Assembly: GCA_963749495.1 (NCBI GenBank)
Contig: CAVVMW010000021.1
Span: 320,001-384,000, forward strand
Length of the DNA stretch: 64,000 bases
Source of the DNA: an uncultured bacterium
GTDB lineage: Bacteria > Verrucomicrobiota > Verrucomicrobiia > Limisphaerales > UBA8199
Reading direction: 5' to 3'
Shown: positions 1-64,000 of the stretch, in pieces
Position numbering within the stretch: the first letter of the stretch is position 1
How the letters are laid out: every line of letters starts with the position of its first letter
Program-made: the position numbers and the translations under genes
Notes under the pieces: model-generated
Seen by the model: the letters and a program-made list of their open reading frames with translations, nothing else
Databases searched by the model: none
What the model was told of the DNA's origin: nothing

Positions 1-966
1 GGGACGCCATGCCTGATGCCGGCCTGGGCGTTGCCGGAGAGACTCAACGGCGAGTGGGTGCTCCGTTCCAAGCCCGGCGGGCGTGTTATCGCCCGGATGC
101 CGGAGGGCGTGTTGTATTTCGAGCAGGCCTGTTTTCCCTTCCTGGACCACGAAGACCTCGACCAGGTCGAGGCCGAGCTGTCCGGGTGTATGTGGGCGGC
201 GATCGCCTCTCCGCCCGGACCCATCACGGCGGGGGAGGGGGGCGCAGCCATCCTGGCCGAGGGCGCCCGCGCCTTGCGCCGCCAGAGCGACCGCGCCATC
301 CTGGGCCTGTTTGGCGGCAACTTCCTCGAACTGGGCCAATGGTTCTATCGCAACGACAACTTCTTCATGTTGCTGGCGGGCGAACCGGAGCGGGCCCACC
401 GCTTCCTGGATCGGTTGCTCCAAATCCACGTCCGCAACCTCGACCGTTTCCTGGGCGCCGTGGCCGGCTCAATCAACATCATCGTTTTCGGCGACGACTT
501 GGGCATGCAGTCGGGTCCGCAGGTCTCGCCAGCGATGTACCGGGAGTTTTTCAAGCCGCGCGAACGCATCCTCTGGCGGCAGGTCAAGGAGCGGGCGCCC
601 CACCTCAAGATCATGCTCCACTGCTGCGGCGGCGTCCGCGAGTTGCTGCCCGACCTCATTGACGCCGGACTCGAAGCCATCAACCCGGTCCAGGTCACGT
701 GCCACGGGATGGACGCCCGGGGCCTGAAGGCCGATTTCGGAAGGCAGTTGACCTTTTGGGGCGGCGGGTGCGACACCCGCGAGATCCTCATCAAGGGCAC
801 TCCCGGCCAAGTCCGCGACCACGTCCGCCGCCAGGTCGAAATCCTAAGCCCGGGCGGCGGCTTCGTCTTCCAGCAAGTCCACAACATCCTGGCCGACGTG
901 CCCCCGGCAAATGTCGTGGCTATGTACGAGGCGGTCTCGGATCAGCGGCGGAAGCCGCGCCCGTAG
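1..966 (+). CDS. Uroporphyrinogen decarboxylase / MtaA-CmuA-like family protein (5' partial)
   Basis: Frame open from base 1; motifs FGDDLG, HCCG, NPVQ, FWGGG, GGGFVF..HNI typical of the URO-D-like superfamily. Confidence 0.85.
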   Translation, partial: GTPCLMPAWALPERLNGEWVLRSKPGGRVIARMPEGVLYFEQACFPFLDHEDLDQVEAELSGCMWAAIASPPGPITAGEGGAAILAEGARALRRQSDRAILGLFGGNFLELGQWFYRNDNFFMLLAGEPERAHRFLDRLLQIHVRNLDRFLGAVAGSINIIVFGDDLGMQSGPQVSPAMYREFFKPRERILWRQVKERAPHLKIMLHCCGGVRELLPDLIDAGLEAINPVQVTCHGMDARGLKADFGRQLTFWGGGCDTREILIKGTPGQVRDHVRRQVEILSPGGGFVFQQVHNILADVPPANVVAMYEAVSDQRRKPRP

Positions 967-1673
967 CGATAGTAGCCCCCGCCGAAGCCCCGCCCTCCCC
1001 AATATCCCCCGCGGCCGAAACCAAAGCCGATCGAGATTCCCGGGGAGAAATACGGCCCATAGTACCCATAGGAATAAGGAGCATAGTAGCCGTAGTAGGG
1101 GTTTATGGGCGGCGGGGAAGGGATGACGTAAAGGGAAGACGACGGCTGGGGGGCGGGCGGCGGCTTGGGGTAAACGGGCGCATATTGCGGGGCAGGCGCC
1201 GGGGCGGCCGGGGCCGGATAGGCCGGGGCGGGATAGGCCTGGGCCGCGGCCTCCTGCGCGGCGGCGGCCTGGGCGGCCGCTTCCTCTCCCACGTGGTTGC
1301 GCTGATTCATCATGGTGGTGAGCACGCGCTCGGAAACACCCTGGTTGCGCAAATAGACAATGTCGTTGGCGCGCAGGTTATAGACGGTGCCCGAGTTCAG
1401 GACAAAGTTGATGACGAGGTCCTCGCCGACCTGGGCCTTGGTGAGCTTGAGGACATCGTCCACCCCGTATGGCAGTCTGGCGGGGGCGGCTTGGACAGCC
1501 GATGGGGCCGGGGCCGGCGCTGGCGCGGGGGCCTGGACGACCGCAGGGGCGGGGGCGGCCTCAGCCGGAGGGGCATTTGTGTCTTCACCCTCGGCGAAAG
1601 CGGCGGAGACGGGGAGAAGTGACATGGCACTGGCCACCGCCAGGAAGAGGGCTCGAGCCGTCGGTCTTTTCAT
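942..1673 (-). CDS. Secreted Pro/Ala/Tyr-rich hypothetical protein
   Basis: Signal peptide; small domain (DVLKLTKAQVGEDLVINFV...GVSERV) flanked by low-complexity sequence. Confidence 0.7.
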   Translation of the reverse strand: MKRPTARALFLAVASAMSLLPVSAAFAEGEDTNAPPAEAAPAPAVVQAPAPAPAPAPSAVQAAPARLPYGVDDVLKLTKAQVGEDLVINFVLNSGTVYNLRANDIVYLRNQGVSERVLTTMMNQRNHVGEEAAAQAAAAQEAAAQAYPAPAYPAPAAPAPAPQYAPVYPKPPPAPQPSSSLYVIPSPPPINPYYGYYAPYSYGYYGPYFSPGISIGFGFGRGGYWGGRGFGGGYYRYGRGFRR

Positions 1674-1882
1674 AAAAACAGCCTTTCAACAGTTCTCGTT
1701 TACATATCCACTATGGCCGGAACGGACCGCCCGGTCAAGCAGGGACCGGTTGCACGTTCATCCTGCGATCCGTTCTGTGCTCTATAACACCGAGTCTTTG
1801 GACGAGTTGCGCATCGGGGGTATTCGAGGGCGGCGGAGAAACGGGTGCGATTAAGAGCTTCGGGCATGCGCCTCGGGAGTTT

Positions 1883-2072
1883 TGTCCCGGAGGGACATCC
1901 GACAATAGCCCGGCGTTTCAACGCCGGGGAGGCCACAAAAGGGACCCTCGTCCCGAAGGGACGACTGAAAACACTCCTCGCTTTCAGCCGTCCCTTCGGG
2001 ACGGACCCTCTCCTTGGGTCCGCTCACCCGGCGTTGAAACGCCGGGCTATTGTCGAAAGCCCCTTCGGGGCA
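1883..2072. repeat. REP/REPIN-like long palindrome
   Basis: Perfect 28-bp inverted repeat GACAATAGCCCGGCGTTTCAACGCCGGG (1901-1928 / 2027-2054), with inner GTCCCGAAGGGAC hairpins. Confidence 0.85.
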
Positions 2073-2168
2073 GAAAGGCGCCGTGGACTGACCGACAGTT
2101 TTTAAGGTGCAGCGCTTCAGGGCCGCGCTTTTTGTTGTCAACGGCAGATACATCCATTATCCATCAGC

Positions 2169-2318
2169 GTAACTGTTCAGGTGGTGACGCGTGGGGCAGA
2201 CCTCCGGTCTGCCGGTTGCAGGGGCCTCTGGCCCCGAGCCTCGGAACTGCAAAGAACACGGAGCCGGAGGCTCCGTGAACCGGCAGACCAGAGGTCTGCC
2301 CCACACCTGAACAGTTAC
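2169..2318. mobile_element. 150-bp MITE with 15-bp terminal inverted repeats and 8-bp target-site duplication
   Basis: Ends GTAACTGTTCAGGTG / CACCTGAACAGTTAC; CCATCAGC duplicated at 2161-2168 and 2319-2326; internal REP-like doublet. Confidence 0.85.
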
Positions 2319-2366
2319 CCATCAGCAACCGGGCCAAATGAGAAGGTTGGCGGCGCGCTCCAATTT

Positions 2367-3362
2367 ATGAAGAAGCTGAAGATCGCCCAATTCGGGCTTG
2401 GCCCCATCGGGGTCGAGACGTTGAAACTGGCGGCAACCAGGCCGTGGGCCGGGGTTGTCGGGGCCGTGGACATTGCCCCCGACAAGGTTGGGCGCGACCT
2501 TGGGCAAGTGACGGGGAGCAAGAGTCTCAAAGGCAGGCGAGTCTTCGGTTCGCTGGAGGAGGTGGTCGCGCAGACCAGGCCGGACTTGGTCTTTCACACG
2601 GCCGTCTCCAGGTTCGAGGAGGCCTTCGAACACCTCGCGTCAATGGCCAGGCTCGGCATCAATGTGGTCTCCTCGTGCGAGGAGTTGGTCTTCCCGCAAC
2701 TGCGGCATCCGCGCCTGGCCCGCAGCCTGGACCGGGTTTGCAAGGCCGGCGGCGCGCGCGTCCTGGGCACGGGCGTCAATCCCGGGTTCGTCATGGACGT
2801 CCTGCCCCTGCTGCTGACCTCGGTGACGCGCGACGTCTGCTCCGTCCACGTCCAGCGCGTGGTCAATGCCTCGACGCGGCGCGGGCCGCTCCAAAAGAAG
2901 ATCGGCAGCGGCCAACCGCCCGAGGTCTTCGGGCGCCTGCTCAAACAGGGCAAGGCCGGCCACGCCGGCTTGAAGGAGTCTGCGGCCCTTATCGCCCATT
3001 GCCTGGGATGGGAGCCGGTCCGGTTCATCGAGACGTCCCAGCCCATCGTCGCCCCTTACGACCTGCGCACCGCCTTTTTCGAGGTCAAGCGGGGCCAGAC
3101 CTGCGGCATTCACCAGCGCGTCGAGGCCCGGGTCAAGGGTGTCCAGTGCCTGACACTGGACCTCCAGATGTGCCTGGATGCCGAAGACCCCCATGACGCC
3201 ATCCAGATCGAGGGCGACCCGACGATCCAGGTGCTCATCCCGGGTGGCGTGCCGGGCGATGCCGCAACCGCAGCCGCCCTGGTCCACGTCGTCCCGCGCC
3301 TGCTGGAGGCCCCGCCCGGCCTCCGGCTCATGACGGACCTGGCTCTGCCCAGGTTCGGCTAA
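2367..3362 (+). CDS. NAD(P)-dependent amine dehydrogenase, dihydrodipicolinate reductase-like / 2,4-diaminopentanoate dehydrogenase family
   Basis: GLGPIG Rossmann motif, SSCEEL, GTGVNPGFVMD, GGVPGDAATAA; start trimmed to ATG 2367. Confidence 0.8.
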   Translation: MKKLKIAQFGLGPIGVETLKLAATRPWAGVVGAVDIAPDKVGRDLGQVTGSKSLKGRRVFGSLEEVVAQTRPDLVFHTAVSRFEEAFEHLASMARLGINVVSSCEELVFPQLRHPRLARSLDRVCKAGGARVLGTGVNPGFVMDVLPLLLTSVTRDVCSVHVQRVVNASTRRGPLQKKIGSGQPPEVFGRLLKQGKAGHAGLKESAALIAHCLGWEPVRFIETSQPIVAPYDLRTAFFEVKRGQTCGIHQRVEARVKGVQCLTLDLQMCLDAEDPHDAIQIEGDPTIQVLIPGGVPGDAATAAALVHVVPRLLEAPPGLRLMTDLALPRFG

Positions 3363-3370
3363 CCCCTCCG

Positions 3371-3739
3371 ATGGCCTGGAAGCGCAAAGTCAAGGGCGGG
3401 GTCCTGGCAGGAGTCGGTTACATGCTCTCGCCGCTGTCGTGGTGGAACGACCTCTTCGTCAATGTCCCGCTGGCGCTGGTCTTTGCCTGGGTGGTCAGCC
3501 TCTTCTACAAGCCCGCGTTCCAGGCCAGCCTGGTCATTGGCTACTGGCTCACTAACATCCTGGGCCTGGTCCTCCTGCACAAAGGCGCCGAGCAGCTCCT
3601 GACCGAAAACGAGCGAAAATACTCGCTGCGCCACCTGGCGCGGGACCTGGCCATTTCCCTGCTCTACACCGCGTTGATCCTCCTCCTGGTGAAGGCGGGG
3701 GTGTTGAAGCCCGTCGAGAGTTATTTCCCGGCAAGGTGA
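3371..3739 (+). CDS. Small membrane hypothetical protein
   Basis: 122 aa, several hydrophobic segments, GYMLSPLSWWND motif. Confidence 0.7.
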   Translation: MAWKRKVKGGVLAGVGYMLSPLSWWNDLFVNVPLALVFAWVVSLFYKPAFQASLVIGYWLTNILGLVLLHKGAEQLLTENERKYSLRHLARDLAISLLYTALILLLVKAGVLKPVESYFPAR

Positions 3740-3805
3740 GCCCACCAAATCCGGGACGAATCGGACCTGTCGGACCGGTCTGACGCGTCTGAGGCGTCCA
3801 ACTCG

Positions 3806-5029
3806 TCACCCAATAAACGCCGCGTGTACCGCCCTCAGGGCCTGCTCGGCCTTGGCGAGGTCCACTACGACGGAGATCTTGATCTCGCTGGTGGAAATCA
3901 TTTCGATGTTGATCCCTTCGCGGGCGAGCGTCTCGAAGAGTTTGCCCGCCACGCCGGTGTGGGTCTTCATGCCCACGCCCACGATCGAGAGCTTGGCGAT
4001 GTTGTCGGTGGCGATGACCTTGCCGAAGCTCATCTCGGGCTTGAGGCCATCGATGACCTTCTGGGCCTTGAGCAGGTCCGGTTTATCCACTGTAAACGAC
4101 AGGTCTGTGGCGCCCGGCATGCCGGAGTTGCCGTGGCTGAAGTTCTGCACGATCATGTCCACGTTGATGGCCGCATCGCCGATGGCCTTGAAGATGCGGG
4201 CGGCGATGCCCGGCTTGTCCGGCACGGCCACGAGCGTGACTTTGGCCTGGTTCTTGTCGAGCGAGACTCCCCGCACGACAATGTCCTCCATGTTCTTGGT
4301 TTCCTCTTTCACAATGGTTCCTGGGTTTTCATTGAGGCTGGAGCGTACTTCGAAGACGACTCCAAATTTTTTTGCGAACTCGACCGAACGCGACTGCATG
4401 ACCTTGGCGCCGAGGCTGGCCAATTCGAGCATCTCGTCATAAGAGATCTCGTCGAGCTTCCTGGCCTGGGGCACCAGTCGGGGGTCGGCGGTATAGACCC
4501 CGTCCACGTCGGTGTAAATCTGGCACAGGTCGGCCTTGAGGGTGGCGGCCAGCGCGATGGCCGTGAGGTCCGAACCGCCGCGTCCGAGCGTGGTGATCTG
4601 GCCCTCGAGGGTCTGGCCCTGGAACCCGGCCACGATGACCACTTTGCCCTGGCCCAGCAGTTCGTGGATTTTCCTGGGGGTGATGTTCTGAATCTTGGCC
4701 TTAGTGTGGACGCCGTCGGTCACGATGCCCGCCTGCGCCCCCGTGAGCGACACGGCCGGAATGTCCAGCGCGTGCAGGGCGATCGCCGTCAAGGCAATTG
4801 TCGTTTGCTCCCCCGTGGCCAGCAGCACGTCCATCTCCCGCTCGTTGGGCAGGGGCATGATCTCCTTGGCCAGCTTGATCAAATTGTCCGTCACGCCGCT
4901 CATGGCCGAAACGACCACGACAACCTTCTCGCCTTTGGTGTAATACCGGGCCACGCGCGAGGCCACGTTGCGGATGCGGTCCGGATTGGCCACCGACGTG
5001 CCGCCATACTTTTGTACAATCAATGCCAT
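3806..5029 (-). CDS. lysC: Aspartate kinase
   Basis: MALIVQKYGGTSV, TTLGRGGSD, DVDGVYTADP, two ACT domains. Confidence 0.97.
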   Translation of the reverse strand: MALIVQKYGGTSVANPDRIRNVASRVARYYTKGEKVVVVVSAMSGVTDNLIKLAKEIMPLPNEREMDVLLATGEQTTIALTAIALHALDIPAVSLTGAQAGIVTDGVHTKAKIQNITPRKIHELLGQGKVVIVAGFQGQTLEGQITTLGRGGSDLTAIALAATLKADLCQIYTDVDGVYTADPRLVPQARKLDEISYDEMLELASLGAKVMQSRSVEFAKKFGVVFEVRSSLNENPGTIVKEETKNMEDIVVRGVSLDKNQAKVTLVAVPDKPGIAARIFKAIGDAAINVDMIVQNFSHGNSGMPGATDLSFTVDKPDLLKAQKVIDGLKPEMSFGKVIATDNIAKLSIVGVGMKTHTGVAGKLFETLAREGINIEMISTSEIKISVVVDLAKAEQALRAVHAAFIG

Positions 5030-5079
5030 AACCGGCTTAGATTATGCGCAAGTGCGGCCACTTGACACGCCTTTTCTGC

Positions 5080-6555
5080 TCAACTGAAGTCCTCCACCCG
5101 GATGCGGACCGGGGGCGCCTTGACCACCGCCAGCCTGCCGATCTGGCCCAGGGCCCGTTCCACCGCCCCGTTGGGCGCATCGTGCAGCATCAGGATGAGC
5201 GGCACCCCCTGGCCGGGATGGCCCTCGGGCTGTATCACCGACGAAATGCCGATCCGCGCGGCGCCAAAGATTTTGGCTATCTTTGCCAGCGTGCCCGGCA
5301 CGTCCAGGACGTTGAGCCGCACGAAGCAGCGCGACACCACCTCCGCGATCGGCGCCACCGCCCCGTCCCGCTCATGCGGCACAAACGGGGGCAGGCGGTG
5401 CTTGGTGCCGAACTTGAGGTCCAGCGCCGCGTCCGCCAGATCGCTCAGCACCGCGCTGGCCGTGGCGTCCTTGCCCGCGCCCCGCCCGTAGAAGAGCGTG
5501 TCCCCAACAATGTCCCCGCGCACAAAGACCGCGTTAAAGACGTCGTTGACGCTGGCCAGGACGTGGCTGTTGGGCACGAGCGTCGGATAGACCGACACCT
5601 GGATGCGCGCCCCGCCGCGCCCCTCCGCCCTCCGTCCTCCGTCTTCCGTCCTCCGCCCTCCGTCTTCCGTCCTCCGCCCTCCGTCCTCTGCCCTCCGCCC
5701 TCCGCCCTCCGTCCTCCGTCCTCCGCCCTCCGTCCTCCGCCCTCCGCCCTCCGTCCTCCGCCCTCCGCCCTCCGTCCTCCGCCCTCCGTCTTCCGCCTTG
5801 ATGATCCCCAGCAGCTTGATCGTGTAGCCCAGTTGCGCGGCAAACCGGATGTCCATCTGCGTGATGGACCGGATGCCTTCCACATAGATGTCCTTGGGGT
5901 TGACCCAAAACCCATGGGCCAGCGAGGCCAGAATGCCGATCTTGTGGAGGGCGTCATGGCCGTCCACGTCCAGCGACGGCTCCGCCTCGGCGTAGCCGTG
6001 GGCCTGGGCGTCCTTGAGGACGGCGTCAAAATCCGCCCCCTCGTGTTTCATGCGAGTGAGGATGTAATTGCAGGTCCCGTTGACGATGCCATAGAGTTGG
6101 GTGATGCGATTGCCGACGAACCCCTCGCGCAGCGACTTGATGATCGGGATGCCGCCGCACACGCTCGCTTCGTAGTAAAGGTTGGTTCCATACTGCCGGG
6201 CGGCGGCGAAGAGTTCCTCGCCGTGCGCCGAGAGCAGCGCCTTGTTGGCCGTGATGACCGGCTTGCCCAGCTTGAGCGCCGCCAGGATGATGGACCGGGC
6301 CAGCGTGAGGCCTCCCACCAGTTCGGTGACGACGTCCACCTGCGGGTCGTTGACCACACCCTGCCAATCGGTCGTCAGCCACCGCGCCGCAATCTCGTAG
6401 GGCCGCGGCTCGTCCAAGGCCTTGACTGCCACTTTGCGCACGTTGACCCTCACACCGATGCGCGAGGCCATCAGATCGCCGTTGACCTGCAGGGCGTGAA
6501 ACACGCCGCTGCCCACCGTGCCGCCCCCAATCATGCCCAAATTCACTTGCTGCAT
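5080..6555 (-). CDS. hom: Homoserine dehydrogenase with in-frame repeat insertion
   Basis: GGGTVG, TANKA, YEASVCGGIP, NGTCNYIL, GRGAGKDATASAV, C-terminal ACT; start trimmed to ATG at 6555. Confidence 0.95.
   Translation of the reverse strand: MQQVNLGMIGGGTVGSGVFHALQVNGDLMASRIGVRVNVRKVAVKALDEPRPYEIAARWLTTDWQGVVNDPQVDVVTELVGGLTLARSIILAALKLGKPVITANKALLSAHGEELFAAARQYGTNLYYEASVCGGIPIIKSLREGFVGNRITQLYGIVNGTCNYILTRMKHEGADFDAVLKDAQAHGYAEAEPSLDVDGHDALHKIGILASLAHGFWVNPKDIYVEGIRSITQMDIRFAAQLGYTIKLLGIIKAEDGGRRTEGGGRRTEGGGRRTEGGGRRTEGGGRRAEDGGRRTEDGGRRTEDGGRRAEGRGGARIQVSVYPTLVPNSHVLASVNDVFNAVFVRGDIVGDTLFYGRGAGKDATASAVLSDLADAALDLKFGTKHRLPPFVPHERDGAVAPIAEVVSRCFVRLNVLDVPGTLAKIAKIFGAARIGISSVIQPEGHPGQGVPLILMLHDAPNGAVERALGQIGRLAVVKAPPVRIRVEDFS
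5621..5797. repeat. Heptamer tandem array (CCGYCCT)n, ~25 copies, inside hom
   Basis: Encodes eight E(D/G)GGRR(T/A) units in frame. Confidence 0.95.
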
Positions 6556-6647
6556 AATAAGTCGCCCAGCTTGCCGCGATCCGAGGCCCGGGACAATGCA
6601 TTTTTGCGGCCCCGCGCAAGGCCGCAGTGCAGGTGGGAACGTCACTG

Positions 6648-6807
6648 GGGCAGACCCCTCACCCCGGCCCTCTCCCCTTCGGAAGGGGAGAGGGAGAGTT
6701 CTCCGTAGCGCTTTGAGGAAGCGAAGGCGCCGGAAAGCTCCCGAGACTGCCAACGCCTCTCCCTCTCCCCGTCGGACGGGGAGAGGGTTGGGGTGAGGGG
6801 TCCGCCC
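6648..6807. repeat. REP doublet family A (CCCCTCACCCC...CCCTCTCCCC...GGGGAGAGGG), copy 1
   Basis: Inverted pair of hairpins; homologous copies at 20567, 28114 and 31632. Confidence 0.85.
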
Positions 6808-6894
6808 GGCACTCCGTCTCCGGCTTCACTGATCGATTACGTCCGCGCCGCTATTCTTCTTGACCGGCGACACAGGGGCTTTCATTTTCGGCAA

Positions 6895-8346
6895 GTGTTG
6901 AGAAAGATAGTATTGGTTTGGGTGCTGGCGGCGTGGCTGGTTCCGGCGCCGGGTGCGGAACCGGAGCGGTCGGTGGTGCAGATCATGACGTTTGCGCAGC
7001 AGCCGGCCTGGGACAGTCCATGGCGGTTCGACACGGTGCGGCGGGTGGGCGGCTCGGGTTTTGTCATCAAGGGCAAACGGGTCATGACCAACGCGCACGT
7101 GGTGAGCTGGGCGCGCCAGATCATCCTGCGCCGTTACCAGGACCCGCGCCCGTATCTGGCGGAGGTGGAGTACGTGGGCCACGACTGCGACCTGGCAGTG
7201 ATGAGCGTGGCGGACGGGCGTTTTTTCGAGGGCCTGGAGCCGCTGGAGTTTGGGGTGCTGCCCCAAGTGCGCTCGACGGTGGTCACTTACGGTTACCCGG
7301 CGGGCGGGGAGGAGATCTCCTACACGCGGGGGGTGGTGTCGCGGATCGAGCTGGAGACCTACGCGCACATTGGCAACCGGCATCTGCTGAGCGCACAGAC
7401 CGACGCGGCAATCAACCCGGGGAACAGCGGCGGGCCGGTCATCCAGGAGGACAAGGTGGTGGGCGTGGCGTTTCAAGGGATGCCGGGGCTGGAGAACGCG
7501 GGCTTTTTCATTCCGCCGCCGGTGATCGAGCATTTTCTGAAGGACATCGAGGACAAGCATTACGACGGCATTCCGCAGGCGGGGGTGCGTCTGGCCCAAC
7601 TCCAGAATCCGGCCTACCGGGCCCTGCTCAAGCTGCCGGACGATGCGCAGGGCGCGCGGGTGGACGGCCTGCTGCCGATTCCCAGCACCGAGAAGGTCCT
7701 CAAAGAGGAGGATGTGATTCTGCGAATCGGCTCGTTCGAGGTAGCGAGTGACAGCAAGATTCTTTACCAGGGAAATCGCGTGTCGGCGGCGCTGGCCTTT
7801 CAACTGGCCCAGGCAGGCGAGAGCGTTCCGCTGCAACTCTGGCGCGACGGGCGGCAGCAGGAGGTCTCGCTGCCGGTCTTTCCGTACACGGGTGACCGCG
7901 CCGCCGGCTACCAGCACGAGTCTTTGCCTCGTTATTTTGTGTATGGCGGACTGGTGTTCACGCCCTTGAGTCTCGATTACCTGAGGACCCAGGGGCGTCC
8001 TTCGGCCGATTCCTCGTCGAGCGAGCTCTACTACGAACTCTACTATCGGCGCTACGAAGACCCCAAGACGGCCCGCCCGGAGCCGGTGGTCCTGGCTTCG
8101 GTGCTGGCCGATGCCGTCAATGCCAACGTGGCCGTTCGGGGGCGGACGTTGGTGGACCGGATCAACGGGACCCGGATCGAGAGGCTCGAGGACGTGGTCC
8201 ACGCCTTCGAGGCCAGCACCAACGCCTACGAGGTGATTGAGTTCTTGCCCAATCACGTGGTCGAATGCCTGGATCGCGCCGAGACCGCCAAGGCCAATGC
8301 CGGCATTCTCAAGACCTATGGCGTGGGCAAGGACCGACGGCTGTGA
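6895..8346 (+). CDS. Deg/HtrA-type trypsin-like serine protease with PDZ domains
   Basis: GSGF, TNAHVV, DCDLA, DAAINPGNSGGP catalytic triad motifs; signal peptide; start uncertain. Confidence 0.9.
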   Translation: MLRKIVLVWVLAAWLVPAPGAEPERSVVQIMTFAQQPAWDSPWRFDTVRRVGGSGFVIKGKRVMTNAHVVSWARQIILRRYQDPRPYLAEVEYVGHDCDLAVMSVADGRFFEGLEPLEFGVLPQVRSTVVTYGYPAGGEEISYTRGVVSRIELETYAHIGNRHLLSAQTDAAINPGNSGGPVIQEDKVVGVAFQGMPGLENAGFFIPPPVIEHFLKDIEDKHYDGIPQAGVRLAQLQNPAYRALLKLPDDAQGARVDGLLPIPSTEKVLKEEDVILRIGSFEVASDSKILYQGNRVSAALAFQLAQAGESVPLQLWRDGRQQEVSLPVFPYTGDRAAGYQHESLPRYFVYGGLVFTPLSLDYLRTQGRPSADSSSSELYYELYYRRYEDPKTARPEPVVLASVLADAVNANVAVRGRTLVDRINGTRIERLEDVVHAFEASTNAYEVIEFLPNHVVECLDRAETAKANAGILKTYGVGKDRRL

Positions 8347-8347
8347 A

Positions 8348-8433
8348 GTGCGGAATGCGGAGTGCGGAGTGCGGAGTGCGGAATCCTTCGGGGGCAGGGG
8401 GGAATGACGAATGACGAATGACGAATGACGAAT
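8348..8433. repeat. Heptamer arrays (TGCGGAR)n and (ATGACGA)n
   Basis: Direct tandem 7-mers between the two protease genes. Confidence 0.85.
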
Positions 8434-8501
8434 GCAGATTTCAAAATGCGGGATGCGGGGCTTCGGCTTCGGATTCTGGAGAGGATGAGGTGCAGGAGAT
8501 T

Positions 8502-10005
8502 ATGTGCTCATATTTGACGAGGTTGAGGTGCGTGCTGGTGTTGCTGCTGGCGGTTCCGGTGGCGCGCGGCGCGGCCGGGGCGGCAGCGGAGGGCAAGGAT
8601 GAGAGATCGGTGTGGGAGTCGTCGATCGTGACGGTCGAGGTGGCGCGCAAGCAATATGATTATTACCAGCCCTGGAGCAAGGGCACGCGACGGCTGCAAA
8701 AGGCCGGGCTGGTCGTGGGGGAACGGGAGGTGCTGACGACGGCCGACGAGATGTTCGAGCGGACGCTGGTGCGGGTGCAGAAGGGGGGGCGCGGGCGGTG
8801 GTGGATTGGGGACGTGGCCTGGATAGATTACCACGCCAACCTGGCGCTGGTCACCGTTGCCGAGGCGGACTTTTGGCGCGGCCTCAGGCCGGCGGCGCTG
8901 GGCAGCGCGGCGCGGACCGAGGGAGCCATGAAGATTCTGAGGTGGCGCGAGGGCAACCTCGAGGACCGGCGGGCGGAGTTCACCCAGTTTCTCCGTGCGC
9001 GAGGGCCAGTTGAGCCCGGTCAACCAGGCGGTGCTCGAGGTCAGCTCCGAGATCCAGGGGGCGGGCTGGGGCGAGCCGGTGGTGGTCAATTCGCACGTGG
9101 CGGGGCTGCTGACGGCACAGGACGGGCGCAACAGCTATGCGATGCCGGGCTCGTTCATCCAGGCCGTGCTCGATGCCCGCCGCAAGGGCGCCTATCATGG
9201 CCTGGGTTTCTTCCACTTCTTTTGGGAGCCGGCCAAGAACCCGGCCACGCTGGCGCGGCTCGGCCTCACGGGCGAACCGCGAGGCGTCATCGTCATCCAC
9301 GTGCCCAGTCGCCCGGACGATTGCGAGCAGGTGGTCAAGCCCAACGACATTCTGTTGAACATCGACGGCTTCGATATCGATATCCAGGGCGACTACACGG
9401 ACCCGGAGTTCGGGCATTTGAGCCTGGAGGCCCTGGCAACGCGGCGCAAATGGGCGGGCGAGGACGTGAAGGTGCAGATCTGGCGCGACGGCAAGAGCAC
9501 GGACGTGAACTATCGGCTGCCGCGCTACGAGTACACCAACGCCCTGGTGCCTTACGCGGTGCACGACCAGGAGCCGGACTACTTGATTCTAGGCGGGCTT
9601 GTCTTCCAGCCCGTGACGGACAGCTACTTGCAGAGCTGGGGGCCGGAGTGGAAACGCAATGCGCCATTCCGCCTTTACTACTACAACAACGAGGAGCCGA
9701 CTCGGGAACGTCCGGCCCTGGTATTGCTCTCGCACGTGCTGCCGGATGCTTACAACATCGGCTACCAGGACCAAAAATACCTGGTGTTGGACAACGTCAA
9801 TGGACAGCGCGTCAACCGCCTCTCAGAGCTGCGCCAGGCCCTGCAAAAGCCTCAAGGCGGTTTCCACGTGCTCGATTTCGCGCGCGGCGACTCGCTCCGG
9901 CGCATCGTGCTGGCCGCTGGCAACGCCGAGCGCGAGGCCACAGCCCGGGTGCTCCGGCAATACGGCGTCAACCAGGCCAGCCGCATCGCGGCCCAGGCCA
10001 AGTGA
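8502..10005 (+). CDS. Deg-like PDZ protein, probably catalytically inactive; frameshift near 8990
   Basis: Two frames join into one paralog of the upstream gene (YLILGGLVFQP vs YFVYGGLVFTP); triad motifs degenerate. Confidence 0.8.
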
Positions 10006-10136
10006 GCCGGGGGCCAGACCAGTCCGACTGGTCCGACGCGCCAGGCGTCAAGGAAACCCCGCGCCCCAATCGCCATCCAGGATGTCCGCCGGACAGGCTT
10101 GCTTCGAAGCCATGTTTAACGTATGGTGTTAGCACT

Positions 10137-10376
10137 ATGACGCAGAAGAATATCAGCGGCAGGCAGCTCCGGCACGGCAGCCCGGAGGAATCACTGTCGC
10201 CAGGTGAAAGTCTGACCATCAAGAAGCGTGGCGGAAAGGTGTTCCAACTGACCCGCACAGATGCCGGCGGCAGGGACATCAATGCCCAGATGGATCAACT
10301 CTTTAAGGACATCCCGCCGGAGGGTCCGCGCGTGAAAACGGACCTCGTCCGCCTGCTGATGGAGGAACGGGAATGA
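10137..10376 (+). CDS. Putative Phd/YefM-like type II antitoxin
   Basis: 79 aa; ISGRQLR...GESLTIKKRGG pattern; 4-bp overlap with PIN toxin gene. Confidence 0.7.
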   Translation: MTQKNISGRQLRHGSPEESLSPGESLTIKKRGGKVFQLTRTDAGGRDINAQMDQLFKDIPPEGPRVKTDLVRLLMEERE

Positions 10377-10813
10377 GGGTTTACTGCGACACCAGTTTTT
10401 TATTTAGTTATCTGAACGAAGACGATGTCAACCACGCTGCCGCGCGAGCGCGGGCAGGCCGGTTATCCGGCGATGACTTTGTCATCTGCGAAGTTCACCT
10501 ATTGGAACTGCCCGCCGCCGTGCGGGCGGCAACGCACCGGGATGCGGGTGCGGTTCCGGTCCCGATTGCGCGCCGGATAATCAACCGGTTCGACCGCGCG
10601 GTGACTGGGAAAATCTTTCTCAAAAAACAGTTGGACATGGCGGAGTCTGTCGCCATGGCCCGTTCTCTTGGTGAGAGCCACGGCTGGAGCGAGCGCCACA
10701 CCACTTTTGACCTGTGGCACCTGGCCGCTGCGTGGTCGCTGTCTGCCGGGGCCTTCCTTACCTTCGACCAGCGCCAGGAAAAGATCGCCCGCAGCCTGGG
10801 CATGAAGACCTGA
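10373..10813 (+). CDS. VapC-family PIN domain toxin
   Basis: YCDTSFL, E-D-H, D.WHLA.A, FLTFD.RQ. Confidence 0.88.
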   Translation: MRVYCDTSFLFSYLNEDDVNHAAARARAGRLSGDDFVICEVHLLELPAAVRAATHRDAGAVPVPIARRIINRFDRAVTGKIFLKKQLDMAESVAMARSLGESHGWSERHTTFDLWHLAAAWSLSAGAFLTFDQRQEKIARSLGMKT

Positions 10814-10850
10814 GCTTTAACATCATACGAGCTCCGATATACTGCTCCCG

Positions 10851-11402
10851 ATGGAACTGAAAGAACAAGCGCCCGCGGCTACTTTGGCCCGCAGGCTGGG
10901 AGACACCGCCCACGTGTCGGGCTTGGTCATCCGGTTGGCGCGGTTGAGCGGGGCCGGGGATCGCCTGCCGGAATGGCTCCTGAGAACCGCGGTGGAACGG
11001 GGTGCCAAACACTACCAACGCGACTTCGATCCCTCGCTCCCGCCGGACAACCCGGCGATCTCTGACGAAGGAATTGGCATCGCTCTCTGCCTGGGGCAGA
11101 TGCCCGACGATCCTTGGTTCATCCGCGCGGCGGCCCAGCTGCTCTCCTCGCCGCGGGTGGATCCGCAGCGCCTCGCCCGCCTGGCGAAGATGGAACGTGT
11201 CGAACCGGTCCTGCTCCACATCGCCGCCGCCTGTGAGCGCGTGGGCGAAAAGTCGGAACCGTGGGCGAGCTTGCGGCGACAACTCCATCCGCGGCGCACC
11301 GTCCGCACCGAAGCCCTCCCCCACTGGACGCGGTTTGCCATTCTGCCGGGCCTCACGCGCAACGGCTACGCGCCACCGCAGTGGCTCAAGCGCCGTGAAT
11401 AA
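10851..11402 (+). CDS. Hypothetical protein, paralog 1 (putative partner of nucleotidyltransferase)
   Basis: About two-thirds identical by eye to 11463-12017. Confidence 0.75.
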   Translation: MELKEQAPAATLARRLGDTAHVSGLVIRLARLSGAGDRLPEWLLRTAVERGAKHYQRDFDPSLPPDNPAISDEGIGIALCLGQMPDDPWFIRAAAQLLSSPRVDPQRLARLAKMERVEPVLLHIAAACERVGEKSEPWASLRRQLHPRRTVRTEALPHWTRFAILPGLTRNGYAPPQWLKRRE

Positions 11403-11472
11403 TCCCCTCGCCATCCTGCAAACGCTGGACCGCCACCTCGATCACCCGATACTTTACAGCCAATGGAACTGA
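11395..11472 (+). pseudogene. 5' stub of a DUF6036-like nucleotidyltransferase
   Basis: MNNPLAILQTLDRHL matches the N-terminus of 12010-12585 (MNNPLRILQTLDRHL), then stops. Confidence 0.8.
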
Positions 11473-12017
11473 AGGAACAAGCGCAGGCAACCACCCTGGC
11501 CCGCAACCTGGGAGACTTGGCCCACGTTTCGGGCCTGGCCATCCGCTTGGCGAGCTTGACCGGGACAGGAGATCGTCTTCCAGAGTGGCTTCTCAAGGTC
11601 GCGGTGGAACGGGGCGCAACGCATTACCAGCGTAACTTCGATCCGGCGCTCCCACCGGACATCCCGACAATCTCCGACGAAGAAATTGGCGTTGCCCTGT
11701 GCCTGGGCCAGCACCCTTACCACTTGGACAACCTTCGCGCCGCCGCCCAGTTGCTCACTTCGCCGCGCGTGGATGCCGCACGCCTTTGCCGCCTCGCCGT
11801 GCGCGAGCGTTGCGAACCGGTGCTGCTCCACATCGCCGCGGTCGCCGAACGCTTCGCCGCCGCGCTGGAGCCCTGGGCCTACCTGCGCGAGCACCTGCCG
11901 CCCCGCTGGGTCCCCCGGACCGGTGCCCTGCCGCACTGGACTCGCCTTGTGAGCCACACGGGGGTGACCGCGCAAGGAGGTCCGCCGAAAACCGTCTGGC
12001 TCTGCCGCCATGAATAA
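11463..12017 (+). CDS. Hypothetical protein, paralog 2 (putative antitoxin partner)
   Basis: Overlaps the start of the downstream nucleotidyltransferase by 8 bp. Confidence 0.75.
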   Translation: MELKEQAQATTLARNLGDLAHVSGLAIRLASLTGTGDRLPEWLLKVAVERGATHYQRNFDPALPPDIPTISDEEIGVALCLGQHPYHLDNLRAAAQLLTSPRVDAARLCRLAVRERCEPVLLHIAAVAERFAAALEPWAYLREHLPPRWVPRTGALPHWTRLVSHTGVTAQGGPPKTVWLCRHE

Positions 12018-12585
12018 CCCGCTGCGTATCCTCCAGACCCTGGACCGGCATCTGACCGCGCCAGTGGAAATCACCCTGTTCGGTCGCGCCGCGCTGGCTC
12101 TCGGCTTCGCCGCGGGCCCCGCCGCTTTTGCCGCCACGCACGATGTGGACGCCATCCTGCCGCTTGCGTGGCTGGCGGTCGAAGACGAGAACCTGGACTT
12201 CTGGGAGGCTCAGCAACGCACCAACGCCGAGCTCGAACCGGAAGGTCTCTATCTCACGCACCTGTTTCGTGAACTGGAGGTCATTCTCACACCGGACTGG
12301 CTGGGCCGCCGCGTTCGAATCCCGCTGGGGCTCGAGCGTCTGACGGTGTTCCGTCCGGCCACACTCGATCTCATCCTCACCAAAATGGCGCGTGGCGATG
12401 CCAACGACCTGGCCGACATCGCATTTCTGTTGACCCGCGAATCGCTGACCGCCGATCAACTGCGCGCGGCGTTTGCGCGCGCCCGTGTGCCCGACGTGCC
12501 TGAAATCCAGGCTCTTTTCCGCGCTGCCCAACCCAAAGTCCTGGCACTGGTGCAGCCTCGAGGAAATAGGACTGCCTCCTCATGA
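12010..12585 (+). CDS. DUF6036-like nucleotidyltransferase (AbiEii-like putative toxin)
   Basis: LFGRAALAL, T.DVD, DLILTKMARG..NDLADI motifs. Confidence 0.7.
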   Translation: MNNPLRILQTLDRHLTAPVEITLFGRAALALGFAAGPAAFAATHDVDAILPLAWLAVEDENLDFWEAQQRTNAELEPEGLYLTHLFRELEVILTPDWLGRRVRIPLGLERLTVFRPATLDLILTKMARGDANDLADIAFLLTRESLTADQLRAAFARARVPDVPEIQALFRAAQPKVLALVQPRGNRTASS

Positions 12586-12753
12586 AGCCACTCCCCAGGA
12601 CGCCGAAGGCGTCGCTCATACCAGCCCGGGGCCAGCGCTCGGGGGTTCACGGCCCTACGCGCTCGGCTGAGCGCTGAAGGCGCGATTCATCGTGCCCCTG
12701 AGCAACGCGCCAAATTCCTTGTAAATCACCGGTTGCCCTCGTAGAATCGGCGC

Positions 12754-13395
12754 GTGTGCACGGGTTTCGAATACGATGTTTTCCTAAGCCACAGCTCAAA
12801 GGACAAGACGGTGGTGCGCCCGCTGGCGGAGCGGTTGCGCACTTGTCGCGCCGAAGCCGCCGGGCGAAGGCGGAAGGACGGGCTGAAGGTGTGGCCCGTC
12901 CGGCTGAAGCGCCTGCGAGAAGGCGGATTCGATGGATGGGTGCTCAGGCCCGAGCCTCCCCTCGCCCATCGGCTGGGAGAGGGCTCAGCGGTGAGGGCGG
13001 CGAAGGTCAATCCGCCTTCGCTCACAAGCTACGGCGGGACAGGGGACCGGCTGGAGCACTCGCTCGTGCTGGCTGGTCCGGCCGTAGCTTCAGTGCGAAG
13101 GCGGACCTGTCCCGCCGTAACCTCTTGGCGGAGGCGGATGCTCTGCATGTCGGCCAGTGCTTTCGGCTCTGACTGGGCGCAGTTGGCTCGTCGCTCCGAA
13201 GCTTCAGTGCGAAGGCGGAAGGCCGGCACGTGTGGGAGGGGCAACTTGCCCTTTCGCGACCCGCTGAACCTGGAGCGGCGTTTCATTCCCCTGCGCCTCG
13301 ACGACGCCCCCATCAAAGGCTCCGTGGAACAAACCCCGTCCAGTAGTAATAGCCGCTATAGCTGCATCGACAGGCATGGACATCCCCCGATTTGA
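12754..13395 (+). pseudogene. TIR-domain gene (N-terminal remnant) with multiple in-frame palindromic insertions
   Basis: Removing the inserts restores YDVFLSHSSKDK.VVRPLAERLRKDGLKVWFD.W...LEHS.VLVLCMSA.AFGSDWAQLEAGT...FRDPLN.ERRFIPLRLDDAPIKGS. Confidence 0.85.
12842..13219. repeat. Six 33-bp REP-like insertions (12842-12874, 12895-12927, 13011-13043 inverted, 13073-13105, 13106-13138, 13187-13219)
   Basis: Consensus CYNGTCSSGCCGWAGC-N6-GCGAAGGCGGA; each exactly 33 bp. Confidence 0.9.
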
Positions 13396-16300
13396 AACGC
13401 AACACCTGAATCCAAGAATCGCTGGCGCCGACATCGGTGATGCTTTTCAAGGATTCGTTCATGAATTACTTCTGCCTGAGCATCCCCAACTGCATCGTTT
13501 TCCTGGTGGCGGAAAAGATGGAGGAATCGATCTCATTGAGACGGCAGGCGCGTGCTTCGTCGCACAATGCAAGGTTGTCGGGGACGACGACTACGCACAA
13601 ATCGAACAGCGCTGGAAAACGGTGAGGGGGCACTTGGAGGAACATCTGCGCGACCCCAATGGGCCGACCAAAGGTCAGTCGTAATACGGTCCTTGGTATT
13701 CTACGGACGCGCCAATCGCTGAGTAGGCTCTCTGTGTCAGCGCAGTCTTCGCAAACGAGCAACTACGCCGTGACCTGGCGACAGGGATCGCCGGTTACTT
13801 CCGCGATGTCGCCAAGCGGCGCCGACACCTCTCCCATCTTGCAGCTCTGAGGGTCACAGTTGTTGACTGGAACGACCTTTGCGACCGCCTGCGCAAGCGA
13901 CCCAACACTCTGTTTCGGTGGTTTCCCAGATCACGGCCAAACGGCTTCGTCCCGCTTGATGAAGCGATTGATGTCGGCACATTCCGCGCTTACCTCAACA
14001 GTGGCACGTTGCCTTACTACAGCGTGGCTGAACATCTGTACGCCGCGCCCTCGCCGGGCAACGTCGCGATTCTGGATGAGGATAGTCTTCTCGTTCAGAT
14101 CGACAACCGGACGGTTACGGGACTGGTAATCAGCGGGAAGGGCGGGATCGGGAAAAGCCGGTTGACGTTGGAGCTTGGTTGGAAGGCGCTAAGAAAGGGT
14201 TGGGCCGTCATGCGAGTGGAAAGCCGCCTCAAGAGCGATGCGCTGGAGAGGCTCGCTGAACAGCTCTCGCCGCACATCCCAGCGCTGTTGCTCGTTGATT
14301 ACATCGAGACGCAGAGTGATTTCCTCGAACTGGTGGAGAATATATATCTTCTGAATGACACAGGCGTGGCACGCATTGGCTACGTTGCGGCGTGCCGCAC
14401 CGGTTACTACCACGAAGCTGTCGGTGGGACTGCCAGGCACTTGCCTCTTGATCTTTCGCCTCCACCGGGAGATGCCGCGGCTTTCTGGTTTAAGGAATAT
14501 CGCTGTGAATCTGTCAAGAGGATCTTGGCCAGAGCTGGACTCACCGTTACAGCGCAACATCTGGCAGTTTGTCACGATCTTCCGATTCTAGCCGTCTTCT
14601 TAACTTACCTGCACACGTTAGGGCGAACTGAGGAGCTTGCGGAATTGCTCAGGGAGGCAGAGTTTGGGCGGTGGATTGCCAGACGGGTGCAACTCAGTTT
14701 TTCGGCAAGGGATGTTTCGCGTGCCTTGGCATTGCTCGTTCCGCTGTTTCCGATGACGGATGCTGCCGCCGACAGACTTGAGTCTGTACAACTGCGTCCG
14801 GTTTTCGAACGTTTGGCAACTGACGGCTGGATCGAACGGGTGACGCCGTCCGAGCCGGCTTCATCCTGCGAGTGGGTTACGGCCCACGACGTTCTGGCCG
14901 ATCAGATCCTGATTGCCTATTTGCGCAGCATCCCCAATACGGCTGAGGCTTTTGTGGCACAACTCCTTTCACTCGCTACGAAGCTTGATTGTCTCGCTTC
15001 TGCCCTAATCGCGTTACAGCGAATCGCCGACGCGCCGCCCCTTAACGCTGTGCCGTGGGGTATGGTCATTACGAAGGCGATTGAAATGAACGAGAACGCC
15101 TGGCGTAAGGTCCGCAGCCTCCTGATTCGAACGACACCGCTGTCCGTTCCCGAAGGAATTGCGCTGCTCAATAAGCACAAGGGTCTTTGGACCGATGCGG
15201 AGCGAGAGATTGACTTCCACAATGCCCTTGGATGGTTCTGCCGCTGGTTGGCAATCACGCGCAGCGGGATTGATTCGGCGACACTTAAGCAGGAGTTAAC
15301 CCCATGGGTGATCAAAGCCGCACTGTTTGCCGAGAGAAGCAATTTTGTGCTCTCATGGGGCTTGCGGCTCGTTCCTGAAGCTTTGGCACATGTCGCACTA
15401 AAATGGATTGCCAATCGCCCAACTCTCTTCCAAACGCACTACTTAGTGGTCGCATGGCTGCAATGTCACCTGCCGGTCAAGGAAATCGGTGCCGCGGTTC
15501 AGTCCTGGTGTCAGAAGTTTTCGTCGGACCCTCACCTGAGCTTCGTAGCTGAGGCTTGGCTGGACGCTGGCGGAGACAAGACGGTCGTGGAACAACCGAT
15601 CCGAGACTGGCTGGGCGTCAACGCGAACAGGACGGGCGGGGCGGCAAGCCATGTTTACAGAGCTTGGCTGGAGGCTGGCGGGGACAACACGCTGGTGGAA
15701 CAACCGATCCGAGACTGGCTGGGCGTCGAGGCGAACAGGACGGGTGAGGCGGCAAGCCATGTTTACAAAGCTTGGCTGGACGCTGGCGGGGAACGGAATG
15801 TTGTGTGGGACTCCCTGCTGCTCTGGCTGACAAAGTACCGCACGAACGAATCTGCAGTATATGTGACGCACTTCGTGGCTAGGCACCGGGACCTCCCAGA
15901 GGCGTCAGTGAAGGACGTCTTGGCGTGGTGTCGCGCGTTCCCGGCGCACGAGGACGTTTTGTGGCGAGTGACCCAGCTCGGATCAAACCTCTTGAACGTC
16001 GATGTTTTGGAGGATGCGTGTGCGACAGCAGAAACGCTGTTGTCCCACACTGTTGACTCTTTAGAGGAAGTCAGCGAGCTAGCACGCGGGCAAGTCACGA
16101 CATTGCTCTGTTACCTGGTTGATGCTGCTAAAGAGCATTCGAGCAAAATGCGCGACCGATTGGACCGGCTCATTGTACTTTGGATGAGATACCCGGCCTC
16201 GTTTGGACGCAAACCGAAGCCTCACGCCAATATTCAGCGAATCGGATTTGCTCGCAGAGTGCTGCTCCTGCTTGATTCAGGTGAACTCAATATTGCCCGG

Positions 16301-16453
16301 GACAAAGCTTCTGTCCAACGGTTTCTCGAATGGATCGATGAGTGGGAAGTAGTCTGGAAGCGAAGGTTGCATTCGTCGATTGAGGTTTATAGCACACGGT
16401 ATCCAGCACCGGAAGCGTGGAGCATCGTTCGTTTGGAGGAACCGGAGGAATGA
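13376..16453 (+). pseudogene. Restriction-endonuclease-like + P-loop (STAND-like) NTPase + helical repeat protein, interrupted by TAA 13682 and TAG 13724
   Basis: FQ..V..LL...GKDGGID...AQCK PD-(D/E)XK motif; Walker A SGKGGIGKS; Walker B-like LLLVDY; 13376 and 14009 ORFs in the same frame; visibly AT-richer than flanks. Confidence 0.75.
15554..15790 (+). repeat. 108-bp (36 aa) intragenic tandem repeat, ~2.2 copies
   Basis: Units start at 15554, 15662 and 15770: AWL(D/E)AGGD.T.VEQPIRDWLGV.ANRTG.AASHVY. Confidence 0.9.
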
Positions 16454-16454
16454 G

Positions 16455-16850
16455 TTAATTGCTCTGAAGCACGAAACCCGAGTACTGAGGTGGTTCCACG
16501 AAGTGCGTGCGGTGGTAAACCTGTTGACCGGGCCGGGTACGATCCAACGTCTGGACTGTGGCGGCTTCATCCTGCTGCGACCGGAGGTGCTGAGCCAGTA
16601 CGCCGCCGCCGTGCTGCGGAAGGTCCGCAAACATCCGCAGGAGCTGGGCTGCATCCGCGAGGATGAGTTGCTGGCCGGGGCTTTGGGCTACCAGGATTTC
16701 AAACGCCCGCCGCACGATGACGAGGCGGTTGTGTTGCGCACCCTGCTGGAGACTTTCATCAGCCGGGCTTGGTGTTTACGCCAGCCTTGCGATGCCTCGG
16801 AGATGCTGACTTTTCCGAGCTAATTTAGCCGCGAGCGCGAGCGTCAACCA
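16455..16850 (+). pseudogene. Internal (COR-like) fragment of a TIR-...-DUF4365 multidomain protein
   Basis: RAVVNLLTGPG...ILLRPE.L..YAAAV.R...E.GCI.E...FPS*FSRER; no proper start; back to host GC. Confidence 0.5.
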
Positions 16851-16858
16851 AAGTGACA

Positions 16859-16933
16859 AACCGCTAATCGTCGCTGATGGACGCTAATGTGGAGACTTGG
16901 CCCATTAGCACATATGAGCGCCGATTAGCGGTT
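16859..16933. repeat. Empty periodic inverted-repeat element (3 x 10-mer arms, 15-bp spacer)
   Basis: AACCGCTAAT-CGTCGCTGAT-GGACGCTAAT ... ATTAGCACAT-ATGAGCGCCG-ATTAGCGGTT. Confidence 0.8.
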
Positions 16934-17428
16934 CATGATCGGCTGGCATTTATCGGCCGGGCGGTGATTGACAACGAGAGCCGCGAACTGCTGGCGGTGC
17001 ATCACACCGGATTCATCGTGGCCGAAGCCGGGCAAATCTATCTCGGCTACACCTACAGCGATCACGGGATTGATGGCGAGATCGAGTTCAAGGACGACCA
17101 GGGGCGCGCCTCCGGGAAGCGTCTCTACGTGCAGCTTAAGTCTGGCGACTCCTATCTCAAGAAACGCCGGGGCGATGGGGCGGAGGTGTTTCAGATCAAG
17201 AACCCACGCTGGGCCGATTACTGGCAGCAGCAGGCTTACGCCGTCATGCTGGTCATCCGCACGTCCGATGGCGAAATTCGCTGGATGGACGTGAGCGCGT
17301 GGCTGAAACGCGAAAGCGTCGGCGGGAAAACCGTGAGGCAAATCGTCTTCGAGGGCGAACGGTTTGATGTGATGAGCGTGCGGCGGTGGCGAGAGCGAGT
17401 GCTGTGCGCAACGGGCAAGGACTGCTAA
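16877..17428 (+). CDS. DUF4365 (PD-(D/E)XK nuclease-like) domain, likely a C-terminal remnant
   Basis: DHGIDGEIEF...LYVQLKSG...YW....VMLV; the annotated ATG lies inside a repeat element. Confidence 0.75.
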   Translation: MDANVETWPISTYERRLAVHDRLAFIGRAVIDNESRELLAVHHTGFIVAEAGQIYLGYTYSDHGIDGEIEFKDDQGRASGKRLYVQLKSGDSYLKKRRGDGAEVFQIKNPRWADYWQQQAYAVMLVIRTSDGEIRWMDVSAWLKRESVGGKTVRQIVFEGERFDVMSVRRWRERVLCATGKDC

Positions 17429-17470
17429 TGTTTAGCGTTGATTTGTTCAGGGGGGCAGTCCAATGATTTG

Positions 17471-17982
17471 AACCGCTGATAATCACTAATTTACGCTAAT
17501 CGGACCAAGTAATCATATGAAGGCGGAAGTATATAAGGAAGAGGGCTACCAGTTCATGGGCGCGGCATTCGAGGTCTATAACGACCGGGGTTACGGACTG
17601 GCGGAGGAGATTTACCAGGAATGCCTCGAAATCGAGCTGGAGTTGCGCGCGATTGCGTTTCGGTCCAAAGCCGAAATCCGGTGCTTTTACAAGGGGCGCG
17701 AACTCAAGAAGCGCTACATCCCGGACCTGTTCGTGTTCGGTTGCCTGGTGGTGGAATTGAAGGCGGTGGCGGAGCTTGCGCCGGAGCATGAGGCGCAACT
17801 CATGAACTACCTGCGTATCGCCCGACAACCGGTCGGCTACTTGGTGAACTTCGGCCACAAAGGGACGCTCGAGTGGAAACGGTTCATCCTCTCGGAATTC
17901 ATCGCGCAAAGCGTTCACCCTGGCGCACCCCATGCTGCCGTTCCCAAGGTAGATTAGCGTAGATTAGCGCAGATTAGCGGTT
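17471..17982. mobile_element. Candidate element: GxxExxY gene bounded by 31-bp periodic inverted repeats
   Basis: Left arm 17471-17501 AACCGCTGATAATCACTAATTTACGCTAATC; right arm 17952-17982 GATTAGCGTAGATTAGCGCAGATTAGCGGTT. Confidence 0.6.
17517..17957 (+). CDS. GxxExxY protein (PD-(D/E)XK nuclease superfamily)
   Basis: GLAEEIY, PDL, VVELKA, AQLMNYL, GYLVNFG. Confidence 0.92.
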   Translation: MKAEVYKEEGYQFMGAAFEVYNDRGYGLAEEIYQECLEIELELRAIAFRSKAEIRCFYKGRELKKRYIPDLFVFGCLVVELKAVAELAPEHEAQLMNYLRIARQPVGYLVNFGHKGTLEWKRFILSEFIAQSVHPGAPHAAVPKVD

Positions 17983-17987
17983 CCAGA

Positions 17988-19059
17988 TTAGCCATTCCCG
18001 AGCCCAAGCTCAAACTCGAGCTCCCCGGCCTGCGGAAGGCGGCGGTGGACAACTCGGGGCTGGTTTCCGGCAGGCCAGCCTTCCGGCGCGCGACGTGGAA
18101 CATTTGAGAAATCTGGTCGGCGAAGCTCCCCTCTCCGCGCATCCGGGAACCGAAGCGCGGATCGTTGAGCTTGCCGCCGCGCAGGGCACGGATGCGGCCC
18201 AGGATTTTTTCCTTTTTCGCGGGGACAGTACGTTCGAGCCATTGCTCGAAGATCGGCGCGACGGCCAGGGGCAGGCGCAGGACCTCGGTGCCGGCCCACA
18301 CCGCCCCGGCGGCTTTGGCTGCGGCCAGGACCGAGGGGATCTCGTGATCGGTCAGGGCCGGGATGACGGGGGCGACCAGGACGCCCACGGGCACGCCGGC
18401 GTTGGCCAGGAGTTCAACAGCGTCCAGGCGCTGCCTGGGCGAGGAGGCCCGGGCTCGAGCTGGCGCGCCAGATCGGGGTCGAGCGAGTTTATCGAGAAGT
18501 TGACGTGCACCGCCTGGCAGGCCGCCAGTTCGCGCAGCAGGTCCAGGTTGCGCGTGACCAGGAAGTTCTTGGTGACGATGCTGACCGGGTTGCGGAATTC
18601 GGCCAGTACGGCCAGGCATCGGCGGGTGAGTTGGAACCGGCGTTCGATGGGCTGGTAGCAATCGGTCACGCCGCTCATCGCCAACTCCTGGGGTTTCCAT
18701 TTGGGAGAAGAGAGTTCGCGTCTCAGGAGTTCCGGCGCGTTCTCCTTGACCATGATGCGGCTCTCGAAATCGAGCCCCGCGGAAAAGCCCAGGTATTCAT
18801 GATAGGGCCGCGCGTAGCAATAGCTGCACCCGTGCTCGCAGCCGCGATAGGGATTGAGGCTGGCGCGGAACGGGATGTCGGGGCTGTCGTTGTAAGTGAT
18901 GATACTCTGGGTGAGGTCGCGGAGGAATTGGGTCCTCGGGGCCGGGTCCTGCTCCGGGTCCCAGTCCGCATCGCGTTCGAGCCAGATGCGCTCGAAGCGG
19001 TTCGGAGGGTTGCTCGATGCGCCTCGCCCGCGCGGAGATGTTGCCGGCCTGTCGCTCAC
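17988..19059 (-). CDS. PA0069/Rv2578c-family radical SAM protein (frameshift near 18453)
   Basis: NPYRGCEHGCSYCYARP, GVTDCYQP, VAPVIPALTD, FGSRMRGEG; termini approximate. Confidence 0.88.
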
Positions 19060-19124
19060 ACCTTCATTTTCCACCATCCTGGCGCTCGCGTCGAGGCACG
19101 TCCGTGCAGCTCCGCATTCTCGGG

Positions 19125-19329
19125 CGGGGCCGTTGACAAAGTTGTAGCGCAGGTTTCCAAACCTGCTGTATCGCCGATTTCCAATCGGCAGGGCGTCGGC
19201 ATGTCGAGCGCCCCCGGTTTGCGGACGGCCTGCGGGTTTGGAAACCCGCGATACAGCAGGTTTGGAAACCTGCGCTACGCTGGCGCCCCTGGCGCACAGG
19301 CGCGCCGAGCGACTTTGACAATGGCCCTG
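19125..19329. mobile_element. ~205-bp MITE-like element carrying a REP doublet, copy 1
   Basis: Imperfect TIR GGGCCGTTGACAAAG / CTTTGACAATGGCCC; flanking CATTCTC(G/A)GG near-duplication; homolog at 26475. Confidence 0.75.
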
Positions 19330-19388
19330 CATTCTCAGGCCGTATGGCTGCACGGGCCTGGGACGACCACCAAAGGCGGGTCGCCTGC

Positions 19389-19859
19389 TCAGAGCGCGAG
19401 GAACTGTGGGCGGAGGCCCTTGGAGTCCGAGTGGAGCAGGGCGATGGTGCGGGGCAGGGCGAAGCGGGGTTTGCCGGCGTAGCCCGGGTTGAAGAAGAGG
19501 ATGCCGTGGGAGGTATCGCAAAACGGCTTGTGGGAGTGGCCGAACACGACGGCCGCGGGCCGCTCGCGGGCGATGGCGGCGCGGAGCGAATCGCTCGGGG
19601 CAAGGGGATTGACAATATGGTGCAGGAGGAACCTGCGGCCATCGAGCTCGACGGTTTCGAAGAGTTTGAAGCCAAGAAACGGGTCGTCGGTATTGCCCGC
19701 AACGGCGGTGACGGGGGCGAGCAGGCGCAATTGGGCCAGCAGCCAGGGCTGGCCGATGTCTCCGGCGTGGAGGATGTGCTCGACGCCCGCGCCCCGGAAC
19801 AGCCCCGGAATGGTCGAATCCAGGAAATTGTGCGTGTCGGAGATGACGCCGATGGTCAT
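19389..19859 (-). CDS. YfcE-like metallophosphoesterase
   Basis: ISDTH, HAGDIG, GNTD, FGHSH, NPG. Confidence 0.9.
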   Translation of the reverse strand: MTIGVISDTHNFLDSTIPGLFRGAGVEHILHAGDIGQPWLLAQLRLLAPVTAVAGNTDDPFLGFKLFETVELDGRRFLLHHIVNPLAPSDSLRAAIARERPAAVVFGHSHKPFCDTSHGILFFNPGYAGKPRFALPRTIALLHSDSKGLRPQFLAL

Positions 19860-20485
19860 CAAGCGTCTTGCGGTTTGACGCCCTCTTCGCTTTCCGGCTC
19901 CGCGTCTTCGGCAGGCTTCTCCTCGGCCTCTTTTTCCTCGGCTGGTTCCGGGGCTTCGCTCAGCTTCATGGCGCCGGCGAACAGGCCGGTGAACAAGCCG
20001 CCACTCAGGAGTGTATTGCGGAAGAATTCGAGCGTGGTCGGGTAGCCGTTGGTGCCCTTGGTCAGGGCGATGAGCCAGCCTGAGAGGTCTTTGGGGTATT
20101 CCGGGTTGGCGAGCCATGCCGCCGTGTTGGTGATCAGGTAGAAGACGATGGCGCCCAGGATTCCCCCCGAGAGCAGGCGCACGAACGAGGACCGCGGGCT
20201 GAAGCGGGTGCCGAACCAGATGATGCAGCCGTAGGCGCCGTAATTGACCAGCATCCCCGCCGTGAAGGCCTGGACGTGATAGTAACACAGGTTGAGGACG
20301 ATGTTGGTGAACACCAATGTCCCCAGCGGCAGCCACCACTTCGTTGTGCGGGGGAAGAAGGCGCCGGCGCAAAAGGCCAGGCCGTAGAACGCGCTGAAAT
20401 TGGGCGGGAACAATTTGGGCCAGCGCGACAATGCGGCCAGCGCCATGAACAGATACGGCAGGCACTTGCTCCACTTCTCAGTCAT
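19859..20485 (-). CDS. DUF6580-like membrane transport protein
   Basis: SR...PPNFS, FYLITN.A.W, FFRNTLLS; multiple TM segments. Confidence 0.7.
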   Translation of the reverse strand: MTEKWSKCLPYLFMALAALSRWPKLFPPNFSAFYGLAFCAGAFFPRTTKWWLPLGTLVFTNIVLNLCYYHVQAFTAGMLVNYGAYGCIIWFGTRFSPRSSFVRLLSGGILGAIVFYLITNTAAWLANPEYPKDLSGWLIALTKGTNGYPTTLEFFRNTLLSGGLFTGLFAGAMKLSEAPEPAEEKEAEEKPAEDAEPESEEGVKPQDA

Positions 20486-20566
20486 GCGGGCAGCATACTT
20501 TTCCGAGGCCCAATGGCAAGGGCTTCGTGGGTTCTGGGTTAAGGCCTCAGCGGGAGTGACACGGCA

Positions 20567-20729
20567 GGCGGACCCCTCACCCCAACCCTCTCCCCATCGG
20601 ATGGGGAGAGGGAGAGTTCTGCGTCGCGGCTTGAGGAAGCGGAGACGGTTGGAAGTTCCGGAGACTGCTGACGCTTCTCCCTCTCCCCTTCGGAAGGGGA
20701 GAGGGTTGGGGTGGGGTGGGGCTCCGCCC
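20567..20729. repeat. REP doublet family A, copy 2
   Basis: Arms and internal spacer homologous to 6648-6807. Confidence 0.85.
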
Positions 20730-20773
20730 GGCACTGCGTCTCCGCCTTGATTGACCGACTACATTCTGGGGGA

Positions 20774-22139
20774 TTACGGCTTGGCGTGGCTCAGGGCGTA
20801 GGCGCGGGCGGTGGTGTAGTACTTGGCGAGCATGCAGGGCACTTCCCAGGCGGGCATTTGGTTGGCAGCCAGGAAGCCCAGGTAACGCTCCGTGACCTGG
20901 CCAAAATGGGCTTCGTGGCCGACGCCGTATTTTTGGGGAACAACGATTTGCCAGGATTGGCCGGCGGCTTTCAGGTCGAGGCCGGGCCAGGTGGCGGAGA
21001 GTCTGGCGACGGCTCCGCGGAGGACTTGCTCGAAGACGGCGGGAGCGATGCCCGGGTTTGGCTCGACATAGAGGGTGGGGACATAGTGCTGCTCGGGGCC
21101 CTGGACGACGCGCAGCGAGGCGGTCGTGCCCCGCAGGACCGAGAAATGGCTGTCTTGGGCGCCAGGCGGGGCCTCGAATCGCCACAGGGCGCGGACTTTG
21201 GCATGGACGCCGCGCAAGGACCAGGCGACCTCGCCGTTTTGAAAGACCTCCAGCGCGCCGTCGGAGCGCACATCCGGTTTCAAAAAATCGGGGTAATCGT
21301 CCAGTCCGGTCACGCGCCGGAACTGTTCGAGGGAGAGCGTAGTGGGCCAGCGGCGAGCGGCATAGACCCGGACATCCTTCTGCCAATCCAGGGCCTGCTC
21401 GGGGAAGCATTCCCATTGGACCAGGTTGACCAGGTGGGTGCCCACGTCGGGGATGGCCTCCCCTTGCTGGCGGACATCGAAGAACCAGGCGGGCCGGCTC
21501 AGGGGCTTGCCGGCCACCTCTTTGAAGAAATGGTGGATGCTCTCCATCTCGACGGCCGCGCGCTCCGGTGAGCCGGGTTCGAGGAGGCCGAAGACGTTGG
21601 AATCTCGGGCCAACTCGCGCTGGAGGATGCTGGCGATCTCGTAGCGCTCGGTCATGATGTCGTAGAGCAGGACTTTCCTGGCGGCGGCGGTCGCGAAGGC
21701 CCGACGGAGGAGTTCGAAGCCATCGGGGGTGATGGACATCGGCTTGTCGGCCAGGACGTTGAGCCCAGCCGTGACGGCCCGCTCGATGTACTCGGTTTTC
21801 CGGGCGTTGTTGCCGGAGATGACGACGACGTTGCCCGCTTTGTCCCGGACCATCCGTTCGAGGAAATCGGGGCCGGCATAGACCTTCTCCTCCCAGTGGG
21901 TGGGGTTGTCGGGGCGGGTGTTGAAGCTGGTGATGCGCTTGAGGTGCTCATCGAGGTCCGGCCCGGCGGGGGCATACACGTGCACCGTGGGGCTCGACCT
22001 CGGGGTACATGAGCTTCTGCACCAGGCCGGCGTGGAAATGACCGGGGTCGAGCGTGATGAGCCGCACGGCGGCCTCCGCTGCACCCGCCGACGTTACAAG
22101 AAGAAAGGAAACAAACAAAAAGGCAAAGAGAAGTTTCAT
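20774..22139 (-). CDS. Secreted putative oxidoreductase (Gfo/Idh/MocA-related); frameshift near 21985
   Basis: Signal peptide, [32 protein letters not shown]. Confidence 0.8.
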
Positions 22140-22146
22140 AGGTCTT

Positions 22147-22242
22147 ACAGGAAACGGAGGAAACGAACAACATTTTACAGAAGGAAACGAAGGAAACAAA
22201 GGGCCATAGGGCGGGGCCTTCGTTTCCTTCGTTTCCTTCTGT
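22147..22242. repeat. 9-mer periodic inverted repeat (ACAGAAGGAAACGAAGGAAAC...)
   Basis: Arms 22177-22202 and 22217-22242 plus an extra degenerate arm. Confidence 0.85.
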
Positions 22243-22251
22243 GAGTCTCTT

Positions 22252-22655
22252 TCAAGGTTGGTTGGCACCGGGCAGAATGAGACGGTGAATGCCGTTCACG
22301 AGCTTGAGTTCATGAAAGTTGATCAGGAGGCCAACGGGGATGTCGAGCAGCTTCATGTAACTGAGGAGTTTGGCCTTGTGGATGGGGAGGACTTCCTGAA
22401 CCGCTTTGAGTTCAAGGAGCAGGCAATCTTCGGCCAGAACGTCAAAGCGGAGCGGCTCCTCAAAAACGATTCCCTTGTACTCGATCTTGACGTCCCGCTG
22501 GTTGACCGCGGCTACGCCTCGAAGGCTCAATTCGCGCAGGAGGCACTTTTCATAAATGCTCTCGATGAGCCCGGCCCCTTAAGCCGATGCACCTCAATGG
22601 CTGCGCCAATCACCGTATGGCTGAGTTGGTCGGCCTTTTGGAACAGCGGATGCAT
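22252..22655 (-). CDS. GxxExxY protein; frameshift near 22568
   Basis: MHPLFQKAD...[14 protein letters not shown][L]IESIYEKCL...RFD...ELKA...LLSYM...GLLINF. Confidence 0.88.
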
Positions 22656-22666
22656 GGGTGGATACT

Positions 22667-22851
22667 ACAGAAGGACACCATGAAAACAAAGGACATATCA
22701 CAGAAGGAAACAAAGGAAACGAAGAACTGAAAGGAGAATTGCTCGCTCGTGGATGGGACAGACTCGCTTGGGAACGCCCGGGCTCCAGACGTGTAAGGCT
22801 GGCTGGGCCGGCCTGACTCTTCTATTTTTTGTTTCCTTCGTTTCCTTCTGT
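22667..22851. repeat. 9-mer periodic inverted repeat, same family as 22147-22242
   Basis: ACAGAAGGAAACAAAGGAAACGAAG ... TTTGTTTCCTTCGTTTCCTTCTGT. Confidence 0.8.
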
Positions 22852-22859
22852 GGATTCCT

Positions 22860-24308
22860 TTAGGCTTTCTTGAGCAGGGCGTCGCTCCCGTAAGGGGCGC
22901 GTTGGGGGCGGGAGCGGAGGGCGTTGGCCTCGGGGTCGTCCGGGAAGGCCTCTTTGACGGGGTCCCAGCGGAGTTTGCGGCCCAGTTTCATGGCTATCCA
23001 GCCCAGTTCGCAGGCGCTGGTGGCGCGGTGGGCCTGCTCCGGCGAGGTGGCTGCGCGGCCCCGCGAACGGATGCTCTGGAGCCAGTCCAGGTGGTGGTCT
23101 GAACTCTTGTAGAGATGGATTTCGTTGGGGCCGATTTTGGAGTCGAGGATCTTGGGGTCGCTGGCGGCGATCGGCTGGTCTTTGGTGACGTTGGGGTCGC
23201 TGGCAGTAGCGCGGGCGCCGCCGCGGCTCACGAAGAGCCAGCCATCGGAACCTTCGAAACGCACGCCGTTGGCGTAGTGATCGTCGAGGATCATCGTGAC
23301 GCCGTTGGCGTATCTGGCCTCGATGTGGTAAGGGCCATGCACGTTCCACAGGCCCTGCTTGGGGAACTCTGCGCGGCCTTCGATCTCGATAGGGCCGGTC
23401 AGTTCGGTGTCCATGCCCCAGTGTGCGATGTCAACGTGGTGCGAGCCCCAGCCGGTGATCATGCCCAGGCAATACGACTCGATGCGCAGCCAACCGGGGC
23501 GGTCGGTGACGTTGACCTCTTCCACGAGTTGGCCGCCCTGGCGGCGGTGCTGAGGGTGGACGCGGTTTTCAGTGTAGGGCGCCAGCGGGGTGCAGCCCAA
23601 CCACATTTCGTAATTGAGGTGGGGTGGCACGGGCATCTCCTTTTCGACTTGGCCGGCTGGGTCGGTGGGCAGGCCCACGCGAACGGTGTGCAGCGTGCCG
23701 ATGCGCCCGTTGCGCACCAGTTCGACCCCGCGCCGGAACTGGGGCCAGGGGGCGTCGGAGCGTTGCTGGCTGCCGATCTGAAAGGCGCATTTCTTTTCAC
23801 GAAGGATGTCGCTGACGATCCGGCCTTCGGACAGCGTCATCGAGAGCGGCTTCTGCACATAAACATCCTTGCCGGCCAGTGTGGCGGCCATGATCAGCTC
23901 GGCGTGCCAATGGTCGGGCGTGCTGATGGCCACCGCATCGATGGCGGGGTCTTTGAGCAACTCGCGGTAGTCGCCGTAGCTCTTGACCTCGAGCGGCGCG
24001 CGGGCGCCGGTCTTATCGGCATAGTGCCGCTCGACGCGTTCTTTGGCCCTGGCCAGGCGCTTGGAATCCAGGTCGCACACGGCCACGATGCGGGCGGCGT
24101 TGTAGTGCTTGAGAATTCCGGGCATGTCCATCTCGTTGGCAATGCGGCCGCAGCCAATCTGGCCGACATGGATGAGATTGCTCGGGGCGCTCTGGCCGAA
24201 GACCGAGGAGGGCAAGATGGCCGGAACGGCCAGCACGCCGGCTGCGGAGACCCGGATGAAGCGGCGACGGGAGAGGACGGCTGCAGGCAGGGGGTTAAGT
24301 TTGGTCAT
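22860..24308 (-). CDS. Tat-exported Gfo/Idh/MocA oxidoreductase
   Basis: SRRRFI Tat motif, IGCG, TPDHWH, QKP, QIGSQQRS, WGSHHVD. Confidence 0.92.
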   Translation of the reverse strand: MTKLNPLPAAVLSRRRFIRVSAAGVLAVPAILPSSVFGQSAPSNLIHVGQIGCGRIANEMDMPGILKHYNAARIVAVCDLDSKRLARAKERVERHYADKTGARAPLEVKSYGDYRELLKDPAIDAVAISTPDHWHAELIMAATLAGKDVYVQKPLSMTLSEGRIVSDILREKKCAFQIGSQQRSDAPWPQFRRGVELVRNGRIGTLHTVRVGLPTDPAGQVEKEMPVPPHLNYEMWLGCTPLAPYTENRVHPQHRRQGGQLVEEVNVTDRPGWLRIESYCLGMITGWGSHHVDIAHWGMDTELTGPIEIEGRAEFPKQGLWNVHGPYHIEARYANGVTMILDDHYANGVRFEGSDGWLFVSRGGARATASDPNVTKDQPIAASDPKILDSKIGPNEIHLYKSSDHHLDWLQSIRSRGRAATSPEQAHRATSACELGWIAMKLGRKLRWDPVKEAFPDDPEANALRSRPQRAPYGSDALLKKA

Positions 24309-24372
24309 AGTGGAATCCTTTCAAATTTCAAGTTTCAAGTTCCCCATCCAGCGCCTGATTCAGGTCCGGCGG

Positions 24373-25154
24373 TTACTTTGTCTCTCCCATGGCCCAGCGG
24401 ATGCCGCCCAGGATGAGCTGGGTCAGCCTGGGGTCCGAATAATGTTCCGGCTTGTGGCCCAGGGCGGTGTACCACTCGCGTCCGCCGTCGAACTGGTGGC
24501 GCCACGCCAGGGGGAACTCGTCGCCGAAGAGCCTGCCGGGGTACTGGCCCTTGGCGGGGTCGTCGAGGCTCGCCAGGTCGCCCGCCAGCAGCACGTGGAG
24601 GTCGTTGGCCATGTTATCCACGAAGTAAAACTCGTCGGTCCACTGGAACGAGGCAGGCAGATGGGCGGTCGAGGGGTCATTGGGGTCTTTGACCTTGACG
24701 GTGAAGGGCTGGAGCCTGGGGTGGCGCTTGAATTTGCCGCCGAGCATGGACCAGAACCACGGCCACTGGCGCATCGAACCGCAGGCCGAGTGAATGCCCA
24801 CAAATCCGCCCCCGGCGCGAATATAGGCCTGCAAGGCGGCCTTTTGCTCGTCCGTGTCGAGGATCTCGTTGTTGGTGTTGTCAAAAACCAGGGCCTTGTA
24901 ACGCTTGAGATTGCCCTCGGTGAAAACGGCCGGGTCGTCCGATACGTCCACGGCAAAGTGGTTTTCCGCGCCGAGCTTTTTGATAGCAGCCACGCTGGCG
25001 GCAATGTTGTCGTGGACGTAAAGTCCCTGGCCGACCTGGTTTCTCGTATAGACCAGCACACGGGGTCCGGTGTGCCGGCGGCGGCCGGGAGCGGGAGCGT
25101 CAGGCAGCCCAGGAGGAGGCAAGCCGCAATCATCATTCGAGGCATGAGGCGCAT
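24373..25154 (-). CDS. ThuA-like domain protein; frameshift near 25070
   Basis: Signal peptide in one frame; GGGFVGIH, W.DEFY, WYTALGH in the next. Confidence 0.85.
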
Positions 25155-25303
25155 AGGCAGTTTCTGGTACTACGTTGGCTCAGTTGTTGCCGGGCCGTGT
25201 CGGGGCGGGGCTCTCCAGCGCTGCCCCCGCAGCCTGGCGGCATTATGATCGCCCTGGGCAGGTTATCAAGCGGGAAGCAACGCCCCCGGTTCTACCTTGG
25301 TAT

Positions 25304-25370
25304 CTTTGTCGCAACCTTTGTCGCAACCTTTGTCGGACCGGGCATTTTGCGACAAAGGCCGCGACAAAGG
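25304..25370. repeat. 12-mer periodic inverted repeat (CTTTGTCGCAAC)n / (CGACAAAGG)n
   Basis: Related arrays at 34449-34482 and 38459-38541. Confidence 0.8.
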
Positions 25371-25395
25371 CCCGCAACACGAGTGCTTCGGCCCC

Positions 25396-26373
25396 TCACC
25401 TCACCAGTCGGCGCCAGGCGGCGGGAAAGGGATAGGCCAGAACGGAGCGCCAGATCAGGCCCTTGACCTGGGAGCGGCTGATCTTGAGCCGGTGGGCGGC
25501 ATCGAGGACGTTTCCGCAGCGCAAGAGCTTGAGCGTCTCGACTCCGATCAGAATGGGCCAGGCGCAAGCCAGACGCACACGGGTGCAGCCGCGCGGCAGC
25601 GCGTCGGTATAGTCCCAGCCGGCCAGCAAATGGCCCTTCGCCCGGTCCAGCAAAGCATTATAGAGCGGGCGAAGCCGGGCCTCGTTGGCGGGTTCGAGGA
25701 GATCCGGCGGGGCCAGCTTGCAGTCCGCCAACGCATCCGCCGGCAGGTAGCATCGCCCTTTCCTCAAATTGACGGGCAAATCGCGCAGGATATTGACCAA
25801 TTGCAATCCCTTGCCAAAGCGGACGCCATTGGCAAGGAGAAGGGCTTCATCGAGCGGCGCTTTGGGGAAGAGATGGGCGCGGCACATCCGTGTCCAGAAC
25901 TCGCCCACGCAGCCGGCGACGCGATATGTGTAATCGTCCAGCTCGGCGTCTGTGCGGAGGCTGATGATTCTCCAGGCCGAGGCGCCGGCGAACCGGCGCA
26001 GGTCCAGGTCCTGTCCGCTGGTGATGATGTCGAGCACCTGGCGGACGCGTTGCTGGTCGGCGGGGGCCAGGGCCTGGAGCAGCGCCAGGCTCTCTTCAAT
26101 CCGGTCCAGCAGCCGGCCTTCGGCAGGGGAGCCCTGGCGCCGTGCCAATTCGCCCAGGTCCAGCGGAGCCTGGCTCTGGCCCAGGATGCGCCGGCGCAGG
26201 GCCTCCAGTGCCGCCAACCGGCGCTCCAGGGACACCAACTCCGTGTCCGCAATCGTGTCCGTGGTGCGCGCCAGCAAATAGGCCAGCCCGATTTGCGGCC
26301 GAATCCGCCCCGGCAGCACGCGCAACGTGAGGTAGAACGAGCGCGAGACATCCTTGAGGAGGGAGGTCAGCAT
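25396..26373 (-). CDS. Squalene/phytoene synthase family (farnesyl-diphosphate farnesyltransferase-like)
   Basis: VSRSFYL, YLLAR.TDTIAD, Y.Y.VAGCVG, GLQLVNILRD, GRCYLP. Confidence 0.9.
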   Translation of the reverse strand: MLTSLLKDVSRSFYLTLRVLPGRIRPQIGLAYLLARTTDTIADTELVSLERRLAALEALRRRILGQSQAPLDLGELARRQGSPAEGRLLDRIEESLALLQALAPADQQRVRQVLDIITSGQDLDLRRFAGASAWRIISLRTDAELDDYTYRVAGCVGEFWTRMCRAHLFPKAPLDEALLLANGVRFGKGLQLVNILRDLPVNLRKGRCYLPADALADCKLAPPDLLEPANEARLRPLYNALLDRAKGHLLAGWDYTDALPRGCTRVRLACAWPILIGVETLKLLRCGNVLDAAHRLKISRSQVKGLIWRSVLAYPFPAAWRRLVR

Positions 26374-26474
26374 GCCCGGATTGGAGCGTTGGATGTGCGT
26401 GCCATGCGGGCCATAGACTAGCCAGGAAGGCAGCATGAAGGCGAGATCAAACCCTGGGAGATCTGGCTGACGCC

Positions 26475-26681
26475 CAGGGACGTTGACAAAGTCGTAGCGC
26501 AGGTTTCCAAACCTGCCGTATCGCCGATTTCCAAATCGGCAGGGCGTTCAACATATCGGGCGCGCCCGGTTTGCGGACGGCCTGCGGGTTTGGAAACCCG
26601 CGACACAGCAGACTTGGAAGTCTGCGCTACGCTGGCGCCCCTGGCGCACAGGCGCACCGAGCGACCTTGTCAATAGCCCTG
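26475..26681. mobile_element. ~207-bp MITE-like element, copy 2
   Basis: CAGGGACGTTGACAAAG ... CCTTGTCAATAGCCCTG; colinear with 19125-19329. Confidence 0.75.
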
Positions 26682-26693
26682 GCCCCCATGGCC

Positions 26694-26764
26694 TCCCTTT
26701 TGTCCCTTTCGTCCCTTTCGTCCCTTCAACAAGGGACAAAAGCGACAAAAGCGACAAAAGGGAC
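26694..26764. repeat. 10-mer periodic inverted repeat (GTCCCTTTC-like / GCGACAAAA-like)
   Basis: Tandem units in opposing orientation forming a hairpin. Confidence 0.7.
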
Positions 26765-26834
26765 GGACTTCGGATTTCGCATTCTCTGGCCCACCGAGTT
26801 GACCTTTTGCGCGCGAGCCTCCATGCTCGAAGGC

Positions 26835-28075
26835 ATGCAAGATGTGGCGGTGCTCAAGACGTACCTGGAACAACACCTGCCTGCGGGCCTGGAGCTGCTG
26901 CGGGAAATGGTTGGCATCAACAGTTTCACGGGCAATCCGGAGGGGGTGAACCGGCTGGGCCGCTTTACGGCGCAGTGTTTTGCGCCGTTGGGTTTCCAGG
27001 CCCAGTTCGTGCCCTCGACCAACCCGGCCTGGGGCAAGCACCTGGTCATGGTCCGGCCCGGACGTTCGGGCAAGAGCATCGCCTTGATCTCGCACCTGGA
27101 CACGGTCTTTCCGCCGGAGGACGAGGCGCGGAACAACTTCCGCTGGCAGCGCGAGGGGGATCGCATCTTTGGTCCCGGCACGGTGGACATCAAGGGCGGG
27201 ACGGTGATGATGTGGCTGGTGCTCTGGGCCTTGCGCCAGCACGCGCCGGAGGTCTTCGAGGCGATAAGCTGGAAGCTCATCTGGAACTCGTCCGAGGAGG
27301 CCTTCTCGCCCGACTTCGAGCAGGCCTGCCGCAGCCGTTTCGACGCGGCCACGCTGGCGGCGCTGGTGTTCGAGGCCGAAGAGCATGCGGGCCAGGAAAG
27401 CCTCCTGGTGACGGGCCGAAAAGGCCGGGGGGCCTGGCGCGTGACGGCGACGGGCCGCGCTGCGCACGCGGGGGGCAGACACCCGCACGGGGCCAATGCC
27501 ATCGTTCAACTGGGCCTCACGCTCCAGCGCATCGCCGCGCTCACCGACTATTCGCGGGACCTCACCTTCAATGTGGGCACCATCTCCGGCGGCACGGTGG
27601 TCAATCGCGTCCCGCACGCGGCCACGGCTGAGGGGGAATATCGCGCCTTCTTGCCGCAGGTCTGCGCCCAGGCCAGGGAATCCCTGCTGGCCTTGAACGG
27701 GCCCGGCGAGGTGCGCAGCCCGGCCGACGGCTATGCCTGCCACGTCAAGGTCGAGATCGTCGAGGAGTGGCGCCCCTGGCCGCCCAACGCGGCCACCGAC
27801 CGCCTCTGCCAATTCTGGACGCAGGCGGGCGCCCAACTCGGCCTGCGCGTTGGCGGCCAGGCCCGCGGGGGCTCAGCGACGGCAACGGCATCTGGGACGC
27901 CGTTCCGACGCTCGACGGCCTTGGGCCCTGGGGTGACAACGACCATTGCTCCGAGCGCAGCCCCGACGGCTCCAAACTGCCCGAGTTCGTTTCCGCCGCC
28001 TCGTTCGTCCCCAAGGCCGCCCTGAATGTGCTGGGGATCTTGAAGCTGGCCGCGCCGGCCGTTGCGCGCGCATAG
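26835..28075 (+). CDS. M20 family metallopeptidase (glutamate carboxypeptidase-like); frameshift near 27870
   Basis: SHLDTV, GPGTVDIKGG, SEE, GRAAHAG, G.SDGN, DGLGP. Confidence 0.88.
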
Positions 28076-28113
28076 CCCGCATCCTGAGCAGTCCCTGCGG
28101 TGCATTGCAGAGG

Positions 28114-28269
28114 GACGACCCCTCACCCCGGCCCTCTCCCCTCCCAGGGGAGAGGGAGAAGCTTCGCCCGTCTCTGGAACTTGCGAGCATGTCCGCTTCC
28201 TCCTGCCGCTACCGAGGATTCTCCCTCTCCCCTTCTGAAGGGGAGAGGGCCGGGGTGAGGGGTCTGCCC
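28114..28269. repeat. REP doublet family A, copy 3
   Basis: Same arms as 6648-6807. Confidence 0.85.
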
Positions 28270-28340
28270 GCGGTGCCGCTCGCGCCTGCACTGAGGTATT
28301 ACCTGGTGCGGTGTAACCTCCTGCCCCGCCCGCGCGTATA

Positions 28341-30143
28341 ATGAGTAGAACTATGATTGCGCTCCGAAAAACACTCTTGCTCTGCGGGTTGGCGTTGCCA
28401 GTGTTGGTCCTTCAAAGGGCTGTGGCGGCCGAAGGATTGCCCCCGGCCAGCCTGTGGATTGGGGGCGATGCCGCCCTGGTGATCGAGGTGTCCGAGCCAG
28501 GCGCGTTGCTGGAGCCGCTGCTCAGTCCGGAGGCGGGCAGGGCATGGGCGGCACTGACCGAGAACCAGAAGGGCAATCTGAAGTTCCAGCAACTGGAGGG
28601 TATGGTGGCGTACCTGGAATTGCAGCTCGGCACCAACTGGCGGGCCGGGCTGAGGCAGCTTCTGGGCGGGGGTCTGGCGTTTGCCATCGAGCCTGGTGGC
28701 GGGGTGTTGCTCGCTGTGGACGCCAAAGACGGGAAGGTGCTGGGCCAGTTGGAGGAGGTTGTGCGGCACTTTGCGGCCAGCGAAGCAGCCAAGCAAGGCC
28801 GCACCGAGCAAGTCGCCTCCCGCGAATACCGCGGCGTCACGACCTGGTCGCTCTCGACCAACGAGTCGCACGCCATCCTGGGCAGCCGCCTGCTCCTGGC
28901 CAATCGCCCGGCGGCCCTGGACCGGGCGTTGGACCTGCGCGCCCAAGCCGCGGGCAAAGACATCACCTCCGTGCCGCTTTACCAGGCGGCCCTGCAGGCG
29001 GTGGGCAAAGACGCCCTGGGCAGGGTCTTTGTGAACATGCAACTGTTGCGCCAGGCGCCCAACGTCAAAGAGGCCCTGGCCAAAGAAATCAATCCGATGG
29101 GGGCGCTGCTGCTGGGCGACACCAAAGAGGCGCTGGGCCAGGCCAATTGGCTGGCGTTGGGCGCCTATATCCGGGATGGCAAACTGGTGCTCAAGGCCTT
29201 CACCGACGGCCAGGCGCCCGCCACCTCCAAGGCCGCAGCCTTCGCGACGCCACACCAGCCCGGTGAAGGGATCATGCCCGCGCTGGACGTGCCCGGGGGC
29301 ATCGCCTGCCTGAGCCTGTACCGGGACTTGCGCGCCTTCTACTCCGCCAAGGACGACCTCTTCCCGGAACGAACCTCGGGCCTGGTCTTCTTCGAGAACA
29401 TGATGGGGATCTTTTTCAGCGGCATCGAATTGACCGAGGGCGTGCTGGGCCAGACCCGCCCGGACCTTCGAGTGGTGGTCGCCGTCCAGCGCTATGATCC
29501 GTCCATCGGCACGCCGGCCTCTCAAGTGCCCGCCTTCGCCGCCGTCCTGCGCCTGCGCAATCCCCAGGCCTTCGGCGAGACCGTCGAGGAGGCCTGGCAG
29601 AAGGCCATCGGCCTGGCCAATTTCACGCGCGGACAGGACGCCAAGCCCGGCCTGATTCTGGACCGCGCAACGCACAACGGCGTGAAATACTCGCTCTCCT
29701 ATTTCCGTCCGCCGGACGGCCAGGACAAGTCTGCCATCGACACCCGCTACAACTTCCGCCCAACCCTGGCCCGGCCCGGCGATTACCTCATTCTCAGCTC
29801 GACCGACGGGCTGGCCCGGGACCTGATCGATGCCGTCCAGAAAGAGTCAGCCGCCGCGCCTAAGCCCTCCCAGGCCACCCATGCCGCATTGGAACTGGAC
29901 GGCGCCCAACTGCACGCCATCCTCGTTGCCAACCGCGAGCAGTTCATTCGCAAGAACATGGTCGAGAAGGGCAACAGCCGCGCCCAGGCCGAGGCCGAGA
30001 TTGGCATCCTGTTGGCGGCGGCAGGCTACCTGGACCGGGCCGCCCTCACGCTTGGACGCGTCCATGCCTGCCCCCAGGCAACACTCGAACTCAAGTTCAA
30101 GGCGCCAGGCGGCCCCACCGAAAAGACCGAAGCCATGAAGTGA
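28341..30143 (+). CDS. Secreted hypothetical protein (DUF3352-like)
   Basis: 600-aa ORF with host codon bias and signal peptide; first gene of the DUF1800/DUF1501 unit. Confidence 0.65.
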   Translation: MSRTMIALRKTLLLCGLALPVLVLQRAVAAEGLPPASLWIGGDAALVIEVSEPGALLEPLLSPEAGRAWAALTENQKGNLKFQQLEGMVAYLELQLGTNWRAGLRQLLGGGLAFAIEPGGGVLLAVDAKDGKVLGQLEEVVRHFAASEAAKQGRTEQVASREYRGVTTWSLSTNESHAILGSRLLLANRPAALDRALDLRAQAAGKDITSVPLYQAALQAVGKDALGRVFVNMQLLRQAPNVKEALAKEINPMGALLLGDTKEALGQANWLALGAYIRDGKLVLKAFTDGQAPATSKAAAFATPHQPGEGIMPALDVPGGIACLSLYRDLRAFYSAKDDLFPERTSGLVFFENMMGIFFSGIELTEGVLGQTRPDLRVVVAVQRYDPSIGTPASQVPAFAAVLRLRNPQAFGETVEEAWQKAIGLANFTRGQDAKPGLILDRATHNGVKYSLSYFRPPDGQDKSAIDTRYNFRPTLARPGDYLILSSTDGLARDLIDAVQKESAAAPKPSQATHAALELDGAQLHAILVANREQFIRKNMVEKGNSRAQAEAEIGILLAAAGYLDRAALTLGRVHACPQATLELKFKAPGGPTEKTEAMK

Positions 30144-30150
30144 CTCTGAA

Positions 30151-31572
30151 TTGGCCCTGACAACCTCTGAGCCTTCCGTGCAAGCACCGACACCAAATGC
30201 TCTTCCGCCCGGGGCCCTCCACGCCCCCTCCTGGTTGTGGGCTCCTTTTCAGCCGGATGGCGCCCTGCCTTGGGGCCTTGGGTTGGCCGGGCATCTCTAT
30301 GGCCGCGCCGGCTTCGGGGCCAATTGGGGGGAACTCCAGCAGGCGGTGGCGGGCGGCCCGGAAGCGGCTGTCGAGAAACTCCTGCACCCCGAGGCCGACG
30401 TGGCGGCGTTCAACGAGAGTTACAGCGCTTACGAGAAGGCGGCCGCCGGCTCGGAAAGCGATTTGGCGGCGTGGTGGCTGAGGCGCCTCTTGGAGACGCC
30501 GCACCCGCTGCTGGAGCAGATGACCCTGTTCTGGCACAACCACTTCGCGATAACCAATGGGCGCGTGGCCAATCCCGCTTTGATGTGCCGCTATGTCGCT
30601 GTGCTGCGGCGGCACGCGCTCGGGCGCTTCGATGCCCTTCTGGAGGCCGTCTTGGACGAACCGGCGGTGCTGCTCTCGCTGGGCGGCCAGGCCAACCGCA
30701 AGGCGCGCCCGAACCTGGACTTTTCGCGCGCCGTGCTCGAACGGTTCACCCTGGGGCCGGGCGTGTGCGCTGATGGTGATGTCCGGGCCGCAGCCGGGGC
30801 CTTGACGGGCTGGTTCGTCTCGCACAACGAAGCCCAGTACATCCCCCGCGAACACGACTCAGGCCCCAAGAAACTGCTGGGCCGCGAGGGTGACTTCGGG
30901 CGCAAAGACCTCGTGCGCGTCCTGCTCGAGCACCCGGCGACGGCCCAGTTCATCGTCCGCAGACTTTGTCGTTGGTTCATCTCGGATGTCTCCGCCTTGC
31001 CGGAGAGCGTGATTGCGCCCCTGGCAGCCGATTTGCGCAAAGACTACGATTTGGCCAGGCTCGCCCGGACCATCCTGCTGTCGAACCTGTTCTTTTCCTC
31101 GCGCGGGCAGAAGGTCAAGAGCCCGGTCCAGTTCGCCGTGGGCTTGGTCAGGCCGCTCGAAGGCAAAATCGGGACCGTGCGCCTGGCCTCGGACCTCACC
31201 GCGCTGGGGCAGGACCTGCTCCAGCCCCCGACTGCCGAGGGGTGGGCGGGGGGCCAAAGCTGGATCAACCGGTTTACGCTCCTGGGCCGCGCCAGGCTCG
31301 CCCAGGACCTGCTGGCCGCTTCGGGTCCCTACGAGGGCAAGACGGACCCGGCGGCTGCCGCATCAAAACACGGCCAGTCGGGTCTCCAGGCCGCAAGCCG
31401 GTTCCTTTGCGACCTATTGTTCCAGGGCAACCTGCCCGAAGAAACCAGCCAGGCCGTGCTCAAAAGGGCAGGGGAGGCCCCGGCCCCGCCTCCAGGCGAG
31501 GGCGCCCTCTCCGCTCCCCTCCGCCGCCTTGCCCTCCTGCTGGCAACGATGCCCGAGTACCAAATGGCGTGA
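30151..31572 (+). CDS. DUF1800 family protein
   Basis: HL..RAGFG, EQMTLFWHNHFA, LE.FTLG, HD.GPK, KSP, PEYQ. Confidence 0.9.
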   Translation: MALTTSEPSVQAPTPNALPPGALHAPSWLWAPFQPDGALPWGLGLAGHLYGRAGFGANWGELQQAVAGGPEAAVEKLLHPEADVAAFNESYSAYEKAAAGSESDLAAWWLRRLLETPHPLLEQMTLFWHNHFAITNGRVANPALMCRYVAVLRRHALGRFDALLEAVLDEPAVLLSLGGQANRKARPNLDFSRAVLERFTLGPGVCADGDVRAAAGALTGWFVSHNEAQYIPREHDSGPKKLLGREGDFGRKDLVRVLLEHPATAQFIVRRLCRWFISDVSALPESVIAPLAADLRKDYDLARLARTILLSNLFFSSRGQKVKSPVQFAVGLVRPLEGKIGTVRLASDLTALGQDLLQPPTAEGWAGGQSWINRFTLLGRARLAQDLLAASGPYEGKTDPAAAASKHGQSGLQAASRFLCDLLFQGNLPEETSQAVLKRAGEAPAPPPGEGALSAPLRRLALLLATMPEYQMA

Positions 31573-31631
31573 GCAGCGTGGAGCGAATTATGGACACCTC
31601 AGTGATGGGCCAGTTGAGGCGGAGACGGAGT

Positions 31632-31796
31632 GCGGGGCAGACCCCTCACCCCAACCCTCTCCCCTTCCGAAGGGGAGAGGGGGAAGTGTCGGCAGTCTCT
31701 GGATCTCCCAGGCGTCTGCCCTTCCTCAAAGCGCCACCGAGAACGCTCCCTCTCCCCATCCGATGGGGAGAGGGCCGGGGTGAGGGGTCTGCCCGC
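31632..31796. repeat. REP doublet family A, copy 4
   Basis: Inverted relative to copy 2; lies just before (possibly within) the DUF1501 N-terminus. Confidence 0.85.
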
Positions 31797-31823
31797 GATA
31801 GCGATGCAGCCTTCACTGAGACC

Positions 31824-33083
31824 TTGCGCACCACACGTCGCGATTTCATCAGGACGCTATTCGGGGCTTCGGCGGTGGCGGCGTTCAGTCCGGCGGTGCC
31901 GGCGTTCCTGGCCCGGACGGCGCTGGCCGCCGGCGCGCAAGGCGCGGCTCGTGATTCGGTCCTGGTCGTCGTTCAATTGTCCGGCGGCAATGATGGCCTC
32001 AACACAGTTGTGCCCTATGAAGACGATGCCTATCGCCGCAGCCGCCCGACTTTGCGGCTGGGCGGGCAGAGCGTCCTGAAGCTCGGCTCCGGGCTGGGTC
32101 TGCACCCCGAGATGCCGGCCTTCCTGCGGCTCTATCAGGAGGGACACCTGGACATCCTCCAAGGCGTCGGCTATCCAGACTCGGATCGCGACCACCAAGT
32201 CGCGATGCGCAACTGGCACACGGCACGCCCCGGTGAGGCCCTCGCCCAAACCGGGTGGGTCGGCCGGGCTATAGATTGGGCCTGCAACGATGGCCAAACC
32301 GATGTGCCGGGCGTTTTCGTCGGCCCGATCCCCGCCCCGTTCGGCCTCCAATCCGCCCGCGCTGTCGTGCCGGCCATCAAGTCGCTCGATTCATGGCTGC
32401 CAGCGGACCGCGCGGCCGCGGTGCGGTCTGCCGTAGAGGCGGCAAGCTCGCGCGCAGGCGCGTCGGCTGAGGCCTCGAGCAATCCGCTGCCGGATTTCCT
32501 CCGCCGGACTGCCCTCGAGGCCGCGGTAGCCAGCACCCGCCTGGAAGCCGCGCGCCAGGCCGCCACGCAGACGGGCGCCGCCCCATACCCGGGCTTTTCA
32601 CTGGCTCAGACACTCAAATCGTGCGCCCTGCTCATCCGGGCTGAACTGGGCATCCGCATATTCTTCGCCGAGATGGGCGGCGGGGGGATCGGCGGGTTCG
32701 ACACTCACGCAGACCAGGCGGCCAACCATGGAGCACTGCTGCGTGAACTCTCCGAATCGGTGGCCGCTTTCTTCGATGACCTCCAGCGCAACCGCTTGCT
32801 GGCTCGGGTCCGGCTGATGACTTTTTCCGAGTTCGGCCGAACTTTGTCCGAGAACGGGCGGCGAGGCACCGGGCACGGGGCCGCCGCACCGCTCTTCCTG
32901 GCCGGCGGCGGGCTCAAAGGCGGACTGATCGGCCAGCATCCGAGCCTGACCGACCTGGACGCCGATGCCCCCAAATTCCACACCGACTTCCGGCGCGTCT
33001 ATGCCACCGTCCTGGACCGCTGGCTCGGTTTCAACAGCCAAGCCGTGCTGGGCGCCAGGTTCCAACCGCTCGACAGCGTGTGA
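31824..33083 (+). CDS. DUF1501 family protein (Tat signal)
   Basis: TRRDF, QLSGGNDGLNTVVP, GFDTH, FSEFGR, DFRRVYAT; start uncertain (TTG 31824 or ATG 31590). Confidence 0.9.
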   Translation: MRTTRRDFIRTLFGASAVAAFSPAVPAFLARTALAAGAQGAARDSVLVVVQLSGGNDGLNTVVPYEDDAYRRSRPTLRLGGQSVLKLGSGLGLHPEMPAFLRLYQEGHLDILQGVGYPDSDRDHQVAMRNWHTARPGEALAQTGWVGRAIDWACNDGQTDVPGVFVGPIPAPFGLQSARAVVPAIKSLDSWLPADRAAAVRSAVEAASSRAGASAEASSNPLPDFLRRTALEAAVASTRLEAARQAATQTGAAPYPGFSLAQTLKSCALLIRAELGIRIFFAEMGGGGIGGFDTHADQAANHGALLRELSESVAAFFDDLQRNRLLARVRLMTFSEFGRTLSENGRRGTGHGAAAPLFLAGGGLKGGLIGQHPSLTDLDADAPKFHTDFRRVYATVLDRWLGFNSQAVLGARFQPLDSV

Positions 33084-33174
33084 TGGCGTAGTGCGAACGC
33101 GGAGCGTGAAGCCGGACAAGGAGGTACGGTGCGAGCACAGAGGGAGCACGGAGGCGGATTCGGATGGACAATGA

Positions 33175-33254
33175 AAACGCAGAGACGCGAAGGACGCAGA
33201 GACCAGGCAAGGCAGACGAGGCCGATCTCTGCGTTCTTCGCGTCTCTGCGTTTA
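33175..33254. repeat. 9-mer periodic inverted repeat (ACGCAGAG-type)
   Basis: AAACGCAGAGACGCGAAGGACGCAGAGA ... TCTCTGCGTTCTTCGCGTCTCTGCGTTT. Confidence 0.8.
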
Positions 33255-33330
33255 AATGAACGTCTCGCAGGGCGTGACGCCGCCCATTCGTCATTCGTCA
33301 TTCGTCATTCGTCATTCGTCATTCCGCCGA

Positions 33331-34264
33331 TCACCGCGCCGGCCTTGCGACAAGGCGCAGCACGTCGCGGGCGCTGACAGCTTCGTGGAAGACGATCATC
33401 GCGGGTTGGACGGCCGGCGCCGAAGGCTGGGCGTCGGACGGCTCGCCCTCGCCGAAGGCAGCGATGGTCGAGACATGGCCGATGACATTGCCGCACTCAT
33501 CCAGGACGGCGGACCCGCTGGAGCCGGGCGCCCAGGCGGTGGCAACGTCCAGGCGCGTGGGGGCGTAAGCCGCCGACGCGGGAGCGCTGAAAGGCCGGCG
33601 GCCGGGGAACTGGTAAAAGCGATTGACGATGCCCTGGCTGAAGAAGCCCCGGTGGTCCAGCGGGTCGCTATAGCAATACGCTGTGTCGCCCGGATAGACG
33701 TTGGTGTTCAAGGCCAGCGGGACCAGGGAGACCCCGCCCACGCGCAGGATGCAGAACGTCGCTGTAGCGATTTGCGGCGAGCACCTCCGTTACCCCAAAG
33801 ACCTTGCCGCTTTCGTCGGCCGCAACCAGGCAGCCCATTTTCATTTTCGAGTCAGGCTGGACCACATGATAGCAGGTGGCGATTGCGCCGTTGGTGGTGA
33901 GGGCATAGCCGCCTGCCAGGTTGACGTGCCAATCTTCGCACTGGGTACACAGGAACACCCAGCCCACTCGGAAGTGGCTGCGGCGCGCGGCGGCGCAGAT
34001 CTCGCGCGGGGCCAGCTTGCGCGTGGCCGGCGCGGGCAAATCCAATTCGCAGGACGTGTGCTTGAGCTGTTCCTGGATGGTCGTGAGCCGGATTACGCTG
34101 CCCCTGGCGAAAAGGTCCCTGGCGGCGGTCCGGATCTGGTCCTCGTATTGCGACTCCTGCCGCCCCTGCCGATACACCGGCACGTCCGGGGCCTGGGCGC
34201 CAACGCTCAGCCCCGCAGCCCACAAAATGGCGATGGTCAAGCGCAGATACAGCCTTTTCCGCAT
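33331..34264 (-). CDS. Secreted trypsin-like serine protease; frameshift near 33755
   Basis: TCYHVV, SD, GSSGSAVLD. Confidence 0.78.
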
Positions 34265-34712
34265 GCCCGCAGTATGCCCGCTCCTGGCAACGCTGCAAAT
34301 CCATTCCAGGGGTCCGGCAACGCGCGACAAAATGTCTCGGTGCACGGTAGGGTCGAGGGTGGGGGCGCGCCGCCCGACGCCGAAGCCGTCCTTCATACCA
34401 CCCCAGGGCGACGCCCTCCTGCCCCGGACTTTGAGTGACATTCACGACCTTTGTCGCAGCCTTTGTCGAAACCTTTGTCGAAATCCAAGCAAAAGGCGTC
34501 AGCCCTGGTTCATTTTCTTGGTTGACACGCTGATCAGGAGGGCTGTATCGATCCGCCAGGCCGCGCAAACTGCGGGTTGAATATCCTGGAGCCCTGTATA
34601 ACGTGGTGAGTCGAGGACATCGGCGCCAGGACATTTTTTTGAATGAGGGGAAGATGGGGCAAAACGAACCATACTATGGGTGACCCCTTTTCTTTTCTTT
34701 TTCCAGAACAGA

Positions 34713-35434
34713 TCATGCCCCGCCTTGAACCTCAAGGTCGGTGATTCTGGTGACTGTGCCTTCACGCATAATAAACCTGCGCACCGGCTCCCCCATCGCA
34801 AAAAGGCGTCCTTTGGGGGTGACGCACAGACCTGCGTCCCACGGGATTCCGTATCCGACCGCCTCTTGTTTGCCAACTCGCAGTAGAGTGAGCAGCTCTT
34901 CCCAGTTTTCAGCTTCTCCGTGAGTATCGCAGAGTACCGGCGCAAAGCCCATGCAGGCGAAGATTTCGGCAGTCGAATCGTCGTTGGGATCCGCCAGCGC
35001 ACCCATTGACGGGAAAGCATTATACTGCCGGCTGAAAGGCCGACAAACACTGTCCCGTTATCGTAGTGCGCACGCAGGAGCGGGGTAAGGTCTTTTTCGC
35101 CAAGCACCCGCATGCCCTCTTCAACGTCTCCCCCCGACACGAGAATGGCGTCCGCATCCTTAAGAATATCCAGCGTTCTTCCCATGTTAACCCTTGCGCC
35201 TGCCGTGGGCGCCAGTAAAACATCACCTGCTCCGGCGTTCTTCAACAAAGCGGAGACCATTCTGAAGAAATCCTGATCGTCTTCGCTCGCACTGCCCAGG
35301 TACGCGACCCGCGGATGAGGTTCGCCGCATTGTTCGATGACCAGGTGCAGCAGAGGATCGGGGCGCTTACACTTTGGCGTTGCTTTCGGCCTGCCTGCCA
35401 GCAGAAACAACGGGCCTGGAGATGCGGTGTTCAT
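34713..35434 (-). CDS. Peptidase S51 (dipeptidase E / cyanophycinase-like, GATase1 fold); frameshift near 35000
   Basis: ADAILVSGGD, GLSAGS, CDTH. Confidence 0.8.
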
Positions 35435-35492
35435 CAACACATTCCTTTCTGCCGGGTGCCTCAAGGATCCATTCGCAGTCAGCGCAGATCTG

Positions 35493-36872
35493 TCACGAAA
35501 TCAGTAAAACATGCCGGCGATCAAGAAAAGAACTCGGATCGATAGCAATGAGTGGCTTGACAAGCCGGTACTTGCCGGGAATATCCGGCGAAAGCGCGCG
35601 CTCGGTTTTCACTGACACTCTGGCATTGTTGCCGTACACCGACCTGAGCACCTCCCTCACTTGTTTCTCGCACGTTGACGGCGTATTGGGGGGGTTGCAC
35701 ACAATAAATGCCGCGTACTCCGCTCGGCTGGTTTGGAGAATCTGGTATTCCTCGACCCCCACAACGCCGCTCAGCGCGCCGTCAATCTGCCGCTGTGTGA
35801 CGGCCTTCCCGTCAGGCGTAATCGTAACGTTCTTGACACGGCCCTCCATTGCAGCAATCGTGATTCCGCTGTTTCGTCCGCACCGGCACATGCCCTGCGG
35901 TGCGAGCCTCACCAAGTCGCCCACGTCAAACCGAACCACTACGTACCATGGATTCTGAAATGTTGTGACCAATATGCGGCCAACTTGGGGCCCGCCATGC
36001 TCCTCTGCAAAAGGCTGAAAATCAACGCGGCAAAATTGCGTGTTTTGGTGCAGATGTCCAGCCTCGCATTCCATGAACACATACCCGCATTCAGTACACC
36101 CGTACGAGCTTGCCAACGGAGCAGCAAAAGCCTCTCGAATGAACCGATAGTGAAGGATGGACGGATACTCGTAGGTGAGAAAAATCATTCGTGGCTGAAC
36201 AACCCTTTTGTTTGTGCGCACAATGTGCCGGGAAAGCTTGGCAAGGAAGGACGGGTTTGCTTCGAGGCTTTGGGGCTGGAAGCTATTGAGTTCGTCGACC
36301 ATCCGGTCCATGTGCTCGTTGGTCCATTCGGCTGGATTTACCCTCTCGTTAAGAAAAAGGAAACGGCCGAGCCTCCGCTTGTCAAAGGGCAGATATCCGG
36401 TTTCGCAGGGCATTCCAGCGCATAATGGACTGGTGAGAATTGCTTCGGGCTGTGAGCCGGTGAGTGATTGGGCAGCGGTGGAATGCAGTTGCCAGGAAGC
36501 ACACTCTGAGGCGTTCCACCATTTCTGGCACCAAATATTCGTGACTTGCTCGTCCGTGGTGCCGCTGGTCTTGACGTATTCGATCTCGCCGGAGGCAATG
36601 CCATTATCAAGATCCTTATTGGGCGGCACGAATGCTCTCACACCATGGGCGCGCATGTCTGCCTTCGTCAGAGCCGGCATACGTGAATAGCGAACGTCAA
36701 TGTCTGATCCTGGCCCGGGGTCGAGTTTCCGCCAGCTTTGATACGCAGGCAAGGAGGCAAGCGCGGTTTCCAACGTCTCAAGAGACCGACTGCTGGGCAA
36801 GTGCTTTTCCCATGCCAAGCCACTTCCTGACGCCTTGCGGGTGAGGAAGATGGGGTTTTCGGCCGGATTCAT
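35493..36872 (-). CDS. Phenylacetate-CoA ligase-like (CapK/PaaK) adenylate-forming protein
   Basis: TSGTT, YGCTECG, VRFDVGD, GR; visibly AT-richer than host. Confidence 0.8.
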   Translation of the reverse strand: MNPAENPIFLTRKASGSGLAWEKHLPSSRSLETLETALASLPAYQSWRKLDPGPGSDIDVRYSRMPALTKADMRAHGVRAFVPPNKDLDNGIASGEIEYVKTSGTTDEQVTNIWCQKWWNASECASWQLHSTAAQSLTGSQPEAILTSPLCAGMPCETGYLPFDKRRLGRFLFLNERVNPAEWTNEHMDRMVDELNSFQPQSLEANPSFLAKLSRHIVRTNKRVVQPRMIFLTYEYPSILHYRFIREAFAAPLASSYGCTECGYVFMECEAGHLHQNTQFCRVDFQPFAEEHGGPQVGRILVTTFQNPWYVVVRFDVGDLVRLAPQGMCRCGRNSGITIAAMEGRVKNVTITPDGKAVTQRQIDGALSGVVGVEEYQILQTSRAEYAAFIVCNPPNTPSTCEKQVREVLRSVYGNNARVSVKTERALSPDIPGKYRLVKPLIAIDPSSFLDRRHVLLIS

Positions 36873-37196
36873 CGCGGGCGCATTGTATCAGGCGCAATGA
36901 ACGTTTCAACCCCCAACTTCCTGCGGCTCTGCCCCGTCCTGTCAGGGTGGTTGATTTCCCTCCAATCAGGGTGAATCTCGCCCAGGCACACTCGAACATA
37001 AAACGGGGTCTTCGACGTGGAGAAGGCTCTCGACGATTTCATCGATCACGACGGCAGGCCGTTTCTCCTCGATGACGGCCGGGAGCCAGGTGTGGGCGGG
37101 TTTTACAGTGTTGCCCGGTCCGAGCGGGTGCCGATAGAACTGTGTGTTGCGATGCACACCCCCGGCGGGGCCGATTGCTTACAATCGAGCGGCGCG

Positions 37197-37410
37197 CGGC
37201 CCTACGGGCCGCCAGAACCTAGCCCAGGGCTGAGGCCACCAGGCCGATGCCCTGGGGGAATAGGCCCCCACGCGACCGGGTGCGCCCTGAATGGGCGCCA
37301 GAGCCTCTGGCGCCCATTCAGGGCGCTCAAGCGCTCTCTGGGTCGAAACCCCCAGGGCATCGGCCTCACGGCCTCAGCCCTGGGCTAGGTTCTATCGGCC
37401 CTTTGGGCCG
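37197..37410. repeat. REP/REPIN-like long palindrome family C, copy 1
   Basis: AGCCCAGGGCTGAGGCC...GGCCTCAGCCCTGGGCT; homolog at 40884. Confidence 0.85.
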
Positions 37411-37491
37411 GGCACTCTGGCGCCCCGAGAATCCAATCCCGGGGATGCGAAATCGAGTCTTGGTTTCCTTCGTTTCCTTCGTTTGCTTCTG

Positions 37492-38436
37492 TTACAATCC
37501 GAGTCGTTCGATCATGAGCGCGACCTGGTGGCGATGGGCCAGGAGCGGGCGCGGGTCGGTCGTGAAGTTGGTGAGGTCGCGTGAGACCGCACCGGGCACG
37601 GCCAGCAGGCGGCGCGCCGCCTCGAGCGTGCGCTGGTCGCGCTTGGCGGCCTGGGCGCGCTGGATGGCCTGCCGGAGCAGCCAGAAGTATTCGTAGTCCT
37701 CCATCCCGTCGCGAAGGTTCTCCCAACGGACGGAATTGACGGGGCCTTCGAGGCAAGGCGCGGTCGCGGCGTTCGCCTGGGGCTGAGAGTGGGGTGGGTA
37801 GAGGAACCGGCCATCGCCGTTGCCCCAGAAGCGGCGTTCACCGGGCTTCTCGTCGTAGCCGGCCTGGTAGCTCATCGGATCGGCCCAAGGATCCTGCAGC
37901 TTTGGAGCGGGAAAGGCCGAGGGGCTGGTCCACCAGGTTGTGGACCAGATGAGGATGCCGGAGACGCCGTATTGCCAGGATTGCCAGGGCCAGAGCCTCA
38001 GCTCGGTCCCGGGATGATCGATGAACTCGGTGACATAGGGCGCTTTGGGTCCGCAGCAGATGTACCACCAGACCTCTTCGCCCGCGGCCTGGCGCTGGCG
38101 CACGCTCTCCGGGGTCCACTTGGGCGTGAGGCCGCACCAGATCTCGACGTGGCCCAGCAACTGCGGCTCGGGTTGGACGGTGAGCATCCGGCGCAGGCCC
38201 GGCGCCGCATCTTTCAACCGTTTCATCCCCGCCACTACGAAGTTAAAGTCCTTGGGCGCCGGCTCATCGAACCAATACACAAAGGCCTTGTCGAGCCAGC
38301 CGCGCTGGCGCAGATGGCGCTCGACTTGCCCCAGATAGTCCTTGAAAAGCCGCGCGTGCTCCGCCGTGCCTTCTTTGAAGCCCTCAAGCTCGCCCAGCGC
38401 GCGGCTGTAAAAGGTGCCGCCCCCCATCCCGCGCAC
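37492..38436 (-). pseudogene. DUF4091-containing glycoside hydrolase-like gene, 5'-truncated
   Basis: YWFDEP, VWWY.C, GILIW, GNGDG...YP, S.RWE.LRDG.EDYEY; begins mid-domain next to the 12-mer palindrome. Confidence 0.7.
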
Positions 38437-38458
38437 CGGCAGTTAGCTCCGATCTCAG

Positions 38459-38541
38459 ACCTTTGTCGCAACCTTTGTCGGCGCCTTTGTCGAGGCATGG
38501 CCCACCCGACAAAGGTCCCGACAAAGGTTCCGACAAAGGTC
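38459..38541. repeat. 12-mer periodic inverted repeat
   Basis: (CCTTTGTCG-NNN)3 ... (CGACAAAGG-NNN)3. Confidence 0.85.
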
Positions 38542-38642
38542 CGGACTCGCGGCGCTCGTGGAAACAGGCGCTAGACCCACCGCCCGGCAGGACATCTTCT
38601 TCGTTCTCTTCGTTTCCTTCTGTCGAATGTGTGTGTGCCTGC

Positions 38643-39419
38643 TCAGGCTTCGGGTGCGAGGCCGAGGACGATGTCGAACCGCGCGCCGAGTTCGCCGATT
38701 CGCGACCCTTTGAGCGGAGCGAAATCCACTGTAACCAAGGACCGGGCCCGGTCGTCGCCGATATTGCGCCAGATGCGGTCGCGCTGGTTGCCGGGCTCGC
38801 CCTTGACGAAGACTTGGGTCGTCCATGGGGCGCGGCGCGGCATTTTGACCTTGAAGTGAACGTGCGCGGCCGGGCGCCCGGAGTAGGGGAGCGGTTTGAT
38901 GGTGCGAAAATAGTACTCGCCGCTCGTTCCGGTGAGGAATCGGCCGAAGCCCTGGAAATGAGAGTCGTAGCGGCTGCGGTTTGGCTGGTCGGCCAGATAG
39001 ATTCCCAGGCTGTCGGCCTCCCACATCTCGATCGTGGCATTGCGGATCGGTTCGCCCCGGCTGTCCAGCAATCGCCCGCTGATGTGCGCGATCTCGCCCA
39101 CGGCAGGGGTGATCGAGTCGTTGATGAGGATCAGGTCATTGTCGGTATCCAACGGGAGTTTGGGCGGATAGAAAGGGCCCTCCTCAACGAACGGGGTCTT
39201 GCGCGCCAGTTCTTCGGCAAAGAGACCCGGCGTCGTGAACCAGGCGGCGCCCAGGCCCAACTGGCCGAGAAACCGCCGCCGGGAACGCGAGGCCCAGCCA
39301 ACGCAGCCCGGAGACGATGGGTTCAGAGCGCGCATTTCCGCGTTCTCTGAGAGGTTTGGATCAGCCGGATTCGTGTCGAGCGCGATGTCCGGGGCGTTGG
39401 ATACAGATGAATGCTTCAT
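38643..39419 (-). CDS. Intradiol ring-cleavage dioxygenase (protocatechuate 3,4-dioxygenase-like), Tat signal
   Basis: SRRRFL, EGPFYP, GIY, TIKP.PY.GR..HVH; start uncertain. Confidence 0.85.
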   Translation of the reverse strand: MKHSSVSNAPDIALDTNPADPNLSENAEMRALNPSSPGCVGWASRSRRRFLGQLGLGAAWFTTPGLFAEELARKTPFVEEGPFYPPKLPLDTDNDLILINDSITPAVGEIAHISGRLLDSRGEPIRNATIEMWEADSLGIYLADQPNRSRYDSHFQGFGRFLTGTSGEYYFRTIKPLPYSGRPAAHVHFKVKMPRRAPWTTQVFVKGEPGNQRDRIWRNIGDDRARSLVTVDFAPLKGSRIGELGARFDIVLGLAPEA

Positions 39420-39539
39420 AGATGATTATGCTGGTGCCTTATTGCCAATATAACCGCATTTGCTGTTCGCGCACATGGGAAGATGAAAAATGTGGGTAAA
39501 GACAAGGAGGTCCACTCCATGGCTGCCTTCACTGCGTCG

Positions 39540-40753
39540 TTACGCGACGGGCGGCGATTCCTCCAGCGCCGCCGCATAGAGGGCCTCGAAGTCTTTGACG
39601 GTGATGGGACGGGGATTGAATTGGGCGGTCCATTGACGGGCGGCTTCGAGGGCGAGGCTGGCGAGAGCGTCCGCAGAGAGGCCGCGGCCTTGGAGCGAGC
39701 GGGGCAGACGGGCAAGGTCGAGGAGCCCTTCCAAGCGGGCGGCGAGCCGGGCTGCGGCCTCGCCGGGAGGTGTCGAGGCAGACGCAAGGCCGGCAGCACA
39801 GGCCAGTTCGGCATAGGTCTGCGCGGCGGCAGGCTCGGCGGCGTTGAATCTGACCACGTGGGGGAGCATGAGGCCGACGGCCTGGCCGTGGGCCAAGCCC
39901 AGGCGCGCGGTGAGGGGATTGGCAGCGGCATGGGCAGCGCCGAGCATGCTGTGTTCGATGGCGGTTCCGGCCCAGGCGGCGCCAAGGAGCATCCAGCCGC
40001 GGGCCTGGAGGTCGTCTGGCGCAGCCAGCACGCGGGGAAAACCGGGCAGTGTCAACCGGAGTGCCTCGCGGGAGAAGAGCGAAGGAGAACGCGGTGCGTT
40101 TCCGGGTAACGGCGCTCTCCACCGCATGAGCGATGGCATCAATGCCCGTGCAGGCGGTGACGCGGGGCGGTTGGGAGACGCTCAGCGCCGGATCGAGCAC
40201 GGCGATGCGCGCGGCGGCTTTCGGGTCGCCGCAAGCCATTTTTTGGTGAGACTGCTCGTCGGTGATGAGGGCGAAAGACTGGCACTCGCTGCCGGTGCCG
40301 CCCGTGGTGGGGATGGCGATGAACGGCAGCATCGGCCGGCTGGCCTTTCCCATACCCCAATAGTCCTGCACGCGCCCGCCGTTGGTCAGGAGGAAATTGC
40401 AGCCTTTGGCCGTATCCATGCTGCTGCCGCCGCCCAGACCGATGATAGCGTCGATGCATGCCCGACGCGCCAACTCGACGCATCGCTCGACGCATTGGGT
40501 GCCTGGGTTTTCCTCGACCTGGCCGAAACAGGTTATGGTGAGGCCTGCGGCCTCCAGCAGCCGGTTCACGCGCCCCGCGTGCCCGGCGGAGACGATCCCG
40601 CTGTCGGTCACCAGCAGGACCTTCTGCGCCCCGAGCTCGAAGGGCCAGGCCGCCGACCTGCTCGACGGCGTTGACCCCGAAGATGACACGGGTTCGCGGC
40701 TGGTAATCGAATGGACCGCCGGGCGTGAGTTGGGGGGGTGGTTGGAGATGCAT
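39540..40753 (-). CDS. Iron-containing alcohol dehydrogenase; frameshifts near 40640 and 40080-40135
   Basis: GGGSSMD.AK, IPTT.GTGSE, DA.AHA.E, HA.A.PL, HG.A; NP near C-terminus. Confidence 0.88.
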
Positions 40754-40883
40754 GGGCAAAGCGAAACGCTGGTTCAGCCTAAGCGGGTGTGCACAATCAA
40801 ATGTCACATTGGCCAATTGGGCATGCTTGGCTTCCTATAGGCGAGAGTCGCCTCGTCGGGACCGCGCGGCAATCCCCATTCTC

Positions 40884-41095
40884 CGGCCCAAAGGGCCGGC
40901 AGAACCCAGCCCAGGGCTGAGGCCGTCAGGCCGATGCCCTGGGGACAGGCCCGTGCCGGCCCCGGCGCGCCCTGAATGGGCGCTAGAGAGTTCTGGCGCC
41001 CCTTCAGGGCGCCTGGCCTGCTTCTGTGGCCAGAACCCAGGGCATCGGCCTGACGGCCTCAGCCCTGGGCTAGGTTCTGGCGGCCCGTTGGGCCG
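40884..41095. repeat. REP/REPIN-like long palindrome family C, copy 2
   Basis: Homologous to 37197-37410. Confidence 0.85.
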
Positions 41096-41132
41096 CAAGG
41101 CAGGCTCGGGAATATGGCTCATCGCTGCTCCT

Positions 41133-42569
41133 TCAAACCCCTCCACTCATTTCAATGGCGCGGCGGCGGTAGAGGAAGTCGAAGAGATTGCCCTCGTGGG
41201 GTTGGTCCCAGGAGACCTGGACGGTTGGGATGGGGCCAAGGTTCAACCGCTGGATGAGGGGCGATTCCAGGAGCGCCTGGCCCAATGCCGGGTCGCGAGT
41301 GATGGCAGTGACGGCAAGGGAGGGCCCGATGTGCTCGAGCATTTTCGCCTGGGGCACTTCGACGACGCTGGCATAGGGAAACAGGAATTCGCGGTTGGCC
41401 AGCGGATGGGCAAACGAGTCGCAAAGAACAACGGTGGGGCGCAGGTAGAGACCGCCCTCGAAGCAGACTTTGCGCGGCCCGCCCCGGTGCGGGGCGGTGA
41501 CCTCGACCGCGCCGGGCGTCCGGAGACCTTCCTCGATCAGGGCATCGATATGGCCGGCCGTCGCAGCATTGGCAAAGGCGCAGAGTTGGGTGGTCTTGTC
41601 CGAGGCCGGGCGCGGCGCGATAGGCCCGAGCCTGCGGGCCAGGGCCTCGGCGATTTCAGCCGCGTGGCGGGGCACCACGACGGATGAGGCATTGGTGCAA
41701 CTGCGTCCGCCATTTTCAGCTATCGACGAGGCGATGAGTTCGATGAACTCGGGCCAACGCTCAACCTGATCGTCGCCGATGAGGACCTTGCTCAAGCCGG
41801 GGCCGTGGACCTGGATGGCGGGGTTGTTGGCGTAGGGGGCGGTGGCGGTGGTGTCGCCAAAGACCATGGCGCGACCGCAGCCGTGCAGGATCTCGGCCGC
41901 GCCCTGGCGGTCGGTGGGATAGAACCCGAACGCCGCGGCGGGACAACCCGCGGCCAGGAGGGCCTGGATGAGGCGGAAAGGGGTCCAGGGCTCGTTGCGG
42001 CCCGGTTTGATGAGGACCGGGATTTTGAGCGGGATAGCGGGGAGCCAGAGGGAATTGACGGCGGGAGAATTGCTGGGCATGACCAGCCCCAAACATCGCG
42101 CGGCGGGATAAAAGGCCAGTCGCGTGCCGTGCTGCTCCCCGGCGCCGCGGTCGAGAATGACGAGGTCGAGCCCTCGGGTCAGGCCATTGAGCACCCTGCG
42201 CATATTGGCCAGGGTCCAGGCCAGTTTCTCACTGTTCTTGCGCACCATGACCCACGGCAGGCCGCTGGTGGCCGATAGCGTCTCGACATAATCCTCGGGC
42301 GACTGCGTATGGCCCTGGTCCCCCAGGGGCAGGGTTTCATTCAGAAAGAGGGGAGCGGCTTTGCGGCAGATCTCGATGAGGCCTTCGCAGGAGAACTCTT
42401 TCAGGGCCGCGCGGCCCTCGCCCATCCTGGCGAGGTCTTTCCTGATGATCCCTGAGTTGACCTGGCTGATGCGCGCCAGGGTTTGACCGCTGTGGCAGTC
42501 TTTGACATCGGCCTGGTCGAGGCTGGCATAAGGTCTGCCGTGCCGCAATGCCGGGAGGTGGGGGAGCAT
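41133..42569 (-). CDS. Aldehyde dehydrogenase-fold acyl reductase (EhpG/GriD-like)
   Basis: MPSNSP, KPG, HGPG.SK, GRSC.NAS, E.LFP, PHEG; adjacent to the EhpF/GriC-like gene. Confidence 0.8.
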   Translation of the reverse strand: MLPHLPALRHGRPYASLDQADVKDCHSGQTLARISQVNSGIIRKDLARMGEGRAALKEFSCEGLIEICRKAAPLFLNETLPLGDQGHTQSPEDYVETLSATSGLPWVMVRKNSEKLAWTLANMRRVLNGLTRGLDLVILDRGAGEQHGTRLAFYPAARCLGLVMPSNSPAVNSLWLPAIPLKIPVLIKPGRNEPWTPFRLIQALLAAGCPAAAFGFYPTDRQGAAEILHGCGRAMVFGDTTATAPYANNPAIQVHGPGLSKVLIGDDQVERWPEFIELIASSIAENGGRSCTNASSVVVPRHAAEIAEALARRLGPIAPRPASDKTTQLCAFANAATAGHIDALIEEGLRTPGAVEVTAPHRGGPRKVCFEGGLYLRPTVVLCDSFAHPLANREFLFPYASVVEVPQAKMLEHIGPSLAVTAITRDPALGQALLESPLIQRLNLGPIPTVQVSWDQPHEGNLFDFLYRRRAIEMSGGV

Positions 42570-42654
42570 GGGTTATTGAATCCGACGCGTCTGACGCGTC
42601 TGACAGGTCCGACTCATCTCAGATGTCAGATTCAGGATTTTCAAAGAGACCCAG

Positions 42655-43732
42655 CTAATAAACCCCCTCTACGATCGTCTTCTCCATGGCGCCAAACGGA
42701 CGGAACGTCGCCCACGCCGTCCCAGGCATAGGGAGGGCGGGGTCTGCGGCGGATGGCCTCGTCCCGTTCCAGGAAGCGCGGGAGAAACAGTTCCTTGGTG
42801 AGCGTGGTCAACTCGACACGGCCCCACTGGCCGTAGTCGGCCAGCAAATCGGTTTGGGCCGGGTTGACGACCCGCAGGACGGCGCGGGGTTGCGGGGCGT
42901 AATAGGTGAGCGAGAAGTTGTCCTCGGGCCGGAGTGGGACGCTGGCCGCCAGACCCATGAGCGTGTTGCCATAGGTCGGATAAAAGCCGATGCCCTCGCC
43001 GAGGACCTCCTCGATGAGGAACCGGACGTGCTGAGGCGTCATGCTTGTGCCGCCGCAGAAGACGCCGCGGATGCCGGCCTGGCGCAGGTCCAATTGTTCG
43101 CCGATGGCCTCGAGCAATTTGGGCGTGGTGAAGAGGCCGGCGATCTTGCGGTGCTTGAGGAGCACGACGGCCTGGGCGACGACGTGGTCCATGTAGGCGC
43201 GGGCCTGGTCGGGCTGTTTTTGGGCGATGAGCTTTTTGACCCAGCGCGGGTCCAGGTCCAGGAAGTAGCAGGGGCTGCCGCGGAAGTTGGCCAAGTGCTC
43301 GATGGCCAGGCGGAGGCGGCGCGGGCCAGTGGGGCCGGCCATCAACCAGGCGGCGCCGCGCGGGAAGTGCTCGTCGGAGAGCTTCCCTGAAAAGTCTTCG
43401 TAATCGATCTTGTAATCGTCCCAGCCGATGCGCTGTTTGGGCAGGCCGGTGGTGCCGCCGGTTTCGAAGATGTGGTAGGGACGGTCCTTGAATCCGGCAG
43501 GGACCCAGGATTGCGGCGGGAGATCGCGCAGCCATTCTTCCTTGAAATGGGGGAACCGGGCAAGGAGATCGGGGAAGGTCTTGACCTGCGCCCGCGGGTC
43601 CAAGCCGGCCTGGGCTGCCCAGTCCAGCCAGAAGGGGCAGCCGGTCTCGGGGGAGAAATGCCAGCGGATGATCTCGCGCAGGTGCCAGTCGAGCGCCTCC
43701 TGGGCCGCTTCCCCGGTGATGGGTGGGTGCAT
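42655..43732 (-). CDS. EhpF/GriC-like aryl-carboxylate adenylating protein; frameshift near 42705
   Basis: WHFSPETGCPFWL, ETGGTTG.PK, PTGP, DLDPRWVK, TTP, ERD.A.R; shifted frame ends ...KTIVEGVY*, as recalled for EhpF. Confidence 0.8.
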
Positions 43733-43740
43733 ACTTGGAT

Positions 43741-45360
43741 TCAGGCCGCGCCGGCGGGCTGGTTGAGCGCCGCCATCGAGCTTCGGTCCACTTCGCTCTC
43801 GGTTCTTGGAAAGTACTTTTCGAGGGTCGCGCGGCTGGGGGGCCGGGTGAGGAGCGAGCCAAGGACCGTGCAGAGAGCGGAGCCCAGGACCATCGGGACG
43901 ACGGTCATGTATCCGTTCCAACAACTGACATCGCCGCGCGCGTTGATGAAGAGGAGCTTGAGGGCGGTCGTGCCTTGGCCGATTTGCCAAATCACGTCGC
44001 CCGGGTGACGGAAGTTTTGGAGCAGGGCAAAATAGATAAGGCAGGCGGCGGTGAAGAGCGTGGCGGCCAGGGCGCCCCACTTGGTGCTGCGCTTCCAGAA
44101 TAAGGCGGCGATCATGATCGGCGCCATCGCGGCAAAGCCCGAGAAGGCATAACGGATGGCGATTTCAAAGATGCCCTGCTTGGCCTTGAGGCCCAGCGCA
44201 ACCAGGTAGGCCACGACGGTGATGAGGAGGATGAAAGCGCGGGCGAAATGGACGGCGGCCCGTTCGCCGTATTTTTCGCGGCCCCCGTAGTGCTGGTAGA
44301 TGTCCTTGGTGAACATTGTGCTGAGGGCCAGGACCTGGTGGGCGTCCGAGCCCATGACCGCCGAGATGATGCCGGCGCCGAGCAACCCAGCCAGCCACGC
44401 GGGGGCGTATTTGTCGAGCATCAGCAGCAGGATGCCGTCGGGGTCGGAAACCTTGCCCAGGGCAGCCATGCCCAGGACGCCGAGCAGGACGCAGGGCAGC
44501 CAGATCAGGAGGATTGCCAGCGGATACAAGACCACCGTGCGCTTGAAGGCGGTCACTTTGCGGGCGGAGAAGCACATGATGGCCATGTGGGGAAACATGA
44601 TGCTGGAGAGGGGGATGAGGGTGTAGCTCCAGAAGACTTGAGGCGGCATCTTCTCGCGCGTGACCAGGAAACTGGTCTTAGGATCGCCGGCCAGCTTGGC
44701 GATGTACTGGCCGAACCCGCCGGGCAGGGCCTGGTAGAGGGTCAGCAGGGCAGCCGCGCCGAAACCCAGAAAGAGAGTGGTCTGGAGGATATTCACCCAG
44801 ACCGTCCCGCGCATGCCCCCCAGGAACACCCCCATCGTGACGGCCACGGCCACAATCGCGCAGCCCAGCCAGTAAGGGATGTGCGCCCCGCCCGCCCCGC
44901 CCCCGGCCGAGATCTGCGCCAGGACCGTCCCGCCTCCCATGATGCTGATGATCATGTAAGGCACCAGCATCAGGGCGCTCAAGGTGAAGATGATCGTCCC
45001 GATCCCATCGCACTCCCACCGGTCCCGAAAAAAGGCCACCTGCGTCTGGTGCCCGAATCTCTTGCCCAAGGCCCAAAGCCGCGTGCCGATGAGGAAAATC
45101 GTCAGCGGGATGACCAGGCCCGACGACGACGCCATCAGGCCATAGATGCCGATCCCCTGGCGATAGGCCTGGCCCGAGCTGCCCAGTATGGCGAAGGCGG
45201 TCATGTTCGTCGCGAATAGCGAGAGGAAAAACACCATCTCGCCCACCGAACGATTGGCCAGGAAGAAGTCCTCGGTGTTGGTCTTGCCGCGGCGGAAGGC
45301 GATGCCGCCGACAAATGCAATGATGGCCAGATAGCAGAGAACGACGAGGAGGGGAGTCAT
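43741..45360 (-). CDS. Sodium:solute symporter family protein
   Basis: FFLANRS, GGMRG, about 13 TM segments. Confidence 0.92.
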   Translation of the reverse strand: MTPLLVVLCYLAIIAFVGGIAFRRGKTNTEDFFLANRSVGEMVFFLSLFATNMTAFAILGSSGQAYRQGIGIYGLMASSSGLVIPLTIFLIGTRLWALGKRFGHQTQVAFFRDRWECDGIGTIIFTLSALMLVPYMIISIMGGGTVLAQISAGGGAGGAHIPYWLGCAIVAVAVTMGVFLGGMRGTVWVNILQTTLFLGFGAAALLTLYQALPGGFGQYIAKLAGDPKTSFLVTREKMPPQVFWSYTLIPLSSIMFPHMAIMCFSARKVTAFKRTVVLYPLAILLIWLPCVLLGVLGMAALGKVSDPDGILLLMLDKYAPAWLAGLLGAGIISAVMGSDAHQVLALSTMFTKDIYQHYGGREKYGERAAVHFARAFILLITVVAYLVALGLKAKQGIFEIAIRYAFSGFAAMAPIMIAALFWKRSTKWGALAATLFTAACLIYFALLQNFRHPGDVIWQIGQGTTALKLLFINARGDVSCWNGYMTVVPMVLGSALCTVLGSLLTRPPSRATLEKYFPRTESEVDRSSMAALNQPAGAA

Positions 45361-45500
45361 TTAACGTGATTGAGGGAGGAAGTGAGACCGCGGTTCAAAA
45401 GTACCCCACGTGAGGGGCGAGGAACGAGGGACGAGTGTAGCGAACCTCGAAGATGTTGACATCGTGCATGGGAACCACGAACCGGACGCGCCTCGCTTGC

Positions 45501-45586
45501 CGCGAAGCGTTTTGGACTGCGGCAGTCCTCTGCCGCTTTGTCCCTCCCATGGGCTGAAAAAGCGCCAGAGGACTGGCGCAGTCCAA
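45501..45586. repeat. REP-like doublet family D, copy 1
   Basis: TTGGACTGCGGCAGTCCTCTGCCGCTTT / AAAGCGCCAGAGGACTGGCGCAGTCCAA. Confidence 0.8.
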
Positions 45587-45671
45587 CACCTCCGGGCTTG
45601 GCGCGGGTACATGGAACGAGCATCGGGCCGCCTCCCTCGACACTCGACATTCGACACTCGGCGCGCATGGT

Positions 45672-45908
45672 TCAGTGTGGTTGCACTTCCCGGCCTTGGA
45701 CCCCCTCGAGGTGCTTTGGCCAGGCCAGCTTGACCAGGAGGAACATGGTGAAGGCGGCGAGGATCGAATAGGCCGCGTGGTAGGCGAGACCGACAGGCAG
45801 GAAACCGAAGATGAGCGGCGTGGCGCACTTCCAGTTCCAGAAGTCCTGGTGGAGCAAGTAAACCGCGATGACCAGCACGGTGAGAAGAACGGGTCTTAGG
45901 AATTTCAT
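45672..45908 (-). CDS. DUF3311-like small membrane partner of SSS transporter
   Basis: LHQDFW.W...FGFLP.GL.YH; two TM segments; directly upstream of SSS. Confidence 0.8.
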   Translation of the reverse strand: MKFLRPVLLTVLVIAVYLLHQDFWNWKCATPLIFGFLPVGLAYHAAYSILAAFTMFLLVKLAWPKHLEGVQGREVQPH

Positions 45909-45939
45909 CGTGACATTTCTATTTTATTACCCATCTCCT

Positions 45940-47685
45940 CTATTGCACATTTGTGTGCTGTCCGGCCGCAGCGATTCTTGGCTGGCCCGCTGCGAAGGCA
46001 AACAGGTGGGTGTTGGAAGAGACGTAGAGGACACCGTTGGCGACGACGGGGGTGGAATAGACCGGGGCGCCCAGGTTGGTCAGGCTCAGGAGCTTTTTCT
46101 CCTTGCTGGCCGCGAACACGGCCAGGTCGCCGTCTTCATCGCCGATATAGACCTTGCCGTCGGCCACCAGAGTTGAGCCCCAGATGTGGGCCTTGAGGTC
46201 GTGGGTCCAGTAGGGTTTGCCCGTCTGCGCGTCCAGGCAATGCAGGTAGCCGGAGAAGTCGCCGACAAAGAGCAGTCCTTCGGGCGTGATGGAGACCGTC
46301 GAGAGGCTGCGGGCGATCTTGTCGTAGGACCAGACCTTGGCCGTTTGGGTGACATCCCCGGTCTGCGTGGCATCGATGCAGGTGAGGATGCCGACGCCCT
46401 CCCCGTGCTCGGGGTCCTGGCCCACGGCCGTATAGACCCGGTCCTTCCAGAAGACGGGCGTCGCGTTGATTTCGCTGGGGCCTTTGGCGTCCGGGTACTT
46501 GTACTTCTTGCGTTCGGGTGGATTGCAATCGAACCACCAGACCTTCTTGAGGAAACTGCTGTCGCCCTCCTTGACAGGCATCGGGTCAAAGGCGTAGCAG
46601 ACGCCGTTGCCGCCGCCGTAGAAGATGAGTTGGCGCCCCTTGACGTTGCCGGTCGAAGGAGAACTCCAGAGGCCATGGAAGATGCGCGGGCCGATGTGGG
46701 CGTCGTCCTCGCCCGCGAATTGGCCGGTGTGCTTGTTCAGAGCAATGAGGCTGGGAGCGTTGGGCGAAGGGATGTTCGAGTGGGTCCAGTCCTGGCCGTT
46801 GGAGGTGTTGACGTAGAGCAAGTCGCCGACGATGAGCGGGGCGCCATCCGAGGCATTGTGGGGGAACACGCCCAGTTCATCGATCATGTCGTAGCGCCAG
46901 ATGATGTCCGCGTCCTTGGGTCCGGGTTCAATGGGCGGGGCAGGGCGCTCGGTGGGCTTACCCTTGTCGAGAATGACATCTTTGACGACGTACTTGGCTT
47001 CGTCCAGGAACGGGCCGTCGTTGCCGTTGGCCATGCCCAGCACGTCCAGGCAAAGGACCTCGCAACGGCTCGTGACCAAATAGACGCGCTCGCCCTCGAT
47101 CGTCGGCGAGGAGAGCAGACCCAGAGACTCCCAGTCGTTGACCTTGCCGGAGGCGAGTTTGGGCACGACCAGTTGCCAGAGGAACTCGCCGGTCTTCTCA
47201 TCGAAACACATCAGGATGCTGCGGTCGCCCGGGTGCCGCGCGTCGCGCGGGTTTTCGTTGTTGGTGCCGATGAACACCCGGCCATGGGCCACGGTCACGT
47301 TGCCATAGCTCTGTGAGCCGATCTTCACAGCCCACCGCAGATTCTCCAGGTTCCCAGGGTCCACCTCCTCGGTGCCGGTCTTGAACTTGATTTCGCTCGG
47401 GTGTCCCCGGGTGAAATGGTCAGGCAGACCCGTGACGGAGGCGACCATGTTGCGCGCGGGCGTTCCGCCCCATTGGGGCCAGTCCTGGGCGGACGCGGTC
47501 AGGACGGCCAGGAGCGCGAGGGCAGCCGGTGCGAGTCGCCTACCGACGCCGTGAAGGACACGTCGCGTAGCGACGCCGTGAAGGTAGCCGTGGACTTCGA
47601 GTCCACGGTCCACGGCGTTGGAAACGTCCTGCGTCGCGTAGCGACGCCTGAGTTGGGTCAATTCAGAACGTGACATTTTCATCAC
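45940..47685 (-). CDS. PQQ-binding-like beta-propeller protein
   Basis: DWPQWGG..RN, repeated D..TG..LW, SSP, STP.V. Confidence 0.88.
   Translation of the reverse strand: MMKMSRSELTQLRRRYATQDVSNAVDRGLEVHGYLHGVATRRVLHGVGRRLAPAALALLAVLTASAQDWPQWGGTPARNMVASVTGLPDHFTRGHPSEIKFKTGTEEVDPGNLENLRWAVKIGSQSYGNVTVAHGRVFIGTNNENPRDARHPGDRSILMCFDEKTGEFLWQLVVPKLASGKVNDWESLGLLSSPTIEGERVYLVTSRCEVLCLDVLGMANGNDGPFLDEAKYVVKDVILDKGKPTERPAPPIEPGPKDADIIWRYDMIDELGVFPHNASDGAPLIVGDLLYVNTSNGQDWTHSNIPSPNAPSLIALNKHTGQFAGEDDAHIGPRIFHGLWSSPSTGNVKGRQLIFYGGGNGVCYAFDPMPVKEGDSSFLKKVWWFDCNPPERKKYKYPDAKGPSEINATPVFWKDRVYTAVGQDPEHGEGVGILTCIDATQTGDVTQTAKVWSYDKIARSLSTVSITPEGLLFVGDFSGYLHCLDAQTGKPYWTHDLKAHIWGSTLVADGKVYIGDEDGDLAVFAASKEKKLLSLTNLGAPVYSTPVVANGVLYVSSNTHLFAFAAGQPRIAAAGQHTNVQ
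47536..47651. repeat. REP-like element within the propeller N-terminal coding region
   Basis: GTCGCGTAGCGAC hairpins flanking a CCGTGGACTTCGAGTCCACGG palindrome. Confidence 0.7.
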
Positions 47686-50269
47686 AGGCCCGCTCGGCGG
47701 TTCAACGGCATTGGCAATTCCTCTCCATTTGGGATGACCTCCACATTATCGACATAGACTCGCATGTCCTGGGGCGAGAAAGCGAAGAGGCCCGGCGAGC
47801 CGGCCTGGTGGCCGGTCTGGTGCGGCACCTCGATGGTCCAGCCGGAGGGTTCGGGCTGGTTGCGTTTCCAGGCCTTGGCACGCACCCAGGCAACGCCGCC
47901 CGCATCGCGGTCCACTCGGGCCTTGAGGCGGTACCAGGTGTTGGGCGACCACTTGAAATCCTGGGCCACGCGGAGGCGCTCCTGGTTCGAGTTGATTTCA
48001 AGCTTCTGTTCGTTGCCTTTGAGGACGATCAGGTAATGCTCGTTGATGATGCCGACCTCCGACATCTTGCGCCGGTTGCCTTCGCTCATGACGTCGGCCT
48101 GGATCGTGTATTGATTCATATCGGGCGTGCCGATGAAGACCATGGCGCGCTGGAAGAAGCGGTTGTCTGTGGTCTTGGCCAGGACCTTGTTGCCGTCCAG
48201 TTCCCGCACGTCGAATTTGAACCGCGCGCCGATCCAGGGCAGCGGCGGGTAAGCGAACGGTGTGCCCTGGGCGTTGGTCTCCGAGAGTGTGAATGACTCG
48301 AAGTCCTGGCGGGTCGGGAGGTTGGGCATGATGCGGCCGCGCATGTAGCCTTTGAGAGCGCCAACGCTTGCCTCGAAAGCGCCGGCGGAGGGGACCGGGT
48401 CGGGGGTGGCGACCAACTCGGCCTGGTCGTCGAAGGCGGCCTTGAGGGCGGCCTTGACCTTGGCGGTCGAGGGGATGTAGCCGGCCCATTTGACCTGGCT
48501 GGCGGGGACCGACTCTTGAACGGTAAACCCGTTTGCGTCGAGCAGGCGGACGCGGAAGGCGGCCCGCTCGCGGGGATGGAGGAGCACCTCGGAAGGGACG
48601 ACCCCCACCTGTGTGGCGGGGCCCGGCGCGGGCCAGGCTTCCTCTGCGGCGGGGGCGGGGCAGCCCGGGTTCTCTCCGCGCTCGCCCCAGCAATAGAGAT
48701 GCCTTGTGGTCTGGAGATAGAGCCTGCCGTTGTAGGCAACCGGCGTGCCAAAACAACGGCCGTCGAGCACCGCATGGCAGACAACCTGGCCTTCATGTTC
48801 GCCGGGCTTGATGATGTAAAACGCGCCGGCTGTGCCCGCCTCGGCCTCGCCCGTCGCCTTGTTCTCCTGGTCGTCCAGGATCGGCACGTAGAGCTTGCCA
48901 TCGGCATACAACGGGCAGGAATTGCGTTGCTCGATGCCCAGCTTGAGCTTCCATCGCACGGCCCCGCTCGTGGCGTTGACGGCCCAGAGATCGCCCTTCT
49001 CGGCCACCAGGTAAATCGTGTCGCCCACCAGGATCGGCGAAGCGGCGGAGGAGGAGGCCTCGACGGCCCAGAGCTGGAGCTGCGCGCGTTCGAAAACCGC
49101 CGGACCCGGGGCCGCGCTCGGAGGCAGCGTCTGCGGCAGCTTGAGCGCGACCATCTGGCCCAGCTCATAGGGTGTGCCGTAAATGGCGATGACCTTGTCG
49201 TCATTATGGACCAGGACGGTGGCGTTGATGCCGGCGCGGAAAAGGCTCACGCGCCACAGCGGTTCGCCAGTGCGGGCATTGACGCAGGCAACGCTGCCGT
49301 CACCCAGGGCCGCATAGAAGACGCGCTTGCCCTGATACCAGCCGAACTGGGGATGAGAGAACGAATTGTCCTTGGGAGGGCCCCAGGGCTGGAGGCCCAA
49401 ACCAGGCCGCCGGTCCGCTTGTCGAAGGCGTAAAAGCGGTCGGCAGCCGGTCCCTGCGTGCCCCAATTGGCCGTGATACCCCGCGTGATGACCAGGTCGC
49501 CGTTGATCGCCGGCGTGGCCGTGCGGCCGTTGGGGAAGGTAAGCCGGCCGAATTCCTCCATAAGCGAGTGCTGCCAGAGCCGGTTGCCGTCCGGGGTGAA
49601 CCCCGCGAGAATTCCCTGCGTGCCCTGCATGTACACGGCGCCGGTCTCGGGGTCGATCACCGGGCTGCCCGTTGCATACCGTAGGTAGATCGTATCGCTC
49701 AGGTAATCATTGTAGAGTTGCTCCCAAAGCTTCTGCCCGGTCTCGGCATCGAAACAGGTCACCCCCTCCCGCAGGTCGCGTCCCTGGCCCGAGTAACCCA
49801 TGGCGTAGAGCCTGCCGTTGGCCAGCACCGGCGCAGACTGGCCCGGGTAGTCCGCCACCCACAGCGGCTCCTGGGCCGAGACCTTGTCGGGCAACCCCGT
49901 CTCACGAGAAACGCCCGTCTGTTCCGGGCCGCGCCAGCTCAACCAGCCGCGCAAGGCCTGGCCGCCCGCCGCGGGAAAAGCGCAGACCAGCACGGCGGCC
50001 AGGACGCCGGAGGCCAGAGGGCGGAGGGCGGAGGGCGGAGGGCAGAGGGCGGAGGACGGAGGACGGAAGGCGGAGGACGGAGCGAGCGGAGCGGGGGAAT
50101 GGCCCTTACCATAGAACTCCCGTGGCGAGGCGGCGTTCTTGCGGAAAAGCGCCAGAGGCCTGGCGCACTCCAAGACGCTGGCGCGACTTCGGCTGCGCGT
50201 CCCCATTTCGCGAAGCGTTTTGGACTGCGGCAGTCCTCTGCCGCTTTCGCCTGGGAACTGCCTTTTCAT
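47682..50269 (-). CDS. Large PQQ-binding-like beta-propeller protein with C-terminal beta-sandwich; frameshift near 49380
   Basis: WLSWRGP..G.S.E, repeated D..TG..LW; two frames join. Confidence 0.85.
50018..50247. repeat. Heptamer array (GGCGGAG)n plus REP family D copy 2
   Basis: Same heptamer family as in hom; doublet at 50146-50247 matches 45501-45586. Confidence 0.8.
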
Positions 50270-50361
50270 TCCGAACATAATTCCGTTGTGCATTCCACAT
50301 CCGAGAAAAAACCGAGCGAAGGAACTTCGATGATGTTTTGTGATTTTGCAAATGAAGATTG

Positions 50362-51711
50362 CTAATCGGTAATCCGCACCCACCGCTGGGCCTTCATCTC
50401 GAAGCGCGGCAACGAGTTCGCCGGGACCAGGCGGACAGGGATGCGGAGGCTCAGGGCGGATTGAAAGGAGTCTTCGAGACGGCTGGCGAGCGAGGGCACG
50501 AGAGAATCGGGGATGGCCTCGACTTCGAGCGAGAGTTGGGCCATGGCGCGGCGGCAGTCGAGTCGGACTCGGTATTCGGCCACTTCCGGGCAGGCGCGAA
50601 CGACCTCTTCGATGAGGGCCGGATAGACGTTGACGCCGCGGACGACGACCATGTCGTCGCTGCGGCCGAGGATGCCGCCTACGAGGGCCAGTTCATGGCG
50701 GCCGCAGGCGCAAGGGCACTGGGTGCCGGGCCTGACGAGGTCGCCGGTGCGGTAGCGCAGGAGCGGGGAGCCAACGCGGTCCAGGGTGGTCAGGACCAGT
50801 TCGCCGGTCTGGCCTGGAGGCGAGGCAAGGCCGGTGCCGGGAGCGATGACCTCGGGCAGGTAAGCCGATTCCAGGACGTGCAGCACCCCGGGCCGGGCCG
50901 GGCATTGAAAAGTGACCGGGCCGACCTCGGTCATGCCATGGTGATCGAAGACGGTGGCGCCCGGCCAGAGCCGCTCGATGCGGGCGCGAGTGGCGGGGAT
51001 GCTGCCGCCGGCCTCGCCCGCCACGATGACCAGGCGGAGGCGCGAGGCGGCCAGGTCGAGGTTCTTGTCGCGCGCGACCTCGCCCAGGTGCTGGGCATAG
51101 GTGGGCGTGCAGCAGAGCACGGTGATGCCGTTGTCCAGAATGGCTTGCAGGCGGGCCAGGCTGGTCATCGAGCCCCCCGGAAAACAGAAGCAACCGAGCT
51201 GGAGGACCGCCTCCAGCGCCGACCAGAATCCAAGGAACGGTCCGAACGAGAAGGCGAAGAAAAAGCGGTCCTGGCGCGTCACCCCGGCGGCGGCGAGGAT
51301 TTGGAGCCAGTTTTCGACCAGGTGCTGCCAGCTCTGGGCGGTATCGAGCCAGCGGATCGGGACGGTGGTCGTGCCGCTGGTCTGGTGGCAGCGCACGTAG
51401 GCCTCCAGGGGGAAGGTGAGATCGGTCCCGTAAGGCGGATGGGCCAGGCGGTCGCGAACAATCTCATGACGCGAGGTAAAGGGGACCAGGCGGGGATACT
51501 CTTCCAGGCAAATCGCGGGCAGGCGCAAGGCCGACGGAGCCAGCTTGCGGGCATAGAACGGGTTCGATGCCAGGATGGTCTGGAGCAGGCAACGGAGCTT
51601 GCCCAGTTGGCGGCCTTCGATTTCCCCGCGTGAGGGAAAGGCGCCGCGCCGCAGCGGGACGGCGCCAGCCGGCAAATCGGGCGGTTCGGCTGCGAGCGGA
51701 TATCCGATCAC
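50362..51711 (-). CDS. Phenylacetate-CoA ligase family protein (PaaK-like)
   Basis: TSGTT, TPTYA, GE.G, GMTEVG, RYRTGD, GR.DDM..VRGVNVYP; GTG start overlaps the upstream stop. Confidence 0.9.
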   Translation of the reverse strand: MIGYPLAAEPPDLPAGAVPLRRGAFPSRGEIEGRQLGKLRCLLQTILASNPFYARKLAPSALRLPAICLEEYPRLVPFTSRHEIVRDRLAHPPYGTDLTFPLEAYVRCHQTSGTTTVPIRWLDTAQSWQHLVENWLQILAAAGVTRQDRFFFAFSFGPFLGFWSALEAVLQLGCFCFPGGSMTSLARLQAILDNGITVLCCTPTYAQHLGEVARDKNLDLAASRLRLVIVAGEAGGSIPATRARIERLWPGATVFDHHGMTEVGPVTFQCPARPGVLHVLESAYLPEVIAPGTGLASPPGQTGELVLTTLDRVGSPLLRYRTGDLVRPGTQCPCACGRHELALVGGILGRSDDMVVVRGVNVYPALIEEVVRACPEVAEYRVRLDCRRAMAQLSLEVEAIPDSLVPSLASRLEDSFQSALSLRIPVRLVPANSLPRFEMKAQRWVRITD

Positions 51712-52304
51712 AGGGCCTCTCCTGCCGCGCCGCCATCGAAAGACCTGGCCGGGGCGGTGATGGCGGGCCTGGGGTGGGGGGCGCCGGGCACCGGTTTGTA
51801 GAGGGTGACCAGGCATCCGCCGGCGGCCGCCAGGAGCAAGCCCAGCACAAACGGCCACGGCAGCTTCTGCCAGCCTCCCGCCGGCGGGTGCAGTGCCAGC
51901 GAGTAGAGCGCATTCAAGACCGGCGCCCCGGCAAAGACTATGGACATCACCACGGCGGGCGTGCCCTTGGCGCCAAAGGCCAGCAGCACGCCGAACGCGC
52001 CCGCGGCCCCCACGATGCCCGCCAGCAGCGACCAGGCCATGCCGCCCGGGGCCAATTTCCAGTCGGCCCCGCGGAGTATCAGCGCGGCCAAAGGGGCAAG
52101 GATGGCCGTCAGAAAATAGGCCGCGCCAACGCACAGGAAGGCCTTGTAACGCCCGTTGACGGGGTCGTGCATTGCCGCCTGTCCCGAGTGCAGGAAGGCG
52201 CCGTAGAGGCCCCAGCAACAGACGGTGAGCAGCGAGAACAGGAGCCAGGCCGGGTTTTGCGGATCCGAGGCTGAGGTCGTGCGGACCAGGTTGATGTCAT
52301 TCAT
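51708..52304 (-). CDS. DMT/EamA-like small membrane protein
   Basis: WG.YG, about 5 TM segments, VMSIVFAGAP. Confidence 0.7.
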   Translation of the reverse strand: MNDINLVRTTSASDPQNPAWLLFSLLTVCCWGLYGAFLHSGQAAMHDPVNGRYKAFLCVGAAYFLTAILAPLAALILRGADWKLAPGGMAWSLLAGIVGAAGAFGVLLAFGAKGTPAVVMSIVFAGAPVLNALYSLALHPPAGGWQKLPWPFVLGLLLAAAGGCLVTLYKPVPGAPHPRPAITAPARSFDGGAAGEAL

Positions 52305-52884
52305 AAGATGAGCGGCTTTGGAGGATTGAGTGATAATGAGAATGGGCGCGGTTTGGCCGGGTGCCGTGGCCTGGAGCGGCCGCAGGGTCCGAACCCTCTT
52401 GCGGCGGGTGATTCCCCGGGCGCGAGCTGCCTGGCTGATGAAGGGCCAGCAACTCGGGCGGCGCCGGCTCGAGCAACTCGGCCAGGGCCGCCGGTAACCG
52501 GGCGGCCTTGAGCGTGCCGTCGGCATGGGGGGCGGCACACACGACGGTGAGGCGCCCCCGGGCAACCTCGAACCGGGCCGGGCCTTCCAGGCGGTAGAAG
52601 CGGAACTGGTAAGTCAGGCTGCGCGTCCCCTTCCTCTCGACCAGCAGGTGGACCAGGACCTCGTCTTCGAAGCGCAGCGGCGCCAGGTAATCGCAGTGGG
52701 CATGGACGCGCGGCAGGCAGAGGTCCAGGCCATTGCGGGAGAGCGCGACCGAGTAGCCCAGTGAGCGCAAAAACGCGCTCTCCGCAGCCTCCATGAAACG
52801 GAAGAAATTCGAGAAGTGCATCAGACCCGCCATGTCGGTGTCGCAAAACTCGACCCGCCGGGTGAGCTGGAATTCGTGCGGCAT
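52297..52884 (-). CDS. Acyl-CoA thioesterase (4-hydroxybenzoyl-CoA / YbgC hotdog family)
   Basis: RVEF.DTD.AG..HF.NFFR.ME.AE, P.RFED. Confidence 0.9.
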   Translation of the reverse strand: MPHEFQLTRRVEFCDTDMAGLMHFSNFFRFMEAAESAFLRSLGYSVALSRNGLDLCLPRVHAHCDYLAPLRFEDEVLVHLLVERKGTRSLTYQFRFYRLEGPARFEVARGRLTVVCAAPHADGTLKAARLPAALAELLEPAPPELLALHQPGSSRPGNHPPQEGSDPAAAPGHGTRPNRAHSHYHSILQSRSSYE

Positions 52885-52961
52885 GGTCAACAAACCGTGG
52901 CTGGGTCGGGGCGGTGATGGATGGTTTGCAGCACGGAGCCGAGCCCCAGCGAAGGCGCGGG

Positions 52962-53186
52962 GCAACCCGAAGGGTTGCCAGATGGTAGCCGGGGGTCGCG
53001 GCGTCGCCGCGACCCCCGGTTTGCGGCCAGAAGTGGCATGCACCCCGGAACGGGGTGCCAGAAAGTTGCACACAAGGAGTAGGCGGCCTTCTGGCATCCC
53101 TCCGGGATGCCGACCCACACTGCCGCTGAACCGGGGGTCTCGCTGCGCTTCGACCCCCGGCTACCATCTGTCATCCCTTCGGGATG
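52962..53186. repeat. REP/REPIN-like long palindrome
   Basis: AGATGGTAGCCGGGGGTCG ... CGACCCCCGGCTACCATCT. Confidence 0.8.
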
Positions 53187-53230
53187 CGCGGCAGCACTTT
53201 GGGCCGCCGAGTCAACGCAGAGCTGCTGTC

Positions 53231-54508
53231 TCATACTGGCACAGTCTCCCGCTCCGCCAGGGGCGCCCCGTAGGGCAGCGGGTCGGGGACTTCGGCGGTC
53301 TCGGCCACGGCGGTGTAGAGTTGCGAGAAATCCTTGTTCACGTCGCCCGAGAGGCAATCCGTGATGGGGCCGGCCAGGGCGGGGTATTTGTTGGTGAGCT
53401 TGCGGAAGCTGAAATTGCGGTCGTAAAAGGCATAGACAAGCTTGCGCATGTTCTCGAGGCCCTCGCGCATCGTGCGGCTATAGCCGGCGAACCGGCCGGC
53501 GGAAAAATCCTGGGCGTCGAAGGCGGCCTTGATGGCGTCGGCGGCGAGGCTGCCGCTTTTGAGGGCGAGCATGACGCCGGAGGAGAAGACCGGGTCCAGG
53601 AAGCCGAAGGCATCGCCGGCCAGCAGGAGCCCGTATGAGGCGCAAAACCTCGAGCGCCACGAGAACTCGCTGGTCAGGTAATAAGGGCCGGTCTGCGTGC
53701 CGCAGGCCAGGTGGTCCCGTATCCAGGCGTTCTGCCCGGCCTCGCGCTGGAAGATTCCTCTGGGTTCGCGCAGGCCCTCGCGGGTGAGGTACTTGCCCTC
53801 GGCCACGACCCCCACGCTGGTCATCTCCCGGTGCTGGGGAATGTACCAAAACCACCCCTTCTCGGGGACGTATGCAACGGTAGTGGCCCCGGCGTCGAGC
53901 CCAGGGTCGCGCATTGCCCCGCGGTAGTAGGTCCACACGGCGACCTTGTTGAGCTTGGGCTCGCGGATGCGCCAATTGAGCCGCGTCGGCGCCAGGGCGT
54001 CGCGTCCGGAGCAATCCAGCGTCATCGGGGCCCGGCACTCCAAGGCCTGGCCGGACCGGGTCTGCGCGCGAACCCCCACGGTGCGCCCCTCCTCCTGGAT
54101 CAAGTCGCAAACCGCAGTCTCCTCCAGCACGCTTGCGCCCTTTTCACGCGCGTTCTCCATCAGCATCAGGTCGAACTCCGAGCGCAGCACCTGCCACGTC
54201 TGCGCCACCTCCGGCTCGTAACGCGTCGAAAAATAGAACGGCTGCGAGGCCTTGCCGGAGGGCGAGACAAACTGGACGCTGTATTTCTTGACGAACCCGC
54301 TCTGGCGCATTCGCTCCAGCAGGCCCAGCCGCTTGAGCGGGTAACAGGTGAAGGGCAGCAGCGATTCGCCAATGTGATAGCGCGGGAACTTCTCGCGTTC
54401 CAGCACCACCACGCGCAGGCCCTGCTCCGCCAGCAGGGCGGCAGCCGCCGAGCCCGAAGGACCGGCGCCGATGATGACGGTGTCGCAGCGGATGGGTGTG
54501 TTAGTCAT
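53231..54508 (-). CDS. Flavin-dependent halogenase-like FAD oxidoreductase
   Basis: GAGPSG, RYHIGES, GFVKK (catalytic-Lys position), GWFWYIP (WxWxIP), GDA.GFLDPVFSSG. Confidence 0.8.
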   Translation of the reverse strand: MTNTPIRCDTVIIGAGPSGSAAAALLAEQGLRVVVLEREKFPRYHIGESLLPFTCYPLKRLGLLERMRQSGFVKKYSVQFVSPSGKASQPFYFSTRYEPEVAQTWQVLRSEFDLMLMENAREKGASVLEETAVCDLIQEEGRTVGVRAQTRSGQALECRAPMTLDCSGRDALAPTRLNWRIREPKLNKVAVWTYYRGAMRDPGLDAGATTVAYVPEKGWFWYIPQHREMTSVGVVAEGKYLTREGLREPRGIFQREAGQNAWIRDHLACGTQTGPYYLTSEFSWRSRFCASYGLLLAGDAFGFLDPVFSSGVMLALKSGSLAADAIKAAFDAQDFSAGRFAGYSRTMREGLENMRKLVYAFYDRNFSFRKLTNKYPALAGPITDCLSGDVNKDFSQLYTAVAETAEVPDPLPYGAPLAERETVPV

Positions 54509-54519
54509 AGTTGCGAGAT

Positions 54520-54596
54520 GGTTCAGGGTTCAGGGTTCACGTTTCACGTTTCACGTTTCACGGTTCAGGGTTCACGTTTCACGTTTCACGTTTCAC
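54520..54596. repeat. Heptamer array (GTTTCAC / GGTTCAG)n
   Basis: About 11 tandem 7-mers; related array at 63612-63647. Confidence 0.85.
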
Positions 54597-54640
54597 TTCG
54601 GCTTCGCCGCAGACGGTTGCGTGGGATCGGACATTCTCGT

Positions 54641-55213
54641 TCATTGAGGCAGAATCTCAATCACCTCGGCGATGAGCCGCCGGGAGGCGTCGAGCAGGAC
54701 ATTGCGGCGTCCGTAGAGGGCGCCGGGCCGGTGCAGGCGCAGGATGGCCCCCAGGCGGGCGTCGGCCTGGACGGTGAAGAAGGCCTGGGGCCAGCTCAAA
54801 TGCGGGATGGCCTCGGCCTGGAGGATCTTGCCCAGCGGCCGCTGCTCCTCCAGGACGCTCTGGGCAGCGGACGGGGGAAGGTGTGTCAGCCAGATGCGGA
54901 TGACCCCGTATTCGACGGGCCGGCCGTCCTGAGCGCGCCGGAGCACCACCTCCCGCCAGTAGGCGCCCTCCTCGGATTCGCGGTTGAGCACCAGCAGGTG
55001 GATGGGCTGCCGGTGGAAGCCCTCGAGGGTGGGGGTCATGTCCCTCGAATGGACCAGGAGCGACCGGTACGGCTCGGGAACATCGCCACCTTCAAGCGGC
55101 TCGATGCGGGGCAGGCAAACGCCCGCGCGCGCGTAGAAGCGGTCCAGCAGGCCCGACCACGGCGGCCAGACCCTGGCAGGTTCGGCAAGGGAGGCGGGAG
55201 GGGCGGAGGTCAT
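54641..55213 (-). CDS. Chorismate pyruvate-lyase-like (UbiC/UTRA fold) protein
   Basis: LL....MT..LE, REV.L, PLG.IL, YGR, EVIEILP pattern; start trimmed to ATG 55213. Confidence 0.65.
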   Translation of the reverse strand: MTSAPPASLAEPARVWPPWSGLLDRFYARAGVCLPRIEPLEGGDVPEPYRSLLVHSRDMTPTLEGFHRQPIHLLVLNRESEEGAYWREVVLRRAQDGRPVEYGVIRIWLTHLPPSAAQSVLEEQRPLGKILQAEAIPHLSWPQAFFTVQADARLGAILRLHRPGALYGRRNVLLDASRRLIAEVIEILPQ

Positions 55214-55283
55214 GAGAGTGGGCTGGCAGTCAAAGGGTGCGCGCCGGACTGGCCTGAGGTATCGGACCGGCCGTGGGCGCTTC

Positions 55284-55438
55284 CGGGCACTGCCCCCGGA
55301 GTGCGCCCGTCCCCGGGCGCAGCAGCGACGCAGCGGGAAGGGGCGCCGGAGTATTTGACCACTGCCCTGGCTGCGGACGCCGCTGCGCCCGAGGACGGGC
55401 GCACTCCGGCCCGGTCCCCGGCGGCGGGGGCGGTGTCG
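55284..55438. repeat. REP-like palindrome
   Basis: CCGGAGTGCGCCCGTCCCCGGGCGCAGC / GCTGCGCCCGAGGACGGGCGCACTCCGG. Confidence 0.8.
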
Positions 55439-55468
55439 GGATGTGCACACCGGCCGGACAATCGGGCA

Positions 55469-56812
55469 TCACGCATAGCGGGCGGTGCGGTGCTGGGGGA
55501 GAAAGAACTCGTGGACCAGGCGGTCCACCTCGAGCAACCCCTGCCGGGTGAGGCGGAGCCAGTCGCCCTCGATAGCCAGGGCGCCGCACCCTTGCAATGT
55601 GGCCAGGGGTCCTTCGAACCTGGCCAGGACATTGACGCCGAACTTGCGCTGGAAGTAGCTGCGGCTGATGCGGCCCAGCTTGAACTGCAGGACCAACTCG
55701 CGGATGAGCCGCTCCTCTGCTGTCGGCGTCAGGGCCCGGCAGAGCGGCAGCCGCCCCTGGCGCAGGCTGGCCACGTACGGCTCGAAGTCGTGCAGGTTTT
55801 GGAAATGAGTCCCGCCGACGTGCGAGAACGAGGCGACTCCCAGGCCGACCAGGTCCGCCCCCTGCCAAAGGCTGTCGCGATAGACAAACCGTGTGCGGGC
55901 AGGGTCCTTGACGGCGGTGTAACCGCTGGCGACCGCGTAGCCCGCCTCCTCGAGCCGCTCGAAGGCGTAGCCGACCCACTCCCGCTTTGTTGCCCAGTCG
56001 GCCACCGGCGCCACCAGCCGTCCCTGCGCCTTCATCTCCTGGTAAATCGTCGTGTTATACGGGATCTCCATCTGGTAAATCGTGACGCTGTCCGGCGCCA
56101 ACTCCACGGCCTGGCGCACGCAATCGCGCCAGTTCTCCTCGGTCTCCTCGACCATCCCCGCGATGAGATCGATGTTGATCTGCGGGAAATCCAGTTCCCG
56201 CGCAAAATGATAGGCCCGCCGGACCTCGCGCGAACGATGCGCCCGGCCGTTGATCTCCAGGACATGGTCGCTGAAGTTCTCGACCCCCAGGCTCAGGCGC
56301 GACACGCCTATCTCGCGGATCGTCTTGAGCTTGTGGTCCGTGAGCGTGCCCGGCTCGCACTCGAAGGTGACCTCCTCCGCCTGGTCCCACGGGAGAACCG
56401 CCTGCATGCGGCCGGCCAGCTCGCGCAGTTGCAGCTCCGAGAGATACGAAGGAGTGCCGCCCCCGAAATAGACGAACTGCGGCTTGCGCCCCCCGATGAA
56501 CGGACGCCCCCCGTAGAGCTCCAACTCCCGGATTGCCAAATCCAGGTAGCCCTTCACCGCCACCGAATCCTTGTCCGTATAGACCCGGAAATAACAGAAG
56601 TGGCACCGCTTCCGGCAGAAGGGGATGTGCAGATAGAGGCCCAGCGGCGTGCCCGGCGCCGGGGGCCGGGCCAGGGCCGCGGCGGCGTCCGGCAGGCGCT
56701 CCGGGGTCCAAAACGAAAACGGCGGGTAATTGGCAACGAAATAGTTGCCCACACCCGTCTGCTTGTCCGGCTGAACTGGGACCGGCGTCGTTTGAGCTGG
56801 CGCTGTCATCAT
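55469..56812 (-). CDS. HemN-like (class C) radical SAM enzyme
   Basis: LYLHIPFCRKRCHFC, YFGGGTPS, RLSLGV, NIDLIAG, GLGVAS. Confidence 0.88.
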   Translation of the reverse strand: MMTAPAQTTPVPVQPDKQTGVGNYFVANYPPFSFWTPERLPDAAAALARPPAPGTPLGLYLHIPFCRKRCHFCYFRVYTDKDSVAVKGYLDLAIRELELYGGRPFIGGRKPQFVYFGGGTPSYLSELQLRELAGRMQAVLPWDQAEEVTFECEPGTLTDHKLKTIREIGVSRLSLGVENFSDHVLEINGRAHRSREVRRAYHFARELDFPQINIDLIAGMVEETEENWRDCVRQAVELAPDSVTIYQMEIPYNTTIYQEMKAQGRLVAPVADWATKREWVGYAFERLEEAGYAVASGYTAVKDPARTRFVYRDSLWQGADLVGLGVASFSHVGGTHFQNLHDFEPYVASLRQGRLPLCRALTPTAEERLIRELVLQFKLGRISRSYFQRKFGVNVLARFEGPLATLQGCGALAIEGDWLRLTRQGLLEVDRLVHEFFLPQHRTARYA

Positions 56813-56826
56813 GATTCTGGCGCTTC

Positions 56827-56859
56827 ACTATTCAACAGGACAAGTAATTTTGCAAATTA
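56827..56859 (-). promoter_or_regulatory. Possible sigma70-type promoter with overlapping AT-rich palindrome
   Basis: Minus strand TTGCAA-17 bp-AATAGT; near-palindrome TAATTTTGCAAATTA. Confidence 0.35.
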
Positions 56860-56879
56860 AGGAATGTGCAGAGTTCGGA

Positions 56880-56953
56880 AATGACGAATGACGAATGACG
56901 AATGACGAATGTCGAGTTCGTCATTCGTCATTCGTCATTCGTCATTCGTCATT
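56880..56953. repeat. Inverted heptamer arrays (ATGACGA)4 / (TCGTCAT)5
   Basis: Forms a hairpin between divergent genes; single arms at 8404, 33286, 60811 and 63764. Confidence 0.9.
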
Positions 56954-57014
56954 CTCACTCCCCGCTTTTCTTCCTTCAAACCAGTGGGAATCCCGCCCAT
57001 AATCCAGCCTGCGC

Positions 57015-58965
57015 ATGAAACTCTTCCTTTCCCTTTGGCTGCTGGTCCTGCCCGCTTGCCTCGTGCCGGGCGCGCCCTCCCCGGCGCCGGCCCTCCGCTC
57101 GCTCGCAGGTTCGGGTTTTCCCGACGTGTTCGTCTGGACCGATACGTGCAACGCCTATGTGTTCCGGGACGGCCAGACCTGCCTCCTGGTGGATCTGGGC
57201 GATGGGAGCGTCCTCGACCACCTGGGCGAGATCGGCGTCAAGCGGGTCGAGTGGGTCCTCTTTACGCACCATCACCGGGAGCAGTGCCAGGGGTATGCCC
57301 AGCTCAAGTCAAAGGGCTGGGACGTCAGGGTCGGCGTCCCAGAAGCCGAGCGGGCGCTTTTCGAGCAGCCCGCTTCCTTCCGCAAGCTGCACGCCAGGCT
57401 CGGGGACGCCTTCACGGTGCGCAGACTCGAGCTACGTGCGCCCGCCGGTCGAGCCGATTGCGGTGGACCGGGCCTTCTCGAAAATGGACACCTTCCACTG
57501 GCACGGCCACGAATTCTGGTGCGTGGAGACCAAAGGCAACAGCCCGGGCGGGATGTCTTATCTGGTCGAGTTGAACGGCCGCCGCGTGGCGTTTTCGGGC
57601 GATGTGATGCTGGACGGCGCGCGGATGCACAATTACTTCGACACGGAATGGGACTACAGCTTCGCCGCGGGCATCTATGCGCTGCACAACGCGGCGGCGC
57701 TGCTCCAGAGCTTCGGCCCGGTCCTGCTGCTGCCAGCGCACGGCCCGGTCATTCCGGGGCCCAGGGGGCAATTGGAGGCCTTTCAGACCAAGCTGCGGCG
57801 CCTCGCCCGCATGGTCGTGCGCGGCTACGACGAGGGCCGGTTCGCCGCCGCCGACCAGGACCGCGTCTCGACCCCGACCTCGGTCCCTTACCTGTGGCGG
57901 ACCACGCCCCACCTCTATAAGTTCAAGGGGCCCGATTATTGGCCAAATTTCGTGATGCTGCTGGCCGACAGCGGGCACGGGCTGGTGGTCGATTGCGGGC
58001 TGTTCGAGGAGGCCTTTCTGGACCGGTCGCTGGAGCTGATGCGCGAGCGGCTGGGATTGAAAGCGATCGATGCCGTGCTCATCACGCACATGCACGGCGA
58101 CCACATCCTGGAGGCCCCGCACCTGCGCGAGAAATGGGGCGCGCAGATCTGGGCCCTGGATCGCATGGCGGACAAGTTCGAGCATCCCGAGCGTTACGAT
58201 TACGCGGCCCCGATCCAGGCCTACGGCAAGGGGTTCGATTCCGTGCGCGTGGACCGCGTGCTCCGCTCCGGCGAGACCCTCGAGTGGGAAGGCTACCAGT
58301 TGACCGCCGATTGGATGCCGGGCCAGACCGAGTTCGCGATGGGGCTGTCCGGAATGATTGACGGCCGCAAGGTCGTCTTCACCGGCGACAACATCTTTGC
58401 CGATCCGAGGAACCCGAGGCAGAACGGCCACGAGGCCATCGTCGCCCGCAACAGCGGCATCCTCGAAGAAGGCTACATCTACGGCGCCGATTACCTGGCG
58501 CGGACCAAGCCCGACCTGCTCATGGGCGGCCATTCGTTTGTCATGGACCGCCCGGCCGGGCTGATCAAACGCTATCGCCACTGGGCCTATGCCATGCGCG
58601 ACACCTTCCGCTCCCTGAGCACGGACGCGGACTACCGCTATTGGTTCGACCCGTTCTGGGTCCGGGCGGAGCCGTACCGTGTCAGCGTCCAGCGCGGCAG
58701 TGCGGCGGAGGTGATGGTCCGGGTGCGCAACTTCCGCAACCGCCAGCAGGCCCATAGCATCGGCATCCACGCCCCAGCGGGGCTGGCCGCCCAGCCCGCG
58801 CCCCTGGAGGGCACGCTCGCCCCCGAAAGCAGCGGCTCCTTTCCCCTGCGCATCGAGGCAGGCAAAGATGCCTCACCCGGAGTTCACATCGTCGCCTTCG
58901 ACATCACCCTCGACGGACACCGCTACGGCGAGTGGTTCGATTTCATCGTGAACGTCGAGCCGTGA
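57015..58965 (+). CDS. Secreted double-domain MBL-fold metallo-hydrolase; frameshift near 57423
   Basis: THHHREQ (domain 1), THMHGDH (domain 2), FSGD / FTGD. Confidence 0.85.
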
Positions 58966-59038
58966 GACTCTGGCGATTTTGGTTGCGTCCCGTCCGCGCC
59001 CAGCGGTACAACCTTGCCAAATCACAAAACACGCATTT

Positions 59039-60709
59039 ATGAAATCTCAATTGTTTGTTGCGTTATTGGCGGGCGGCCTGGCGTTGAACATCGAGGAGTC
59101 CTGCGTTCAGGCGGCCTCCGAGACGGCGCCGCAAAATGCCGCGCGGCTCCAGTGGTGGCGCCAGGCCCGGTTCGGCATGTTCATTCATTGGGGGCCGGTG
59201 AGCCTCAAGGGGACCGAGATCGGCTGGTCGCGCGGGGCCGAGATACCGATCGGGGAGTACGACAATCTCTACAAGCAGTTCAATCCGACCAATTTCGATG
59301 CCGCGGCCTGGGTCAGGACCGCCAAGGACGCGGGTATGAAGTACCTGGTCTTCACCACCAAGCACCACGACGGTTTCTGCATGTGGGACACGCGGCAGAC
59401 CGACCACAACATCATGCACTCGCCCTTCGGGCGCGATGTCGTCAAGGAGTTGGCGGAGGCCTGCCGGGGGCAGGGCCTGGCCTTCGGCACGTACCACTCG
59501 GTCACCGATTGGCACCATCCGGATTTTCCCCTCACCAGCCCGCGCGGCTCGGTGCGCCGGCCCGCCTCGAACCTGGACCGCTACGAGCAGTACCTGCGGG
59601 CCCAGGTGTCCGAACTGATCACCCATTACGGTCCGCTGCTGATCATGTGGTTCGACGTGCCCCAGGAGTTCAGCGTCCAGCGCGGCCAGGGGCTCATCGA
59701 GTTCACTCGCGCCTTGCAGCCCGACATCATCATCAACGACCGCAGCGGCGCCCCCGGTGATTACGACACCCCGGAACAGCGCATCGGCAAATACCAGGAC
59801 CAGCGGCCCTGGGAGACCTGCATGACCATCTGCCGCCAATGGGCCTGGAAACCCGGCGACCAGATGAAATCGTTGCGGGAGTGCGTCCAGACGCTGGTGC
59901 TGTGCGCGGGGGGCGACGGCAACCTCTTGCTCAATGTCGGCCCGATGCCCGATGGCCGCATCGAGCCGCGCCAGGTCGAGCGCCTGCTCGAGATGGGCGC
60001 CTGGCTCGGCCGCTACGGCCAGAGCATTTATGGGACCCGGGGCGGGCCCTGGAAACCGAGCCGGGCCCTGGCCAGCACCCGCGCGGGCAACAGCATTTTC
60101 GTCCACCTCCTCCGCCCCCAGACCGGCGCGGTTACGCTGCCCGGCATCCCGGCCAGGATTGTCGCCAGCCAGGCCCTGACGGGCGGCTCGGTCAAAGTCG
60201 AGCAGGGCGACGGCCAAGTGACGCTGTCCCTGGAACCTGCAGGGACAGCGGGACCCGAAGCGGGCATTGACAGCATCGTGCGCCTGGACCTCGACCGCTC
60301 CGCCATGGGTCTCAAGCCGGTGGGCTCGCCCTCGACGATCAAGGCCTCGGCGTCAAACGTCTTTCAGAACATGGACGAGTTTGCGGCGGACAAGGCCTTC
60401 GACGGCGACGCGGACACGCGGTGGGCGACGGATGCCGGCACCCGCCAGGCCTGGGTCGCGGTGGACCTCGGCCGCCCCAAACGCATCAACGGCGTGCGCA
60501 TTCACGAGGAATATGCCGGCAGGGTGCAGCGGTTCGAGTTGCAGCGCAAGGACGGCCCCGAGTGGAAGACGGTCCTTGCCGGCGCCACGCTCGGCCCGGA
60601 CTTCAAAGCCCAATTCCCCGCCATCACCGCCCAGGAACTGCGCTTGAACATCCTCGACGCTACAGAAGGACCGACCATTAGCGAGATCGAGTTTGTCGAG
60701 GCCAACTGA
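59039..60709 (+). CDS. Alpha-L-fucosidase (GH29) with C-terminal F5/8 type C domain
   Basis: FGMFIHWG, KHHDGF, WFD, TPEQ, WETC, NLLLNVGP; AFDGD..TRW. Confidence 0.93.
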   Translation: MKSQLFVALLAGGLALNIEESCVQAASETAPQNAARLQWWRQARFGMFIHWGPVSLKGTEIGWSRGAEIPIGEYDNLYKQFNPTNFDAAAWVRTAKDAGMKYLVFTTKHHDGFCMWDTRQTDHNIMHSPFGRDVVKELAEACRGQGLAFGTYHSVTDWHHPDFPLTSPRGSVRRPASNLDRYEQYLRAQVSELITHYGPLLIMWFDVPQEFSVQRGQGLIEFTRALQPDIIINDRSGAPGDYDTPEQRIGKYQDQRPWETCMTICRQWAWKPGDQMKSLRECVQTLVLCAGGDGNLLLNVGPMPDGRIEPRQVERLLEMGAWLGRYGQSIYGTRGGPWKPSRALASTRAGNSIFVHLLRPQTGAVTLPGIPARIVASQALTGGSVKVEQGDGQVTLSLEPAGTAGPEAGIDSIVRLDLDRSAMGLKPVGSPSTIKASASNVFQNMDEFAADKAFDGDADTRWATDAGTRQAWVAVDLGRPKRINGVRIHEEYAGRVQRFELQRKDGPEWKTVLAGATLGPDFKAQFPAITAQELRLNILDATEGPTISEIEFVEAN

Positions 60710-60888
60710 GGAAAACGCGAAATCGGGAGAAGGCAGAAAATCGGAAGGAGGCAGAAAGATGGGGGCAGAAAAATGGAGACGGCACCGGAACCCGGCACCG
60801 CGACTGCACCATTCGTCATTCGTCATTCGTCATTCGTCATTTTCGAACTGCCCCCATTTTTCTGCCTTTTCCGGATTTGGGCCTTTCC

Positions 60889-62625
60889 CTACTCCACCTC
60901 CTGTGTCACCTCCTGGAGAATCGCCATCTCGCGGCGCTGGAGGAGGCGGCCTTCCAGGGGCAGGAGCAGGCGATAGAGCCAGGCGATGCCGGCCAAGGTG
61001 GCCAGGGCGGCCAGGAGGTTGACCGGCAGCCAGGGCGCCCAGTGTTCCACAGAAAAGACCAATTGAAGGGCCGGCGGGATGAGCAGGGGCGGCAACACCA
61101 GCGGGAGCAACAGGAAGTTCAGGAGCATGACCAGGAACACCGCCGGCTTGACTTTCTTCATCTGGAGCGTGCCCGGCGCCATGCGGTATGGGGCCAGGAT
61201 GGCGGCCAGATTGGTCAGCAAGCTGAAGACCAGGAAGGCCGCCGGGACTTGCACCAGGCCCGTCAGGTAGGCGTCCCAGGGCATCCGGGTGGCTACGCCG
61301 GCCAGCGTGAGCAGCGAGACCGCCACCACGGCCACGAAGGGGACGAACGACAGGTTTTTGGCCAGCAGGACATGATGGCGGCGGGTCGGCAGCAGGACCA
61401 GGGCGCGAAATCCGTCCCGGTCCAACCCGAAGGCATTGGCCATGCTCGGGGCCATGGAAAACACGGAGAACGCGGCCACGCCGGTCGCCAGAAAGCCGCC
61501 CCATAGGTGAGACATGGGCCCTCTGGGGTGGGTGAAGTACATCGAGGCGCCGATGGCTCCCATCACCACCGGCATGATGAAGGCCATCTTGAGTTCCGGC
61601 GCGCGCGACAAGGAGCGGAAGAGGGCCAGGGTCAGGGCCGCCACCTCCTCGGGCAGACCGGGCAGGGTCCGCTCGACCAGCAAAGGCCGGGCAGACGGTT
61701 GCGGACGCGCTGTGACCGGGCGGGGCGCCGGCGCCGCCAGGCGGCCGCGGCCCTCCTCGCCCTGGTAGAAGCGCAGCGTGAGCCGATAGGCCTGCCGCAA
61801 GCCCATGACCCCGAAAAGCCAACAGAGGGCGCCGGCCCCAAAGGCGGGCCATGGGTTCTGCTCTTTGAGTGTCATGGCGCCGTAACCGAGCCAGCCGGGC
61901 GGCAACGCAAGGTGCGCGTCCACAAAGACCTGCGGCAGCGCCAACCGCCCTTGGGCATCCTCCAGCGGCGATCCCTGCCCGGCCCGCTTCACGTGCGAGC
62001 GGAACATCGCCGAGTTGAAAACAATGTTCGGGAGTTGAAAGAGCAGGACGAAAATCACGGTGACCCACACAATGATCGCCCGCCGCCGCCGTTTATTCAT
62101 CATCAACGCCGCCAGCCAGCCGCGCAGGCAATAAGTCCAGGCGGTGATGGCAAAAACAAATCCCAGGACCAGCGGAACCATCAGCGCCAGCGCCAGCCCC
62201 CCGCCAAACGCCATCCCGACCGACAACCCGAGCAATGCCGGCAGCAGGAGGATAATGCTCGGTGCCAGCAACGACACCAGGTAGTTGAAAACGAAGACCT
62301 GGCGCAGCGTCACGGGCAGGTGCAGCAACTTGGGCAGATCGATGCTCTCGGAGCGCTGGATTTCCACCATCAACCCGCTGGCCCAGATGATGAGAAAGGC
62401 GAAGACCAGGCCGTCGAAGATGAGAAGCAAGACCGCAGCCGGTGCCTGGGCGCCGGCAAACCAGCCGCCTATCAGGCCGCCCAGTCCCAGACCCACCGCC
62501 CCCATTGCCAGCAGGGCCACCCAGAGGACCGAGAGCACCGCGTTGAGCGGGCCGCCGCGGATGAACTGGTTGCGGCTCAGCCGCCACCGCAGCCACAGAA
62601 TCGCCTTGAGCTGGTCCCAGTTCAT
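60889..62625 (-). CDS. Putative ABC exporter permease
   Basis: Polytopic membrane protein, LLHLPV, N.FG.D, KN; follows the ABC ATPase. Confidence 0.8.
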   Translation of the reverse strand: MNWDQLKAILWLRWRLSRNQFIRGGPLNAVLSVLWVALLAMGAVGLGLGGLIGGWFAGAQAPAAVLLLIFDGLVFAFLIIWASGLMVEIQRSESIDLPKLLHLPVTLRQVFVFNYLVSLLAPSIILLLPALLGLSVGMAFGGGLALALMVPLVLGFVFAITAWTYCLRGWLAALMMNKRRRRAIIVWVTVIFVLLFQLPNIVFNSAMFRSHVKRAGQGSPLEDAQGRLALPQVFVDAHLALPPGWLGYGAMTLKEQNPWPAFGAGALCWLFGVMGLRQAYRLTLRFYQGEEGRGRLAAPAPRPVTARPQPSARPLLVERTLPGLPEEVAALTLALFRSLSRAPELKMAFIMPVVMGAIGASMYFTHPRGPMSHLWGGFLATGVAAFSVFSMAPSMANAFGLDRDGFRALVLLPTRRHHVLLAKNLSFVPFVAVVAVSLLTLAGVATRMPWDAYLTGLVQVPAAFLVFSLLTNLAAILAPYRMAPGTLQMKKVKPAVFLVMLLNFLLLPLVLPPLLIPPALQLVFSVEHWAPWLPVNLLAALATLAGIAWLYRLLLPLEGRLLQRREMAILQEVTQEVE

Positions 62626-62749
62626 GGAGGGGCGAGGGGCGAGGGGCGAGGGGCGAGTGAGCCGAAAACGCCAACCACTCGCCCCGCGACACTCGCCACT
62701 CGCGGCTTATCCGTTGATTCGATAGCACCAACGGCTATGACATTATGTC

Positions 62750-62793
62750 GCATCACGCATCACGCATCACGCATCACGTTTCACGCATCACGT
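62750..62793. repeat. Heptamer array (CATCACG)n
   Basis: About 6 tandem copies overlapping the ATPase stop codon. Confidence 0.85.
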
Positions 62794-63554
62794 TCCCCCT
62801 CCAGCCAGCTCAGCGTCTGCCGCTCGAACTGCCCGGCCCCGACCACCTCCAGGAACCGCTCCTCCAGCGAGCCGTCGCGCCGCAGGGCGTCCATCGCCCC
62901 CTGGTGGACCAGCCGGCCCTGCGCGATGATGCCCACGTGCGTGCAGAGCTTCTCGACGATCTCCAGCACGTGCGAGGTCAGGAACACCGTCGCCCCGCGC
63001 TCGACCGCCCGTTTGAGCGTGTCGCGCAGGATGCGCGAGGCCACGGCGTCCACGCCCTCGAACGGCTCGTCCAGGAAGAGCAGCTCGGGATTGGGCAGCA
63101 GCGCGGCCGCCAGGGCCAGCTTCTTGCGCATCCCGTGCGAGTACTCCAGGGCCAGCTTCTTCTCCTCGCCCTCCAGGCCCATCATCGCCAGCAACTCCCC
63201 CGTCCGCTCCCGCACCGTTGCCGCCGGCAGCAGGAACATTCGCCCGATAAAGGTCAGATACTCGCGCCCCGTCAGGTTCTCGAACAGGCTCAAGTTCTCC
63301 GGCACCACCCCCATCCGCCCTTTGACCGCCCGCGCCTTCTCCGTGTCGGCCAGGTCCTCGCCCAGCAAGCGCATCGTCCCGGAGGTCGGCGCCAACAGCC
63401 CCGTCAGCATCTTGATCGTCGTCGATTTGCCCGCCCCGTTCGGGCCCAGGAAGCCATAAAAGGTCCCGCGCTCGACCTGCAGGTGAATGGCATCCACCGC
63501 GCACAAGCTCCCGAAACGGCGCGTCAGACCGATGGTTTCGATGGCCAGGCTCAT
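62781..63554 (-). CDS. ABC transporter ATP-binding protein
   Basis: GPNGAGKST, YSHGM, LFLDEP, SH. Confidence 0.95.
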   Translation of the reverse strand: MSLAIETIGLTRRFGSLCAVDAIHLQVERGTFYGFLGPNGAGKSTTIKMLTGLLAPTSGTMRLLGEDLADTEKARAVKGRMGVVPENLSLFENLTGREYLTFIGRMFLLPAATVRERTGELLAMMGLEGEEKKLALEYSHGMRKKLALAAALLPNPELLFLDEPFEGVDAVASRILRDTLKRAVERGATVFLTSHVLEIVEKLCTHVGIIAQGRLVHQGAMDALRRDGSLEERFLEVVGAGQFERQTLSWLEGERDA

Positions 63555-63798
63555 TTGATGTGTTCGACTGCGCCCAAAGTAGAGGGGCGAGGGGGAAGTG
63601 TCGAGGGCAGAGACGTGAGACGTGAAACGTGAAACGTGAAACGTGAAATTCTGTTGAATAGCCCGCCCTGCCCGGGCAACTATAGTGCCGTGCTCGATTG
63701 TCCCATGGCCAGAGTTCAGCACGCTGCAACCGCCCACGCTGGGTGTTGGGTCTCCGGGCATCATTCATCATTCGTCATTCGTCATTCGTCATTTTGAT

Positions 63799-64000
63799 AT
63801 GAGATATCGCTGGTCGCTGCCGCCCGCTCAACCGGAGCTTGCCGGGCGATTGGCAAGTGAGCTGAAGCTTTCGCCTCTGCTGGCCCAGTGCCTGTTGAAC
63901 CGCGGGGCAGGGGAGCCCGGGGCGGCGCGGCTCTTTCTGGAGCCCCGGCTCAAGGACCTGGCCGACCCATTCAAGCTGCCGAACATGGCGGCGGCCGTGG
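63799..64000 (+). CDS. recJ: Single-stranded-DNA-specific exonuclease RecJ (3' partial)
   Basis: MRYRW...LSPLLAQCLLNRG...FLEPRL.DL.DPF.LPNM..AV. Confidence 0.85.
   Translation, partial: MRYRWSLPPAQPELAGRLASELKLSPLLAQCLLNRGAGEPGAARLFLEPRLKDLADPFKLPNMAAAV

Follow-up and report, generated by a model that had tools for sequence, protein, structure and literature searches.

The 64,000-nucleotide stretch of DNA analyzed here (the window) carries a TIR-domain gene whose frame is interrupted by six related 33-nt hairpins, an arrangement that is probably best understood as an old pile-up of REP-like elements in a dead allele, with the reading frame kept by the 33-nt length of the elements themselves. 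The 33-mers would be copies of a small REP-like mobile hairpin that persists at low copy number across the bacterial order and inserts precisely, without target duplication, into other hairpin repeats, into intergenic DNA and occasionally into genes. The lineage of this TIR allele would have gained copies over a long time, with the window allele carrying more than any other, and recombination between alleles may have combined copies that arose separately; the frame would have stayed open because all copies come from a 33-nt subfamily rather than through a frame-sensing process. Mobilization would presumably proceed in trans, as single-stranded DNA handled by an HUH-type (Y1 or Y2) transposase, the hairpin may have spread locally within the gene, and its copies may have accumulated because the gene was already dead. 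The source genome (G000) comprises 11.37 Mb in 31 contigs, with 63% GC, 88% completeness and 5.8% contamination, and the window features discussed below are the following:

12010..12585, plus strand: DUF6036 nucleotidyltransferase gene upstream of the TIR gene (27.1 bits, over the 23.6-bit cut-off)
12754..13395, plus strand: TIR-domain gene remnant, open frame of 213 codons (ORF; alignment to intact alleles)
12842..12874, plus strand: hairpin element 1, 33 nt, between the RLR and KDG codons
12895..12927, plus strand: hairpin element 2, 33 nt, between KVW and FD
12953..12997, plus strand: family-A REP unit (CCCTC...GGGAGAGGG...GGTGAGGG type), 45 nt
13011..13043, minus strand: hairpin element 3, 33 nt, inverted
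13073..13105, plus strand: hairpin element 4, 33 nt, within strand C codons (between VLV and LCMS), head-to-tail with element 5
13106..13138, plus strand: hairpin element 5, 33 nt, abutting element 4 without a spacer, with more degenerate motifs
13187..13219, plus strand: hairpin element 6, 33 nt, splitting the Glu codon of W-A-Q-L-E, with a degraded stem
13231..13251, plus strand: small palindrome, a net +15-nt loop variant of the TIR subfamily
13376..16453, plus strand: STAND neighbor gene, combining a nuclease-like N-terminus with a STAND NTPase (nSTAND_NTPase5, 24.7 bits, under the 34-bit cut-off)

All six elements named in the original prediction are present, at 12842, 12895, 13011 (minus strand), 13073, 13106 and 13187, and the predicted absence of further copies from the 64 kb is borne out by their consensus, which matches just these six when up to three mismatches are allowed and finds no match in 100 dinucleotide shuffles, so that none is expected by chance. 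The open reading frame runs uninterrupted through all six, and once they are excised in silico, 444 nt remain in frame and the TIR motifs quoted in the prediction are restored. Two uninterrupted alleles, a TIR-WD40 gene in G002:C54 (same genus as the source) and a TIR gene in G003:C50, show each 33-mer to be an exact extra block, as expected of the precise insertion without target duplication that had been proposed; at site 1 the boundary is ambiguous by a single A. The hairpin is thereby also set apart from MITEs, with their terminal inverted repeats and target-site duplication, since filled and empty sites reveal no duplication. Against Pfam TIR_2 (PF13676) the ORF matches over residues 9-31 only, at 23.2 bits and under the 28-bit cut-off, and its TIR membership follows from the alignment of the window frame, with the inserts set aside, to intact TIR alleles, over which homology extends from ~12766 to ~13327 and ends after ...PIKGS. 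An intact allele in turn aligns with AbTIR at E = 2e-15, its Glu lying opposite the W-x-x-x-E glutamate of AbTIR, which we take to be the catalytic residue; it is the codon of the Glu aligned with this residue that the last insert splits in W-A-Q-L-E, in agreement with the prediction.

Two further palindromic inserts had been claimed in the same frame, of which the first stands and the second does not need to be mobile. The family-A unit at 12953-12997 is an insert of 45 nt in place of 12 nt that clean alleles have in the BB-loop region, lengthening the frame by a net 33 nt, and it recurs in G053:C1, G378:C25 and G072:C795, alleles from three other families of the order. The palindrome at 13231-13251 is shared with L165, a metagenome contig whose TIR ORF is otherwise uninterrupted, and with G027, G178 and G395, and this distribution makes a mobile insertion improbable. 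A ~95-nt repeat (12599-12695) without an Rfam match lies shortly before the TIR start, and further copies, 72-94% identical, are numerous in the source genome and found across many genomes of the family; an Rfam scan of 12000-14200 returned a chance-level miRNA (E = 0.19) as its sole match.

Several lines of evidence indicate that the interrupted gene is dead. The window allele is without the last strand and helix of the TIR domain, whereas other alleles, including the insert-bearing L168, continue into the last strand, and the inserts interrupt the codons of strands B and C in addition to splitting the Glu aligned with the catalytic residue. In comparisons that involve the window allele dN/dS is 0.35-0.49, as against 0.19 between two intact alleles (58-133 codons, a small sample). 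All further alleles in which a 33-mer was seen are disrupted by other changes as well, and L168 (sites 2 and 6) and the G027 TIR alleles with other inserts are frameshifted or carry stops. On the downstream side, the STAND neighbor forms one frame of ~1025 codons with repeats, of the antiviral-STAND type, and is interrupted by in-frame stops (TAA at 13682-13684 and TAG at 13724-13726); it is a pseudogene, probably of recent origin. Upstream, the DUF6036 gene shows no interruption here or in four relatives, with continuous matches in G027, G038, G003 and G012; this gene and the IS91-like remnants described below are the control gene families that we compared. By its sequence, then, the host TIR gene is a truncated, non-functional remnant in a decaying defense locus.

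Other short inserts, including heptamer runs, are found in many TIR alleles of the order at recurrent places, and most of those alleles are frameshifted. In G027, five contigs (C212, C532, C169, C419 and C194; L007 and L049-L052) hold 2-3 decayed copies of the TIR module within a few kilobases, many of which share a heptamer-run insert (TTCGGAT-type, 27 nt, or 34 nt with a 7-nt loss), such that an allele already broken has multiplied; the heptamer copy number decides whether the frame is kept there.

The state of the window frame itself nevertheless sits awkwardly with a pile-up in a dead gene. Its 213 codons contain no stop and no small frameshifting indel, which is somewhat unexpected given the age of at least four of the insertions, and its seven net length changes, including the 45-for-12 family-A replacement, are all multiples of 3. 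An alternative account would have the in-frame copies tolerated and selected, with an insert-bearing protein retained for some function other than catalysis, much as with Rickettsia palindromic elements (RPEs). Besides the open frame and its length changes, this account can draw on element 2, the sole copy in the phase in which GTAG would give an in-frame TAG stop and one that carries GAAG instead; on G053, whose TIR frame has the family-A insert in its BB-loop region and no other interruption; and on the family-A REPs at large, 17 of whose 398 genomic copies (strict pattern) fall inside long coding-like frames. We nonetheless regard such a protein as decidedly unlikely, considering the cut strands B and C and split glutamate, the missing C-terminal strand and helix, the raised dN/dS, the frameshifted sister alleles, the occurrence of the 33-nt length in non-coding DNA as well, and our estimate that ~66 extra stop-free codons are not rare in GC-rich inserts. 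In line with this, the host gene is not intact and functional with its inserts, as an RPE-like relationship would have it.

The elements share a fold that opens with a C-Y-T-G-T-C tag and a 5-6-bp GC stem (CCGCC/GGCGG) with one bulged base, the most variable position of the element, continues through a symmetric 3x3 internal loop, in which GTA or GAA (GWA) stands opposite GAA, and ends in 2-3 upper-stem pairs, a variable 2-9-nt loop and a terminal GGCGGA. Copies across the family are seen to start with C-Y-T-G-T-C, CCCGTC, CTCGTC or CGTGTC, and with TGTC and CCTC allowed as variants they bear a CGTC tag, on an imperfect stem-loop palindrome within the 20-40 nt typical of REP-like sequences. 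Element 3 folds with z = -3.5, and the degraded stems of elements 2, 4, 5 and 6 make these fold weakly.

A profile built from the six copies recovers no other 33-nt copy in the source genome, which extends the predicted uniqueness of the 33-mer beyond the window; the hairpin itself is not unique, with relatives of other lengths bringing the family to ~32 copies. These consist of a 31-nt form, with 19 copies spread over ten loci, and of a small number of 27-29-nt forms, which occupy the middle of larger palindromic units that are themselves repeated. The 31-nt loci lie outside the window:

C1:801142-801265, C10:53119-53305, C10:747000-747030, C21:235316-377 and six more: 31-nt hairpin copies in the source genome

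All 19 of these 31-nt copies occupy one codon boundary (between …KKWRDL and ILRVWH…) of IS91-like transposase gene remnants, singly or in head-to-tail arrays of 2, 4 or 6, and break the frame, while two further IS91-like remnants retain an empty site (C14 near 172757 and C26 near 21394), so that empty and filled sites compared again indicate precise insertion without duplication. Hairpin inserts of three sizes (31, 20-21 and ~27 nt) are present in the dead IS91-like genes. Counted by distinct insertion contexts, 6 of ~11 for the family in 11.4 Mb fall in the TIR gene of the window. Several other arrangements of palindromes were seen in the same genome. At C18:7780, C18:83502 and C30:180462, a larger palindrome with ~25-nt terminal inverted repeats has the 27-nt hairpin form at its centre; two RtcB-like ligase genes (C5:327553-328647 and C15:357132-357911; L163 and L164) lie inside clusters of REP-like hairpins, with short REP-derived stretches read in frame (e.g., …LSPSDGERDGVRG…); and an open frame of ~1570 codons at C12:527337-529414 combines a weak Y1-transposase-like match with a family-A hairpin and a CCTGCC…GGCAGG palindrome.

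Beyond the source genome, 39 of 201 genomes sampled from the order contain the strict family pattern, compared with a single match for a reversed control pattern, and so do 14 of the 45 genomes of the family-rank taxon. The family is thus multi-copy and dispersed in its own and related genomes, as REP-like elements are, with a low copy number (1-20 per genome), lengths of 29-36 nt and locations mainly between genes or within other repeats. Of the 32 copies from 30 loci of other genomes, one measures 29 nt, 12 measure 30 nt, nine 31 nt, seven 32 nt and three 33 nt, and just two lie inside long frames with coding-like GC3. To this predominantly extragenic distribution the source genome, with its copies in TIR and IS91-like genes, is the exception. 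In G014, 14 of 17 copies are exactly 33 nt long and are nested in three non-coding repeat contexts, such as the loop of family-A hairpins. The original prediction had read the constantly kept frame as the sign of a special process, and it is this claim that G014 leaves without support: 33-nt copies dominate in non-coding DNA there, and as 33 nt is a natural subfamily length, any such copy keeps the reading frame automatically.

This TIR family is widely spread: 52 of 401 order genomes have a match, and the TIR domain retains 72-86% protein identity among the best 80 of 299 loci, which are distributed over many phyla, the top matches being Verrucomicrobiae MAGs. Alignment with clean alleles of related genomes identifies the 33-mers as derived insertions rather than ancestral sequence, as the prediction had supposed. 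The insertions are, however, not private to the window. A 33-nt copy occupies site 1 in G291:C179, a tiny TIR fragment; site 2 is filled in G003:C48 and in the JGI metagenome contig L168; G003:C7 has a 31/33-identical copy at site 3 and retains the first 8 nt of element 4 at site 4 before it breaks off; and site 6 is filled by 33-nt copies in L168, whose copy there differs from element 4 by 2 nt, and in a contig of the sequencing run X5. A metagenome search with the interrupted ORF yielded six loci, with elements in L168 only. Since the same insertions are found at the same sites in decayed alleles of other genomes, they are old, and the predicted picture of repeated independent insertions focused on one gene holds for the concentration of contexts but not for independence throughout, given that sites 1, 2, 3, 4 and 6 are occupied elsewhere.

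The comparison of elements with their surroundings is consistent with inheritance of these insertions. At four sites, same-site copies match those of the window at 28/33, 27/33, 31/33 and 27/33 positions, and the 36-nt flanks are about as similar, so that common descent suffices. Furthermore, all 12-13 TIR-resident copies in any genome are 33 nt long, even though 30-nt copies are the most frequent in the order, which points to spread from one 33-nt lineage. The occupancy of sites 2 and 3 is nevertheless mosaic: the window has both, L168 has 2 and not 3, G003:C7 has 3 and not 2, and G002 has neither, such that all four combinations exist, a pattern that needs recombination among paralogous alleles, recurrent gain or seamless loss.

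Recurrent gain would be expected if the hairpin repeatedly hit preferred target words in the conserved TIR gene, with the silencing of a costly NADase immune effector as its effect or selected function. The flanks of site 1 do resemble the spot occupied by 30-nt copies inside the family-A REPs of G311, and those of site 4 (CTGG^TGCT) match one of the three G014 contexts, likenesses that hint at target preference. Elements 4 and 5 are dissimilar and yet abut exactly, which fits reuse of a target that survives insertion; and in the run-X5 contig the site-6 element differs from that of the window at 9 of 22 positions, a far greater divergence than that of the 101 aligned nt made up of the element's last 11 nt and ~90 nt of flank, which differ at 4. 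The mosaic occupancy and the 6 of ~11 insertion contexts that this one gene accounts for can be read in the same way. However, the similar element and flank identities at four sites are what shared descent predicts, no target motif is common to the nine junctions compared, a second hit on a dead gene brings no benefit, and the X5 evidence consists of a 30-nt loose end in a single contig. On balance, we consider recurrent targeting unlikely, and independent same-site insertion, which the X5 contig had led us to suspect, was set aside in view of the identities at the four sites.

Seamless loss, the remaining source of mosaicism, would make the gene switchable, with elements leaving at the DNA level by peel and paste, as IS200/IS605 elements do, or at the RNA level, and with empty sites as the record of losses. 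Without a target duplication, a seamless exit would restore the codons exactly, the presence/absence mosaic is of the expected kind, and the 31-nt sister form interrupts a transposase gene frame at ten loci. Against these points, several copies have degraded stems, an RNA signal is hard to square with the inverted copy, excision could not restore a gene that is truncated in any case, and gene conversion among many TIR paralogues is a simpler account of the mosaic. Nor does an excised junction occur in the contigs of four public sequencing runs, although these are contig fragments that make for a weak test; the only clean allele among them differs at 5 of 48 flanking positions and hence belongs to another allele or organism. 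We hold a switch of this type to be very improbable. The stronger proposition that an 11-codon hairpin repeatedly colonizes a few fixed TIR codons throughout the order and also leaves them seamlessly, which would make the mosaic the trace of a gain-and-loss switch, or of a mobile-DNA attack, acting on an abortive-infection NADase and not of passive decay, commands little probability as well. Two routes by which the protein might escape its inserts were tried and rejected: translational bypass, in view of junction codons that lack matching take-off and landing sites and of 33-nt copies that keep the frame in any case, and RNA-level splicing, which the RtcB-like ligase in REP-rich clusters had brought to mind, in view of the one inverted element and of elements that have no bulge-helix-bulge motif.

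The same public data bear on the physical reality of the inserts. No public run contains more than 0.15 of the region's sampled words, and in the contigs of the four runs compared, a 193-nt contig spans elements 3-5 with 1 mismatch and another short contig spans the 3' break with 0 mismatches; these two near-identical contigs may come from the source sample. Together with the presence of the same elements at the same sites in the independent assemblies G003 and G291 and in the JGI contig L168, they reduce the chance that the 33-mers are an assembly or polishing artefact to practically nothing.

As for the machinery of mobilization, the original prediction had suggested a search for a nuclease or transposase gene flanked by the element, and no such transposase gene was found among 36 Y1_Tnp loci, 12 of them from the source genome, which has 24 Y1-transposase-like matches, and 24 from four of the five copy-rich relatives searched. 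A single lone element copy was seen at these loci, 170 nt from one gene (L186), and the REPtron/RAYT arrangement of a Y1 gene flanked by inverted REP copies is absent from them. The flank ends at the nine junctions read TGG in four cases, TCA in two, and GCA, TCC and CTT, with no single word common to all.

Taken together, we favor an old accumulation of hairpins in a dead TIR allele as the probable explanation, while its own difficulties, beyond the unexpectedly open frame, include the net length changes in multiples of 3, the uniform 33 nt of the TIR copies, the mosaic occupancy, the X5 mismatch pattern and a mobilizing enzyme that was not found. If this ordinary reading is true, the locus would be a documented case of hairpin repeats accumulating in dying defense genes of large soil and sediment genomes, and it would add an undescribed REP-like family with a TGTC tag, a GWA/GAA internal loop and head-to-tail arrays. 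It would also carry two warnings for annotation, namely that a 213-codon 'TIR' frame, though open, can be a wreck and that in-frame inserts need not imply selection when the length of the element is a multiple of three. If recurrent-site insertion or seamless loss were true instead, a mobile hairpin would be implicated in controlling or sabotaging a TIR immune effector, and the locus would matter more.

The arrangement can be compared with several known classes of short inserts. Translational-bypass inserts, known from T4 gene 60 and from the 'byps' of Magnusiomyces mitochondria, are likewise short, lie in coding sequence and restore the protein on removal; they differ from the hairpins here, which have no matching take-off and landing codons, include one inverted copy and, at 33 nt, keep the frame. 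RPEs, reportedly described by Ogata et al. in 2000, are said to be selfish palindromes carried in frame inside protein-coding genes, and the 33-mers resemble them as selfish palindromic DNA that lies in frame within coding sequence. RPE-1, at ~100-150 nt, leaves its hosts functional, with the insert on the protein surface, whereas the 33-nt elements interrupt strands of the core and the Glu that aligns with the catalytic residue, in a gene that is truncated. A mechanistic parallel is offered by REPIN/RAYT and IS200/IS605 systems, in which HUH mobilization acts on a hairpin substrate, leaves no target duplication and may reuse its target to yield tandem copies. The hairpin form, the absence of duplication and the possibility of tandem copies by reuse of one target are shared with the family described here, which departs from these systems in having no Y1 gene flanked by the element among the 36 loci, no fixed tetranucleotide 5' of the insertions at the junctions compared, and its GTAG in the internal loop rather than at the end.

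The remaining comparison is with the tagged REPs. In Di Nocera et al. (2013, PMC3733652), REPs are divided into GTAG- and CGTC-tagged superfamilies, CGTC being often replaced by TGTC; REPs are found inserted within other palindromes and also within genes, sometimes twice per gene, with the highest intragenic counts in the verrucomicrobium Opitutus terrae and in Rickettsia conorii; and CGTC REPs have no dedicated transposase, while an association of REPs with RAYTs is described. The present hairpin agrees with these tagged REPs in being a 20-40-nt imperfect palindrome with a conserved terminal tag and variable loops, in its low to moderate copy number, and in its mostly intergenic locations with some copies nested in palindromes and some in genes; as for CGTC REPs, no dedicated transposase was found for it either. 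Measured against the CGTC-1 to CGTC-4 families as characterized in that text, which have an 8-9-bp stem starting with A-T, a 4-5-nt loop and a CCA tail (PMC3733652), its stem, loop and tail dimensions do not correspond: the stem is of 5-6 GC base pairs, with a bulge and a 3x3 internal loop. The hairpin family therefore has a CGTC-like tag but is not one of the four CGTC families described there. Head-to-tail dimers and arrays, called rare in the same account, are present here, six copies crowd into 0.4 kb of one gene, unlike the tagged REPs it covers, and the host gene is dead, where the intragenic cases it presents lie mostly in genes presumed functional (PMC3733652).
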